Shown here: positions 1 through 64,000 of the stretch, piece after piece
Layout: every line of letters starts with the position of its first letter
Position numbering within the stretch: position 1 is the stretch's first letter
From: Eledone cirrhosa
Lineage: Eukaryota
Assembly (NCBI GenBank): GCA_964016885.1
Contig: OZ024743.1
Coordinates: 108,004,001 to 108,068,000 of the forward strand
Reading direction: 5' to 3'
DNA length: 64,000 bases
Notes under the pieces: model-generated
The model's input: only the letters and a program-made list of their open reading frames with translations
Told to the model about the DNA's origin: nothing
Databases searched by the model: none
Made by a program: the position numbers and the translations under genes

Positions 1-446
1 ATGTTTTACTTTTGTGAATATATATCGTTAAAGAAGCAATATTTCTCTAGCTTCAGTACTCGTTTTCGTTGCGTATTTTGTTATATATATTGTTTCATTT
101 GAAATTGTTAAGTAATCTCACCTGACTTATACTCTTTTTATCTATAAGAAGACTGACGCCATTTTAAATTATCTTCTTTTTGTATGCTTCAAAAACAAGT
201 AAGCAAACAGTATTAATGCTTAGATTTATTGTTATACTAAATATTGATTTTATTATTATTTTTCTTTTCTGTGTTCAACCGACTACGCTTTAGCATAGTT
301 TAATCGTTTTAAAATATGTTTAGGAAGTTTCAACTGGTCAATATTCTCGCAAACAATATTATCTTACCCTCTCTCACTATCTCTCACCTTGTCACTCTTA
401 TACTATCGTTGTTTCGTCCTCCCTTACCTATCGGTCTTCCTCTCTT

Positions 447-500
<54 letters not shown>

Positions 501-504
<4 letters not shown>

Positions 505-883
505 TAATGGTAGCTGAGATTCGTCCATAGGCGGTATGCCGATTTGCACTCTATGTTCCTACGGAGCAGAGTATGATAGAATGGAAAACGAAAAATCAGT
601 GATGCATTGGAAGTCAATTTATTACGTATTACAATTGTTTTCCCGGCTCACAGCCCGAGGAGCGATGTGTGCGTGGATCGACCTGTCTTTGGATTCGCGC
701 TTTCCTCATACTCAACTATTGTATGTATATATTTTATATATATATATATATTATATGCATATGTATATATATATATATAATATATATATATATACATATG
801 CATATAATATATATATATATATAAAATATATACATACAATAGTCGAGTATGAGGAAAGCGCGAATCCAGAGACATGTCGATCC

Positions 884-884
<1 letters not shown>
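501..884 (-). mobile_element. Asymmetric fold-back insert in (TA)n, PLE pseudo-LTR-like (family P1)
   Basis: Palindrome 674-884 centred at 779 with about 3 mismatches between arms. Unpaired tail 501-673. (TA)n on both sides (449-500, 885-952). Confidence 0.6.
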
Positions 885-952
<68 letters not shown>

Positions 953-956
<4 letters not shown>

Positions 957-1090
957 AACAAGTAAGTCCCCGACGGCTGAGCTCAAGCGGTTTCGACGGC
1001 TAATTCTGGAATTAGCCGTCGAAACGGCTTGAGTTCAGCCGTCGGGGTCTTACTTGTTCCTATTACCCACTCTACTACCCTAAGTATTGA
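953..1090 (+). mobile_element. Family A PLE-like hairpin, copy 1 (tail truncated)
   Basis: Palindrome 953-1062 with 2-nt loop at 1007-1008. Contains HHR 3' half GAAACGGC..GCCGTC GGGG. Tail TTACCCACTCTACTACCCTAAGTATTGA is shared with copies at 16771, 17928, 62944 and 63791. Confidence 0.8.
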
Positions 1091-1104
1091 TATATTTGTC
1101 AACG

Positions 1105-1166
<62 letters not shown>

Positions 1167-1186
1167 CGTTGACAAATATATCAATA
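1085..1186. repeat. 25-bp inverted repeat bracketing a (TA)n tract
   Basis: TATTGATATATTTGTCAACGAATTA (1085-1109), then (TA)n, then TAATTCGTTGACAAATATATCAATA (1162-1186). Confidence 0.85.
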
Positions 1187-2907
1187 TGCCTTTACATGTA
1201 GATATATTGCCCTTGGTATGACAGTGTGGTTTTAGATCAATGTAGGATAACTAGTATACTACAGAGCCGTTATAGTTATACGAATAACCAAAGTGTACTT
1301 AGAAATACATAGTTTTATTAGCTAACAGTGTTTCATCCATACACCATGGCAGGAATCTTCAGAGCTTATAAACATGAGTATATCAGTAGTTGCATGCTCC
1401 ATCGAGCTGCGTCACCAGAAGAAGGTTAAATGACCAGCAGAGGGGTCCCGAGGCTAGTGCTATATGGAAAAAGTCATAATACATGATGCACATAATGTCA
1501 TAACATTTCTTAAAAATTTAAAAATAAAAAATAAAAAATTAAAAGTTACACCAAAAATGTATCACTTATATGGTGCAATAGATGATGAAGAGGCTGGGAA
1601 AGGGTAGCAAGGGATGAGTTATGGTATTACTCAGCATGATCAGAAACAATCAGAAAATACAAGAAAATAACCAAAAAATAATAATAAAAAAGTACAAAAA
1701 TACAGGGATAAGAAAAGAGATAAATACAAAAATACAAAACAATTAATGAACAAAAAGCCAGGAAACCCACCAAAAAATATAAGGCAAAGCAAAGCGTGGA
1801 TGCATCTAAGCACAAGCATTTCAAAAGCGTGTACAGGCAGATCAAGAGAGTTTGCAAGCATGAGTCTGTGAAAAGAATTGTTGGTTAGCCGTAATGCAGC
1901 CTTACATGTATGATAGTCCATATGAGTGATGGTGTACTCCAAGTATATCGCCCTGTAATAGGTCGATTCTCCTTATCATATCCGCACCCCACGAACCACA
2001 TCGATATGTTCCAGTTCTAAACTCCAAGTGATATAACACTATTTTTCCAAAACCTATAACCAGGGGATTTATCCCCATATGCGGTCTGAGATATACACAT
2101 AAAATGTACAACAAAAAATAAAATAAGAGAAAGAAGGTACGACAAGTTAAAGAAATGTATGGCACATATACAGCCGGCACAGATGTGAGGAAATGGAAAA
2201 CATTCGGTCACATAATCCAACGTGCCAGGTGAAATTCACTGTATGTCCAAGTTGGCGCTCAGCCGATGTATCGCACCGCATAGAACTGTTCCACAGCAAA
2301 TACAAATCGTGATGGCAATCCACTCACACACAGATAAAAAGTGCGCACAGGAAACTCAGCTTCCAGAATCACATATGGCAGAATGAGCATATAATGTTAT
2401 AATAAAATTGCGGGTTTATTTTAGTGAGTGCAATTTTCTGTAGGATATATAGATATATATAAAAGGGACAACTCACAACCAAATCCATTTATGATAGCCA
2501 AGTTATTTATATTTCCGCCACGTGGTTTTCATTTAGATTATTAATCCCGAAGTGTGCAATCCATTCACAGTCGGGTGTGACTCCTCCTGGGTCGGCTGGA
2601 GTTCAATATCCAGTGCTGCACGTTGCCTTGAGTGTGGTTCTATAATTCATCAAAGCTGGAACAGAATTCTCCAACTAACTCCAAGTTTCAAAGATTCGAC
2701 TCTCGCGATTGACACACAGCATGATGTGCATCATGTATTATGTTTTTTTCCATATAGCGCTAGCCTCGAGACCCCCTGATGGTCATTTAACCTTGTTCTG
2801 GTGACGCAGCTCGATGGAGCATGCCAGTACTGATATACTCATGTTTATAAGCTCTGAAGATTCCTGCCATGGTTTATTGATGAAACACTGTTAGCTAATA
2901 AAACTAT
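1162..2907 (-). mobile_element. Family B PLE-like element with inverted ~163-bp pseudo-LTRs
   Basis: Arms 1309-1472 and 2745-2907 are reverse complements. The left arm extends by a tail to the (TA)n at about 1162. Each arm has an HHR motif followed by AATAAA. The 1.27-kb interior has no recognisable ORF. Confidence 0.75.
2850..2896 (+). ncRNA. Minimal type I hammerhead motif (mirror copy 1320-1366, minus strand)
   Basis: AGCT-CTGAAGA-TTCC..(G/T)GAT-GAAAC-ACT-GTT-AGCT. Helix I is AGCT/AGCT, helix II is partly decayed, triplet GUU. Confidence 0.6.
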
Positions 2908-2909
2908 AT

Positions 2910-3545
2910 ATTGCTGATGACATACTTATGGTGACAAAAACAGTGAAGGAGACAGAGGATTTGATGCATGAGGTGGAGACTGTGTCAATAAGTGTGGGGC
3001 TGAGAATGAATGAGTTTAACACGTAATATCTGGTAGAGAATATTAAGAAGGCAGAAAAGATTACTAATGTAGGCGGGAACCCGCTGGAATTGGTTGAGGG
3101 CTTCCTGTATATGGGAGTAAAAATTGGAAATACGGAAGATGATGTGGTCGAGAAGAAGGGCAAAGCCTGGGCGGCGCGCCACAGCTTGAAATCGGTGTAG
3201 AAGTCGGTCCTTCGTGAATGCATGAAGATCTGCCTCTTCGTTGCTGTAGTGGAATATGTGCTGCCGTACGGGTATGAGACTTGGACACTGACCAAGAAAC
3301 TCACTCAGATGGTGAATGGGTGACACACGAGAATGCTAAGGATGGCTCTGAACATTAATCACTATACACTGAGGATGAAGAACTCAGAGCTGTACGGGAG
3401 CCTCCCAAAAGTCAGCACAAAAGTGACACAGAGAAGACTGAGGTTTGCTGGAAATGCTCAACGATATCCAGAGTTGACACTGCACTCAGTGCTCCCGAAG
3501 AGGAAGACCGAGGTTAACATATGTTGATGCCCTAACGACAGACAT
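2910..3545 (+). pseudogene. RTE-clade LINE reverse transcriptase fragment
   Basis: Frame from 2910 reads IADDILMV..GLRMN..FLYMG..KAWAA..YGYETWTLTK..TRMLRMALNI..RRLRFAG with 3 in-frame stops and a 3' deletion/frameshift before RGRPRLTYVDAL. Confidence 0.9.
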
Positions 3546-4224
3546 ATATATTTACTAAAAGATGGCACGAATAAAAACAGAGTGTTTTTGACATTTATCC
3601 CATATATATGTGTGTGTGTGTGTGTGCATGAAAATATGGTTACCACATTGCCGATAACTATACAAAATACTTTAGCAAGGCGAGTTAAGTAACGCTGGCG
3701 ACGGGAAAATTGTGGGCATGGACGCCTGGCAGACTTATATACATATATCTACACGATCACATATGTGAATACTTGTGAGTGTGTGGGCGTGAGTACATCT
3801 GTCTCTTAGTTGTGCGTGTTTATATGCGTGGAAATGTAAATTGCGCGTTTGTCTTCTGTAGTTTAGTCAATTATTATGCTCATTTAACATACAAATACAT
3901 GGCATGGCAAGCAAGTGCTTCTACGTAAACGTAAACTCACACACACTCGCATACACACACGCGCACACATACAAATACGCGCGCGCGCGCACACACGTAC
4001 ATTAACATGCTCACACACATCCATATGGCACGTTTACTTTTGTATGATGGCGCTGAAAAAACATATGTGTATGTGTTGGTTTATAAGTCTGTTAATTTAT
4101 ATACGAGTAAGGTAGAGAGTGGGGGAATAGAGGAATAGAAGAGAAAAGTGGTGAAGTGAGAGATAGGCAGAGATAAGAGCGCAAACGCCTGGGTGCTACT
4201 AATTAAGTATCTCAACATTGAAAG

Positions 4225-4550
4225 TCCATGGCCTAGTGGTGATAGTGTTCGGCTTACGCTCGTAAAGCCACGAAATCAATTGTCGAATCCAATTGTCCGT
4301 GGTCTATTTTATCCTTAAGAAAGACAAATTAATTTTTGTTGATCTAGTTCACCCAACTAGGAAAATTTACAGTTATAAATATAAATCAAAAGGTCAATTT
4401 GTTCACACTTTGAGCCTACTCTCTATACCATGGGATCCACATTATGTGTCGACGGGTTTGTGAAATACTCAGTCACATGTAGGTTCATATTAAAGGACTG
4501 TATGTTCTGTTATCTGAACGATGGCATACAAGTCGTCAGTAATGACGGAT
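4225..4550 (+). mobile_element. Degraded CORE-type tRNA-derived SINE
   Basis: tRNA-like head TGGCCTAGTGG followed by TCCTTAAGAAAGACA. Body is similar to the copy at 33478. Confidence 0.5.
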
Positions 4551-5278
4551 ATTCAAAATCCTATCCTAAGTATGAATATAAAATATAAAAATCATAGACA
4601 TTTATATTCAGTATATTCAACATTAAAATATAAATTCGTTTAGCTGAAAGCCAATACCGTCTGTCTATATTCAATTTCTTTCTGAAACAGCTAAGCATTT
4701 TTCGGATGATCATAAACTATTCCCTTTTATCATTAATTAATTTATTTAGATATAAATAATAGACTCAATTACTATATTACATAAAACTCGGGTAACACTG
4801 AACGTAACCTGATATAATCTTAACAGATTTTCACGTTATCTAGACTTACTAAAAAATCTTACGTTTCGTCTAACTAATTATTTTGCCTGGAAAGCCGACT
4901 CTGGTGTTTGATAAATCTAATACGTTGTGAATCAAGGAATGGTTCTTCATCTGTTTTGAAGTTGAGTGTTCCAGTTGTTTGATCAACGAAACTACCTGTT
5001 CGTGAAATTAACGTGAACCATTACAGAAATTCTCAGGGAGATTCATCATATCATGTTGTAAAACGGCTGCTCATTTGAATTACAAGTACAACTCATTACA
5101 TCCAACGGGCTTAAAATGTCTATCTACTCAGAAATCATGAGTCATTCCAAGGCTATGACGAATAAAACTATTGAACATGCCTCACATTGATATCGAACCC
5201 ACGATATAATGATTGCAAAGTGAACTTAAACATTTGGCCATGCTGAGTCTAACTTAATTGCATGTATGATATAGATAC

Positions 5279-5330
<52 letters not shown>

Positions 5331-5695
5331 CTGCTGTACTTAAGTGTGTATAAATATATGATAGGAAACTAAATACTAATGGATTAATTGCTTAAAATTT
5401 AATTTTTAATCGAGGAGTTGTATCATTCACCAAATTATGTTTAGATTACAGGTATAACTTCAATTGTAGACTATTGTTTGTGATATTAGTTCGAAATGTG
5501 AAGCTGGTTTAAAATGGTCGACATAAATTCATTAACTGTGTTTTTCGGCAAAACAATGATGTGAGGTTCGCATGCCGCAAAGGATTCCGTCCCCTTCTTT
5601 TCGCCGCAAAGTATTATGCCCTTGATATACTTTAAGCTGCAGCAAATATTGTGTCATAGTAACTAAGTATAAGAGCAAAATATTATATGTATAAG

Positions 5696-5699
<4 letters not shown>

Positions 5700-5765
<66 letters not shown>
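5700..5765. repeat. (GA)n microsatellite
   Basis: Pure GA dinucleotide run, one of many in the window. Confidence 0.97.
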
Positions 5766-5770
<5 letters not shown>

Positions 5771-5846
5771 AGAGAGTGTGGGAGTGGAACTAGGTTAAAG
5801 TAATATTGCAAGTAAATGCCACTTACTGATATAAAAGAAAGTATAT

Positions 5847-5911
<65 letters not shown>

Positions 5912-6066
5912 TATATTTATATATATGAATAAATATGTATATCATTTTTATGCTATAAAAATCTTTACGCCACACTCACACACCACACACATATATATAT
6001 ATATATGTATGTATATATACACATATATATACACACACGCACATACACATATATATATATATATAC

Positions 6067-6108
<42 letters not shown>

Positions 6109-6842
6109 TTCTCTCTCTCTCCCTCCCTCTACGATTGTTTATGTTTCCAGTTCTGTTCAGTAGCAACACATTGCTGTATTATTTACTTTATCCATCTTCT
6201 CGCGTCTCCACTTCACAACCCACATTCCCACTCTTTCTCCTGCCCCACTCCCAAATCCCTTTATCTAAAATGTTTGACGTCATAATTACTAGTGTCTTCG
6301 AAGGCATAGTAGAAATTAACCAATTGTAAACAGCTGCCTTATGACACGGGCATTATCAACCGGAAGTAAGTACTCTGAACAAATGACATCACCCCAACCC
6401 TGCTATGACCCGGACTTCGATGACACTGAACCAATAAATAAATAAATAAATAAATATATGATAGTCCAAGAATGAAATACGACACTAAATGAGAGATTGC
6501 ATCGTCAATTGGAAGCAGTGGAATGGCGAAAACTATTGTATTTTTATTATATTTCATTTTCTTTACCTCAATAATTTTCCTCTCACTGACTAAACGTTAC
6601 ATTATTAGTGATTATAATTCTTTCAAACTTTGACACAAGGCCAGCAATTTAGTAGAATGGGAAACTCGATTATATCAACCATGTAGTACTATATTTTATC
6701 GACCGCGAAAGTTTCAAATCTCACTTAGGTCAACTTTCCCTTTCAAGATTTCTGGGTCGATAAAATAAAGTACCGAAAAAAGACTGGAATCAGTATAATA
6801 GATTTACTAATTTCCCTAAAATGTGTGGTATTCTGTCTAACT

Positions 6843-7038
6843 TGGATTGGCAGTATCGGTAGAGGGTCGGACGCCATGATCTGTAGCATCGAGTTACGTC
6901 CCTTTACGATATGAGTTCAAATCCCGCCGAGGTTAACTTTGCCTTCCGTCCTTACGGGATCGATAAAATAAAGTACCAGTGATACACTGGGTATTTGCTG
7001 GGATTGTGTCAGACGTAGAAACAATTATTATCATTATT
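6843..7038 (+). mobile_element. tRNA-derived SINE, family S1
   Basis: TGGATTGGCAGTATCGGTAGAG head, B-box-like GAGTTCAAATCCC, central GCCTT..TCCTTACGGG.TCGATAAAATAAAGTACCAG, (ATT)n tail. Older copies flank it at about 6610-6840 and 7040-7240. Confidence 0.9.
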
Positions 7039-8081
7039 CGTTGGACTGGCTGTATCACTAGCGTGTCCAAGTCTCACACGACGTCCTGATTTCATATACC
7101 ACCGAGGTCATCTTCGACTTTCCTCTTTCCGCTCTATATGAAATAAACTACCAAGTATGCACTGTGATGGATTTAATCAGATTTCAATTCCTTTCAAATA
7201 AGTGACCTTCTATCAAAGGTAGAAACAATGAATATTATTTTGACTATTAAGTGTTTACTGTTTAATCAGGAAGAGAAAGTCAATGTCCATGATAATGTTC
7301 CGGCCTTCTGAAACTAGGGAAGGAGGAAAAAAAGAATGTTCACATTCCATTACATTGTCGGATAGTATGCTTGTGGTATTCGTTCTGGCACTCTGCTCTT
7401 TCTAAGTAACTGGTGTTACCTTTGTGTTTCATTCTTTCGAAGTCGATAAGCTGGATTATAGCCTCTCTCTCTCTCTCTGCGGAACAAATCAGCTGTATTC
7501 ACACCTGAAGAGGGCCCATATATATGAGAGTGCATACCGACGCTAATGTCCACAAAACAGCATAAAAATAAAGATATACATCAATCGATGTAACGATGGA
7601 TTTTTTTATATGGGGCGGGAAACATTTGATTCGAAAATAGTTTGGTATTTCAAAGTTCAACTTTGTTTCACCTCTGTTGGCAATATGTCAAACGGGTTGG
7701 AATTTCAGTAAAACCAGACGACACCATTACACACACATTCTAAAATTTCAGAGAAACAAACAGATGACACGTATGTGACTTGCTAAACAGCAACAAAACA
7801 AAATGTAGTAATAATATATAACAAAATACCATGCAAGTAAATATAAAATAGACAGAGAAGGATGTTGTTGTTGTTGATAATAGTATCACCTTAGTTTGGT
7901 TTATATAATTACTATTATATTTTGTAATTTTATTTCAACTCTTTTTAGAATTTCAAAAACCTACTCACTTTTTATCTCCCTTTGTAACACCATATCTCTC
8001 TCTGTTTATACTTATTCCAAACCTCGTCTCCTCTTTATCCTTCCCTGTATATATATATGTGTGTGTGTGTGTGTCTATATA

Positions 8082-8138
<57 letters not shown>

Positions 8139-8371
8139 GAGAGGGTGTATGTTCCACAAAAAAAACATTCCGTTTCTTCCTCTGCTCACTGTACTCTATT
8201 TTTTCTTTTTCTTTTTCTTTATTTCTCATTTTATCTTAAGAAGTAACTGTTCCTAGTTTATCAAGCGGTAAACTAATATACAGTTTCATTGTAATGTATT
8301 GGTTTGTTATGTCGTTTTCTGTTTACTTTTCGCATACATACACGCACATATACATATATATATATATATAT

Positions 8372-9058
8372 AAACGGAAAAAATGAAACGACATTTCATT
8401 TCTCACTCTTAGTACGGCTGTTACTTAAATATAAGTATGTACACGTACATACATATATGTATACAGACGTACAGTAGTATGTATATATATATATATATAT
8501 ATACACATACACACATACATGCACACATATATACATGTACGTATGGATTCACCGAACATTTATTATAATGCTCGGTGTGTTTGTAAACAAACATCCCGAA
8601 TTAAGCCGTACAGTGTCTAGCAACCATCGTTGCTCATTTGTTCAACACTGACAAAGGACCGCTGTACTAGTTTCAAGCTTATTAGCTATCGTCAGCAACG
8701 TATACCTTCCTGCCAGATGGTTGAACATCTGAAAGTATATACTTTCCTTATGCATATTAACGGCTGTGCAACCTAATTTGCATATCGAGTGAGTTAATCG
8801 GCCGGGGTACCGAAAACGATAAACGGAAAAATTGAAACGAAATTTCATTTCTCACTCTTAGTACGACTGTTACTTAAATATAAGTAAGAGTACGTCTGTA
8901 TACATATATGTATGTACTATATACATATATGTATGTACGTGTACATACTTATATTTAAGTAACGGCCGTACGAATCGATACGTACATGTATATACGTGTG
9001 CATGCAAGTGCATACTACTGTACGTCTGTATACATATATGTATGTACGTGTACATACT

Positions 9059-9063
<5 letters not shown>
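8372..9063. mobile_element. Family C fold-back repeat cluster (third copy at 34877-34955)
   Basis: A 40-nt AAACGGAAAAA.TGAAACGA.ATTTCATTTCTCACTCTTA block plus GTACG.CTGTTACTTAAATATAAGTA occurs at 8372 and 8821. Inverted arms at 8947-8971 and 9011-9063. Abuts (TA)n. Confidence 0.65.
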
Positions 9064-9092
<29 letters not shown>

Positions 9093-9150
9093 TATACACA
9101 TATATATACATTTACATGTACATATATAAATATATAGAAGGAGTTACATT

Positions 9151-9203
<53 letters not shown>

Positions 9204-9242
9204 ATACATAAATATATAGAGGGAGTTACATGCATATATATT

Positions 9243-9665
<423 letters not shown>

Positions 9666-10125
9666 AACTTTCTTCTCCAAACGACATATGAACTATATGG
9701 ACTAAACAAAACAGTGCCGATGGTAAGATATGAACCACACACAGCCATCTGTATCTCATCACACCTATTCAGAAACTCTTTTCTGTCTTTCTCTCCCTCG
9801 CTCTCATTCTATATATCACAGAGAAATTGCTTGTATGGAAATACAACTGTTTCATTCGTTGGCATTCATTAGGACATTTCTGATGATTTTTTACAAAAGA
9901 AAAAGTTGTATTTCTGTAGAAATCATCTCTATATTTCATTCTCATAGTGACTCTCCTACTCAATTTTTTTTCTCTTATTTATCTTCTAATTATATTTCAC
10001 ATTTCCTATCTCTCTTCTGCCTTCACCTCACCCTATCTACATCCCACACGTAATTGCTATTTATTAAAGCTACCTCTGCCTTTATTTATACTTTTCGCTA
10101 TTTTTATTATTATTATTATTATTAT

Positions 10126-10200
<75 letters not shown>

Positions 10201-10217
10201 AAGTAGTAGTAGTAGTA
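10126..10217. repeat. (TAG)n microsatellite
   Basis: Trinucleotide run that produces the poly-Ser ORF. Confidence 0.97.
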
Positions 10218-12199
10218 TGTGTGTCATTATTAAGTCATTTCCAGCTGTGTTGCAATTAACGTGCTTGTTATATGATTATCAAAATACTATAATTTTGAAA
10301 TAGTTTCATTTGATGGGCTGACTTCGGTGGTAGTGGTGATGGATGTTGGGGGTGGGATGTTAGTAGTGTTGGTGGGGCTAGTCATTTTGTTGGCGGTAAC
10401 TGTGTGGTAATAATGGTGTTAGTAGTGACAGTGGTGTTTGGCATTTAATAGTGATGTGAGAAACGTTGGTGATGATGATGATGGTGCTGGTGTTTGTGAT
10501 GGAATTGTTTCTGCTTGTGTTGGGAGGGGGGGTATTCAGGTGTAGTATCCCTCGAAATACATTATCCAATGTATTATTTTTGTAAGATGGTGGCTTGAGA
10601 TTTTCAGAGGGGATTTTGGCTACTATTTTGCAACTTGGTAGTTCCTTAACAATTTGTGGTTTGTATGCTGTTGGTGATGATGGCATCCGAGGGTACAGGT
10701 GGATGATCTTGCTCTTGCTTACACCCTAGTTTGCACTAATCTAAAATATACATTGTCAAAAGCATTCCTGTCATGCTGGTGATGACGTTTTCTTATAACC
10801 ATGGGGCTTGAGGCGATAGTGCCATGGAACTAATTGTGTTCTTTTCCAGAATTTTAGAGAGATTTGGCTGCTTTCTCTAACAGGAAAACTGATCATGTAG
10901 AGGTTCCTCTTTGATTTGAGCTGGTGCAGTTAGTATTTCCCGAGTGCTGACTATTTGACTGCTATGTCTAGAAGGTCAGGTTACCACATATAGGCCCACT
11001 CTTTGATTTATGTTAGTAGTTGATGATTTCCGAACGCTGTAACAAAATTAGTGATCCATTGATAAAGTAGTCTTAAACACTTAAACCTGAAAACAGAAGA
11101 GGAGATGGTCACGGTTGAACCGTCTTTATAAACATAGCTTTGCATGATGATGGTTTACATAAGATCTAAGATAATAATATAAAACAAAAAATAACTTGAA
11201 AAACATACTTTGCCTCTGGTTTATGGTTTTATCATTGTTGTGTTAATCAAGGTGATCTTTAGTAATAGTATATAATAGTTTAGTGGGGGCGTATGCTTAG
11301 CGTATTTGTCTCAACCGAACGGTTGTTAGTTCGGATCCCGGTAACACTCTGTGATTTTGAGTAAGACTCTTTATTTCATGCTGATCTATTTCACTTATTT
11401 AGAAATATATCGTCACAATACTCATCGTCAGAATCGACGGTGGTCCAAAAAGATAATAGCTTATTTTATAGCTAAACGCATTAATCTAACTTAGAGACAC
11501 CCGTCAACAATACGTCAGTCGATCCTTTCATGTATAGTTTATTACTGTTACTTTATTGCTTAGTAATAGTGAGTTAATATCTGCTTGAAACGAACGTTAC
11601 AATTTAACTAGAAATACAGTAAATGTTTAAAAGCCTTATATATTTGCTGTCGGTTTTCAAGGTTCCATATAAATTATTTCTCAATGTCCGCAACAGGTTT
11701 GGAATGGGATGGGATGAACTTCCCATGGTGAGTGGTGCGTTTTCGATCAAGGGAAAACAGCTTACTGGTGAAAGGAACGAGCAAGTGTCTGAGTATTCCA
11801 CAGACACAATCAATCTTAAAGCAGTTCACAAAGAGATTAATGGCTACACATTGTATGACAAAACAACCTTTCAACGTTACGGAGTCGATAAAATAAAGTA
11901 CCAGTAATGAACTGTGTAGATTTAATTGGCTCCCAAAATTGTTGGCCTTGTGCCTAAATCAGAAACCATTATTACACCAGTGACATATGTAATATTAAAC
12001 ATTTTTTATTTAATTCTAAGTGTAGTTACTTAATGAATTTATTTAGAATTCTGAAGGTAAAATTTGTTTTTTCTCTGATTTTTATGTGCTTTGCACGAAT
12101 GTGGCCCCGAAAATATCACAAATCACTCGTTGTTTTCCTTGATCCACTACCCGAGCAATCCATAATATCCATTTCGTAGACTGGAATAATAATGATTTC

Positions 12200-12390
12200 T
12201 ACGAGGCCCCCAATATTAGGGGAGGGAAAAATCGATTTAGTCGACCCCAGTGAATCACTGGTGCTTCATTTATCGACCCCATAAGGATGAAAGGCAAAGA
12301 TAAACCCAGCGGGATTTGAACTCAGAACGCAAAGGGACGTAACTCTATGCTTCAAAGGATGTTGTCCGTCTGTCAATACAACACCCTAGA
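12200..12390 (-). mobile_element. Older S1-related SINE
   Basis: TTTATCGACCCCATAAGGATGAAAGGCAAAG..GGGATTTGAACTCAGAACG. Further old minus-strand copies at about 12890-13040 and 13070-13240. Confidence 0.75.
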
Positions 12391-13632
12391 CTGGAGTAAT
12401 AATAAACATGTATTATAATGATTTCAATTGGAAAAAGTGCACGTAAACGGCTTTAATTACGGTTATAGGGAAAGGATGTAAATAGTCAAGTAAAGAGACT
12501 GAAACGTATATTACTGGTATAATATCAAGAACCATGGGCATTCTAGAAATTCATTTTCGATGCATAAATCTCTATACAATTATTCAATTAGGATAAAACT
12601 TTCGATTATATCTCCAATGTTACTCCATAGTTGACGTTGTTTAAACTGCGACACTGAAACACAAATGACATGACAAACAAAATTATATTATTGATTCTTT
12701 ATCGTACATAGGAGAGAAGGGACAATGGTGACTCCGAAGGGATATTTAGTCAGAATTGGAGAAGCATTAGATAATACCGAAGACGTTTGATTATATGAAG
12801 TAAAAATATGGCGAATAAAAACGAACTATCGCCCAAACAAATGATCATCAATAATGGGACAGCCACTCAAGAATATTCAAGAAATAAATATAACGGTTAT
12901 TAATTTAGGCGCAAAGCCAACAATGTTGGGGGAACGGGAAATATTATTTTATCGACACATTTTTTTATGTAAAGTTGACCTCATTGAGATTTGAATTCAA
13001 ACAATGCATTTTGCCCGACACATTTCTCTTTCTACCAATCCAGAATGAAAAAAAGGTAGTTATACATTTCGCTCAAGGACACTTATTTGAATGGAAGGGG
13101 AAAGTCGATTAAATCGTCTCCAGTGCGTAAGGATGAATGGCATAGATAACCTCAGCGGGACTTGAACTCAGAGCGTAAACGGACGTAAATAAATGCTGCG
13201 AGGCGTGTTGTCCGACGCTCTAACAACTCTGCCAATACTCCGTTCTTCAGATAATGATAATGGTAATTCCTGCTTGCTTTCATATTATTTACACCTGATA
13301 CTTAATATAACACCACATAAATACGTAAAATAGAACTAATAGGAAATCATATTTCAGACAGGATAAACATGAAAGAGTGAGGCATATGAGGAAATGAATG
13401 TTGTGTTTGAGGGAGACTTCTTCCTATGAAGGATAATATAATTTTTGTTTTAAATGTAAATTTAATCATTCTTAAGTATTCAACTAAGGTTATAATCCTT
13501 AAACTCAATGCCCATGCATGCATACATTTACCCACATACAATGTATGAATACGCACTGAAACCATGTATCTCATGTGATCGACTAGTGACATGGGATTGT
13601 CTTGGTTTATTTTGTTTTTTCTCTCTTCGCCC

Positions 13633-13673
<41 letters not shown>

Positions 13674-14651
13674 TTTGAAATCCTATAGTACTTATAACAG
13701 TCACACAATAAATTAATGAACACTCAATACGTTTAAATAAAGTGCAAATTTTATATTCTTGATCGATTTAAATAGATATATCATATGGGGATACGTCCGT
13801 GACTGTAGGGTTCATATTTTCTTTCGTATGGGTGTTTTAGAAGAGTGGTACTGCTTTTGCCACCGAGGGAAGACATTTGCACATTGTAAACTAGAATTAT
13901 GGCGTTTCATACATTGTCTGCCTTAAGTGATTTAGTTTATGTTTTGCCTAAATATGCGTGCGTATATGAGTGTGTATGTATATACTCGTACATGGCTGTG
14001 TTTGTACGAATATATATGTCTGTGTGATCATGTAATGACATGTATATGTGTGAGCGTGCGTAGATGTGTGCACGCGCCATGTGCTTGTGCGCCAGCGACT
14101 GCATACGTGCCGACGACATGTTCGAGGCTATCATGCAATGGAAGGTATTTAGCCGTTTACACTTGCTTGAATATTTGTGCACTGAGGGAAGACAGAAAGA
14201 TGTCCATTGATATTTTGAAACGCTCAGAAACACGGATCAAACCAATGAGCGAAAGAAATAAAATTAACAAGACAAAAACAAAAAATGTCTCCGCAGGGAG
14301 GTCGAGGTATATACATTTCTACCAATTCTTCGGACAGTGAGCAACGATGACCAAATATGTGTGTGCGTAAAGAGTGAGGAGGGGTAAGCGATCGATGTAT
14401 TATGTTAATTGATATGACTGCCAAAGCAAAAGATTTATAAAATGGCGAAATTGTACGAGGAAAGGGAAGAAGAGAAACATACACACACACACACATATAT
14501 ATATATAGAGAGAGAGAGGGAAAGCAAGAGAGTTATAGAGAAAAGCTGATGTGAAGATATAAAAGTTGTAATGGAAGACGAAGCGGAGGGGATGTGAAAT
14601 ATTAAAGTTCGTTAATATATTGGTAGGTGTAAACAGAAAACATCAAGTAAA

Positions 14652-14709
<58 letters not shown>

Positions 14710-15373
14710 ACTTAACTTCGTACACTCTCCCCTATGTATTACACATTAAATGAATCGGTTCAGTAATTAATGTATTTATATTAAGTTAGACTTACCAGCG
14801 GTTTCAACACTTAAGCATCTATGCCATCAGCTACATTAGAGTGTAAATTTCTACCACATATAAAAACAGGCGCGAAACTATATAACATATTTAAGTTTTA
14901 TTAAAATTCGCATTACCACAGGATTTAAGCCTCCATTGCATCTAATGAGAGACGTTTACCGATGGTAAAACTGAGTTAAATTAGACTTAATATAATACTC
15001 ACATTTTCAGAATTTTATGTTGATTGCTATTTTCTCTCGTTAGCTAAAATAATAAGATTTTGTAATTGTTTCCCGTGTCGTCTTTTCTACAATTTGAACG
15101 CTCGTCATCGTTGTAACAATCGGAAGGCGAATGCACATCATATTAGTTGTAGTTGGAGTTTTGAAGTTTTGAAAATATTTTTCCATTTCGGTCCCTTCCA
15201 ATAATATAAATGGATGGGTAGTACACTTAACTAACTCTTTTTGCGGAGTGAATACACTTAGCCATCCGGTCGAAATTGGCCGAAATTGGGTCCAGTCTAT
15301 ATTAATTCACGCCACACTGGATAGGAAATCAACTGTCACACGTGTATGCTCTTCCTTTTCATTACTTATCTCT

Positions 15374-15450
<77 letters not shown>

Positions 15451-15526
15451 TCTCTCTCTTGCTCTCACGTATAATCTCTCTCTCTTAATCTGTCTCTTTC
15501 TCCCATTCTGTCTCTCACTCTCTCTC

Positions 15527-15565
<39 letters not shown>

Positions 15566-15713
15566 CTCAGACACACATATATGTATGTGTTTGTCTGCCA
15601 ATCAATATAATTTTGCTTCGATCTACTTGTTTGTCATTCGGTTTTCGTACCCATCCTCCTCATCAACTCATTCTGTGATGTATCGATGTATGTATACATA
15701 CATACACACATAA

Positions 15714-15902
15714 ATGGTGGTGGATTGGCAGTATCGGTAGAGGGTCGGATGCCATGCTTCGCAGCATAGTTACGTCCATTTACGGACTGAGTTCAAATCC
15801 CGCCGAGGTTAACTTTGCATTTCATCCTTACGAGGTCGATAAAATAAAGTACCAGTAATGTACTCGGTAATTGCTGACCTTGTGCCAAAAGTAGAAACAA
15901 TC
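15714..15902 (+). mobile_element. SINE S1, full length
   Basis: Matches the S1 consensus from GGTGGATTGGCAGTATCGG to CCAAAAGTAGAAACAAT. Confidence 0.92.
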
Positions 15903-16414
15903 ATATAGATAGATTGCGGAAGGGTGGATAGATGGTCAGTATACCAAAATACGCACACTTAAGCATCTAGCACTCATCCTTCTACGTGGGTACTGCACTG
16001 AACAATTCTTGTGAAGAGGCTTCATAGCCGAAAACTTTAACACATTTACACGATTGCTTTTTCGGCTATAAAACCTACACATAACTTATGTATTGAGTGC
16101 TGGTATATATATATATATGCATTTGTAAGAACGTATGTATGCATATATATATATATATATATATATAGGAGGTGAGTTTTATTGTAGTACAATAAAGCAA
16201 TGCAGATATCGGATAAGAAGCACTCTACAGTTTGTAGGACTGGAGTATACATAATATATAAGATCAAAAGATGGTTAAATGAGTTCCATTTATTTTATCA
16301 TGCGCATTTCAAAAACAAATATCATCATGCAATAACATTTGTGTTTTCATCAGATGAAATAGGACATGATATGAAGGTTAAAAACACTTGTGGATAGTGC
16401 AGTTTTAAATCAAC

Positions 16415-16445
<31 letters not shown>

Positions 16446-16696
16446 TCCCAAATTAAATTAAGGGTGTCATGTCCGAGAGACATGCGCCAGCCATATCCAC
16501 TGTAGAATATGTTCAAAGTTTCCAATGAATTGATCCGAGCATTTTATATCAACTAGAAATTCATTGACATATAAATATATATAAAATAAACATATGAAAC
16601 AATCACATATGTATAAAAATTAAGTCTAGTTATACAATTGAAGAATACATACATATATTAATATATATGAACACATACGCACGCACACACACACAT

Positions 16697-16770
<74 letters not shown>

Positions 16771-16772
<2 letters not shown>

Positions 16773-17352
16773 CGAAGGAGTTGTGGTAAGGAACCAGATG
16801 GACCATAACGCACCAGAGTACTCAATACTTAGGGTAGTAGAGAGGGTAATATGATAAATTATGACCCCGACGGCAGAGCTCAAGCCGTTTCAACGGCTAT
16901 TTCTGGACTAAAGTAAGAGTTTTTTTAGTCTGGTAAATAAATAGCCGAACTTTTCAAAGGGTACTTTCTTATTTGGGAAGATTCTAGTTGTCAAGGGGTT
17001 TGGTCAAAATTTGTAGCAGACACAGAAAAGTCTATCATGGCAGTGGGTGCGGGGCGGGGGTGGCTGAACTTGCCTGTAGAACGATAGGGGTGTGGGTAGA
17101 GCCGGTCAATTCTAAGGTATGTGTATGAAAGTAGGCCAGAGAGGTAGGCGAAAACAGGTTTCTTTAGAAAAAGGAGGAGGGACGTTATAGAATTGGTAAA
17201 TCAAATTTTGATAACTACAATCTACCCATATAAGGAAGTACACCTTGAAAAGTTCGGCTATTTATTTACCAGACTAAAAAAACTCTTACTTTAGTCCAGA
17301 AATAGCCGCCGAAACGGCTTGAGCTCTGCCGTCGGGGTCATACTTTCTCATA
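16771..17352 (-). mobile_element. Family A PLE-like element, copy 2 (longest; two complete HHRs)
   Basis: Inverted arms at about 16849-16994 and 17209-17352 with a ~215-nt spacer. Tail 16771-16848. (TA)n on both sides. Confidence 0.85.
17236..17347 (+). ncRNA. Type I hammerhead ribozyme, U3-A8 variant with extended helix II (mirror copy at about 16855-16968, minus strand)
   Basis: Helix I AAGTA-CACC/GGGG-tca-TACTT. Core TTGAAAA 17245-17251. Helix II CGGCTATTT/AAATAGCCG with inner GACTAAA/TTTAGTC. GAAA 17311-17314. Helix III ACGGC/GCCGT. GUC triplet 17331-17333. Confidence 0.75.
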
Positions 17353-17371
17353 TATATATATAAATAAATAA

Positions 17372-17441
<70 letters not shown>

Positions 17442-17792
17442 ATATATTAATATATGTATGTATTGTTCAATTGTATAACTTAGTCTTAATTTTTGTACAT
17501 ATGTCTCGGGGAGGCGAGACGATTTACGGCCAACATCTTGTTCTGATTTTAATGCAAAACATGAAAAATGATGCCAAATGTTATGTGCTTGTCACGAACA
17601 AGCAAACATTAGATGTTAAACCAAAAAGGACGTTGACAACACCAATATTCCTTTTAGTTGCTTTAAATAATATTATTGTAGTTCTTGTTTTGTCAACAAG
17701 GTTAATTTTCCGTTTCTATTTTCAACCGTATGACAGATTATTATTGTATTATATTAATCTCCAATGTAGCGTTTTCCATGTATAGCATATAC

Positions 17793-17875
<83 letters not shown>

Positions 17876-17927
17876 CTATATCTATATATCTCTCTCTCTC
17901 TCTTTCTGTATATATATATATATATAT

Positions 17928-18084
17928 AACAAAGGAATTGTTGTAAGGAACCAGATGGACCATAACGCACCAGAGTACTCAATACTTAGGGTAGTAGAGT
18001 GGGAAATAGGAAAAGGTATGACCCCGACGGGAGAGCTCCGTCGAAACGGCTTGAGCTCTGCCGCCGGGGTCATACTTTTTCCTG
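17928..18084 (-). mobile_element. Family A PLE-like hairpin, copy 3
   Basis: Same 78-nt tail as the other copies. Arms join at the GAGCTC of loop III. (TA)n on both flanks. Confidence 0.85.
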
Positions 18085-18122
<38 letters not shown>

Positions 18123-18149
18123 CACATACATACATATATATTTCTCTAT

Positions 18150-18452
18150 CTAAGGCGGGTAAAATTCCCGAGATCCATGGACGAGTTCTCTCCAGCGGTC
18201 TCTGTCCCTCATTATCGCTGCCATATCCTGCATCTCCAACAGACCAGTGTCTGTCCTTAGGGCAACAACATATGTTAACCTTGGTCTTCCACTTCTAGTG
18301 TGTTCATGTAGGGGCTCCCAAAGGAGCACTGAGTGCAATGTCAACTCTGGATGTCGGTGAGCATGTCCAGCCAACCTCAGTCTCCTCTGTGTCACTTTTG
18401 AGCTGACTTTTGGGATGCTCCCATACAGCTCTGAGTTTTTCATCCTCAGTGT
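18150..18452 (-). pseudogene. RTE-clade LINE 3' end (same family as 2910-3545)
   Basis: YTLRMKNSELYGSIPKVSSKVTQRRLRLAGHAHRHPEL..LLWEP..GRPRLTY..DRDRWRELV to a stop codon. 5'-truncated into (TA)n. Confidence 0.9.
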
Positions 18453-19671
18453 GTATATATATATATATATATTGGGAACATCTGTAGAATGTCGGAGAAA
18501 ATGTTTTGCGGTATTTAGTTGAGACTTTATACGTACCAATGTAACAATAATTTACTAGCGCTAATTTAAATCGACTATTTTCCTTCCCTGCTGGTGTTCT
18601 GCCCATGTCAGGAGGGAATTATATATATATAACACGTGTCCCCTTGAATTAGATCGCATTGGGTGACTTGACTATTCACAAATATAAACAACCCAGCGGG
18701 CTTTCAAACATTGTTTGACTACGCAATTTTAATCAATCAAACCGAGGATATGGGAAATTACACTATCGCGCAATGCCTGGGAGTGGGATCGAATCCGAAA
18801 CTTATTGATTATGAACCGAACCTTTTAATCGTTTATCAAGAATTTATAATGAATAAGCTTTAAAAAAAATAATGGTTTCTAATATAGTCAAATTACCAAC
18901 AATTTTGTTTGGAATGGTTAAATCTATGTTATCAATCCTGGAATGATACGTTGCCCTCAGTATTTGAACTGGGAATGGGTATATAATCACAATTAAATAG
19001 CGTAAAGCCTTTTGACCGTCTGGTACGATTCTGCCAAATCCACCGTCATTAGCTGTTAGGAAATGATGAAAAATTAACGACTCAAAGTCTCACAACATAA
19101 CACAATATTAATTTTTAAAATTGACAGTTTCACACATTTTGGTGCGAGTGGAAACGATTAGTCAATGAAATCACCCCCAGTAGTTCACTGAAGACGGTTA
19201 TATATACTAACCATGTCCTACGGATGAAAAGCAAAGCTAAACTTTGAAATCTTGGAAATTTGAACGGACGTAGCTACGTATTTGAATCAAACTTTTTATG
19301 GCTCATTTTAATTATGTATTTTTTGTTGTTATATTGCAATATAAGAGTGGTGAGTAAGCCTCTAATACGTTTATAACTGCTATTTCCAGCAACTGTCGTT
19401 ACAGTGACTATGTAGTTGTTACCTTAGTCCGGAATATTTTTCTGTCTCCTATTTATAAGTACATCTTGATTTACAAGAAATAGGAAAAAATCCTCAATAC
19501 CAAAATAGAATATAACATATATATTTCTATTATTATAAATCTGAGTTATATAAGAAACCATTATTATAAAGCTGAGGTTAATCTCCGATTCTACTCTGAT
19601 TGTTGCGATTGCTCGTTAGTCTCTTTCCGCCACCCACTGGTTTTATAATATATATACATATATATATGTGT

Positions 19672-19723
<52 letters not shown>

Positions 19724-19898
19724 ATGCATATGTCTGTATGACATCTTACAGTTGTTTTCGTTTTTTTTTTAATTCGGTGTTTTCATTGTCTTGTATTTAA
19801 TTAACTTCCTCCAACACATGGACAAATTAATTAACTTAAATACTAGATGACGGCACATACGCATTGAAAAGAAAATGAGCCGACGAGCATTCAACGCG

Positions 19899-19978
<80 letters not shown>

Positions 19979-22081
19979 TCTCTCCCTCTCTCTCTGTCTC
20001 TCTCTCTCTCTGTCATATATATATATATATATATATATAATTTGTACATGTGTTTCTGTGTGCGTTATATGCTGTTAGTTCTTTTTATTAATTTGTTATT
20101 TTTTATGTGATTTCGGTTTTATTGTTCAGTAATTATGTCCAGACATATTCTTTGTCTCTTAGTTTATTTTCACTCTCTCATTTAAAGAATTAACCAGTCA
20201 GACAGGTAAATATATCCGAGAACGGCTAAATAGTGGTGAATTTCCAATTGAAGATATAGATTAATTATACACACAATATATATATATATATATAAATGCG
20301 GTGAATTGGCAGTAGTTAGAACGTCGGATAGAATACTTAATGATATTCGTTCTGCTTCTTTGAGCTCTCAGTTTGTCCTAGGCAGTCAGAAAGTAGAGGA
20401 AACATTTCATATGTTCTGGAAGGGGGTATTGAGACAGGAGCAAATGCAGTGGACGCTGATAGCACTGCGCATACTCTCTACAAAATCGGAAATACAGAAT
20501 GACGTTAGAAAGCGCAAGTTGAGGTAGATATCGGAAGGAAAATAATGGGATAGAGGTAATGTAAAGCACCCTGCTTGTTCAACTAAAACCCTTGTTTCGT
20601 ACGTTAGCAACTCCTATTTTTTTGGATCGTGGAGGATATTTCACACAGAAGTGTCAAATAGATAAAACATTAGGTTTCTGAAAAGTCTAGGATGATATCC
20701 TTAATAACTGAAAATTACGTTTTCTGTTAACCATATAAAAGTAGTATATTTTTAAAACTAATATCTTGAGCAATCAAACAGTGCTTATTTTATCGTGCTG
20801 TTCTAGATTTACTTTCTTCTGTACGTTTATATTTTGGGGAGTAAGTTTACGTTTTGTATCCAATAATTTATGGGCTTACATGCTCAGTGCTGGTTAAAGT
20901 AATTTAAACACTCATAAAATGTTAACAATAGCCATTACAAATGTTTCTCAGATTCAGTGAATATCAAAAACCGGGCCATGTTATCGGCCACAAAGATTTA
21001 TTCTCTTCTAAATTTTCACTAAAATGAAGATTGTTGAAATTTGTATTATGTGTTGATTTGTTGACGTTAGCCCGATAAATATATTGAAATATTTCAAAGA
21101 AAATCTCTGATGTATGGCTTTAAGGTGTGGTGTAATCTAAGAAAAGAGTAGTCCATTCTTGCTTGAAACGAATGCATATAGTTAAGGAATTCACATAACT
21201 GAGTTTTGACAATGTACCAGCAACAACGTTTATGTAAGTATTCATGTATGTGTCTGTGCGTTAAAATGCGAAAGATAAATTGACCCTGACATCCGAGAAA
21301 CTGTAACAAACACACCGACACTGCATGAATGAGATTTACAATTCAGCCTTAATTTCAAGAGGTGACCTTGTGTAAAAAACGTGTGTCTGTATGTGTGTAT
21401 CTAAGTATGTATTCTTTAATAAAGATCTTTCATGGAAACACTGAGTATTCTAGAGGAACACCAGCGTAGCAAAGTTCATGCTCAGCCTCAATGAAAAATA
21501 TATTAATATCTACTATTGTTCCAAGTACTCATCCCTGTGGCCACATTACTAAGCGAATGTGTGTACTTGTGTGCGTGAATATATCAAATCCACAATTACA
21601 TAATTATGTAATAACCTAACCTCTTACATATGCATACGTATAGCTGGATGAGGGTATAGACATAGGTGTGCTTATTAACGTTCTTGTAAATAAATCCACA
21701 ATCATATATACGTGTGGGCTTTAATATTTCCTTGAATGCCAAGCCCAATTTATCCGTTGTGTCTTTTGTAGACAACCCTAGACTGTTTACACACTAATGT
21801 TTGCATTTCAAACAACAAAAGCCAAGTAGAGAGAGAGGGAGAGAAGGAAAGTCAAACACAAACAGCAAATACCTTTCGTTGTTTGTCACGTTCGAAGTGA
21901 ACACACACACACATATATATGTGTGCCTGTGTGTGGGTGTCTGTGTGTGGTTCTGACTTTGTTTCCGAAAGAAAAGATGTCCTTGTTGCCTGGGGCTGTC
22001 AAAGCATTATTTTTAGTATAGATGACTCCCTATTAACGACATACACAAGCACCCCCCACAACATACATACATATATATTTA

Positions 22082-22149
<68 letters not shown>

Positions 22150-22302
22150 ATATGTATCATATAAAATAATACAGCCGATTATCCACACAATACAATATAG
22201 TTAGCACCCCAAACGTTTAATTGGGAATATACTCCGGTATTTCCTAATGTTTGCTGAGTGAGGTGGAAGTTGGTCGGAGTATCGCTAATAGCTTTCTCCG
22301 TT

Positions 22303-22389
<87 letters not shown>

Positions 22390-22393
<4 letters not shown>

Positions 22394-23310
22394 AAGGAAT
22401 TGAAAATGCAACTGGAGTTTGTTAAGAATAATTATTTACTTTACCGGTTTCACATTTCTTATAATTTTCAAAAGGAAAATTGAGATGTAGGGTTTTTGTT
22501 GTGGTGTGTCTTGCATCTAGTTGGAGTTCGAATATTCTGTATTTCATACAAAGAAGTAGCTCAAATTGCTATTGTTTTGTGAATAGTGACTAGTATATTT
22601 TTGTTCTTTCGAACAGTGATTTAACTCTTAACATCCTGTAATTATTTACTAGCAAACTTTTAAGAACCTTTTTAATTGAAATATGTATAATAAATTTACT
22701 AGTGGACAGATCATTGCGAAATATATAGTATCAAATTATTGACATCAATTTGTAATGTGATGCTGCCATATTGTTGTTATGTATTGATGTGTCGCTAATG
22801 CGGTTTCATGTGGTACAAGAGGAGTGTTAAATACACTATTGTCTACGATATTTAATATGTTTAGTTTTTTTTTTCATATTCCTTCGTTAGTTCTTTATTT
22901 TTAATTCAGAACATTATCATTACTAACTCTATTACGAAATGCGTTTTTAATTCCATTGATGTTTGGAGACTTTGCCGGTTTCATTTTCCAAGTGACATAT
23001 TTGAGGTGATGTCGTGATATTTGAACCCTACACGTAAATAAAAACACCCAAATAACGAAAGAGTCTGACACTGAGTAGAGTGATTGTATTAACCACAGGT
23101 GAATTTAGTAATGGAAAAACATCATTTATTCAATTTAATATATCGTTGGAATCATTTGTTTAAAATATCTTTCAAATACATCGCAGAATTCTTAATTGTG
23201 TTTTTGCTGTCAACGCGTTCACATCCGGTTGGTGGTGGACATTCGATAGTGTGAATCAGAAAAATTGTGGAAGAATGTAACAGCAGGCCTTTTAGTGTAT
23301 TCGAAAGTCT
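22390..23310 (-). mobile_element. Old PLE-like fragment (terminus shared with 38200-38395)
   Basis: Minus strand TTGAAAA..GAAACCGGTAAAG..ACTCCAGTTG next to (TA)n 22307-22388. The distal boundary is uncertain. Confidence 0.4.
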
Positions 23311-23938
23311 CGTCTCTCATATTACAATACATTTAAATTTTGAATAATCAACTCATTGGTCATCAGTTCTCGCGGGCCGTAGGTTGCCGACCCCTGCTCT
23401 ACTCTTTCTGCGTTTTTAATATCGCTATTGTTTGTAATAGTGAAACAGATTATCCAAACCTCGGTCTCTATCGAAGATGCATATTCCATTGTTCAATCAA
23501 TTGTCTATTCATGAAATTGATAAACAAATACCACTCTAGTGAGATTTTTAAAACCAAAACCACAATATGACTTCATCTAATACGTAACCATAATTAATAT
23601 TTAGTCAAAGCCCTATACCATTTAGTCAATTTGGTATTGTTGCTTTTACTCAAACTATAACTACTAATGTTAAATGTATTACGACTCTGTCTTCAATCAT
23701 TGGTTGGACTGCCTCCAAATATGGTAACATCTTTCTGTGTATGTTTGTCTCTCATTCCCCCACGTACCTCTCTCTCAATATATATCTATTTATGTACATA
23801 CATTTATATGTACAAACATACACAAATGCATACATATATATATATACATACTCAAATGCATACATACATATATATATGTACATATATATGTACATACATA
23901 TATATATATATTTATGTACATATATATGTACACACAAA

Positions 23939-24021
<83 letters not shown>

Positions 24022-24590
24022 GTGCGTGTGTGTGTGTGTGTCTGCATTCATGCCTTTGTGTGGATGTATCAGAATGCCTGTATGCCAAAACATATAAACA
24101 TATACAAATGAAATGGGCATGTATGGCGTGTGTTTGACAAATATTTGAAACCCCCTCTCCCCACAGATATATACACACCGAAGTGTTTTGTCTAAAACCT
24201 TGTGTCAAGCCTGTTTATTTATTGTTTTTCCTGATGTAAAACAACAACTTCTCTTAGTGTTGCTATTCTAATTCCTGTTGTTACGTATATGCGTGGCAGT
24301 GGCTACGTGTGGTTATGTTTGTGTTTGGGCGAGAGCGAGGGATTCTTGAATAATAGTCTGTGTGTGTGTGTCAATGTTTCTTTGTTTATATATGCATGTG
24401 TGTGGCTGTTTGCAATGAGGTGTATAAAAGGTGCCATGGATCCCAATCTCAACAAACATATAGTACAGTTTATGTTAAACTTGAACACCTACTTTCCTGT
24501 ATATCAGTTTCCCAAACTCTTGATTTTTTTTTTTTTTTAAATACACTTCATCAGTTCACCGACACTGTAAATTTTATATAAAAAAATAAT

Positions 24591-24779
24591 TGTTTCTACT
24601 TTTGTGGCACAAGGCCAGCAATGACCCAGTGTATTACTGGTACTTTATTTTATCGACCCCATAAGGATGAAAGGCAAAGTTAACCTCGGCGGGAATTGAA
24701 CTCAGAATGACAAGGGCCGTAACTCTATGCATCAAAGCATGGCGTCCGACCCTCTACCGATACTGCCAATCCACCGCCC
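24591..24779 (-). mobile_element. SINE S1, full length, with 18-bp TSD
   Basis: TTTATATAAAAAAATAAT occurs at 24573-24590 and 24780-24797. Confidence 0.93.
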
Positions 24780-26113
24780 TTTATATAAAAAAATAATCAT
24801 TACAAATTAAGTGTTGGTAGAATAACTCTTTCTACTTTAGGCACAAGGCCAGCAATTCCCCTTATAACAAAAGGCATAATGAACTGCTACTACACATATG
24901 ACCTATTATATAGTTGAACGTAATCGGGGGTACAACCACTGGTGACCGAGAAAAATGGAGAAAATCGCCATTGCCCTGCTACCGACCTTTTCTGTAAATA
25001 TTAAATTTCATATTGATGGAATATAAACAATGTAAACTTTAATCAGCATGTAGTAAGATTATGATTTAACATTACGTTTCGATTAAACCAAATGTTAATA
25101 CAACGAATAGGTTGTGTTACCAATACATTGAGCGTGAATTTCAGGCGATACTGTTCACTCTTTCTCACATTTTAAGGCATTATATCATCGATTTTATCTA
25201 AATATCTTCCAGTTAATGTGTTGTAGAATCCTTCACATCAAGCAAAACATACGCTTAATTTTTTTCAAACTTTTCTTGGATAACTTCTGAGGACTGTATT
25301 TTTCATCTGTTTTCTTCTTCACCACCTCTTGCCTTCCAGAGAACACGTACATATTCCTCCTGAAATTCGCAACGCCCCTATGGCGGCAGAAATGCCCACT
25401 TTGGAAATTTATGTTGTAAAATTTGTGTTTTTGTATAGAGATTAATGACTGGATTGCTATTAATATAAATGTAACGAATTAGCAGCGTCATAATCGTCGG
25501 ATAGAATGCCTTGAGGAGTTTAGCCCAAACACTTTTGCAGTCACACTTTAAATCTAGTCCAATTCAACTTTAACTTTCATCATTTGGGGGTCGATAAATA
25601 AAGAACCAGTCAAACATTGGAATTGATAATTCTCTAATATTCTCCTGAGAATAAAAGTCGTTTCTACTCTCGTATTTGTATATGTTTAAACTCACACTCC
25701 CATCAAATCCCACACAAAAGGAATTTAATTTTGTGCGTCAGTGATTTAATAACCCCCAACCCTCCTCTAATACTAAGTGTACATGACCAACGTAAAAATA
25801 GTTATAAATCTTTGTAAAACGAGAATGCAATAGATCGTATGTGAGAAACAGTGTATGCGTATTTCAAATAACTACTTCAACGACGTAATTGTTTTAAATT
25901 TAACGCACAATTTAAGGTCAAAGTATTTTACAAACAAACACAGCTCAGAAACTATTTTTATCTTTTCTCAAAATGATATACGAACGAATTTTTGAAGTTT
26001 AGTCTAAATAATGTTGAGGAGTTTAGAATTGTGCTTAAAAAATAAAATAGAATAATCGATATACAACGTGTGTAAATCAGCGTTAAATATATATATATAT
26101 ATATATATACATG

Positions 26114-26465
26114 ATGGCTGCCCCCTCGTTATCGAGTATGGCCATTGCACGATATACCATTATTAATAATTATTAATTAATTCTATCGTGCAATGTCTGT
26201 GCGTGAAGATATTTTTTAAAGTGAGGAAAGACTGTGCGCTGCGCCAATCCTACTCTCTGAGCAACAGTAGCTATAAGCCGAAAAGAAGAAAAGATCAACA
26301 TCATCGGTAACTACTGAGCCGCAGGTTTTATATCGGAGTTATCCCAGTTTCCTGGGTTGCCTTCTCCTAGAAAAATTCCCTGACAAAGCCTAGGAGTCCA
26401 TCAACTCCAAGTCGTTTAACCGTGCGATTGGGTGTCCAGTCCGACAATTTCTATGTCCCCGCGCA
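26114..26465 (-). mobile_element. RTE-derived non-autonomous bipartite element
   Basis: RTE-like 3' end (plus strand GGCTGCCCCCTCGTTATCGAGTATGGCCA) and 5'UTR-like block GCCTTCTCCTAG..GACAAAGCCTA. Homologous to 48987-49402. Confidence 0.6.
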
Positions 26466-26960
26466 TAATATATATATACATAACATACATGCATACATAC
26501 ATATATACATACATACATACAAACATACATACATACATACACTGCATCTAGGTCCTATTAAAGTATTGTGAATAAACATTAAATGAAAATATATATATAC
26601 ATTTTGTTATATTACTAAGATTCATTTTTTTTTGTTCTAAACACATAATCACTTACACACACACACATACAGGAATACATATACTGTGTGTGTGTTCATG
26701 AGTGTGCTGAAAGTAAGTTACCACTGTGTAAGCTGCTGCAACACATATTCGACTATAAAATAATTAAACAGGTTTAGCATTGAAACACCAATGGAAAATT
26801 GTCGATACTGTTACCTAATGTGGCAGATGTGAATTGTTTTCTGATAGATAATTTTTTTTACATCACAAAAGCTGTATATGTACAACTTGTTCAACTATTT
26901 TCTAGTTTAGCCTGCGTAGTAGCAGTTTACATTTTATTAAAACTCTAATTTGTTTAGCAC

Positions 26961-27016
<56 letters not shown>

Positions 27017-27033
27017 CATATATATATATATAT

Positions 27034-27379
<346 letters not shown>

Positions 27380-27413
27380 TATATATGTATATATATATTA
27401 TATACGTATATAC

Positions 27414-27478
<65 letters not shown>

Positions 27479-27528
27479 CATAGTATTTTAATTAATATTG
27501 TTGTGTAATTATCTTGTAGTTATATTTA

Positions 27529-27615
27529 TACTAATCTTCATATTTTCTCTGCTTTTTTTTTAGGTAAGTACGTTGGTGAATTTGATTCCACTGTTGTTGA
27601 TTATATCAGGTATGG
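27529..27615 (+). other. Candidate recursive splice site / 46-nt exon (27564-27609)
   Basis: Branch-like TACTAAT 27529-27535, pyrimidine tract, TAG|GTAAGT, and a downstream donor CAG|GTATGG. The open frame reads KYVGEFDSTVVDYI. Confidence 0.45.
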
Positions 27616-28745
27616 TATATTAAAATGCATTTGTTAAAAGAAATAACTAAAAACTGGAAGAACGAAAGTGTTAATGTAAATATGTCTACAATTAAAGCAA
27701 TTACTGTGAAAGAGTAATTTTAGACATTTAAAAATACAAAAACTGTGAATTTTTCTACATACATGAAATAAACCGTTTTTATATTTTTAAAAGGCTAAAC
27801 CGACACACAGTAATTGATTTAATTTCACGATATGGTTTCCGATCAAGTCACTAGCAAGACAATTATGAGTCAGAAACTCCTACATTGATCGATGTGAAAT
27901 AACCCGTAGTTTAAGCAATAAAAGATGTAAGATATCAGGTGTTTAGGACATTTCGAAAGACCAGAGAGGCATGTAAGTGTGATTTAATAGATATGACTGG
28001 GAGTGTGACACAGAAAATATATCAATAACTATCATAATTCAGAAGGCAATAGGTAATCAAAAAGATATACCAACATAGAATGGTGTTTTTGTTGCATATC
28101 AGTATGGAAATCGGATTATGGAAACCTGATCGAAGCTGTTCCAGTTGTGACCAGCTCCTTCATGTTTTTAACACAATTAACATTAGTCTCCATTATCTAA
28201 TACGTCGTTTTTTACGACAGCAATGAGTGGTATGAGGGAGATATGACTACTATTTCTAACATATAAAAGATAATGTGATTTATAACTCGTTGACTCAGGT
28301 CAACACTGACTTATTTGCAGTGAAATTAGATACTGGAATGTGTAGTTGTTTAGACCTAGATCAGCAGGAGTGAACAGATTTTAGACGTGCATATACGTAT
28401 GAACATATGAACACACACGCATGCACATCCCCATTTACAAACACACCACCTCACACGCACAAACTTGCACACAGAAGGATTCACATAAGTAAACGTAATG
28501 GACACGCATATACTCATAGCTACTTGTCATACTCCGTTGTATAAGCCTTTTATTTATAAGTTATATTTTAACATTAGTAGTATAACTACAACCAATATTT
28601 GTAGTAATAATAGTAGCTACAGCTATGGAAGCCTAGGTAAATGCAACAGCAGTAGTGGTGTAGCTGGTAGTAGTTCCTTTATTCGATTTTTCTTCATGGC
28701 ACGTACTGAGCCGCTTGGAATGAATAGATCACCGTCTTGGCTTAC

Positions 28746-28775
28746 TGGCGTCTTTATACAACCTGAATGATCCCT
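28746..28775 (-). other. Candidate 30-nt micro-exon
   Basis: Minus strand CACTAAATTGTTTGTTTTCAG|AGGGATCATTCAGGTTGTATAAAGACGCCA|GTAAGC. Confidence 0.3.
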
Positions 28776-29767
28776 CTGAAAACAAACAATTTAGTGAAGA
28801 GATAAAGAGATACATAGAAGAGATGGTGGGAGGCAGTATAGGCAGATATACGGATCTGAGAGAGGGAGATAGATAGCGAAAGTTTAAACTAGACGGTGCG
28901 TAGTGGGGTAAATAATGTGTTGGCATGGAGGTTAGGGAATGTAGAAGAGATGGAATTGGGTGAGAACGATGGGGAATAGAGTGAGAAATAGATAAAGAAA
29001 TAGAGAAGTAATAGAGAGGGAAAGAATGACAGATAGATATTGAGACAGAGAGAGTTTATGTGATCGATAGATAGTGAGAGAGAAGGGGAGTAAATTATGT
29101 GGAGGGTGAAGAGAACGATGAGAAGACAAAATAGAGGGGAAATTCTTGACAGATTGTGGAAGTGATAGCTGATCAAATAATGTGTCTTCTGAAAGCAATC
29201 AGGATTCAACGCCAGCTGGAACTACAATAAACGATCAACAAAAACACATATATACACACGCACGCACATACACACGCATATACTCATATACGCACACACA
29301 CACATGCATGTGCTGAACCACCATTGGTTCTGATGACAAGCGTTCCAATTGTTTTAAGAAACTAATTTCAACATTTCCGACAAACATTCATACTACGTCC
29401 ATATACATGAATACTCTCATACAACCATGCATACATGTATATACACACACATGCAAACATACGCATCCTGCATACACATATATATGCATATGCACGACGT
29501 ATACGCAAGTATATATATATATATATATATATGCATACATATGCATAATGCATACATACACAGGCAACCATGCATACATCCACATACGTAGATATATGTA
29601 GAACTTCTCTCCTTTCTGACGATGTATTCCACATGTTCCACTTGTTGGTTGAAAAATGTTGCATTAGAGAACTCCACATTCTGAGTTTTTCTTCATTCAT
29701 TTTTATTTTTTAGTGTTGCGGATTGACAGAATTGACAGAGCGTCGAACAAATGCTTAATATTTGTTC

Positions 29768-29958
29768 GGCGGTTGATTGGCAGTATCCGTAGAGCGTCAT
29801 ACACCATGCTTTGTAGTATAGAGTTATGCCCCTTTACGTTCTGAGTTCAAATCCCGCCGAGGTTAAATTTGCCTTTCATCTTTACGGGGTCGATAAAATA
29901 TACCACCAGTAATACACTGGGGAAATAGCTGGCCTTGAGCCAAAAGTAGAACAATTAT
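29768..29958 (+). mobile_element. SINE S1 nested in an older related SINE (about 29715-30113)
   Basis: A young copy splits the head and body of an older copy. ATTTGTTC recurs at both junctions. Confidence 0.85.
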
Positions 29959-30160
29959 TTGTTCTAACTTTTTATATTCTGTGCTCAAATCCTGCCGAGG
30001 CTTTCTTTTCCTTTTACCCTTCCAAAATCGATAAAATGAAGAACAAATACTGCGGTCAGTTCAATCGACTTTCTCCTCCCTCAAATTGCTTACCTTGTGC
30101 CTAAATTGGAAAACTTTTATATCTTTTAATTTTATTTATATATTTATTTCATTTTAATTA

Positions 30161-30277
<117 letters not shown>

Positions 30278-30306
30278 GTATATATATATTTATTATTATT
30301 ATTATT

Positions 30307-30441
30307 ATACGGTCTGAGTTCAAATCTCGTCGAGGTTAACTTTGCCTTTCATCCTTACGGGGTCGATAAAATAAAGTACCAGTTCTGTACTGAGTAATTG
30401 CTGGCCTTGAGCCAAAAGTAGAAACAATTACTATTATTATT
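30307..30441 (+). mobile_element. 5'-truncated SINE S1
   Basis: Starts at TACGGTCTGAGTTCAAATC and lies within an (ATT)n tract. Confidence 0.9.
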
Positions 30442-30789
30442 ATATATATATTTGTTTTATTTATTTTACATATTTTTATTTATTTTATTTTCCTTAATTG
30501 TTTTTATGTATCTATCTTTACATCATTTATTTCATTTATTTCATTTATTTATTTATTTACTTATCTTTTTTTATTTATATATTTATTTATTGTTGCTATC
30601 ATAGGCCCCCGAGGTAATGTCAGGATCTAATTGGTGTCGGGTGATATTTCGAAATTAACTAATTTAACCACTATTAACCTTGAAGCTGCTATGGTGCCAA
30701 AAATTGTTACATAGCAGCTCTTACACTCATGTACTGTCACCGAGACCAACGTTTGTATGGTTCCTGGCATTTAAGCAGCATTGGACTCT

Positions 30790-30820
<31 letters not shown>

Positions 30821-31084
30821 TACGTCTACTACTGCTACTGCTGCTGCTGCTGCTCTCTAATGAGATTTTCTAATCAATCAGAAGTTAGACTTACATACAT
30901 ACACATATAAAGTCATATATACACCAACACACACACTTACACTTACACACACACTCACTTACACACAGTATATATATATATGGGGGAGATGTGTGTTTGT
31001 GGGTGTGTGTGAGAGAAAAATATTGATCTGTACACTTTTGTGTATTTATACATATGTCGTAAGGCACACACACTCACGCATATA

Positions 31085-31171
<87 letters not shown>

Positions 31172-31914
31172 ATGTGTGTGTGTAGGGGTGAGGGAAGTGT
31201 GTATATATAGTGAATTATACTGATGTGTTTGTTTTCTACGCACACCATATGTGTGTGATTCTCAGCAATCAAAAGCAGTGTAGGTATATTCTGAAATTTG
31301 GCCACCATATTTGGTTGCTATGTTCGTTGACCAGCAATCAGGCGTTCAACTGGAACGAATGTATTTGCCAAAATGTTACTAGCGAAGACTGTTGGCCAAC
31401 TTGGCTGACACGCTTGATTTGGCAGAACGATCAAAAAGTAAACTATTAGTGTTTCAATAGTAATGTTCTATATATAAGTGATGTTGTTGGTGGTGTTGGT
31501 GATGGTGATAATGATGATGGAGATGTATTTAGTACTGATGTTGATGATGATGTTGGTCGGGAAGAGGGTGGTGATAATTTTCGTGATGTAGGAGTTGTTG
31601 CTGAGTTGGTGGTGATAATGTAGATGTCGTTGTCGTTGATGGGGATCTCGTTGACGATGGTGCTGAAGATCATGTAGTGGTGATAATATTGAGGCTGGTG
31701 ATGGTGGGGATTTTGGTGATAGGTACGTTGTTAGTGATGAACTACAAAGGAAATATTGTATCATTTATAATAATGGTTTCTAATTCAGATACAAGGCCAA
31801 CAAATAGAACCTGGTATTATACCCGCAATGATACAATTCAACATCGACCATGCAGGGATTCGAACTTAAAAGCAAATGTTGTAACTAAACACCGCACGTC
31901 ATTTTATCCGTAAA

Positions 31915-31928
31915 GATACTACTACTAT

Positions 31929-31997
<69 letters not shown>

Positions 31998-32036
31998 TAC
32001 TACTACTACCACTACTACTACTACTACTACTGCTGA

Positions 32037-32118
<82 letters not shown>

Positions 32119-32136
32119 ACTACTACTACTACTACT
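31915..32136. repeat. Compound (ACT)n/(ACC)/(GCT) microsatellite
   Basis: Direct reading of the sequence. Confidence 0.95.
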
Positions 32137-32157
32137 AATTATTGTTATTATTCTCAT

Positions 32158-33255
32158 TGGATTTGCAGTATCGGTAGAGGGTCGGACACCATGCTTTGTA
32201 GCATAGAGTTACGCTCCTTTACGGTCTGAGTTCAAATCCCGCCGAGGTTAACTTTCCCTTTCATACTTACGGGGTCGATAAATAAAGTACCAGTAATGTA
32301 CTGGGTAATTCCTGGCCTTGTGCCAAAAGTAGAAACAATTATTATTGTTATTAATATTATTATTAGGTAGATTGGAAATATCGGTAGAGTTTCGGACATA
32401 TTGCTTCGCAGCATAGAGTTACGTCCCTTTACGTTCTGAGTTCAAATCCCGCCAAGGTCAACTTTGCCTTTCCTTCTTATGGGGCCGATAAAATAAAGCA
32501 TCTGTATTGCACTGGGATCAATTTAATTGACTTTCCCCTCTCCCTTCAAAAAGGTTGCTGGCCTTGTGCATATTGCTGAATCCGTTATTATTATTATTAG
32601 GTAGATTGGCAATATCCGTAGAGCTTCGGACACTCAGCTTTACAGCTTAGAGTTACGGTCCTTTACGTTCTTAAGTTTCGCTTTGCCTTTCATCATTGCG
32701 AGGTCGATATCTTAAAGTACCAGTAACAACAATTTAATCGACTTACCTCTCACCCAAAATTATTGACCTTGTGCCTAAATAAGAAACAATTATTATTATT
32801 ATTATTATTATTAGCTCCTTGAAGCCCCTGGATTGGCAGAGTCGTTAAAGCTTCTGAAAAATGCTTAGCAGTAATGCTTCTGACCCTTATTGTTCAATTC
32901 CCGTCGGGGTTAGCTTTGGATTTCATCCATACTGGGTCGATGAAATAAATATCATTATCGCATTGGGTGGATTTAATTGATTTTCTTATTTCCATTAAAT
33001 TGGTGATCCTGTGTCAAAAGTAAAAACAATTATTAATACCTGCTAGGGCAGTGGATTGGAAAGGTTCCTATTTCGTCGAACAGGATGATGGCGATATTTA
33101 GTTACTTTCTATATTTTGATTTCAAATCCCGCCGATGTCAGCTTGCCCTTCTATCATTCCACGGTCAATAACTTAAAGAAGCAATAGAGTCGATACAATC
33201 TATTTACCCCTCCCCCGGATTGCTGGGCATGGGGCAATGTTACAAAATATTATTC
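32158..33255 (+). mobile_element. Head-to-tail array of five S1-family SINEs
   Basis: Heads at about 32158, 32366, 32599, 32829 and 33048, mostly separated by (ATT)n tails. Confidence 0.85.
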
Positions 33256-33376
33256 ATAGCTCATCATTTTGCTATCAATGTAGTGATGGAGTGATAAGAG
33301 AGGAAATAGGAAATACACAGTGGGAGAGGATGCAGGTGGTCAAGGTAAACGGAAAAAAATATATGATGGATACGAC

Positions 33377-33460
<84 letters not shown>

Positions 33461-33477
33461 TGTGAGTTTGTGTAAGG

Positions 33478-33790
33478 TTCGAGATTTAGTGGTTGGGATA
33501 TTTAATCCAGAATCAGGAGGGCTTGAGTCCAATTCCCGTTTTTGTCTCGTGTCTATGAACAAGATACGTGGTTCCTGTTCACTTAGTTTGTAAACATTAG
33601 TTGTATCTGAAATCAAAGGGCCGACTTTGTCACACCCTATGTCATGTTGAATCTCCATGTGAATTACGTTAAGGATATACGTGTCTATGAAAGCCTCTGC
33701 CACTTACATTAATTCACGTTAATTTCGTCATCACACTCTTCCGATGACAGATCAACTGGAATCCTGATCGTCGAAACGGATATAGTTCCA
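33478..33790 (+). mobile_element. Degraded CORE-type SINE
   Basis: TTAGTGGTTGGG..GAGTCCAATTCCC..GTGTCTATGAACAAGATAC. Confidence 0.55.
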
Positions 33791-34720
33791 ATCCATTTCT
33801 TTCACCCATCTCTCAGTATTCATTGTAAAATATCCAGTGCCAAATCAAGGTTAAGATGGATGAGTTCATATCAATTGCTGAATGCATATCGAAAGATTTC
33901 CCATACACATTTCTAATAAAAAGGAAAGTAAAATGTGTAGCTGTTTGATTTCGAAGTAGTTTCTCTTTTAAATGTTTACTCAGGGAAGCAAAGTGTAAGG
34001 CCCTTAAACATTTTCAGGACCTTCTTCAGTTTAGTGGTCGGTGAACGATTAAGAAAACTTCAATACTGAAAATAAGGTCGGAACGCTTGCAAAAAGGGCA
34101 TTCGTTAAATACACTCAAGTATCTGGAGATAGTGGCTTTTGTGCTAAACTCGGATCTAGCCAAATAGGCCAGAAGATGACTTGAACACAAAAGACAAAGA
34201 ACCGTAGTAATTATATAACACGAGCAACACACATACTCCTCGTACACGCACACATATATACATATATGTGCGTGCTTCTACGTTTATCTGTACAGTACAC
34301 ACAGTCTCACACATACCTGGTATGCTGAATTGTTCATGCCATACATAAATACATAAATAGTTTTTTACTATAATATTTAATAGAATCCGCCCCAATAAGC
34401 TCCAAAACTGGATGTATACAGAGCCGGTACACGCACTGATCCACTGGAAGTATATATACAACACACATTCTTTGTAAATAACATACACAAGGAAATAATA
34501 TTAATGTGAACGTGACTTTTTAAAGTCTAAATGCACTCTTTTATAAAATGTATGTACATTTAGAAAATGTATATATTATGTATTTGGACAAAGAGATACA
34601 CACCCAACAAATATAGTGTATTATATTCGTGCGTGCGAGCTTCTACGTGTTTGCGAGTGCATTTACTGTAATATTTTGTTTGTTTATTAATAAAACGCTA
34701 CGCCTCCCCCCCCATATACA

Positions 34721-34811
<91 letters not shown>

Positions 34812-35143
34812 TACATATATATATATATACATGTATATATATGTATATATATGTATATATATATATATATATATATAAACTGAAAAAATGAAACGAAATT
34901 TCATTTCTCACACTTAGTACGGCTGTTACATACATACATACATACTTATATTTACATATACTTATATTTATATATATATAGTTTCAGGGGATCTCATTAA
35001 AAGGTGAAAGCAAAGATTATTTGCTTAAACTCTAATCTGTACTAATAATACATATTTGCTCTATGTGTTTTATATACATACATACATACATACATACATA
35101 CATACATACATTCATACATACATACATACATACACACACACAC

Positions 35144-35204
<61 letters not shown>

Positions 35205-35269
35205 CCTTATCAAGCACTCTTCGGATTCTTGTCCAGATAATTTTTTATTACTATATATATATACATACA

Positions 35270-35793
35270 AACTCATGAGGTTTTGAGACTTCTATCAGAG
35301 AGACATTTCTTTAACTCAGATTAACACAAAATTCTACTCTCCCTCAAAGTAGGGTCCTCCAACTTCAATGAACTCGAAAGTGAAATTGTCCAGGACGCTT
35401 GTCTCTTCCGACGATATCTCTTTCTGAACTGTCTCAAAACGCCTACATCGTACTCTTTGTCGACTGTCTAGATGTGAGGGATGTTTTCACTGGGCATTTT
35501 GTCACCTGGTCTCTTGATCATAACAGTAGACCCAGCTCTATTCACAGGTCACCAGAAATTCCAGTATACCTGTATTCGATGTAATCCAATTGACCATCAC
35601 CCTGCTGTCATCTACACGCTCTGCCTTTTATTGAGTACCTGAAATGTTCACATGTTCAGATTGTCATGAATGACGCTGCAGCGTCCCCAACCATTTCAAA
35701 TTGTTTAGCAATCGTCAGAAGAGACGCACGACAGTCCTCTTCCAGAAATCTGCGAATTTTGTCGACCATGTTTGGCGTCCCGATGCTCCTTTT
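35270..35793 (-). pseudogene. Mariner (Tc1/mariner) transposase fossil with internal deletions
   Basis: TPNMVDKIRRFLEEDCRASLLTIAKQF (HTH), LVTCE*SWVYCYDQETR*Q (TGDESW..YDPE motif), VLRQFRKRYRRKR and C-terminal IEVGGPYFEGE* with stop at 35334-35336. Confidence 0.88.
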
Positions 35794-35838
35794 CTTGACT
35801 CAAAAATTATTGCATATCGAGCCGCCATTATGTCCTCA

Positions 35839-36017
35839 GGATTGGCAGTATCGGTAGAGAGTCGGACGCCATGCTTTCCAGCATAGTTACGTCCCTTTAC
35901 GATCTGATTTCAAATCCCGCCGAGGTTGACTTTGCCTTTCATCCTTACAGGGTCGATAAAAATAAAGTACCAGTAATACACTGGGTAATTGCTGGCCTTG
36001 TGCCTAAAGTAGAAACA
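35839..36017 (+). mobile_element. SINE S1 with 12-bp TSD
   Basis: ATTATGTCCTCA at 35827-35838 and ATTATATCCTCA at 36018-36029. Confidence 0.92.
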
Positions 36018-36600
36018 ATTATATCCTCACTTCCAGACTCCATATCGAAACCTGTCAGCTATGACAAGATATATATCATAGGTACTGTTTAAAGTGCTGT
36101 AGTGGACAGAACCTTCCACGCGGAGAGAAAAGGATTTAGCATGTTAACCTTATTATGACCATATAAGTATGCATTAGAGTATTATTCACATAAATCAATT
36201 AAAAGTACCTGAAAACGTACCTCAAAACGTTTTGTTGTACCTCGTATATATACAATTTACACACACGCTTTTAATTATAGTACACGCGTTTGTAGAAATA
36301 TGTGTACATACATATCCATATATACCTCCATATATACACAGCTATCTATGCATCAACCCACACACCTACAAATCCATAGATATAGAAATAATTACAAGTA
36401 TACAAAAATATATATATATAAATAAAACATAACATTAGACAAACACATCTGTTTTAGATAACACAACTGCAATAACTTGTTTGTGCCAACCACAGACTCA
36501 GGTAACTCTTCAATGTTGAAAACAATTTCATGTGGCATCAAGAAATACTTAAGATGATGTGTCTTTTATATGCATTTAGCTATGGAGCAACATGAAATGT

Positions 36601-36631
<31 letters not shown>

Positions 36632-36731
36632 AAGTGAGTCCTTCATCAGTGACCCTCCAACCGTCCTCGGCATTTCATCGCTTTAAGGGCCATATGCCTC
36701 AGGTTGGTGCGAACAACGGCTAAAAAAAGTC

Positions 36732-36772
<41 letters not shown>

Positions 36773-36799
36773 TCCTTTCAAGCCGGGGGTGAATGTCGA

Positions 36800-37362
36800 T
36801 CCTGTTCATGAAACTAATGCACAAGAGAAGTCACAGTACGCACTCTTAAGGAAGTCCGACTCCAACATTGAATGCTTTCGATTAAGCATCATTTATCCTA
36901 TCACAAATACTCGGGTATTCGTATAGAGATATCAGGGCAAGAAGTAGCTGACTCTTATTCTCCTGCAGTAAATTCTAGAGCGGGTTCCCAGGAATGTAGT
37001 CATATGCCCTTTCGAGATCTACAAAACAAGAATATGTCTCTTGGCAGTAATCACACACTTTCTGGAAGTCCTGTTGCAGTGTGAATATTTGATCGGCTGT
37101 GCTGCTTTCGGTGCTAAAAACCACACAGTTAATCACCTAGCTTGGACACGACAATATCTCTTCATCTCTTTGCCAGACACTTAGCACATAATTTACCGGG
37201 GGGAGGGGGTTAACAAGGAGATCCCTCTGTAATAGGAACAGTCTCTCTTGTCTGCCTTTATGAAAATTGCGATTATCACTCCAGATTGCCATTGATTTGG
37301 TACCTCTCCAGAGATCCAGGACACCCGGCACACGTGTAAGCCAGAGAAAACCTTCTCCATTT
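36800..37362 (-). pseudogene. RTE-clade LINE RT N-terminal domains, decayed
   Basis: VPNQWQSGVIIAIF..DCSYYRGISLL..CGF..STADQIFTLQQ..CFVDLERAYD..FNVGVGL with stops and frameshifts. Confidence 0.88.
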
Positions 37363-37400
37363 AACCCTTTTAACAGCTCAGATCGGATTTACTCTTCCCC

Positions 37401-37493
<93 letters not shown>

Positions 37494-37855
37494 GTTCCTT
37501 ATGCATAATCAATTATGTGTGATACTATGCACATATGAGTACGTATATATACTAAGAAATTGACTTGGCTTCAAAGTAGCAGCAGTTTCTACACGGAAAC
37601 AGGTCTAAATCATCAGGCGTGTATGCGTATGTATGAATGTGTGTATAAAACAATAGGCTTCTGAAAATTGTGGTGTATTGAAATTTCAAAGAAAGTTTTG
37701 AGTCTAAACAAAAAGGAAGATTTGCATATAAATAACTAGGCTATGTGAATAGAACACATGAATTGACGCTCTCTCCCCTATTTCGTATCCATGGTAGCAG
37801 TTACTTTTGTCGGCATCTGTTATTTATTTAGTCATTCTATTTGTTATATATATAT

Positions 37856-37917
<62 letters not shown>

Positions 37918-38009
37918 TGATAGTCGATCGACTTTCGTAAAATCGGTCTCAGGATACAATGTTTCAATTGGTCTTTCCAATTGCTAATACCTTCTATCGG
38001 TCGCAACTC

Positions 38010-38126
38010 CAAGTAGAAGGTGCAACGTGAAATAAAGTGTCTTGCCCAAGGACATACCGCATCGCCCGGTCAGAGAATCGAATTCGCAATCTCTCGATCG
38101 CGATTTCAATTATCTAACCACTCAGC
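38010..38126 (-). mobile_element. CORE-type tRNA-derived SINE fragment
   Basis: Minus strand GCTGAGTGGTTAG..GAATTCGATTC..TGTCCTTGGGCAAGACACTTTATTTCAC. Confidence 0.7.
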
Positions 38127-38133
38127 GAATATA

Positions 38134-38178
<45 letters not shown>

Positions 38179-38325
38179 ATATATGTTAGAAAGTGAGGGT
38201 TTTTTACAAAATGAAAAATAACCGAGGTGTCCTACACGAGTGAAAAAAGTATAAAGAAAAACAGATGAAATCGCAAATTCAACTGGAGTCTTATTTAAAA
38301 AAAAATATATATATTTATTTAGTTC

Positions 38326-38361
38326 CTTTACCGGTTTCGCAGTTCTTCTGCTCTTCAAAAG
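38326..38361 (-). ncRNA. Minimal hammerhead motif in a PLE-like terminus (38200-38395)
   Basis: CTT-TTGAAGA-GCAG-aagaa-CTGC-GAAAC-CG-GTA-AAG with palindromic helix III ACCGGT. C3 is mutated to U. Confidence 0.6.
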
Positions 38362-38404
38362 TAGAGTTGAGATGGAGGGTCTGTGGTTTTTCTCACACAC
38401 ACAC

Positions 38405-38437
<33 letters not shown>

Positions 38438-38927
38438 TATGTCTACATACGCACATACATATATAAATGAACATATGAGGGATTGTGAGAAATAAATGAA
38501 AGAATTATAACTATTACTAGTTTTCACATCATCAGTAGGATTTCCTACTAATGTACTTAACGATATTACTGTTCTTGTTGAACGTCGAGTAGATTCTGTT
38601 GATTTTTCATTCTGAAGTTGTAGAGAACTGCAAAGGCTTGTCAAATCTGATTGATCTACACATGTCACAAGGGTCCCAAATGGACGTAAAAAAAAAAATT
38701 ACAAAAGATGGGCATCACTCAAAAAGATGAAAAAAAAAGAGAAAAATTCAAAATGGCGTTGACCCACATAACATGTCTGTTTACACATTTAAAGAGTGTG
38801 TCTAAAAGAAGGTTTTTTTTGTTTATGTATGTGTATAACTCAGTTGTATGTGCCTGCGTCTATATATATATATAGATAGATATATACGCGCACACACACG
38901 CGCACACACACACACACATAAACACAC

Positions 38928-38965
<38 letters not shown>

Positions 38966-39005
38966 TATATATATATATATATATATGTTTGTGTGTGTGT
39001 GCGCG

Positions 39006-39058
<53 letters not shown>

Positions 39059-41117
39059 ATATATATATATGTGTGTGTGTTTGTGTGTGGTGCGTGTATG
39101 TACATGTGTACGTGTGTTTCTACGTGTATATAGCAGTGCAGAATAAGAGAATGTGCGTATAATTGGATGTTTCTGTGGGTATGTCTATTTTATGTATAGT
39201 TGTATTTGTTTAATACTGTGTTTGAGTTTTGTATTCTTGTCAATATTTCTGTGTATGTGTATGTGTATGTGTTGGTTATCTCTATATAAACTGTAATATG
39301 TGTATATATGACGTAAATCTTACATGTGAGAATATACTTTATGCATAGGTGTATAAGTATGCTTATCTGCATAAATATAAATATTTAAATGACCACCCAG
39401 AATTAAAAGGGGTGTGTCTATGAGCCTGGGTCAGTGCCACTGAGACAGATTGAAGGAAAAGCTGATCATCAAATCATGGAGAGAACTGGTTCAAATGTCT
39501 ACGCATCTGAAAACATCCATGAGTCTTATAGCTTTGTTTGAAAGGGAAAATGATTGTACGCATGTATATATATATATATATATATGTGTGTGTGAATTTT
39601 GAAATGTGATTCTGTGGCCGGGGCCCTTTATGAAAACAACCCTAATCTAATCGATTTTGGATCCTACCTAACAACCTGGCTTTCTGCCTACACCACATAA
39701 ATCAATATTGTGTGTGTTTGTCATTCTGCCTCTATGTATGTCTATGCTATTAATTTAGACGTGGCTTGGGACACTACTGACATACATATATGCAAATATG
39801 TATGTCTGTGTATGTATATTCAAATACGCATCTATATGCAAACACACACACGCACACAGACTCTCATGTATGTGTGTATGAATATATATATATATATATA
39901 TATATGTACATAAATATGTTTATGTAATTATATATTCATAAATATATATATATATATTTATATCTATGTATGTACGTATATATTATGTATGTGTGTGTGT
40001 GGGGGGGGGGGGGATATATAAACATATATAAGAGATGGGATGGTATGTGCGTGCATGAGACATCAATAAATGTCAAACATATTTCATACGGCTGGAATTA
40101 GACAAGTATTTGAATTATTGAGAAAGCAACATATAGAATAACATGGCGTTATTCTGCCTATTGCCAACAGATGGCGCTGTCGAATATAGCAGCTCTTATG
40201 GAATTACTAACAATTGCTCTTTGTGTCCGGTTTCATAATTACAACCATTCACACTTACACTCACATTCATTAGACCTCGCGCACATGTATATGTGTGTTT
40301 GTGTGTGCGTGTCTGTGTTTAAATGTGTGCGTGCGTGTCATGTATATATGTGTGTTTGCTGTGTGTAGCTCTGTTAGTGCGCGTAAGTATATGTATGTGT
40401 CAATGTGCAGTATGCGTAGATTCAATTAATTTATAATATATATTTTTGATGTTTGCCAACTTTGGCCCTGTCAAGCATATTCTCAAGCACACACACACAC
40501 AGCCGTATATTGACTGTGTATATGTAAGTATATATATGGATGGATGGGTATGATTATATATATATATATATATATCATATATACATACACACATATATAT
40601 TTGGTCCATGATAAATCCCCTTCAATCATACAAATATGTTTGTCCAGACTATAGCTATCAATTTCTCCCAACGCAACTCTTTTCTCACTCCCTCCTACTA
40701 CCTCCTCTTTCCGCATCTCCCTTCTCCCTCCTACCCTCCCTCCCTCTCACTCCCCTTCCCCCTGTTCCCCCTCTCGCTCTCTCCTCTTTCTTTCATTCTA
40801 CATATCCCTTCTAATTGACCATCTCCTTTTCTCTACAATTTTCACCAACATATCACAATGTTTCAAATTCTTGTATTGCTCTTATCTTTTTCACCTGCTG
40901 CTACTTTACTATAACTAGCACCGTCAATAACATCAACAACACTAACAGCAACAGCAACAGCATGGCACAGCTATCATCACGAATACAAGACTTAGTAATA
41001 ACATAATAATCGCAGTCATCAACCTAATTAAATAAACCCGCGCTACCACTGCCTCCTTATATACATATATATGTGTATTTATACGTATATATGTTTATAT
41101 ATGTATATATATATATA

Positions 41118-41259
<142 letters not shown>

Positions 41260-43046
41260 TACATATATATGTGTGTGTGTGTTCATGTATATATATATAT
41301 ATGTTTATTTATACGTATATGGTTATATATATATATATATATACCCACATTTGTAACCCTTACCATCAGCATCAAGTCTACTTAATTCATTCATTCGTTC
41401 CAAAATAAGCAATGAAAAGTCGCTGGAACCATTCCAGAGCGTCTAAATTTCGATAATGTAGTTCGATGTCAAAGGTTAAGATTATCGATCACAACTAGAA
41501 AATACCGAGCTAGCTGGTCTTTCTTGTTTTTAATTTGCCTGGTATGAAAATAAATCAAACACACTTCATTATAAACAAGAAAGTTACTAACACGGGATGT
41601 AAAGTGAGGATAGTTAAATAAGGTCGATTGCAGAACAACACTGATAAACCTCGACACACTCAGATTTGCATGTTGTTTACAATAGATATCTTTCTTTATT
41701 TGACTCAGGGGCGTTTACAATAGATAGAAATGTGTTTACAATACATAGAAATCTAGACAATTCGCAACTAATTAATATATCAACACATAGACCAATGTTT
41801 CTCAAAGACCCAACGCACATTCACCCCAGCTTCAGTCCAGGTTTCCTTTATCTTTCCATCCATTTTTTTTTTTTTTGCATTGTTCATCCGACAACCATAT
41901 TGACAAGAGAATACTTTTCAAATATCAGCAACTGTGGTTCTCAGAGATTCGTATGTATTCGTATGTTTCCTTAGTTCATCTGCCATTTTGAATATATATA
42001 ATATTTCATCCAAGCACAATTTGAACACGCTTTTCAAACCTCGATAAATTTATAGTCCCATGGTTCTAAGAGACCCAGGCCATACTCCGCCTAGTGCAAA
42101 TCCTGGTTTCTTCAATTTCTCCTCCATTTTGAATTGCCAATCAGTAATGTTTCAACCGCTTAACAAGAACAAGCTTTTGAAACCTTCGATACATTATTTC
42201 GATTTAAAGAAATAATGTATCTAGAGCAATGTTTCCTAAACTTCTTCTTAAGGAACCTCGTTGTTCCATGAAACAATAATGGGTTTCTGAAAGTTGACGT
42301 GTATAAAATCTAACAATATAAAATCTAACAACCCAACAACAACAACACAGTCAACAAAAATATTAATGTACCAGACAAATGTACCAGACTACTTGAATCG
42401 CATTTGTTCCGATTCTATGAATAGCTTTCTAGGATGGTAGACGTGATCCGGTTTAATGCCACCATCATGTGGTTAGACAAATTTAACGTAATGCACGCTA
42501 TGGCAAGTATGCAAATGAAGTCCTGCAGTTTGGAGATACCTTTCCTCTTCCCTTCCTCTCATATTAGAGGTCAGGAAAAGGGTCATGGGCAGACAAGGTA
42601 CCTTCCTCATCCTCCACTAGTATCGGATTTACTGAAATGTCTCAAGGAAAGCCGAGGATAACTTAATCTATCCCACTACTGCAGGAGACCCTGAAAAATG
42701 TCAAGAGCAGTGTTCTTCACTATCTGTCTACATGATGAAATAAAATGAAATCTTATGTAATTCAATAATTTGCAATGAAATCATATACGCCTATCCCATG
42801 CACTAAGAGTACAAAGAAATAGAAATATAATTACAAAGTTTAGGTTTGGTTGTGATTCATCTATCATCATCATCATCTCCATTATTATTATTGTTATTAT
42901 TATTATTATTCTCGTCCTATTAGATATGTTGAAAATATTTACATAATTTCATCAAAAGAAAAACATTGCAAATGAAATGGATTTCACAGTTCAACTTTGT
43001 TTCTCATGAATATCATATTCTACTCAACATCTCTCTCTCTAACTTT

Positions 43047-43137
<91 letters not shown>

Positions 43138-44454
43138 TTTGCAGTAGCTTCTAACTCTTTATTCTTTCATTTTTTTCTTTCCTCTTTCTACATAGTTCTG
43201 TTGTATAGAATATTTGTTGTGTGAATCGTGTTATTTTTATTGGCTAGTGATTGTATTTCATATTTGGTATGTGAGATGTTTTATAGCATTCAGGTGGTGA
43301 TTGTATAGGACGTTGTTGTTTAGGCACCGACTAATCCTGATCGAGCAGTGTTATTACCAAATGCATTCCAGCACTGAAACTCTCGTTTACTTTTTTTTTT
43401 TTTTTTTTTTCATAACCATTTTATATCATCCAGTATATCTTTTCTTTTTCATTTTTATGATTTTATGGTGTGGTGTGAGGATGATGGGGCTGCTATTTTA
43501 GTACATTTAGTGAATACCTAGAAGATTGGGGCAGATGTTACAATATTGGGTGGATATTCTCTAAATTATATGGTGTGTGGGCTGTATCTGGAGACGATTG
43601 AAGTGGTTATGTTTCGTGAGAGTTCGAGATGAGGTATGCTACAGCATGAATCATTCTTATGGTATTGCATATCTCTTCTCTGGGGGTTTGATTTGGTAGA
43701 ATCGTTAGAGCTTTGGATATTAGTTCCTAGGCGCTGCATTCTGAGACCACATCCTCCCTAGGTCCATTTTGCCTTTCTTCATTTCTGATTCGATAAAGTA
43801 CCAACTTAGTGCAAGTCTACTTATTTCATTCTTTCCTGTTACATCCAAGATGTTCTCCTGAATCAAGGGACGAGAGAGTGTGCAGTGTCTACAATAATAC
43901 AAGCTAAGAAATCACACTCGATTACGAGTAACGGCTTTTCTTTTATCTATAAAATATTCTGTGTATTGTACATAATAAGTCTAATTACTTTATTCAAGCA
44001 CATATTGATACTTTGAGTTCTACTTTATGGAGAAGATAACTTTGTCTTACCTCATTCTCTAGTCGGTAGACTAAAATATCAGTAAAAATACTAGGGTCTT
44101 TTCTCGCCGAGTACCTAAAATATATTGCCATCAATATTTTATAGAGATTTTTAATTCGATCGACAGAGATTTAAGCTGTTGTGCTTGTTGTTTCGCCCCT
44201 GGTCAGTTCTGATCGAGAAAGCATATGATAAAAGACGTTCAAGCCATCGCCATTTTCATTTTTTACAACTACAACTAATAACCATGAACCATAATAATGA
44301 TTTTTTATTAGCCATACAGGGTTCATATTACGATAGCAATAAGGACAGCACAGGCCGGTACAGTTTGGATTTTTCTGTATAAAATAAATTTCATAACAAA
44401 ATAAGAAAATAAGCATTAAAAAAATGAAATAGAACAAATACCCAAGAGTGGTGA

Positions 44455-44862
44455 TGTGGTAGGGAGGGGATGTTTTCGTTCCAAGAATTCCACTTATCCC
44501 AAATGCTGTCCCATTTCAATTCAAATGACTTCAATTTCCAGTGAGTCTTAGTTTTGCTTTGATGATCAACAAATCACAAGGACAAACATTTTCGGTTGCC
44601 GGTTTACTCCTTGAAGAGCTCTGCTGCACCCATGGTCAGCTTTGTGTTGGATGTTCAAGATTAGGAATTCAGAAAAATCTTGACATCTATGCACCAGGTG
44701 GAAAAACAACAAACATTATAGATTGCCCAATTAAGAGAGAAACCCTTCCGCATCAAGGAGATTATCCTTCAGAGGAGACATGGTCTGATATGGAATAAAT
44801 AAGAATTGAAATAAAGGCACACTATTGTGATTATTGCCCTACAATCACAGGCTACTCAGCTA

Positions 44863-44863
<1 letters not shown>
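44455..44863 (+). mobile_element. Helitron 3' end with PIF1-type helicase C-terminal fossil
   Basis: DVFVPRIPLIP..PFQFK*LQFPVSLSFALMINKSQGQT..HGQLCVGCSR..GKTTNII. Subterminal hairpin TGTGATT/AATCACA and CTAG|T terminus at 44860-44863. Confidence 0.9.
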
Positions 44864-44918
<55 letters not shown>

Positions 44919-46099
44919 GCTTCTAATACAAAATCGTGTAATTTTGATTTCAACAACCAAATCATTATTGAGATCGTTCCACAAGAATCTTCTTTGTCTA
45001 CTCCCTTCCTATATTATTTTCGCTTTCTACCCCACTATTTCCCCCAGTCGCTTTCTCAATCATCACCCTCAAACAGTAACCCCAATCTCTCTCCCTTTTC
45101 TCATTTTTATTCCCCACCCCACCCCACCCTCAATATTGAACTGACTATCTGTATTAAAATTGTCATTCTTCTTGTTTAATGGGGAGTGATGCTTCGGTAC
45201 TCTTCCCATCTATCTAAATTTGAAAAAAAAAAAAAACTTTCAGAAAACCGCCCTAAATGCAAACATCATCATTATCTTCATCATGACATCCATCATCATT
45301 ATGATGCCTTTACTTTTCATCATCATCTTCAACTTCATCAAACCTATCAACAATGTGAGGATGACAAACATCATCATGATCATGAAATTCATTACATGTA
45401 TGATACTGGTCGTCTTCGTCGTCACCAGCCCTACCATCATCAACATAAAAAATTATGTGTCAATTAGCAAGGAATCCCCTGCGTTGTTGCTCAACCTATT
45501 AGAAATAATCCAACAATGGCATCTTGCCACAAATAAATGGTCATAATCAACATTTTAAATGACGTTTTGCCAGCGCCTTTTGACAAACACAACAATTGAA
45601 CCTTGCTCAACTGCACAAATAATTATTGCATGGGTATAACTCAGGAGACATAGGAATTTATGCGAGAAAGGAGGAGGTTGAAAATTGCAGGCCTAATGTT
45701 CGAAGTCCAAGTGCAATGATATCTATTCGAATTCGTCGATTGATGTAGAGCAAAGGTTCTCAACCCATTTCGGCCAAACGGCCCCTTTTGCTCCTCGAAA
45801 TCAATATACTACTGATTTTGATATCAGTAGATTACTGGGCCAAATCAAGTTATGTTAGAATCTTTAAACAAATCTTAAAAAAATACTAGTACGAATTAAA
45901 TACAAAAAGGTTTCAGTCCCAAAACAATAGCAAGCTATTTCAAATTATATATATATTTTTTTCTTTTTCGTTTCTTTTATAAATATTAAAAATCTTTACG
46001 CGCACAAAACCCACACCGTACCGTCATGTACCGTCATGTACCGTCCTGTGCCGTCTGTAATGTTTTTCTTGATCTCAGCCCTTGTGGCCAATAAATAAA

Positions 46100-46134
<35 letters not shown>

Positions 46135-46135
46135 A

Positions 46136-46415
46136 AGCGCAGTGGATTGGCAGTATCGGTAGAGGGTCTGACGCCATGCTTTGACACATAGAGTTACGGC
46201 CCTTGCCATTCTGAGTTCAAATCCTGCCGAGGTAAACTTTGCTTTTCATCCTTACGGGGGTCGATAAAATAAAGTACTAGTACTGCAATGGGTAATTGCT
46301 GACCTTGTGGCAAATGTAGAAACAATTTTACGGGGTCGATAAAATAAAGTACCAGTAATACACTAGTTAATTGCTGGCCTTGTGCCTAACGTAGAAATAA
46401 TAATAATTATTATTA
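46136..46415 (+). mobile_element. SINE S1 with duplicated 3' half, inserted in the (ATT)n tail of another SINE-like 3' end (about 46010-46133)
   Basis: Full copy to about 46327, then a repeat of TTACGGGGTCGATAAAATAAAGTACC..GTAGAAA. Confidence 0.88.
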
Positions 46416-46732
46416 ATACGTTACTGTGTAGTCTAAATAGTCGTCTTGTTACACACAACAAACACAATATAATTTTAGATGGCGTAGAAAATAATCGCTT
46501 AATAATTGACGTAACCGTATCGAGTGTCGTGAGAAATCATGCTGATTTAGCAACTGAAATGAAAGCACTGACATATAAGGAAATGCTTTTATCATTCCCT
46601 TTGTAATTCGTACGCTGTGAATGTTACAAAATACATTCGTGCGATGTACCATCACATTTGCTTATTGTGTGTGTCTATATGTATGTATGTATGCATCAGT
46701 GTGTGCATGCATATATACGATACAACTACATG

Positions 46733-46783
<51 letters not shown>

Positions 46784-46872
46784 ACTGTCAAATCTTATTT
46801 CTCAGATAAACTGTTGTTTCTTTTGTTCATATACATATTTCTTCAATAGCTTCATTATCCAATCACCTGTGT

Positions 46873-46933
<61 letters not shown>

Positions 46934-47384
46934 TGCGTGTGTGTGTGTGGCACTTCGGGGGGTATTTTTCAATTTATTCTAAAGTTGGTTCACATGATGT
47001 ATAACATTTAAATAGTCATGTCCACGTGATCAATATAGTACATTGCTCTATGGCTTATATGTCATATTTGAATATACGCACTCACACACAAACACACATG
47101 CAAACACGCAGACAAACACACACACGTCTGTTATAGGTAACACCATAGCGGGCCTACCTGTCCTCCTACGAGATTCCTGCCATTTGTCGGTGTTTTAATG
47201 ATAGTAACCAATCCCTAATATAATTACACATACCTATTTTCATGATACAGGTCACACCTTTGTAGGTTTATGTGGCCTCTTACGAGTCCAACAAGCAAAA
47301 AATCAGCAAAAGCAAAAACGAAGGGCGCAAGATGAAAAGTGAATAAGGTTACTGCTTGTGTGAAAGAAAAAAAAAACGTTTTGT

Positions 47385-47420
47385 CTCTAACGTTTCGGAT
47401 GTTAGACATTCATCGGGAAA
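47385..47420 (-). ncRNA. Degenerate minimal hammerhead motif
   Basis: CCGATGAATGTCTAACATCCGAAACGTTAG, related to the motif at 62063-62098. Confidence 0.4.
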
Positions 47421-47947
47421 GATCAAGTAGTGGTATGGTAGATGAGTTAAGACATGAGAAAGAGAGAGGAGAGAGTGAGAGACAGTGAGAGAGTGTGAGA
47501 GAGAGAGAGAGAGAGGGTGGTGGTGAGTGAGTGTGTGTGAATTTAATGCATGCGAGTACATAATACTGATTAGGGTATGATCAGATGTTGATTGCAATAT
47601 TTCCATTCAGATCTGCAAATAGGCAAGTATTTGTTTATATTCTACTACTAACTTCTTATAGATACTGTAATGTGCATACATCTCCCCGAAGCCACTATGT
47701 ATATATATATATATATATATATATAACTATATATGTGTATGTGTGTGTGTGTGTATACATTACATACTTACACATACATATATATATATATACACACACA
47801 TGAATATATATATATTCACCAGACAACCCACATGTTTAAACTCTACTTCACTCCTAGGATATGTTTGTATATACAAACTATACATCTATACCCATCATTT
47901 CACCCCCCCCCCCCCATATTCACACACACACAGACACACACACACAC

Positions 47948-47982
<35 letters not shown>

Positions 47983-48527
47983 CATATATATAACATATAT
48001 ATATATATATATATATATGAGTGTGTGTGTGTGTGCGTGTCTATATACACTAACACGCACCCACACATAGAGGAAAAGTTACACGCAGATTCGCCGCTTG
48101 ATTGCACAAATTATTCACGTTATTCACACTGTCCGACATATCTCCCTTGTTTCCATCACCATAACATCACGACGACCACGGTCCAGTGAGTCGCACCACC
48201 TTAATGTTACATGCTATATCTACCGCTTTCCGCTTCACTGCACAAATAAACTGGGAGCTCACACCTTCGTCTCCATTTATGCGTTCAGTTTTCAGTCCCT
48301 CCCAATCTACTATCGATCAAAAAGAAGAAATAAAATAAACGAGAAAAAAATTTAAAATAAAAACCTTTTTTGATTCATATATCCATTGTTTTTTTGTTTC
48401 TTTTCTATAGGCTTCCAGTCTTTTCTTATATTTTGTAAGGTGTTTTTTGTTACATACATCAATACACGCACACACATAAAACACATATACACATACACAC
48501 ACACACGCACACACATGAACACACCTA

Positions 48528-48563
<36 letters not shown>

Positions 48564-48659
48564 GGGAGAGAGAGAGAGAGAGAGAGACGCACATATACCT
48601 AAGTATATACTCCTGAATATAATCATCCTTATATACCCACAATCAACATGTGTGTCTGA

Positions 48660-48697
<38 letters not shown>

Positions 48698-48986
48698 GTG
48701 TTCAGAGTATATGTCAAAGATATATAAATATATTTTTACGTGGTTGTGTGCGCACACGTTTCTTAATACAATATTACATTGTTTTCAGTATAAAATAGAT
48801 CACATATTAGCAACGAACGTATTGTTTAAAAATCTATTACGATGGATCACAGTGACACACATACACACACATACATACACACACACATATATATATAGTT
48901 GACAACGCGCATATATACATGCACACGCACATTCATACGCAAATGCATACATACACATACATCCATATAGACATACATATATATAT

Positions 48987-49402
48987 ATGGTGGCTGCCAA
49001 CTCGTTTTCGAGTACGGCCACTACTTTATACCCATGTAGGAGAACCCTTACCGATGCGCTGAACGAGTGTGACTTTTTAGTCCAGCCAGCGACTTGAAAA
49101 CTCTGGAACAAACACTACACTTGTGACAATTATTGACACATAGTGCTGGGCCCATGGTACCATGTGACGACAAGTGCAGAGAGATCTCCAGATATAAAGC
49201 AATGCCTGTGCCATGAAGCTTTTATAGTGAGCAAAGGCACTGCACAAAGCCAGTCCCACTCTCTTAACCAAGATGATATTTACCAAAAAGAAGAACAATT
49301 CAACATCATTGGATTCCATCAGGGTTGCAGGTGTTATATCAGAGTTTTCTTTTTCTAGAATTCTGCCTTGACAAAGCCTAAGGGGTCATCTCTCCCGGAC
49401 AT
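48987..49402 (-). mobile_element. RTE-derived bipartite element retaining C-terminal C2H2 finger
   Basis: 49134-49048 reads NNCHKCSVCSRVFKSLAGLKSHTRSAHR*. Both ends are homologous to 26114-26465. Confidence 0.7.
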
Positions 49403-50029
49403 ATATATATATACAGACGTAAATACATACTGAAGTACATAATTACATATATACATCCAAACATACATAGTGTATTTGCTTGAGTGGCTGCATATATGTG
49501 GAATACCATGAAGCAACAGCGATATATGCTTATGTTTTAAGGGAAGGGGAAACTTGTAGAAAAACAAATACAAACATAAAGTAAAGCATGATGGCGGCGA
49601 AGATGGTCGGGGGAGAGTTAAAATGAAATAAGACACAAAAAAACAATGAATAGATATATGGGATAAAGTTATGTATAGGATGGCGGTGTAAAGAATGGCT
49701 TTGTGGTAATCGATGGCAATAACTTAATGGTTGAATGAGCCAGCGATTGCTTGTATGTATAGGTAGAAGTGTTTATATATGTTTGTACGTATGGTGGTGA
49801 CCGTCTATGGATTTTTGTTTAATATACACATTTGTATATGTGCGATCTTGTCAGCGCAAGTGTTTACGCCAACGTGTTGATGATGACGACCGAGAATAAA
49901 TAATGAACGAAAGTTCCGAAATAAAAAATAAAAATAACAGACTGTCGCCATATCTCAATGACGCACATACATACACAAAAACACACACTCACATATATAT
50001 ATACACACACACGCACACACAAACACACA

Positions 50030-50157
<128 letters not shown>

Positions 50158-51129
50158 TATAAACTCACACACAAACTCACACACAGACTGACACAGACAC
50201 AGACACATACGTTAAGGTGGTGAATAGGCAGTTGAAATCCTGCCACGCTGAATATTGTCCTTCGATATCGATAAAATATCAATCCACCGAGCCTCTCTCT
50301 CTCTTCGTCTTTCTCCCTCTCTCTCCCCCTCTCTCTCTTTCTCTTTCTGTCACCCTCTCCCTGTCTCTCTCTTTGAAATCACCGGTGTTCAGACATGCAG
50401 TTTGATAGGATCCGCCATTTTTAAGGGACTAAGTGCACCACACATACCGTGCAATGTCGGCGCCTCTTAAGGAGAGTAACGTTGACTCAAAATGTGATGT
50501 GTCTGGCGCTTTGAATTAAAGTTCAATTCACCCACTGTTCTTCCAGTTTCTACCAAATCAATTTGACTTAGTATTTAGTTCAATCCCACAGACGCCAGGC
50601 GTACTTCTCAATTATTTGACCATCTTGCGTTCACACGTACAGAATATATGTTTAAAAACAACTTAGTAAATATACTCTTTCTTGTTGATTTTTTAAAAAA
50701 ACTTTGCTTATTCATGGGCAGCTCAGCCCTATGTTTGTACATATATATATATATTCTTTTCTATCACCCCAAATTATACCAGGTCTCTTTTGGTTGAATG
50801 GCGCCGAAGTTTTGATGGAAATGTTGCAACAATATTCCTTGGGATAGTGGGCAATTCTACATACAATAACTATTCATTATATTAGGTATTCGCAAATGTT
50901 ATTTTTATCACGAAATCATCCCCTTACCTCTCCATATTTGGTAAAATAAATTTGTTGTGTTGGGGATCAAACCGAATAAATTGGAGACAATTGCTTCTGA
51001 CAGGACATGAGCTATCGATTCCAGAGTTAGGCCCAATTGTGACTAATCGAAATTTGAGCTGATATATAGTGAAAAGTCCGTCACATGTGAGTAAAATATT
51101 TACAAGATGCTAAATTGATAGATCGTTCC

Positions 51130-51249
51130 CATTCTGAGTTCAAATCCCGCCGAGGTCAACTTTGCCTTTCATCCTTACGGGGTCGATAAAATAAAGTACC
51201 AGTAATGTACTGGGTATTTGCTGGCCTTGTGCCAAAAGTAGAAGCAATT
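51130..51249 (+). mobile_element. 5'-truncated SINE S1
   Basis: Runs from TTCTGAGTTCAAATCCCGCCGAGG to GTAGAAGCAATT. Confidence 0.92.
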
Positions 51250-51267
51250 ATATATATATATATATAT

Positions 51268-51498
51268 TTAAAAAAATAGAGGTGTGACACACGAGTTGTG
51301 ATATATTAGTAAAAAGGAAAAGAAAATGCTGACAATTTTTTCCCAGTGAAAAATAGTTTAATTAGGAATAAGTATAAATTAGTAATAAGTATTAGTTAGT
51401 ATTCAGTTTTAACTGAATACTATCTAATACTTATTCCTAATTAAACTACTTTTCACTGGGAAGAATTTGTCAGCATTTTCTTTTCCTTTTTACTAATA

Positions 51499-51500
<2 letters not shown>
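51268..51500 (-). mobile_element. Asymmetric fold-back insert in (TA)n (family P3)
   Basis: Palindrome 51301-51500 with apex at 51409-51410 and a short duplication in the left arm. Tail 51268-51300. Confidence 0.7.
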
Positions 51501-51529
<29 letters not shown>

Positions 51530-51988
51530 GTAAAGTTCTATTTAAAATGTTGGGATACAACAAGCAAATATTTTTATAACTGATATAAAGCACTCAACCA
51601 ATATTTGGAGTAAAATTACGATATTGATAAATGGAAACTATATTTATAAAACCATATTTATTTCATTATACATATTTCAAGGACACCAAGTTAAATTATG
51701 GTGTGCCTTCATCAGATAAAATATAATATAGAACAGTTTTATAAGTAAATATTGACATACCCATAAAGAATGCAACCATTACTGTTGGAAGCTCCCAGAT
51801 GACTATCCGGAAGCTTCCAACAGTAATGGTTGCATTCTTTAAGGGTATGCCAATATTTATTTATAAAACTGTTCTATATTATATTTTATCTGATGAAAGC
51901 ACACCATAATTTAACTTGGTGTCCTTGAAATATGTATAATGAAATAAATATGGTTTTATAAATATAGTTTCCATTTATTAATATCGTA
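51530..51988 (-). mobile_element. Asymmetric fold-back insert with HHR (family P4)
   Basis: Palindrome 51617-51988 with loop 51801-51804. Tail 51530-51616. Confidence 0.8.
51883..51945 (+). ncRNA. Type I hammerhead motif (mirror copy at about 51660-51722, minus strand)
   Basis: ATTTTAT-CTGATGA-A(A/G)GCACACCA..TGGTGTCCTT-GAAA-TA-TG-T-ATA-ATGAAAT. 7-bp helix I, AUA triplet, AATAAA immediately after. Confidence 0.65.
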
Positions 51989-51994
51989 TTATAT

Positions 51995-52133
<139 letters not shown>

Positions 52134-52152
52134 CTCTTGAACTATATATATA

Positions 52153-52744
52153 CATTTCGTTTCTGAATTTGTTTAGCAAGATTCTTTATCTGAAATCGTG
52201 TGTTGAAACCGATATTGTTATACTTTGGGAGGGTCATGTTGCCAATAAGAAACACACGCACCAGCTGCTTTCACTTCAATTTATTATATATTTATAAATT
52301 TATAAATTTACAAATCTACAAACTTATAAATTTCTGGTTGGTTGGTTGGTTCCACAACCAGATAGTTGTTTATATATAGTCATAGTCCTTTCGTCACACA
52401 CTCTGTGACCTCTTCAGTGACTGGGGATTCCTTTCTTTGTTTCTGTGCCTTTCCTTTCTTCTGTCCTACGCCATTTTGTTTCTGGCGTAGGACAGAAGAA
52501 AGGAAAGGCACAGAAACAAAGAAAGGAATCCCCAGTCACTGAAGAGGTCACAGAGTGTGTGACGAAAGGACTATGACTATATATAAACAACTATCTGGTT
52601 GTGGAACCAACCAACCAACCAGAAATTTATAAGTTTGTAGATTTGTAAATTTATAAATTTATAAATATATAATAAATTGAAGTGAAAGCAACTGGTGCGT
52701 GTGTTTCTTATTGGCAACATGTCCCTCCCAAAGTATAACAATAT
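52153..52744 (-). mobile_element. Asymmetric fold-back insert with HHR (family P5)
   Basis: Palindrome 52212-52744 with 262-nt arms, about 2 mismatches and loop 52474-52482. Tail 52153-52211. Confidence 0.85.
52534..52578 (+). ncRNA. Minimal type I hammerhead (mirror copy 52378-52422, minus strand)
   Basis: AGTCA-CTGAAGA-G-GTCAC-agagtgt-GTGAC-GAAA-G-GA-CTA-TGACT. Helices I and II pair perfectly, CUA triplet. Confidence 0.8.
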
Positions 52745-52891
52745 ATATATATATATATACATGTGTGCGCGTTTTTTTTGGGGGGGTGCTGGGGGTTATT
52801 TTATTCCATTTAGAAGCTATTTCAGGGTGAATTCAAATGAAAGATACAGTTCTTGTCCTGTTGAAGTTATATATTGAGTGAAGTTATTATT

Positions 52892-53020
52892 GAGTGGCTA
52901 AGTGGGTAAAGAATTGGATTCGCAATCGTGAAGTTGTGACTTTCATTTCCGGACCGGGCAATGCGTTATGTCCTTCAGCAAGACACTTTTATTTGAAGTT
53001 GGTCCTTCTACCTGGAGTTG
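52892..53020 (+). mobile_element. CORE-type SINE fragment
   Basis: GTGGCTAAGTGG..TGTCCTTCAGCAAGACACTTT, same family as 38010-38126. Confidence 0.65.
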
Positions 53021-53829
53021 TGACCAACAGATATTATTAGCAATTGGAGAGACAAATGGAAACATTGTACATATATATATATGTATGTATGTGTGTGTGT
53101 GTACATATATGTGTATATATATATGTATATATATATATCTGTGTGTGTTTGTCCGTTTCTGAATGTATGTGTGTTTGTATGCATGTGTGTCTGTTTACCT
53201 GCCTGTATGTTAAATAAGTCGCCGTGAGGTGGATAGACATTTATGTAAGACAGTAGACAGATAGTCATTGGGGCATGTGTGTGTAGTTTTGTGATATATT
53301 GCTGTGTGCTTGTGTGGTGAAATATTGCAAAGGAAAGGATGTTAAGGTGGTAAATGCTATGAAACGTAACTGGATATTCAACAAAAGTCAGAGAAAGAGA
53401 GATGAGAAGTGACAGAATAAGAGAGAGAGAGTAGGAGAGTTTGAAAAATAGAAAGTGTATATGAAAGAGGGTGGAAAGCGAGAGGGAGAAGGAGTGTCAG
53501 AGTAGAAAATGGTAAAATAAACAGAAAAGCGAGAGAGAGGGGGAGAAGAGAATGGATGAGAGTTGAGTATGAGGGAAAGGTTGGAAGAGTGTGAGAAAGA
53601 GGTGGTTAGGTAGTATATTCTTCACCAAGAGTTACTGATCCGTAAAAACTTCATGGTTCAGTGGTTGACTCATGCTCAATAGATAATCCGATAGGTGGTG
53701 AGCGCTGTATGTTGAGGGTGACAGGTGGATAGGTGAGTGGTGTGTAAGACAGAGAGAGAGGGGGAGATATGGGAGCTGAGGGGTGGATGGGGATATCGAT
53801 TGGCTATGCATAGATCCGTATTGATCACT

Positions 53830-54210
53830 TGATCGATGGTTGGTGATGATTACTGTAACCATGACAATGATGATGGTCATAATGATGATGACGGCGTCCT
53901 GGATTCTGTTACTGATGATGAAAACGGAGTTACGCATGGTAATGTTGTTGGTGATGGTAATCATGCTATTATTGGTGACGATGATGATGATACCATCAAC
54001 AACGTTGATGTTGGTATTGTTGATGGTTTCATTGATGATGATAATGACAATGATTACGGTATTGCTGTTGATGAAGGTATTAGTGATGGTGATGATGATG
54101 CTGATGATGGTGATGCTGAAGGTGAGGGCTTTGATAAGGTTAAGGATGATGACGATGACGATAAAGGGATTGATGATGATGATGTTGAAAGAGTTATGAT
54201 TATGATGATA
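53830..54210. repeat. Degenerate (GAT/GGT)n low-complexity tract
   Basis: Decayed trinucleotide repeat that is open in several frames. Confidence 0.85.
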
Positions 54211-55146
54211 AGGACACATTGAGAGAAAACGTTGAAAACAATGATTGTGATGATAGTGAGGAGGTCGATGATAAATGCAGATAATGATTGTATGTGTGTG
54301 TGCGTGCGAGCTCTATTTGTGGAAATTCAATAGTAATATCAATATAAACAAACCCATTCACATTCAGGAGAACAATACTAGTAAATACAGCCTTCATTCG
54401 AAATCGAGTATGATGTGGTAGCATGTAACATAAATTTGCTAAAGATTTAGGCGTCCATGCAGTTCTGAGCAGACAAGGTTATGGTTCCGAAACTCCCTCA
54501 TTTGAACCAGCGGTACATCAAATATGTGACGTTTGAATGAAAAGAGAGCTGCCAACACTGATTGGACACAATCTTTATCTAACCACGAAAGGAGGGAAAG
54601 CAAAGAGAGCCGAGTTGAGATCTGAATAATAGTAATGTCTTTCGATGATGAGGACAGGGCCAACAATTTCGGGGAATAGGATTATCAATTATATCGACAC
54701 CAGTTCATAACAGGTATTTTATTTTATCGACCGCGGTGAGGGGGAAGGACAAGTTGACGTTGGGATTTGAACTCGAAACATATGGAAAAGTGTTATTAAG
54801 CATCGAAAGGTGTCTTGTACATCACTTGAGTAGAATGAGGAGAGGGGTAAAATTCCTTGTAATATTTGCAAAAACAAAAATCATTCTGAAGGGATTTTAA
54901 TGGATCTATTATAGACACTTGAACAAAATGCACAACGAAGGGCTTAAACCTGGAACCAGATAATTGTAAGCAAAATGAACTTCCCAAACATACGACCTGC
55001 CATATCTTGCGGTTTGGATGGAGAAAAATGGCATGGAATGTCTGTGCCTTGGGGCATGAAGTAGCAAAATTATTTGAACCGTGAAAAAATATATTGGAAT
55101 TACTCCAAGCACAACACAGACATACTCTTCACTATATGAAGTCTCG

Positions 55147-55209
<63 letters not shown>

Positions 55210-56708
55210 TTACTGCTGTTTTTTTCTGTTACCATTACTACGTAACACTAAAGCCACTAATATTCTCCGAACATGCAAAGATGTGTGTGGTTATTCGAAT
55301 TGCTATTATGGTCAGCGAATTTCCCTTAAATAACACCCTTCTTTAACTCAGTATTGTTGGAGAAATATGATGTGATGGTCATGGTTGAAATGCCTTTGTT
55401 CATATGCGCCAATTATATTACCTGTGACTTGATAAAGACAAAACAATTATACCATGCTCATATATAAACAGTATCATCAGAATCACATCTAATCCCATAT
55501 CACAGTATGATACCCCAACAACAACACACACATTTACATAGTCATCATCACCAACAACATCAATGTATACTGTTAACAAGACAATCATAAAAAAAAATCT
55601 CACCACCGATCAATACACCATAACTATGTAGATTTACTATCATTAGCCTCCCATATACACACGACGACGACGACTACCACCACCACACTACATTACACAT
55701 CACCCCAAACACCATCATTACACTCACCATAACACTCTACACTACACAACTATGTATATCTCTGCAATCACCAAGTTCACAACTACACCTTCACGACAGC
55801 ATGTCACTATCAGCATCACCACCACGAACAGCACTATCTTTATTATGACTATACCACCCCACATTACACCTATTTATATACGATCACCAGAATTATATCT
55901 ACACCTACATCACAACACAATATCAACGCTACCAGCAACAGAACATCAATAAATGCAATTGCCAATGCCACTACCACCATACCTACCCACATTATACTAC
56001 ACCTATCATCTGAATCATATTTTCGCACACACCACAGCACAACACTAACAACAACACCAACAAGATCATATTTCCTTGTCAACACTATCACACTTCCCTT
56101 GACTAAACCACAATTATATATGGGTACTATCATCAAAACAATATATCACATCTACAACCAACGACATCAATCTACCACAATTATTACCTCAAGCACCCAC
56201 ACTCTTATTACTATTCACACTACCATTCAAGATATAATCAGACCGCACCATTCCGCACCATACCAAAACCATATATCAGAAATATTACCGGAATTCCATC
56301 AACAGCAAGAACAACCACCACCTACACTACATCCAATCAAATACCACCAACCTCACTACCACCACTACGAAAACTACTCCCACACATAAGCCGCTCGTCC
56401 GCCAACTTCACCGTATTCTCTCTATACTATAATTCCCATACCACTACTCTACTAAGCTGCTTCCCAAACATCATAGCCTAACCCGTAGCGAGATTTAAAT
56501 CTCTTCCAATCTCACGATCTCCCTTTCTCTCTCTGTCGATATACATATATATAAATGTATATATACAGAGACAGAAAGGGGTGACTCAGATGTGGGATTA
56601 CTATGCACATCAGTTTTCTCTCCCTCGTTGGAGACTCATACTAATGAGGGTCTTACTAAGAACATACAATATCATTCATCTTTCCAGCTAATTCTCAATC
56701 TCAACAAA

Positions 56709-56780
<72 letters not shown>

Positions 56781-57858
56781 GCCTATCTGCCTGTATATCT
56801 CCAGCCATTTATTCTATCTACATTTTCTCTCTCCCTCCTTTCCGACAGTCTTCTATTATTTTCTGTCATTCTCAATCTTTCTATCCTCTCTGTATCTTTC
56901 TTTGCCACAGTTAATAGCTAGCCCAATCTCTTAATATATCATGTTGGCCATATTGCTACCTCATTTATATATTGTTTTATATCATAGTCTGTTTTTCAGC
57001 TTCCATATCACACACGACACGTTTCTTTTATTCAACATGTGTATATGTATATGGCAGCCTTTTTGTATATATGTGTGCGAGTGTTAACTCTCTATATATA
57101 TAAATATCTAAGAGCGTATGTGTAAGTTTATATGTGTGTACGTGCGTGTTATGTCTCCAAGGCTGTGTGTTTTACGTACCTGTTTACGTTCATATATATG
57201 AGTGTACGTGCTTATATGTCTACTAATAGGCAAAAGTATGTCTGTGTGGCATGTCTATGTCTCCATGTGTGTATGTAAACGATAATTACAAACCTGTTGC
57301 TAGAATGTGTATTACATCTACTTTTATCTACGTAACTGTACTCATTAAGAATGGATTTTAAATTGATTTACCAAACCTTGTTTGTTTTAGCTTTCAGAGC
57401 TAAGGCCAAATACGAAAGCCAACTAGGAATCTTCTAATAAGCCAAATGAACTGCTAGAAACGGTAGCCAAATATAACTTATGACACACCTTCCCATCTAA
57501 AAAAGTGAACTATACATTGGATAAAGTAGCCCAAAATACACAACGCTTAAAAAGATTGTCTATGACGGCCATTGCTTAAACGCCTTTGATCACAAGTCAA
57601 TGTTCACAAGTCTAACCTAGGGTTAAGAAATAAAAACAACTTACATGAGAATCAGGTTGTTCATTAAACCTTCTTGTTGGTTTAAGTCAGTGTTTCTCAA
57701 AGGGGTTAGTGATCCCTCTTTGGGGGACATTTTAGAACGTTTTGGGTGCAGTTTCTTAAAATTAAAATACCAGACATATCTATATTGGATATATGTGTAA
57801 CGGGGTGGTGAGGCGTGTATTGATCGTTTTGCAAGATCAGAAGCCTGCGTTTACGCAT

Positions 57859-57911
<53 letters not shown>

Positions 57912-58983
57912 TATATATATATATATATATATATATGCCAGAAGTTACTCAAGAGCCTTGAATTTCGTGGCTATGGACCTGTACACACTCACACACAAAC
58001 ATATGTGAATATATATATGAGTGTGTGTGTTAATTTATACAAACATAATGCATGTATGCTTATTTATGAATACATGTGTGTTGGAGCATCCGTTGGTGCG
58101 TTTGTAGGCGAGATATTATCTGGGAAATATAATATGACTACTATAATTTTTGTATCAAACTTCTTGCGGATTAATAATAATTAAATGATGATATTGATAG
58201 TATTTATATTTACTTCACTAATTCTTGTTGATGATTGTGATATTCAGACTGATGTTTCAGTTATTGTTGTTCGTTAGCCTCAGGCCTTCACTGATCGTGC
58301 AAATCTATGATAAAATGCTATTCCATCTATGATCATCTTGTTAGTAGATCAACGACTATATTTTCAAGTAAGACTTACCAACTATTTTTGCAGGTTGTGA
58401 AACAATTTAGTGTCATTTATTGCGATCTTATTGTTTACTTTGATTTACCTCTGATCATGTACACCTATTATTAATGACACTATAGAAATCATTATAAGAA
58501 ACACCATAGCCGTGATCATCTCATGTTTTTCCTTTGACCAGGAAACCCAGGACCACAGTATAAAATATATTCATACGGTAGTGAGCGAGCTGTGAAAGAG
58601 CTAGCTTCTATTTCTAGCAGGTCTCGTGGCCATATAAGGGTTTCTTTGTCAGTTGGTGTGTCATGAGGTTGTTGTTGTTATTGTCTATAGCTATGAATCG
58701 ATACATTTAATAAGTACATTGCGGGGGCAACTTTACCAGTGGTAAGTGGTTACCGACTTCACACTTTCTTTCGAATAGTACACCTAAACACAAACATGCA
58801 TGGACAAACACACACACACACACACATTCACACACAAATGTATACTCACGTACACACATACACGCGACCTAACAAACAATTCTACAGGCTGAATCTCTTT
58901 AATTATTAAGGTGACCGCACCTAGTCACACGAATATTTATGTATATTTACACACGTTTGTATATATATCTATATATATACATA

Positions 58984-59017
<34 letters not shown>

Positions 59018-59052
59018 ATAGAATAGAAATATATATATATAATAGAATATAA

Positions 59053-59086
<34 letters not shown>

Positions 59087-60017
59087 GAACATATATATAT
59101 ATAAACACTTGATTTGTCCTTAAATATCATGTCTAGACATACATTAAAAATAGATCATTTATTTCATCCAATGTCCTTATGTTTTCTCTTGCTTTTTTTC
59201 TGGCTTGATAGTTGGACTCTCGATTGTTCTCTACTTCCTCGGCTACTGCGTTTCCTTCCTTTTACTATACGTCAACCAGTGTATTTATATATGTACGTAA
59301 CACACACACATATATATATATACATATATATATATATGTGTGTGTGTGTGTATCTCTCTATATATACATACATACATAATTTTATTTGTGTGTATCTTAA
59401 TTCCTTCTCACGCAAGCAACATATATATATATATATATATGAATCTCTTTATCTAAATGGCAAATTGATACGATTTACGATAGATATTTATGGCTCTCCT
59501 TATGTTTGCGTTTATTTATCCAGATATCAAATATCCCTTATTAGTTTCCTCCCTAATTTCTCTGTCTTTCTCGATACAAATCTTCATCCGCATTCGTATT
59601 TGTTGCCACTTATATATTTTTTTCACCTGTTTCTCCCCTCCCAATCCACCGCTCTCGACCATAGCTTTATTTAAGATTCTTCCAGTCATCACTTTAAATG
59701 TGACGCTGTATTCTTTACGCTTTAACATTTAATTTACACCTGGATTTTTCAAATTCACTTTCATATTAGCGTGCTCAATCATGCTAATTGTAAGCGTCTT
59801 TCTCAACTATTTTCCTATCAATACCAATCTATGTAGCTATCTATCTACTATCTATCTGACAATACATCATTCTCTCTATCACAAACACATTTGTTTACGT
59901 GTATATGTGGCTGCATGTTTGTCTATATATATATATATATATATACATACTATTTTACCTGTTCCAGCCATCCGAATGAGGCCATCCACACAGACACACA
60001 AACACACACACATACAG

Positions 60018-60055
<38 letters not shown>

Positions 60056-60181
60056 TGAACTCGGCGTTATTAATTAAACGTGTCTCAATGTTTCTGCTGA
60101 CTCACTTCATATTCAGAGGAAGGATAGTGGGCAATATTCTGAGACCAGTTTTTGCGCGTTCACACCCACCCACACATATCC

Positions 60182-60225
<44 letters not shown>

Positions 60226-60369
60226 TCCTGCATGCGTTCATATACACTCGCATCTATTAAAGCAGTCTCTATACCACTGTTGCACGATATGCATATGCAT
60301 GATTAAATGCAATTGACTGTACATGACGTTTATGCAAATACAGTACTGAGACGTACACATACACACACA

Positions 60370-60415
<46 letters not shown>

Positions 60416-60703
60416 CACACTGGCACATTCATACATGCGTGTGTAATTTGACGCCAATATTCTCGGAAACCCGCTCTTGGTATTTTTGTGTGAGCTTATG
60501 TTCTATACCGTAACTCATTTTACCTGAAGTATTCTGGGTAATATCGTGGTACTTCTTTTTGCAGGGACAAATACCACAATACCATTAAATTAACAGAAAC
60601 ATAAACAACTGATAAAAGTAACGCTACTAATACCAATAATATAAAAATATTCATACATGGATCTTTCTATTTTAAGGGAGCAATGCATGAAATAAATAAA
60701 TAA

Positions 60704-60787
<84 letters not shown>

Positions 60788-61159
60788 TTATGTGTCTGTG
60801 TGTGTATATATGTATGTATATATATATATACATATTTACACACCTTTTTTAATATCTTTTAAAAATCGTTTTGTCGTTATTGGTTACTAAAACGTCTTCT
60901 GGTCCTCATTCTCCTCCTTGTCTATTATTTTTTTCTTGTTGTTGTACTATTCCCCCCCCCCCCACCCAGCTCTTGGTTTCTTTTTGATAGTTAAGAAAAT
61001 AAATACCTTCAACCTCATTCGTTACCTATTTAGTCTCCAATACCGACAACAACAACATTTACAATGAAACGGCTACTACAGCAACAACATTATCATTATC
61101 ATCAGTTTTAACTTATGCACTCACCAATCCCACAACACTAACGACATTATGATGTGGAT

Positions 61160-61543
61160 TGGCGGTGGATTGGCAGTATCGGTTAGGGTTGGACGCCATG
61201 CTTTGCAGCAGGGAGTTACGGGCCTTTACGATCTGAGTTCAAATCCCGCCGAGGTTAACTTCGCCTTTCATCCTTACGGGGTCGATAAAATAAAGTACCA
61301 GTAATGCACTGGGATAATTTCTAGCCTTGTGTCAATAGTAGAAACAATTATTATGTGGATTGGCAGTATCGGTAGAGGATCAGACGCCATGCTTTGCAGC
61401 AAATATTTACGGCCATTTATGATCTAAGTTCAAATCCCACCGAGGTTAACTTTGCCTTTCATCCTTACGGGGACGATAAAATAAAGTACCAGTAATGCAC
61501 TAGGTAATTGCTAGCCTTGTGCCAAAAGTAGAAACACTTATTA
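61160..61543 (+). mobile_element. SINE S1 dimer
   Basis: Two near-complete copies (61160-61352 and 61355-61543). ATGTGGATT is duplicated on both sides of the first copy. Confidence 0.93.
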
Positions 61544-61912
61544 TAAACAGCAGTGAAAAATATATTAATGGTTGTTTTTTACTCTAACAGCCGAATGAAA
61601 TTTAACCCTTTATTTGGATTAACAGAGACTATTCTAGAATTGTGGAAGCCTGGTTTCAGTGAGTCTTCTATCAACACGAAGTCTCAAGCTAAGAACTTAG
61701 GAAAACATTTCCCCTATCAACAAAACCCCCAAACATCAGCCCCTAAGGCTGGCTTCCGACAGCCTTAAAACTAATTGAACTCTAGTTGCTTGTATGAAAT
61801 TTCTACTTTCTCAACCATGATTTTTACCTCTCTTGTCCACTTATTCCCATATACACACCTTATACACGCTACACTTTATCATCCCTTTATTGTCTATACA
61901 AAATACACAAAC

Positions 61913-61975
<63 letters not shown>

Positions 61976-62062
61976 TGTAAAAGGTAACAGAAATAACAAC
62001 ACAATCGGTACAGTACATGGAAGTCATATATTAGGTTAACGCTTGATATAGCAGGAAGAGGG

Positions 62063-62098
62063 TCTCAATGTTTCGGACGCTAGTCCTTCATCAGAAGA
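62063..62098 (-). ncRNA. Minimal hammerhead motif in a PLE-like terminus running to (TA)n at 61971
   Basis: TCTT-CTGATGA-A-GGAC-tagc-GTCC-GAAAC-ATT-GAGA. The triplet has probably decayed from GUH by CpG loss. Confidence 0.65.
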
Positions 62099-62631
62099 AA
62101 GAATGAGAAATAGATTGAGGGCACGGCAGGGTTGGATTGGAACAAATGTCTTTAGATAAAAATAACAGGTCCATTCATGTTGACATCTTTTGCAAAACTG
62201 TTGGTGCTGGCGTTTTGTGTATGATTTATTTTTTTAGAAAAGTGGATGATGGAGCGCGTCCTCCTAGAATGGAAAAAAAAAACACCGTTAAATACATATA
62301 TATATATATGGGGGGGGGGGGGTATATATGTGTGTGTGTGTGTGTGTTTGTGTGTGTGTTTAAAACAAGAGACAAGAGACATGGAAAGAAAGAAAGAGGA
62401 AGTTCCTATATGTAGCTTTGTATGTTTCAATATCGAAGTTGAAAGGGCAGGCTTCAGATCTTAGTCCGTGATAATTGATAAATTCCTTAAGTGACTAAAA
62501 GCAATTATATATAGAGCAAGCTACATTTTTCTGTATTCTGACTGTCGAACTAACACATGTGAAGTACAAAATAGCAGATAGAGATGGAATAGTGAAAACA
62601 CACGAGACAAGAAGACAATACACACACACAG

Positions 62632-62711
<80 letters not shown>

Positions 62712-62907
62712 TGTTCTTGTGTACGTGTGTCTATATATACAATGTATATATACAAATTACAACATATTCTCATTGACATTTGATCCAACGATTACGTAAG
62801 TCTTTACGAGTTTGTATATACACACACACGCACACAAACGCGTGCACACATCTTTCTTTGTCCTTTATGTTTCACTCTTTCTGTATGTTTGTATATATGT
62901 ATAAATA

Positions 62908-62943
<36 letters not shown>

Positions 62944-62947
<4 letters not shown>

Positions 62948-63131
62948 AACCAGTAAGACCCCGACAGCTGAGCTCAAGCCGTTTCGACGGCTAATTCTCA
63001 GAATTAGCCGTCGAAACGGCTTGAGCTCAGCTGTCGGGGTCTTACTGGTTCCTATTACCCACTCTACTACCTCAAGTATTGAGTACTTTGGTGCGTTATG
63101 GTCCACCTGGTTCCTTACCACATTTCCTTCG

Positions 63132-63133
<2 letters not shown>
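62944..63133 (+). mobile_element. Family A PLE-like hairpin, copy 4
   Basis: Perfect palindrome 62944-63054 centred on 62999. Tail 63055-63133. (TA)n on both sides. Confidence 0.88.
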
Positions 63134-63181
<48 letters not shown>

Positions 63182-63391
63182 CAATATGTTGAAAAGGTAA
63201 CACACCAGAGAGAGATATACAGTGCGTTATCAATAAAAAAGGGAAAAAAACCACCAGTGTTATGGAATCTAAAACCTATGAAAGGCAGACTATAGACACG
63301 ATAATTAAAAATATAAATTAAGGCGTAAATAAATACCTCTATAACTATATAACACAGGGAATAGCGAGGGCCTATGCCTCCGTTAATTTAT

Positions 63392-63432
<41 letters not shown>

Positions 63433-63530
63433 TGTGTGTATATATACATATTTTCCTATATATATATACATATAAAAATATATATATATATATGTATATA
63501 TATATTCATATATATATATACATATATAAA

Positions 63531-63616
<86 letters not shown>

Positions 63617-63636
63617 TGTATATATGTGTATATATG

Positions 63637-63696
<60 letters not shown>

Positions 63697-63790
63697 TATA
63701 TATATATATATATATTCATATATACAAACATACAGAAATATATATATATATATATACATATATATACATATATCTATATATATATGTATA

Positions 63791-63982
63791 TAGGAGAAAG
63801 TATGAACCCGACGGCAGAGCTCAAGCCGTTTCGACGGCTATTTCTGGAGTAAATAGCCGTCGAAACGGGTTGAGCTCTTCCGTCGGGGTCATACTTGCTC
63901 CTATTCCCCACTCTACTACCCCAAGTATTGAGTACTCTGGTGCGTTATGGTCCATCTGGTTCCTTACCACAACTCCTTCGTT
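63791..63982 (+). mobile_element. Family A PLE-like hairpin, copy 5
   Basis: Palindrome 63791-63903 with loop 63844-63850. Tail to 63982. (TA)n on both sides. Confidence 0.88.
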
Positions 63983-64000
63983 ATATATGTATATATATAT

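What the first reader, a model, noticed from the sequence alone, without database searches (positions are those of the whole stretch)
17236..17347. Complete hammerhead with U3-A8 covariation, branched/extended helix II and palindromic loop III
Seen: the core is UUGAAAA instead of CUGANGA. Helix II is a 9-bp stem capped by a second 7-bp hairpin, helix III is 5 bp with a loop containing self-complementary GAGCUC, helix I is bulged, and the triplet is GUC. Known: C3-G8 is a tertiary pair and U3-A8 is a tolerated compensatory variant; PLE HHRs usually have a vestigial helix III. Inference: this is an atypical, possibly monomer-active HHR that standard CUGANGA searches would miss.
Basis: partly seen in the sequence, partly recalled or inferred. 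Interest (0 to 1): 0.8.

Follow-up and report, generated by a model that had tools for sequence, protein, structure and literature searches.

The report
Long-armed hammerhead in Penelope-like retrotransposon
This is a worn copy of a hammerhead-ribozyme motif that sits in the end repeat of a very abundant jumping gene; intact copies elsewhere in the genome likely still cut their own RNA, while this copy is predicted to misfold.

Summary
The motif is real and lies in the terminal repeat of a Hydra-clade Penelope-like retrotransposon with over 40,000 fragments in this genome and intact 717-aa tandem copies. The window holds a 5'-truncated, internally inverted fragment (16772-17353) in (TA)n.

Across 11 subfamilies the 12 catalytic positions never change, N7 takes all four bases, and helix II shows three compensatory changes. 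Rfam misses it. U3-A8 cores in these elements are in print (Cervera 2014), and this scan found them before in two other genomes. Less usual are the ~100-nt size and the 5-6 bp helix III.

The 3-8 pair has a traceable history: C3-G8/U3-G8 (oldest), U3-A8, an unpaired C3-A8 stage that still made 1,993 copies, then U3-A8 again in the youngest elements. So covariation holds only over deep history.

This copy has two private changes and is predicted to misfold (10 kcal/mol), whereas the intact element folds as a hammerhead at minimum energy. Cleavage and expression are untested. Insertions come from uncleaved RNA. Verdict: new variant of a known kind, moderate interest.

The parts
16772..17353 (.). 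5'-truncated, internally inverted fragment of a Hydra-clade Penelope-like element, inserted in (TA)n
   Evidence: the same UTR follows an RT + GIY-YIG ORF in L031, L032, L114
16772..17206 (-). long arm: 3' UTR, second hammerhead copy and tail; ends at the distal reverse-transcription start, 97 nt past C17
16772..16848 (-). tail of about 77 nt, present on this arm only
   Evidence: 42,845 exact genome matches to a tail 21-mer
16849..16973 (-). second hammerhead copy (U3 16957, G12 16891, C17 16869); core intact, no broken proximal pair, fold 3.6 kcal/mol above the ensemble
17208..17353 (+). short arm, ending at the proximal reverse-transcription start about 17 nt past C17
17240..17244 (+). helix I, 5' strand; private change at 17242 breaks one pair
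17245..17251 (+). core U3 U4 G5 A6 N7 A8 A9
17252..17310 (+). helix II arm: G10.1-C11.1, 2x1 loop, 9-bp stem, 8x3 loop, 7-bp hairpin; private change at 17309
17311..17314 (+). G12 A13 A14 A15.1
17314..17332 (+). helix III, 5 bp, with 9-nt loop holding the palindrome GAGCUC (17321-17326)
17333..17333 (+). C17 of the GUC triplet, predicted cleavage site on its 3' side
   Evidence: position by hammerhead numbering, cleavage not tested
17334..17350 (+). helix I 3' strand, bulge and distal pairing

Best explanation
The motif is a decayed copy of a type I hammerhead in the terminal repeat of an abundant Hydra-clade Penelope-like retrotransposon; in intact tandem elements it likely cuts the RNA after GUC, while this copy is predicted to misfold. 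Shown: the parent element, the position in the repeat, the anatomy, the conservation pattern and the helix II covariation. Inferred: in a read-through transcript of tandem units, the cut would free a unit RNA whose 5' end lies 190 nt ahead of the next ORF's first ATG. Helix III (5-6 bp) is long enough to form in a monomer, perhaps helped by the element's protein. Cleavage at the RNA's 3' repeat must be slow or blocked, because reverse transcription starts 17 or 97 nt downstream of the site and usually runs through it. The core pair likely went C3-G8, U3-G8, U3-A8, C3-A8, U3-A8 along the master lineage, which suggests catalysis is favoured by selection but not required for every burst of copying.
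For: Parent: intact 717-aa ORF in 3,531-nt tandem units with RWR, DKT, CxCx5C, YIG, CxxC and CxH motifs, as defined for Hydra by Craig 2021. The motif is the only hammerhead-like hit in the unit, sense strand, near the 3' end; no canonical minimal hammerhead is present. Over 11 subfamily majorities: 12 of 12 catalytic positions invariant, N7 in all four states, apical region 9 of 36 invariant; oldest versus youngest differ at 0 of those 12 but 22 of 36 apical positions. Helix II has 3 of 10 pairs changed on both sides; cells with double changes 34 versus 18.4 +/- 2.8 shuffled, 0 of 500. Canonical CUGAGGA cores exist in the oldest subfamily: C3 in 9 of 37 G8 copies versus 0 of 100 listed A8 copies. 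The ORF tree places the C3-A8 copies between two U3-A8 groups and rejects one U3 clade. The youngest intact copy has the hammerhead as its minimum-energy fold.
Against: No cleavage or expression data. 1,993 copies carry unpaired C3-A8 and older masters carried U3-G8. Helices I and III show no double-sided change; two of five whole-structure measures do not beat shuffles (415/500 and 471/500), and the three helix II changes lie on one old-to-young transition. RNAalifold on the same alignment predicts a different, core-sequestering fold, which also wins in the M, CGC, TGC and Y2 majorities. The tail is also well conserved (56 of 80), so conservation alone does not prove catalysis. Only 7 of 91 tail-bearing arms reach the whole core. 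In the anole element hammerhead mutants did not affect insertion in vitro. No loop-loop contact between helices I and II was identified.
Confidence: 0.6

Rival explanations
1. It cleaves only as a dimer, two RNAs or two tandem units pairing through helix III and its GAGCUC palindrome, as proposed for most animal Penelope-like hammerheads.
For: GAGCUC is invariant in 11 of 11 subfamily majorities while the other 3 loop bases vary. The helix III duplex scores -26.9 kcal/mol against -6.5 per monomer hairpin. Intact elements are tandem. Dimer action is the published model.
Against: Helix III is 5-6 bp and forms with probability 0.73-0.95 in the W, W3, W2, O and Y majorities. Tandem copies are 3.5 kb apart. 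GAGCU can also pair with A9-G10.1 and the next bases, another reason for it to be kept.
Confidence: 0.2
2. It is a catalytically dead or negligible hammerhead relic, kept as a structural handle for the RT-endonuclease next to its two start sites.
For: Large bursts with C3-A8 and U3-G8 cores. Templates are uncleaved. The tail is similarly conserved. Insertion did not need cleavage in the anole element.
Against: The invariant set is exactly the catalytic set and N7 is free. A Watson-Crick 3-8 pair appears to have been regained in O2, in the W lineage and in the youngest lineage.
Confidence: 0.17
3. It is a chance resemblance produced by hairpin-rich repeat DNA.
For: No Rfam hammerhead match. The descriptor also hit 2 of 52 random loci.
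Against: 0 of 1,000 shuffles; the expected place in a Penelope-like repeat; canonical cores in the oldest subfamily; compensatory changes.
Confidence: 0.03

Closest known systems
U3-A8 minimal hammerheads of Cercyon Penelope-like elements, Schistosoma mansoni (Cervera & de la Pena 2014, PMC4209133; parts 1-2 of 4 read)
   Same: Type I, in the pLTR, U3-A8 core (about 1,300 hits there), G10.1-C11.1, longer than usual helix II, palindromic loop III, pairs of motifs on opposite strands 100-700 bp apart.
   Different: Those have little or no helix III and a 7-8 bp helix II. Here helix III is 5-6 bp with a 7-9 nt loop, the helix II arm is 59 nt, and the odd bases lie after G10.1 rather than before it.
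Hammerheads of Hydra-clade Penelope-like elements (Craig et al. 2021, PMC8557442; passages and supplementary files S1 and S2 read)
   Same: Same clade by protein motifs, same 3' position, (TA)n targets, 5'-truncated inverted copies, tail on one end.
   Different: All 26 Hydra rows of file S2 have CUGANGA, stem III of 3-4 bp with loop 1-3 nt and loop 2 of 3-10 nt. None has U3-A8 or this size. The tail here is about 80 nt against the usual 30-40.
Hammerhead of anole Poseidon PAc (Frangieh et al. 2024, PMC11167929; parts 1-2 of 4 read)
   Same: Two internal reverse-transcription starts that define the tail; AT-rich targets; uncleaved RNA is the template.
   Different: PAc has C3-G8 and its ORF starts inside helix II. 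Here the first ATG is 190 nt past the site, and both starts sit on a short TAT match to the (TA)n target, whereas PAc starts were described as non-homologous.
Natural U3-A8 hammerheads (Perreault et al. 2011, PMC3088659; passages read)
   Same: C3-G8 to U3-A8 exchange, stated there to be active in vitro.
   Different: The passages seen give end states only, not a dated series of intermediates in one lineage.

Membership tests
Hammerhead ribozyme, type I | Three helices around the core, helix I open | tested here: met
   met for the family and the intact copy, helix I damaged in the window copy
Hammerhead ribozyme, type I | U4 G5 A6, A9, G12 A13 A14, A15.1-U16.1, H17, G10.1-C11.1 | tested here: met
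   12 of 12 invariant in 11 subfamily majorities; present in the window copy
Hammerhead ribozyme, type I | Watson-Crick pair between positions 3 and 8 | tested here: met
   U3-A8 in this copy and 5,763 of 7,793 younger copies; not met in 1,993 C3-A8 copies
Hammerhead ribozyme, type I | Covariation supporting the helices | tested here: inconclusive
   helix II 3 double changes; helices I and III none; alternative consensus fold
Hammerhead ribozyme, type I | Loop or bulge contact between helices I and II | not tested
   no contact identified; apical and bulge sequences vary
Hammerhead ribozyme, type I | Site-specific self-cleavage | not testable with these tools
   needs an in vitro assay or end-mapping of RNA
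Rfam hammerhead models | Score at or above the gathering threshold | tested here: not met
Penelope-like element, Hydra clade | One ORF with RT and C-terminal GIY-YIG | tested here: met
   Pfam GIY-YIG only weak (E 0.018) and no Pfam hit on the whole ORF
Penelope-like element, Hydra clade | RWK-type motif, DKT, CxCx5C linker, CxxC and CxH around E and N | tested here: met
   RWR 37, DKT 117, CxCx5C 572, CxxC 670, CxH 698 against definitions
Penelope-like element, Hydra clade | (TA)n targets, tandem and inverted 5'-truncated copies, tail | tested here: met
   (69 of 91 arms have an inverted short arm directly 5')
Penelope-like element, Hydra clade | Placement in an RT tree with reference clades | not tested
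   reference proteins were seen only as supplement text; likeness judged by eye
Non-LTR retrozyme | Short non-coding tandem units each with a hammerhead | tested here: not met
   tandem unit is 3,531 nt and coding; definition

The most novel reading that the evidence does not exclude
One transposon lineage records a ribozyme's catalytic-core pair being lost and regained several times (C3-G8, U3-G8, U3-A8 twice, C3-A8, U3-A8), together with helix II breaking and being repaired. The C3-A8 stage may have stayed active through a slipped core in which C3 pairs with G7: 94 of 100 listed C3-A8 copies have G7, against 53 of 100 listed U3-A8 copies. This natural allelic series would be the first in vivo-selected test of how much hammerhead activity a Penelope-like element needs.
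Probability: 0.3. Interest if true: 0.65.

Novelty: new variant of a known kind. Interest (0 to 1): 0.42.

Why it matters
Why Penelope-like elements keep hammerheads is open: measured activity is low and insertion in vitro did not need it. This family offers intact, very young tandem elements, a hammerhead predicted to fold as a monomer, and natural core variants in a datable order, so activity can be set against copy number. It also shows that CUGANGA descriptors and Rfam models miss a motif with nearly 8,000 copies in one genome. The window copy itself is an ordinary decayed fragment.

Tried and rejected
Expression: no RNA holder listed. Contigs of five of the six listed runs, none on record as RNA, were laid on the intact motif; contigs cannot show ends or levels, so I draw nothing from the depth profiles.

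Genomic footprint of cleavage: 9 of the 34 arms ending between -29 and +53 end within 5 nt of the site, against 4.5 expected (p 0.03). The window was chosen after seeing the data, ends are fuzzy and microhomology explains several, so it is not used.

Rooting with a sister family at about 50% protein identity gave 35% support and was dropped; the root is my choice, on the most diverged copies. A short tree on the motif alone suggested U3 arising twice from C3; the ORF tree did not bear out that order.

A coding role for the tail was considered because the frame is open 67 codons upstream of the ATG in the youngest copy; by eye the W majority has a stop in that frame, so it was rejected. MITE or DNA-transposon reading of the inverted arms rejected: arms are unequal, vary in length and continue into an RT ORF.

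Sister Hydra families: my descriptor found no candidate in 12 of 12 UTRs scanned; one decayed candidate was seen by eye. Majority of the TGC group was distorted by my G8-targeted sampling and left out. Pfam scan of window ORFs failed on a frame error and was not repeated.

Papers not held: Lunse 2017, Przybilski & Hammann 2007, Nelson & Uhlenbeck 2008. Lunse 2017 may already list similar variants, and the size of the C3-A8 and U3-G8 defects is recalled, not read. Supplements of Cervera 2014 were not opened and may bear on novelty.

Full report
OBSERVATION. The anatomy is in the sequence: UUGAAAA at 17245-17251, G10.1-C11.1, a 9-bp helix II topped by a 7-bp hairpin, GAAA at 17311, a 5-bp helix III with GAGCUC in its loop, and GUC with C17 at 17333. 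The stretch folds better than 200 of 200 shuffles (z -4.2). Helix II is a single long arm, not branched. Rfam gives no hammerhead match at gathering score or at E up to 10.

CONTEXT. The motif is in the short arm (17208-17353) of an inverted repeat whose other arm (16772-17206, minus strand) carries a second copy plus a tail of about 77 nt; both ends run into (TA)n. Four shorter fragments lie elsewhere in the window. In genome copies the same UTR follows an RT and GIY-YIG ORF. Intact 717-aa copies stand in head-to-tail arrays of 3,531 nt. Their motifs fit the Hydra clade of Penelope-like elements as defined by Craig et al. 2021. Exact matches number 42,845 for a tail 21-mer, 55,036 for a helix II/III 21-mer and 7,793 for the 5' half of the core in the younger context. 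My strict descriptor hits the intact unit once, on the sense strand, 190 nt upstream of the next ATG, and 0 of 1,000 shuffles; a relaxed canonical descriptor finds nothing else in the unit.

HOW COPIES ARE MADE. Arms end mostly 16-18 nt (83 of 200 distinct arms) or 96-97 nt (71 of 200) past C17, on a TAT match to the target. This fits the two-start tail model of Frangieh et al.. Of 91 tail-bearing arms from the first 90 tail loci on contig C1, 48 stop 31-50 nt upstream of the site, in the 3' strand of helix II; 7 reach the whole core; 69 have an inverted short arm directly 5'. Most templates were therefore uncleaved, and most copies hold only half the ribozyme.

CONSERVATION. I collected 211 distinct core-complete arms and sorted them into 12 groups. 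Sampling was deliberately enriched for rare cores, so proportions come from the genome-wide counts, not from this set. Across 11 group majorities (TGC left out as distorted), U4 G5 A6 A9 G10.1 C11.1 G12 A13 A14 A15.1 U16.1 C17 never change, N7 takes all four bases, and the apical part is invariant at 9 of 36 positions. The four C-G pairs of helix I are constant; in W2 an extra C shifts the fifth pair. GAGCUC is invariant. The tail is also conserved, 56 of 80, which weakens the argument from conservation alone.

COVARIATION. On 36 of the 211 arms, picked as closest to their majorities, 87% of cells pair; helix II has 3 pairs changed on both sides, and double-changed cells number 34 against 18.4 +/- 2.8 (0 of 500 shuffles). 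Pairs with double changes (5 against 5.4) and further pair types (19 against 20.2) do not beat the shuffles, and helices I and III show no double change. The three helix II changes fall on one old-to-young transition; group M shows two of them half done. RNAalifold predicts another fold for the same alignment, with the core paired to the cleavage site and a hairpin over CGAA.

THE 3-8 PAIR. Younger context: C3-G8 12, C3-A8 1,993, U3-A8 5,763, U3-G8 25, controls 0. G8 is at background level on both (Fisher p 0.35), so there is no covariation here. Older context: 37 copies with G8, of which 9 have C3 (canonical CUGAGGA) and 28 U3; 347 with A8, of which 100 of 100 listed have U3 (p 3e-6, but this reflects few events). 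Median divergence from the majority falls from 0.09-0.11 in the O and M groups to 0.011 in Y. A tree of 47 ORF 3' ends, independent of the motif columns, is a ladder: O, M (U3-G8), W3/W/W2 (U3-A8), CGT/CGC (C3-A8; support 100/98), then the youngest U3-A8. One U3 clade is rejected (p-AU 3e-45). Caveats: I named the group; 4 rows were left out; the root is my choice by age, since an outside root was unsupported; only one M and one O2 row are in the tree; recombination between ORF and repeat was not tested. That C3-G8 came first is inferred from the canonical core in 26 of 26 published Hydra rows.

FOLDING. The hammerhead-competent ensemble lies 0.8 kcal/mol above the free ensemble in the intact Y copy, where it is also the minimum-energy structure; 1.6-2.9 in O1, O2, W3, W, W2, CGT and Y2; 4.0-6.8 in CGC, TGC and M; and 10.1 in the window copy. 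The window copy differs from its subfamily at 17242 and 17309. Core and proximal pairs are intact in 9 of 10 Y arms and 18 of 54 W arms. Helix III can also form a strong duplex through its palindrome. These are nearest-neighbour predictions without tertiary contacts.

MECHANISM. Most likely the hammerhead cuts tandem read-through RNA at the upstream repeat, giving a unit RNA that begins 190 nt before the ORF, while the downstream repeat stays uncut long enough to be copied; the competing fold or protein binding could provide that delay. All of this is inferred. Rivals are dimer-only cleavage and a non-catalytic relic.

WHAT IS KNOWN. Hammerheads in these repeats, the U3-A8 core and palindromic loop III are in Cervera & de la Pena 2014 (parts 1-2 of 4); natural U3-A8 in Perreault 2011 (passages); Hydra hammerheads in Craig 2021 (passages and files S1, S2). 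I also saw passages of PMC6765202, PMC7151607 and PMC3884650 and part 1 of 5 of the 2026 retrozyme preprint. Searches for U3-A8, G8A with C3U, Hydra or cephalopod hammerheads and compensatory change across subfamilies showed no report of this size variant or of such a series, but Lunse 2017 could not be read. Two earlier notes of this scan describe U3-A8 Penelope hammerheads in other genomes; none covers this genome or sequence.

VERDICT. A genuine hammerhead descendant in a known setting, a new structural variant, with an unusually well recorded history of its core pair. The copy flagged is decayed. Interest 0.42.

Noticed in passing
window 952-1090, 17928-18083, 62943-63133, 63790-63982: Four more inverted fragments of the same element family, from at least three subfamilies, each cut off in or after the 3' strand of helix II.
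   Followed up: partly
window 16604-16670 and 17440-17506: The flanks beyond the microsatellites are themselves inverted copies of about 65 unique bases (about 90% alike), so the element sits in the (TA)n centre of an older palindromic element.
   Followed up: no
window 6843, 15721, 24585, 29775, 32158, 35839, 46139, 51133, 61165, 61355: About ten copies of a ~190-nt repeat with a tRNA-like head (A- and B-box-like by eye), probably a SINE; ARAGORN finds no tRNA.
   Followed up: no
L185-L274, 31-50 nt upstream of C17: Strong hot spot of 5' truncation and inversion in the 3' strand of helix II (48 of 91 arms); may be a reverse-transcriptase stall or an RNA end.
   Followed up: partly
L046 about 900-960 nt past the ORF end; L056, L064, L073, L082, L019: Sister Hydra families at 40-55% protein identity. 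L046 shows by eye a decayed hammerhead with a 5-bp helix III and 7-nt loop, so long helix III may be common in this genome.
   Followed up: no
L114 about 1140-1160; window about 17070-17095 minus strand: A pyrimidine tract ending in CAG about 80 nt upstream of the hammerhead looks like a 3' splice site; introns are known in such repeats.
   Followed up: no
L114 1225-1234: A 10-nt palindrome just upstream of helix I is kept in most subfamilies, and its 3' half pairs with the bases at the proximal reverse-transcription start.
   Followed up: no
L031 56-400: A separate GIY-YIG ORF fragment (Pfam E 5e-8) of another Penelope-like family lies next to the element.
   Followed up: no
L050 and L068: Two unrelated descriptor hits in random loci, one with a canonical CUGAUGA core.
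   Followed up: no

What the first reader, a model, noticed from the sequence alone, without database searches (positions are those of the whole stretch)
63791..63982. Stereotyped geometry: apex at HHR helix II, short arm ending at a fixed TA
Seen: copies 1, 4 and 5 all turn around within a few nt of the same point, just 5' of the helix II 3' strand (AA(T/A)TAGCCG). All five copies end the short arm about 19-21 nt past the GUC, at a TA that merges with the target, leaving a ~78-nt tail. The GUC site is retained. Inference: reverse transcription of uncleaved RNA stalls or switches strand at the ribozyme's own helix II hairpin, so the ribozyme fold dictates a ~190-bp unit product. Alternatively the ~190-bp unit is itself a mobile mini-element.
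Basis: partly seen in the sequence, partly recalled or inferred. Interest (0 to 1): 0.75.

Follow-up and report, generated by a model that had tools for sequence, protein, structure and literature searches.

The report
Hairpin insertions of a Penelope-like retroelement
This ~190-base unit is one of thousands of small hairpin-shaped copies of a non-coding, hammerhead-like retroelement sitting in TA repeats, and its fixed ends and shared turning point are likely footprints of how Penelope-like elements copy themselves into both strands of the DNA.

Summary
Window 63790-63983 is an inverted repeat (54-nt arms, 93% complementary) plus a 79-nt one-sided tail, flanked by (TA)n. An exact 32-mer of the arm occurs 10,758 times in the 3.0-Gb genome. 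In two tail-anchored samples, 36 of 57 copies start the long arm at positions 827-843 of an ~890-nt non-coding parent. In a position-ordered sample, 52 of 60 seed arms end at 815-846.

The apexes are nearly all different (57 strings in 63 units), so these are independent events, not an amplified unit. The two arms end independently (Spearman 0.02). In 24 of 63 units the tail-less arm reaches further, which excludes simple snap-back. Exactly one tail occurs in 50 of 52 two-armed units.

Inverted 5'-truncated copy, one-sided tail and (TA)n target are published hallmarks of Penelope-like elements, whose protein extends both nicked strands from two RNA start sites. The "hammerhead" has the right three-way junction, GAAA and GUC, but a U3/A8 core. 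No Rfam model matches it.

Why cDNAs end in helix II (stall, or an RNA 5' end) is unresolved. No autonomous partner was found.

The parts
63790..63848 (-). Copy 5, short (tail-less) arm. It is the antisense copy of parent positions about 832-890. Its outer end ATAGGAG abuts (TA)n.
63849..63850 (.). Copy 5, apex filler (GT) between the two arms.
   Evidence: junction logic
63851..63904 (+). Copy 5, long arm, body part (parent about 837-890). It holds the helix II 3' strand AAATAGCCG, GAAAC, the helix III hairpin, GTC at 63882-63884, the helix I 3' strand, and the end ..CTCCTAT (start site A).
63905..63983 (+). Copy 5, 79-nt tail (TCCCCACTCTACTACC...CCTTCGTTA), present on this arm only and followed by (TA)n (start site B).
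62943..63134 (+). Copy 4, same build: short arm 62943-62998, 1-nt filler, long arm 63000-63055, tail 63056-63134.
952..1090 (+). Copy 1: short arm 952-1009 (including CTGG), long arm 1010-1063, and a tail cut short at about 27 nt (1064-1090).
16771..17353 (-). Copy 2: tail 16771-16850, long arm to 17206 (parent 506-890, holding the whole hammerhead-like domain at about 16851-16985), and an inverted tail-less arm at 17208-17353 (parent 747-890).
17928..18083 (-). Copy 3: tail plus a long arm from parent 858, and a tail-less arm from parent 843. Its apex lies in helix III, the second and smaller hot spot.

Best explanation
The ~190-bp unit is one insertion of a very abundant, non-coding retroelement into a (TA)n microsatellite. 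It was likely made the way Penelope-like elements insert: two antisense cDNAs, each probably primed from one of the two nicked target strands, would start on one RNA at two sites 79 nt apart, most often end in helix II of the element's hammerhead-like fold, and then be joined head to head.

Shown directly:
- The anatomy: inverted arms, a fixed outer end at ..CTCCTAT, one tail, and (TA)n flanks.
- The ~890-nt non-coding parent.
- The hot spot at parent positions 830-831.
- The independence of the two arm ends, the uniqueness of the junctions, and the one-tail rule.

Inferred:
- A Penelope-like reverse transcriptase / GIY-YIG protein does the work.
- The arm with the tail starts at site B (the tail's end) and the other arm at site A (..CUCCUAU).
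- Both cDNAs are evicted or stall inside the 3' strand of helix II, by RNA structure or a bound protein.
- One cDNA then uses the other as template (a template jump or microhomology annealing), giving junctions of about -7 to +8 nt.
For: 1. Family and parent. Full copies span about 890 nt with a common 5' end and hold no ORF of note. The exact 32-mer of the arm occurs 5,466 + 5,292 times, against 0 for the reversed control.

2. Penelope-like hallmarks, read in the papers.
- An inverted 5'-truncated copy at the 5' end, a 30-40-bp tail often at one end only, and (TA)n targets (PMC8557442, passages).
- The purified protein cleaves and extends both strands, starts at two adjacent internal RNA sites with the tail lying between them, is predicted to be a dimer, and has a hammerhead just upstream that is not needed for insertion (PMC11167929, main text parts 1-2).
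- Here, (TA)-like flanks were found in 20 of 32 left and 23 of 27 right junctions tested.

3. One tail per unit. This held in 50 of 52 two-armed units of the position-ordered sample (1 with two tails, 1 with none) and in 9 of 10 unselected by-catch units. Independent choice of start site could give at most 50%.

4. Two cDNAs, not one.
- R and L are uncorrelated (Spearman 0.02, p 0.87, n 63). Mean |R-L| is 5.4 against 5.8 when permuted.
- The tail-less arm is the longer one in 24 of 63 units.
- Ten of 60 loci pair a normal short arm (827-843) with a long arm that stops in the tail or at the junction. Five of these lie at tail positions 29-35, where TCTGG/CCAGA microhomology can be read.
- L064, L066 and L067 are joined at CCCC/GGGG.

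5. Same source RNA. The arms agree at the subfamily-marker sites: 864 (55 of 55), 877 (54 of 55), 881 (54 of 55) and 884 (51 of 55).

6. Independent events. 57 distinct apex strings in 63 units, the commonest shared by 3.

7. Hot spot in helix II. The histogram peaks at 830-831. The MFE fold is a three-way junction with helix II at 784-845. A second, diverged family has 3 of 4 arm junctions at the same position, 12 nt 5' of its GTCGAAAC-like motif (GTCGAAAC, GTCAAAAC, GCCGAAAC or GTCGAAAT in the four units).

8. The genome is rich in Penelope-like elements. There are 10,596 first-look GIY-YIG candidates. L113 encodes RT plus a C-terminal GIY-YIG domain and ends in a TA-rich repeat.
Against: - No autonomous partner was found. 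None of 30 GIY-YIG loci or 10 long-ORF Penelope-like loci shares the body or tail, apart from by-catch mini units. Mobilisation by a Penelope-like protein therefore rests on resemblance alone.
- No tandem or pseudo-LTR arrangement of this family was seen.
- In vitro, the studied protein showed no difference in start site between top and bottom strand (PMC11167929). The strict one-tail rule is therefore not predicted by that work.
- Helix II is only moderately stable (-13.9 kcal/mol). Ends fall after the lower stem has already been opened, which is not where simple structural pausing is expected.
- 1-17 nt of templated sequence beyond 831 occurs in many arms, so the 'stop' is a zone (about 814-843), not a point.
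- Post-insertion deletions in palindromes could produce some of the asymmetric units.
- Arms differ by a mean of 4.7 of 48 nt, so many copies are old and junctions may have mutated.
- The samples are 57 + 60 loci of about 10^4. The third sample comes from 25 Mb of one contig.
Confidence: 0.55

Rival explanations
1. Same two-cDNA insertion, but the apex marks a pre-existing RNA 5' end rather than a stall. On this reading most template RNAs would already begin near 825-836, through processing, trimming back to the protein footprint, or an internal start of transcription. Both cDNAs would then run off the end and be joined by end-to-end template jumping.
For: - Many junctions are blunt or near-blunt palindromes with 0-3 extra nt, for example CTGGAC|GTCCAG. 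Thirteen of 63 have zero filler. Such joins resemble those expected from run-off plus template jumping; the listing turned up a paper on template jumping by non-LTR reverse transcriptases (PMC8857657, listing only, not read), and the link to these junctions is my inference.
- Both arms share one distribution (Mann-Whitney p 0.31).
- 87% termination (52 of 60) is very high for a structural pause.
- Single, partner-less copies also start at 827-837 (L148, L175, L188, L190, L191, L201).
Against: - Ends spread over about 814-843, with templated sequence beyond 831 in many arms. No single 5' end fits.
- No cleavage motif sits at 830/831. The hammerhead-like site is at 870/871.
- Long copies with identical tails exist in the same young subfamily (several tails 100% identical to copy 2's).
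- No RNA run was available to test it.
Confidence: 0.3
2. Single-cDNA snap-back. One cDNA would stall at helix II, fold back or switch to its own nascent strand, and copy back to a fixed TA.
For: - The arms are inverted copies with a small or absent loop, and the hot spot lies at a hairpin.
- The arms agree at the subfamily-marker sites.
Against: - The tail-less arm extends further 5' than the tail-bearing arm in 24 of 63 units, and in 16 of the 42 units with unambiguous junctions. A copy cannot contain what its template lacks.
- R and L are uncorrelated.
- Units exist with a full short arm but a long arm that stops in the tail (10 of 60).
- Nothing in the model explains why copy-back would stop at ..CTCCTAT.
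Confidence: 0.08
3. The ~190-bp hairpin is itself a mobile mini-element, copied as a unit, or a MITE / foldback DNA transposon with terminal inverted repeats and TA target duplications.
For: - Very high copy number.
- Fixed outer ends of both arms next to TA.
- A few apex strings recur: up to 4 of 69 and 3 of 63.
Against: - Nearly every unit has its own internal junction. Units sharing an apex differ in arm markers (L003, L028, L029).
- A graded series of 5' truncations leads up to an 890-nt parent.
- Partner-less truncated copies exist.
- The one-sided 79-nt tail lies outside the 'terminal repeat' in 50 of 52 units.
- L050 and L052, which share everything, are a duplicated locus.
Confidence: 0.05

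Closest known systems
Insertion architecture of Penelope-like elements (PLEs): inverted 5'-truncated copy, one-sided 'tail', microsatellite targets (Craig et al. 2021, PMC8557442; Frangieh et al. 2024, PMC11167929)
   Same: - Head-to-head inverted 5'-truncated copy.
- An extension present at one end only.
- (TA)n targets.
- A hammerhead-type motif just upstream of the 3' end.
- Fixed 3' ends that fit two internal start sites.
   Different: - The tail is 79 nt rather than 30-40.
- The element is non-coding (~890 nt).
- No pseudo-LTR or tandem form was seen, and no partner was identified.
- Most copies (about 55-65% in my samples) are ~190-bp hairpins with both arms ending in one ~15-nt zone. 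I did not find this described (searches).
PLE minimal hammerhead ribozymes, including the U3-A8 core covariant (Cervera and de la Pena 2014, PMC4209133, passages read)
   Same: - Type-I topology with a large helix II.
- A palindromic helix III loop (GAGCUC).
- U3/A8 in place of C3/G8.
- 'Dual motifs on opposite strands 100-700 bp apart' and many solitary truncated motifs.
   Different: - Helix III here is a stable 5-6-bp hairpin.
- Helix II is about 60 nt long with an internal loop.
- No Rfam model scores it.
- Cleavage is untested.
- The mini units keep only the 3' half of the motif.
L1 twin priming (Ostertag and Kazazian 2001; recalled, not read here)
   Same: The second nicked strand primes a second cDNA. 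The two cDNAs are then joined, often at microhomology, giving a 5' inverted segment.
   Different: Twin priming gives an inversion of adjacent, non-overlapping segments. Here the two arms copy the same stretch (an inverted duplication), and the two start sites are fixed.
Animal non-LTR retrozymes (bioRxiv 10.64898/2026.07.22.740005, abstract and outline seen)
   Same: Short, non-autonomous, hammerhead-bearing sequences proposed to derive from PLE pseudo-LTRs.
   Different: Retrozymes are head-to-tail tandem arrays thought to pass through circular RNA. These units are dispersed single hairpins with no tandem form seen.

Membership tests
Penelope-like element (insertion signature) | Inverted 5'-truncated copy adjoining the 5' end | tested here: met
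   52 of 60 position-ordered loci are two-armed head-to-head units. All five window copies are too.
Penelope-like element (insertion signature) | Optional 'tail' extension at one end only, bounded by two fixed 3' ends | tested here: met
   Exactly one tail in 50 of 52 two-armed units. The ends lie at ..CTCCTAT and ..CCTTCGTTA. The length is 79 nt, not 30-40.
Penelope-like element (insertion signature) | AT-rich or (TA)n target | tested here: met
   TA-like flanks in 20 of 32 left and 23 of 27 right junctions tested. Two units lie in (AG)n.
Penelope-like element | ORF with telomerase-like RT and GIY-YIG endonuclease, in the element or in an identified partner sharing its 3' end | tested here: not met
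   The element has no ORF of note. None of the 40 RT/GIY-YIG loci examined shares its body or tail. Only a small part of about 10,600 candidates was examined.
Penelope-like element | Pseudo-LTRs / partial tandem copies | tested here: not met
   No head-to-tail body-body junction appears in any BLAST table. Neighbouring units in one microsatellite are separate insertions.
Hammerhead ribozyme | Three helices around a junction, with a single H17 between helix III and helix I and an A15.1-U16.1 closing pair | tested here: met
   The MFE fold of L081:1501-1700(-) shows helix I AGGAAGUACCCC/GGGGU..ACUUUCU, helix II, helix III ACGGC/GCCGU, and the single junction nucleotide C. The fold's z-score is only -1.58.
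Hammerhead ribozyme | Core C3 U4 G5 A6 N7 G8 A9 ... G12 A13 A14 (definition from PMC7151607) | tested here: not met
   The core reads U U G A A A A (main form), UUGACAA (L063) and CUGAGAA (L071). G8 is A in all 21 long copies. U4, G5, A6, G12-A14 and GUC are kept in the main form, with scattered single-copy changes. CTGANGA is absent on both strands. A U3-A8 pair is a reported PLE variant (PMC4209133).
Hammerhead ribozyme | Match to a curated covariance model | tested here: not met
   No hammerhead family was listed at gathering score or in the E-value searches. The models also missed hammerhead-like cores in other PLE loci of this genome, so their sensitivity here is doubtful.
Hammerhead ribozyme | Self-cleavage after H17 | not testable with these tools
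   Most arms run through GUC870, so the templates were uncleaved there. A minor cluster of short-arm ends lies at 866-875 (L045, L058, L064, L066, L067), but it is confounded by CCCC microhomology.
L1-type twin priming | Inverted and direct segments are adjacent, non-overlapping parts of the RNA | tested here: not met
   Both arms cover the same positions (about 831-890) in 33 of 60 loci.
MITE / foldback DNA transposon | Copies share one internal sequence between terminal inverted repeats | tested here: not met
   57 distinct internal junctions in 63 units. A truncation series leads to an 890-nt parent.
Non-LTR retrozyme | Head-to-tail tandem repeats each carrying a hammerhead | tested here: not met
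   No tandem arrays were seen in the loci examined.

The most novel reading that the evidence does not exclude
Helix II of the element's hammerhead-like fold is a programmed template boundary for a telomerase-related Penelope-like reverse transcriptase, comparable to the template-boundary helix of telomerase RNA. A dimeric particle makes two coupled cDNAs from one RNA, one from each of two start sites and one on each target strand. The ~190-bp hairpin is then the default product of integration rather than a failed one. The strict one-tail rule and the shared stop would be in-vivo read-outs of that coupled, two-stranded mechanism, which has not been resolved for this class of retroelement.
Probability: 0.2. 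Interest if true: 0.7.

Novelty: new variant of a known kind. Interest (0 to 1): 0.45.

Why it matters
How Penelope-like elements complete integration is still open. The only in-vitro study read here ends at first-strand initiation on both strands and leaves 'additional steps yet to be validated' (PMC11167929). The 2021 survey calls the tandem/inverted structures and tails unexplained features (PMC8557442).

This family offers thousands of natural end-products with three clean regularities:
- one tail per two-armed unit;
- two independently placed cDNA ends falling in one ~15-nt zone of helix II;
- junctions of -7 to +8 nt, or at readable microhomologies.

These regularities constrain models: two cDNAs on one RNA using different start sites, not snap-back. 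They also point to a short RNA (parent about 757-890 plus tail, roughly 215 nt) as a compact substrate for experiments.

On the practical side, about 10^4 near-perfect 110-bp palindromes inside (TA)n tracts matter for assembly, for repeat annotation (hairpin-like hits to microRNA models appeared), and possibly for genome stability.

Tried and rejected
- Rfam at gathering score on the window and on 20 Penelope-like loci gave nothing. E-value scans gave only hairpin- or microsatellite-driven hits to microRNA and plastid models, all below their gathering scores, which I take as chance.
- The G855/T865 'arm asymmetry' in the first sample looked like evidence for two different template RNAs. I now read it as a selection artefact: the query carried both private variants and only the long arm was queried. 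The two variants are unlinked among hits and rare in the tail-anchored samples.
- 'Collision with a particle at site A' as the cause of long-arm ends at tail positions 29-35 was dropped, because TCTGG/CCAGA microhomology explains them.
- Annealing of two long cDNAs through the natural helix II stems predicts an apex equal to the natural, imperfect hairpin (CTATTTATTTACCAGAC...). Observed apexes carry the perfect reverse complement (CTATTTCTGGAC...), so this was rejected.
- A splice-acceptor-like UUUAG at 827-831 was considered. Ends lie 1-2 nt on the wrong side and no shared upstream exon follows.
- Helix I covariation between subfamilies gave one compensatory pair in L071 and mismatches in L070 and L101, which is inconclusive.
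- The search for the autonomous partner failed.
- The tail of copy 4 used as a genome query returned nothing.
- RNA evidence: no RNA holder was listed.
- Earlier-findings look-ups returned nothing.
- Supplementary figures of PMC11167929 and PMC4209133 were not opened. They may show start sites and hammerhead variants that bear on the comparison.

Full report
**What is at the coordinates.**
Window 63790-63983 is an inverted repeat with 54-nt arms, 93% complementary and 7 nt apart. On the right side only, a 79-nt extension follows. The whole unit is embedded in (TA)n. The window holds five such copies. Copies 1, 4 and 5 turn within about 5 nt of one another. Copy 2 has much longer arms and copy 3 turns about 20 nt further 3'.

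**The parent.**
The middle of copy 2 led to an element of about 890 nt with a common 5' end in several loci. It has no ORF of note. Below, positions are counted on one full copy (the reverse strand of L032:1412-2301).
- CCGTCGAAAC starts at 843.
- GTCCAG is 831-836.
- GTC is 868-870.
- The body ends ..CTCCTAT at 890.
- The 79-nt tail (TTACCC/TTCCCCACTCTACTACC...CCTTCGTTA) is optional. Full copies exist with it (L034/L081, L040, L070) and without it (L032, L039, L041, L042).
- An exact 32-mer from 846-877 occurs 5,466 + 5,292 times in the 3.0-Gb genome, against 0 for the reversed control.

**Is the geometry stereotyped?**
My first genome sample was biased, because its query began at the apex. 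I therefore took three other samples.
- Samples A and B were anchored on the tail alone (tables).
  - Of 57 copies, the long arm starts at 827-843 in 36, at 850-860 in 6, at 875 or later or inside the tail in 9, and before 815 in 5. One was other.
  - L052 was dropped as a duplicate locus of L050, and L075 as the query itself.
- Sample C was the first 60 loci in genome order on contig C1 that hold the exact 32-mer. I classified them from the table.
  - 33 are hairpins with both arm ends at 815-846.
  - 10 have a normal short arm joined to a long arm that stops in the tail or at the body/tail junction.
  - 3 are asymmetric, 6 have long arms, 7 are single arms, and 1 is other.
  - 52 of 60 seed arms end at 815-846. 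A uniform spread predicts about 4%.
- At nucleotide level, 63 units with both anchors give a mode at G831/A830 for both arms. R lies in 829-837 in 49 units and L in 46.

**Independent events or an amplified unit?**
- Apex strings are almost all different: 61 distinct in 69 units and 57 in 63.
- Units that share a string differ in arm markers (L003, L028, L029).
- Arms of one unit differ by a mean of 4.7 of 48 nt, against 6.6 between units. Six of 66 units have identical arms, and several tails are 100% identical to copy 2's. The family is therefore of mixed age with recent members.
- I conclude the units arose separately, each with its own junction.

**One cDNA or two?**
- The inner ends of the two arms are statistically independent. 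Spearman is 0.02 (p 0.87). Mean |R-L| is 5.4 against 5.8 after permutation.
- The tail-less arm reaches further 5' in 24 of 63 units, and in 16 of the 42 units with unambiguous junctions. A strand copied back from the tail-bearing cDNA could not do that.
- In 10 of 60 loci a normal short arm (ending at 827-843) is joined to a long arm that never left the tail.
  - In L145, L146, L152, L179 and L192 the join falls at tail positions 29-35.
  - The 3' ends of the two antisense cDNAs would be complementary there (TCTGG/CCAGA).
- In L064, L066 and L067 a 20-nt short arm is joined to the tail at CCCC/GGGG.
- These joins are what annealing or template jumping between two separate antisense cDNAs would give.
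- The arms agree at the sites that distinguish subfamilies: 864 (55 of 55), 877 (54 of 55), 881 (54 of 55) and 884 (51 of 55). Both cDNAs therefore come from the same RNA or the same source variant.

**The tail rule.**
Exactly one tail is present in 50 of 52 two-armed units of sample C (L171 has two, L173 none). The same holds in 9 of 10 unselected by-catch units. If each arm chose its start independently, at most half would have exactly one. The two priming events are therefore coupled.

**Comparison with what is known.**
- Craig et al. 2021 (PMC8557442, passages) list the following as typical of Penelope-like elements:
  - strong 5' truncation;
  - an inverted 5'-truncated copy at the 5' end;
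  - a 30-40-bp tail, often at one end only;
  - (TA)n targets for Naiads.
- Frangieh et al. 2024 (PMC11167929, main text parts 1-2) report several relevant results.
  - A purified Penelope-like protein cleaves and extends both strands.
  - It starts reverse transcription at two adjacent internal RNA sites, and the tail is the sequence between them.
  - A hammerhead lies just upstream but is not needed for insertion, so uncleaved RNA is the main template.
  - The protein is predicted to dimerise.
- The unit here fits this point by point. Site A lies after ..CUCCUAU and site B at the end of the tail. One arm starts from each.
- (TA)-like flanks were present in 20 of 32 left and 23 of 27 right junctions tested. 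Two units lie in (AG)n.
- The genome holds 10,596 first-look GIY-YIG candidates. L113 is an RT plus C-terminal GIY-YIG element ending in a TA-rich repeat.

**What does not fit, or is missing.**
- I found no partner sharing this 3' end among 40 such loci.
- I saw no tandem or pseudo-LTR forms.
- The in-vitro work saw no strand difference in start-site use.

**The 'hammerhead'.**
- No Rfam hammerhead model matches, even at E<=10 on the 136-nt domain alone.
- CTGANGA is absent from the full element on both strands.
- Yet the minimum-energy fold of 757-890 plus tail is a three-way junction with hammerhead topology.
  - Helix I is AGGAAGUACCCC / GGGGU..ACUUUCU.
  - A 10-nt strand, UUGAAAAGUU, sits where CUGAUGA belongs.
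  - Helix II is long: CGGCUAUUU...AAAUAGCCG, with an upper stem GACUAAA/UUUAGUC.
  - Then come UC-GAA, and helix III (ACGGC-UUGAGCUCU-GCCGU) closed by A-U.
  - A single C precedes helix I.
- Across 21 long copies the box reads [C/U]-U-G-A-N-A-A-G in most copies, with N varying and a few single-copy changes. This is the hammerhead pattern with A8 for G8 and, in the main form, U3 for C3.
- Cervera and de la Pena 2014 (PMC4209133, passages) describe exactly such a U3-A8 covariation in hammerheads of Penelope-like elements. They also describe large helices II, small palindromic helix III loops (here GAGCUC), and dual motifs on opposite strands.
- I therefore read it as a hammerhead-derived fold of the Penelope-like type. 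Its activity is unknown. It is not a member by the canonical core (definition from PMC7151607).
- The mini units keep only its 3' half.

**Why helix II?**
- Ends peak 3-4 nt into the 3' strand of the upper stem, after the lower stem has been opened.
- A second, diverged family has 3 of 4 arm junctions at the same position, 12 nt 5' of its GTCGAAAC-like motif, although 6 of those 12 nt differ.
- Helix II is only moderately stable (-13.9 kcal/mol).
- I favour eviction or stalling of the cDNA end by the re-forming hairpin or by a bound protein. Run-off at pre-existing RNA 5' ends (processing or trimming) explains the near-blunt junctions and the 87% stop rate about as well.
- No RNA data were available. 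This part is inference.

**Verdict.**
Its fixed short-arm end, tail, inverted copy and TA target are the known signature of Penelope-like insertion, here in a new, very abundant non-coding family. The following were not found in print in my searches:
- the sharp common stop of both cDNAs in helix II;
- the near-absolute one-tail rule;
- the dominance of ~190-bp hairpin products.

These features usefully constrain a mechanism that is still unresolved.

Noticed in passing
window 1085-1190: Directly after copy 1's shortened tail lies a separate 24-nt inverted repeat, ATTGATATATTTGTCAACGAATTA ... TAATTCGTTGACAAATATATCAAT. Its arms flank a (TA) run of about 50 nt. The origin is unknown. It could be another hairpin-type insertion, or a palindrome that grew around the microsatellite.
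   Followed up: no
L079:1990-2215, L083:1925-2120, L102:1010-1085 and nearby, L054:1370-1490: A second, diverged family has the same build: ...GTTCGGATCTAG-GTGTCGAAACGGCCGGAGCTCAGCCGTCGAGGTCCTGACTC..CCTAT plus a related tail. In 3 of 4 units the arm junction lies at the same position relative to the GTCGAAAC-like motif.
   Followed up: partly
tail, e.g. window 63947-63983: The tail holds an ATG followed by an open frame to its end (ATGGTCCATCTGGTTCCTTACCACAACTCCTTCGTTA). In the studied anole element the start sites lie inside the ORF's 5' end, so this may be a relic of a partner's start codon.
   Followed up: no
parent 833-837 and tail 33-37 (e.g. L081): CCAGA in the internal loop of helix II is complementary to UCUGG in the tail. 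The same 5 nt serve as junction microhomology in L145, L146, L152, L179 and L192. A long-range RNA contact is possible but untested.
   Followed up: partly
L112:1035, L125 (- strand, 331), L129 (- strand, 812): Other Penelope-like loci carry canonical-looking cores, for example CTGATGA-TGTTGCA-GAT-GTGCAAC-GAAA. Rfam did not report L112's at gathering score; L125 and L129 were not in that scan. Rfam's sensitivity to these minimal motifs therefore looks low.
   Followed up: no
G000 genome-wide: There are 10,596 first-look GIY-YIG candidates and several long open RT/GIY-YIG frames (up to 1,096 codons at C1:83.81 Mb). The genome is very rich in Penelope-like elements of several families.
   Followed up: partly
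L160:437-563, L186:365-576: Two hairpin units sit in (AG)n rather than (TA)n. Their short arm starts GGGGAAA.. directly after the AG run.
   Followed up: no
L077:1341-1580, L057, L076, L068, L011: Some apexes contain extra short duplicates of arm sequence. In L077 a whole second sense segment (855-890 plus tail 1-15) lies between the arms, as if there had been several template switches in one event.
   Followed up: no
L059:1655-1851 (as oriented), L060: A (TA) run lies between the body end ..CCTAT and the tail (L059), or between the short arm and a second, inverted tail fragment (L060). Either the TAT|TA junction expands as a microsatellite or separate insertions landed there.
   Followed up: no
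L050 and L052: Two loci on different contigs (C1635, C370) are identical across the unit and its flanks. This points to a segmental duplication or an assembly redundancy.
   Followed up: no
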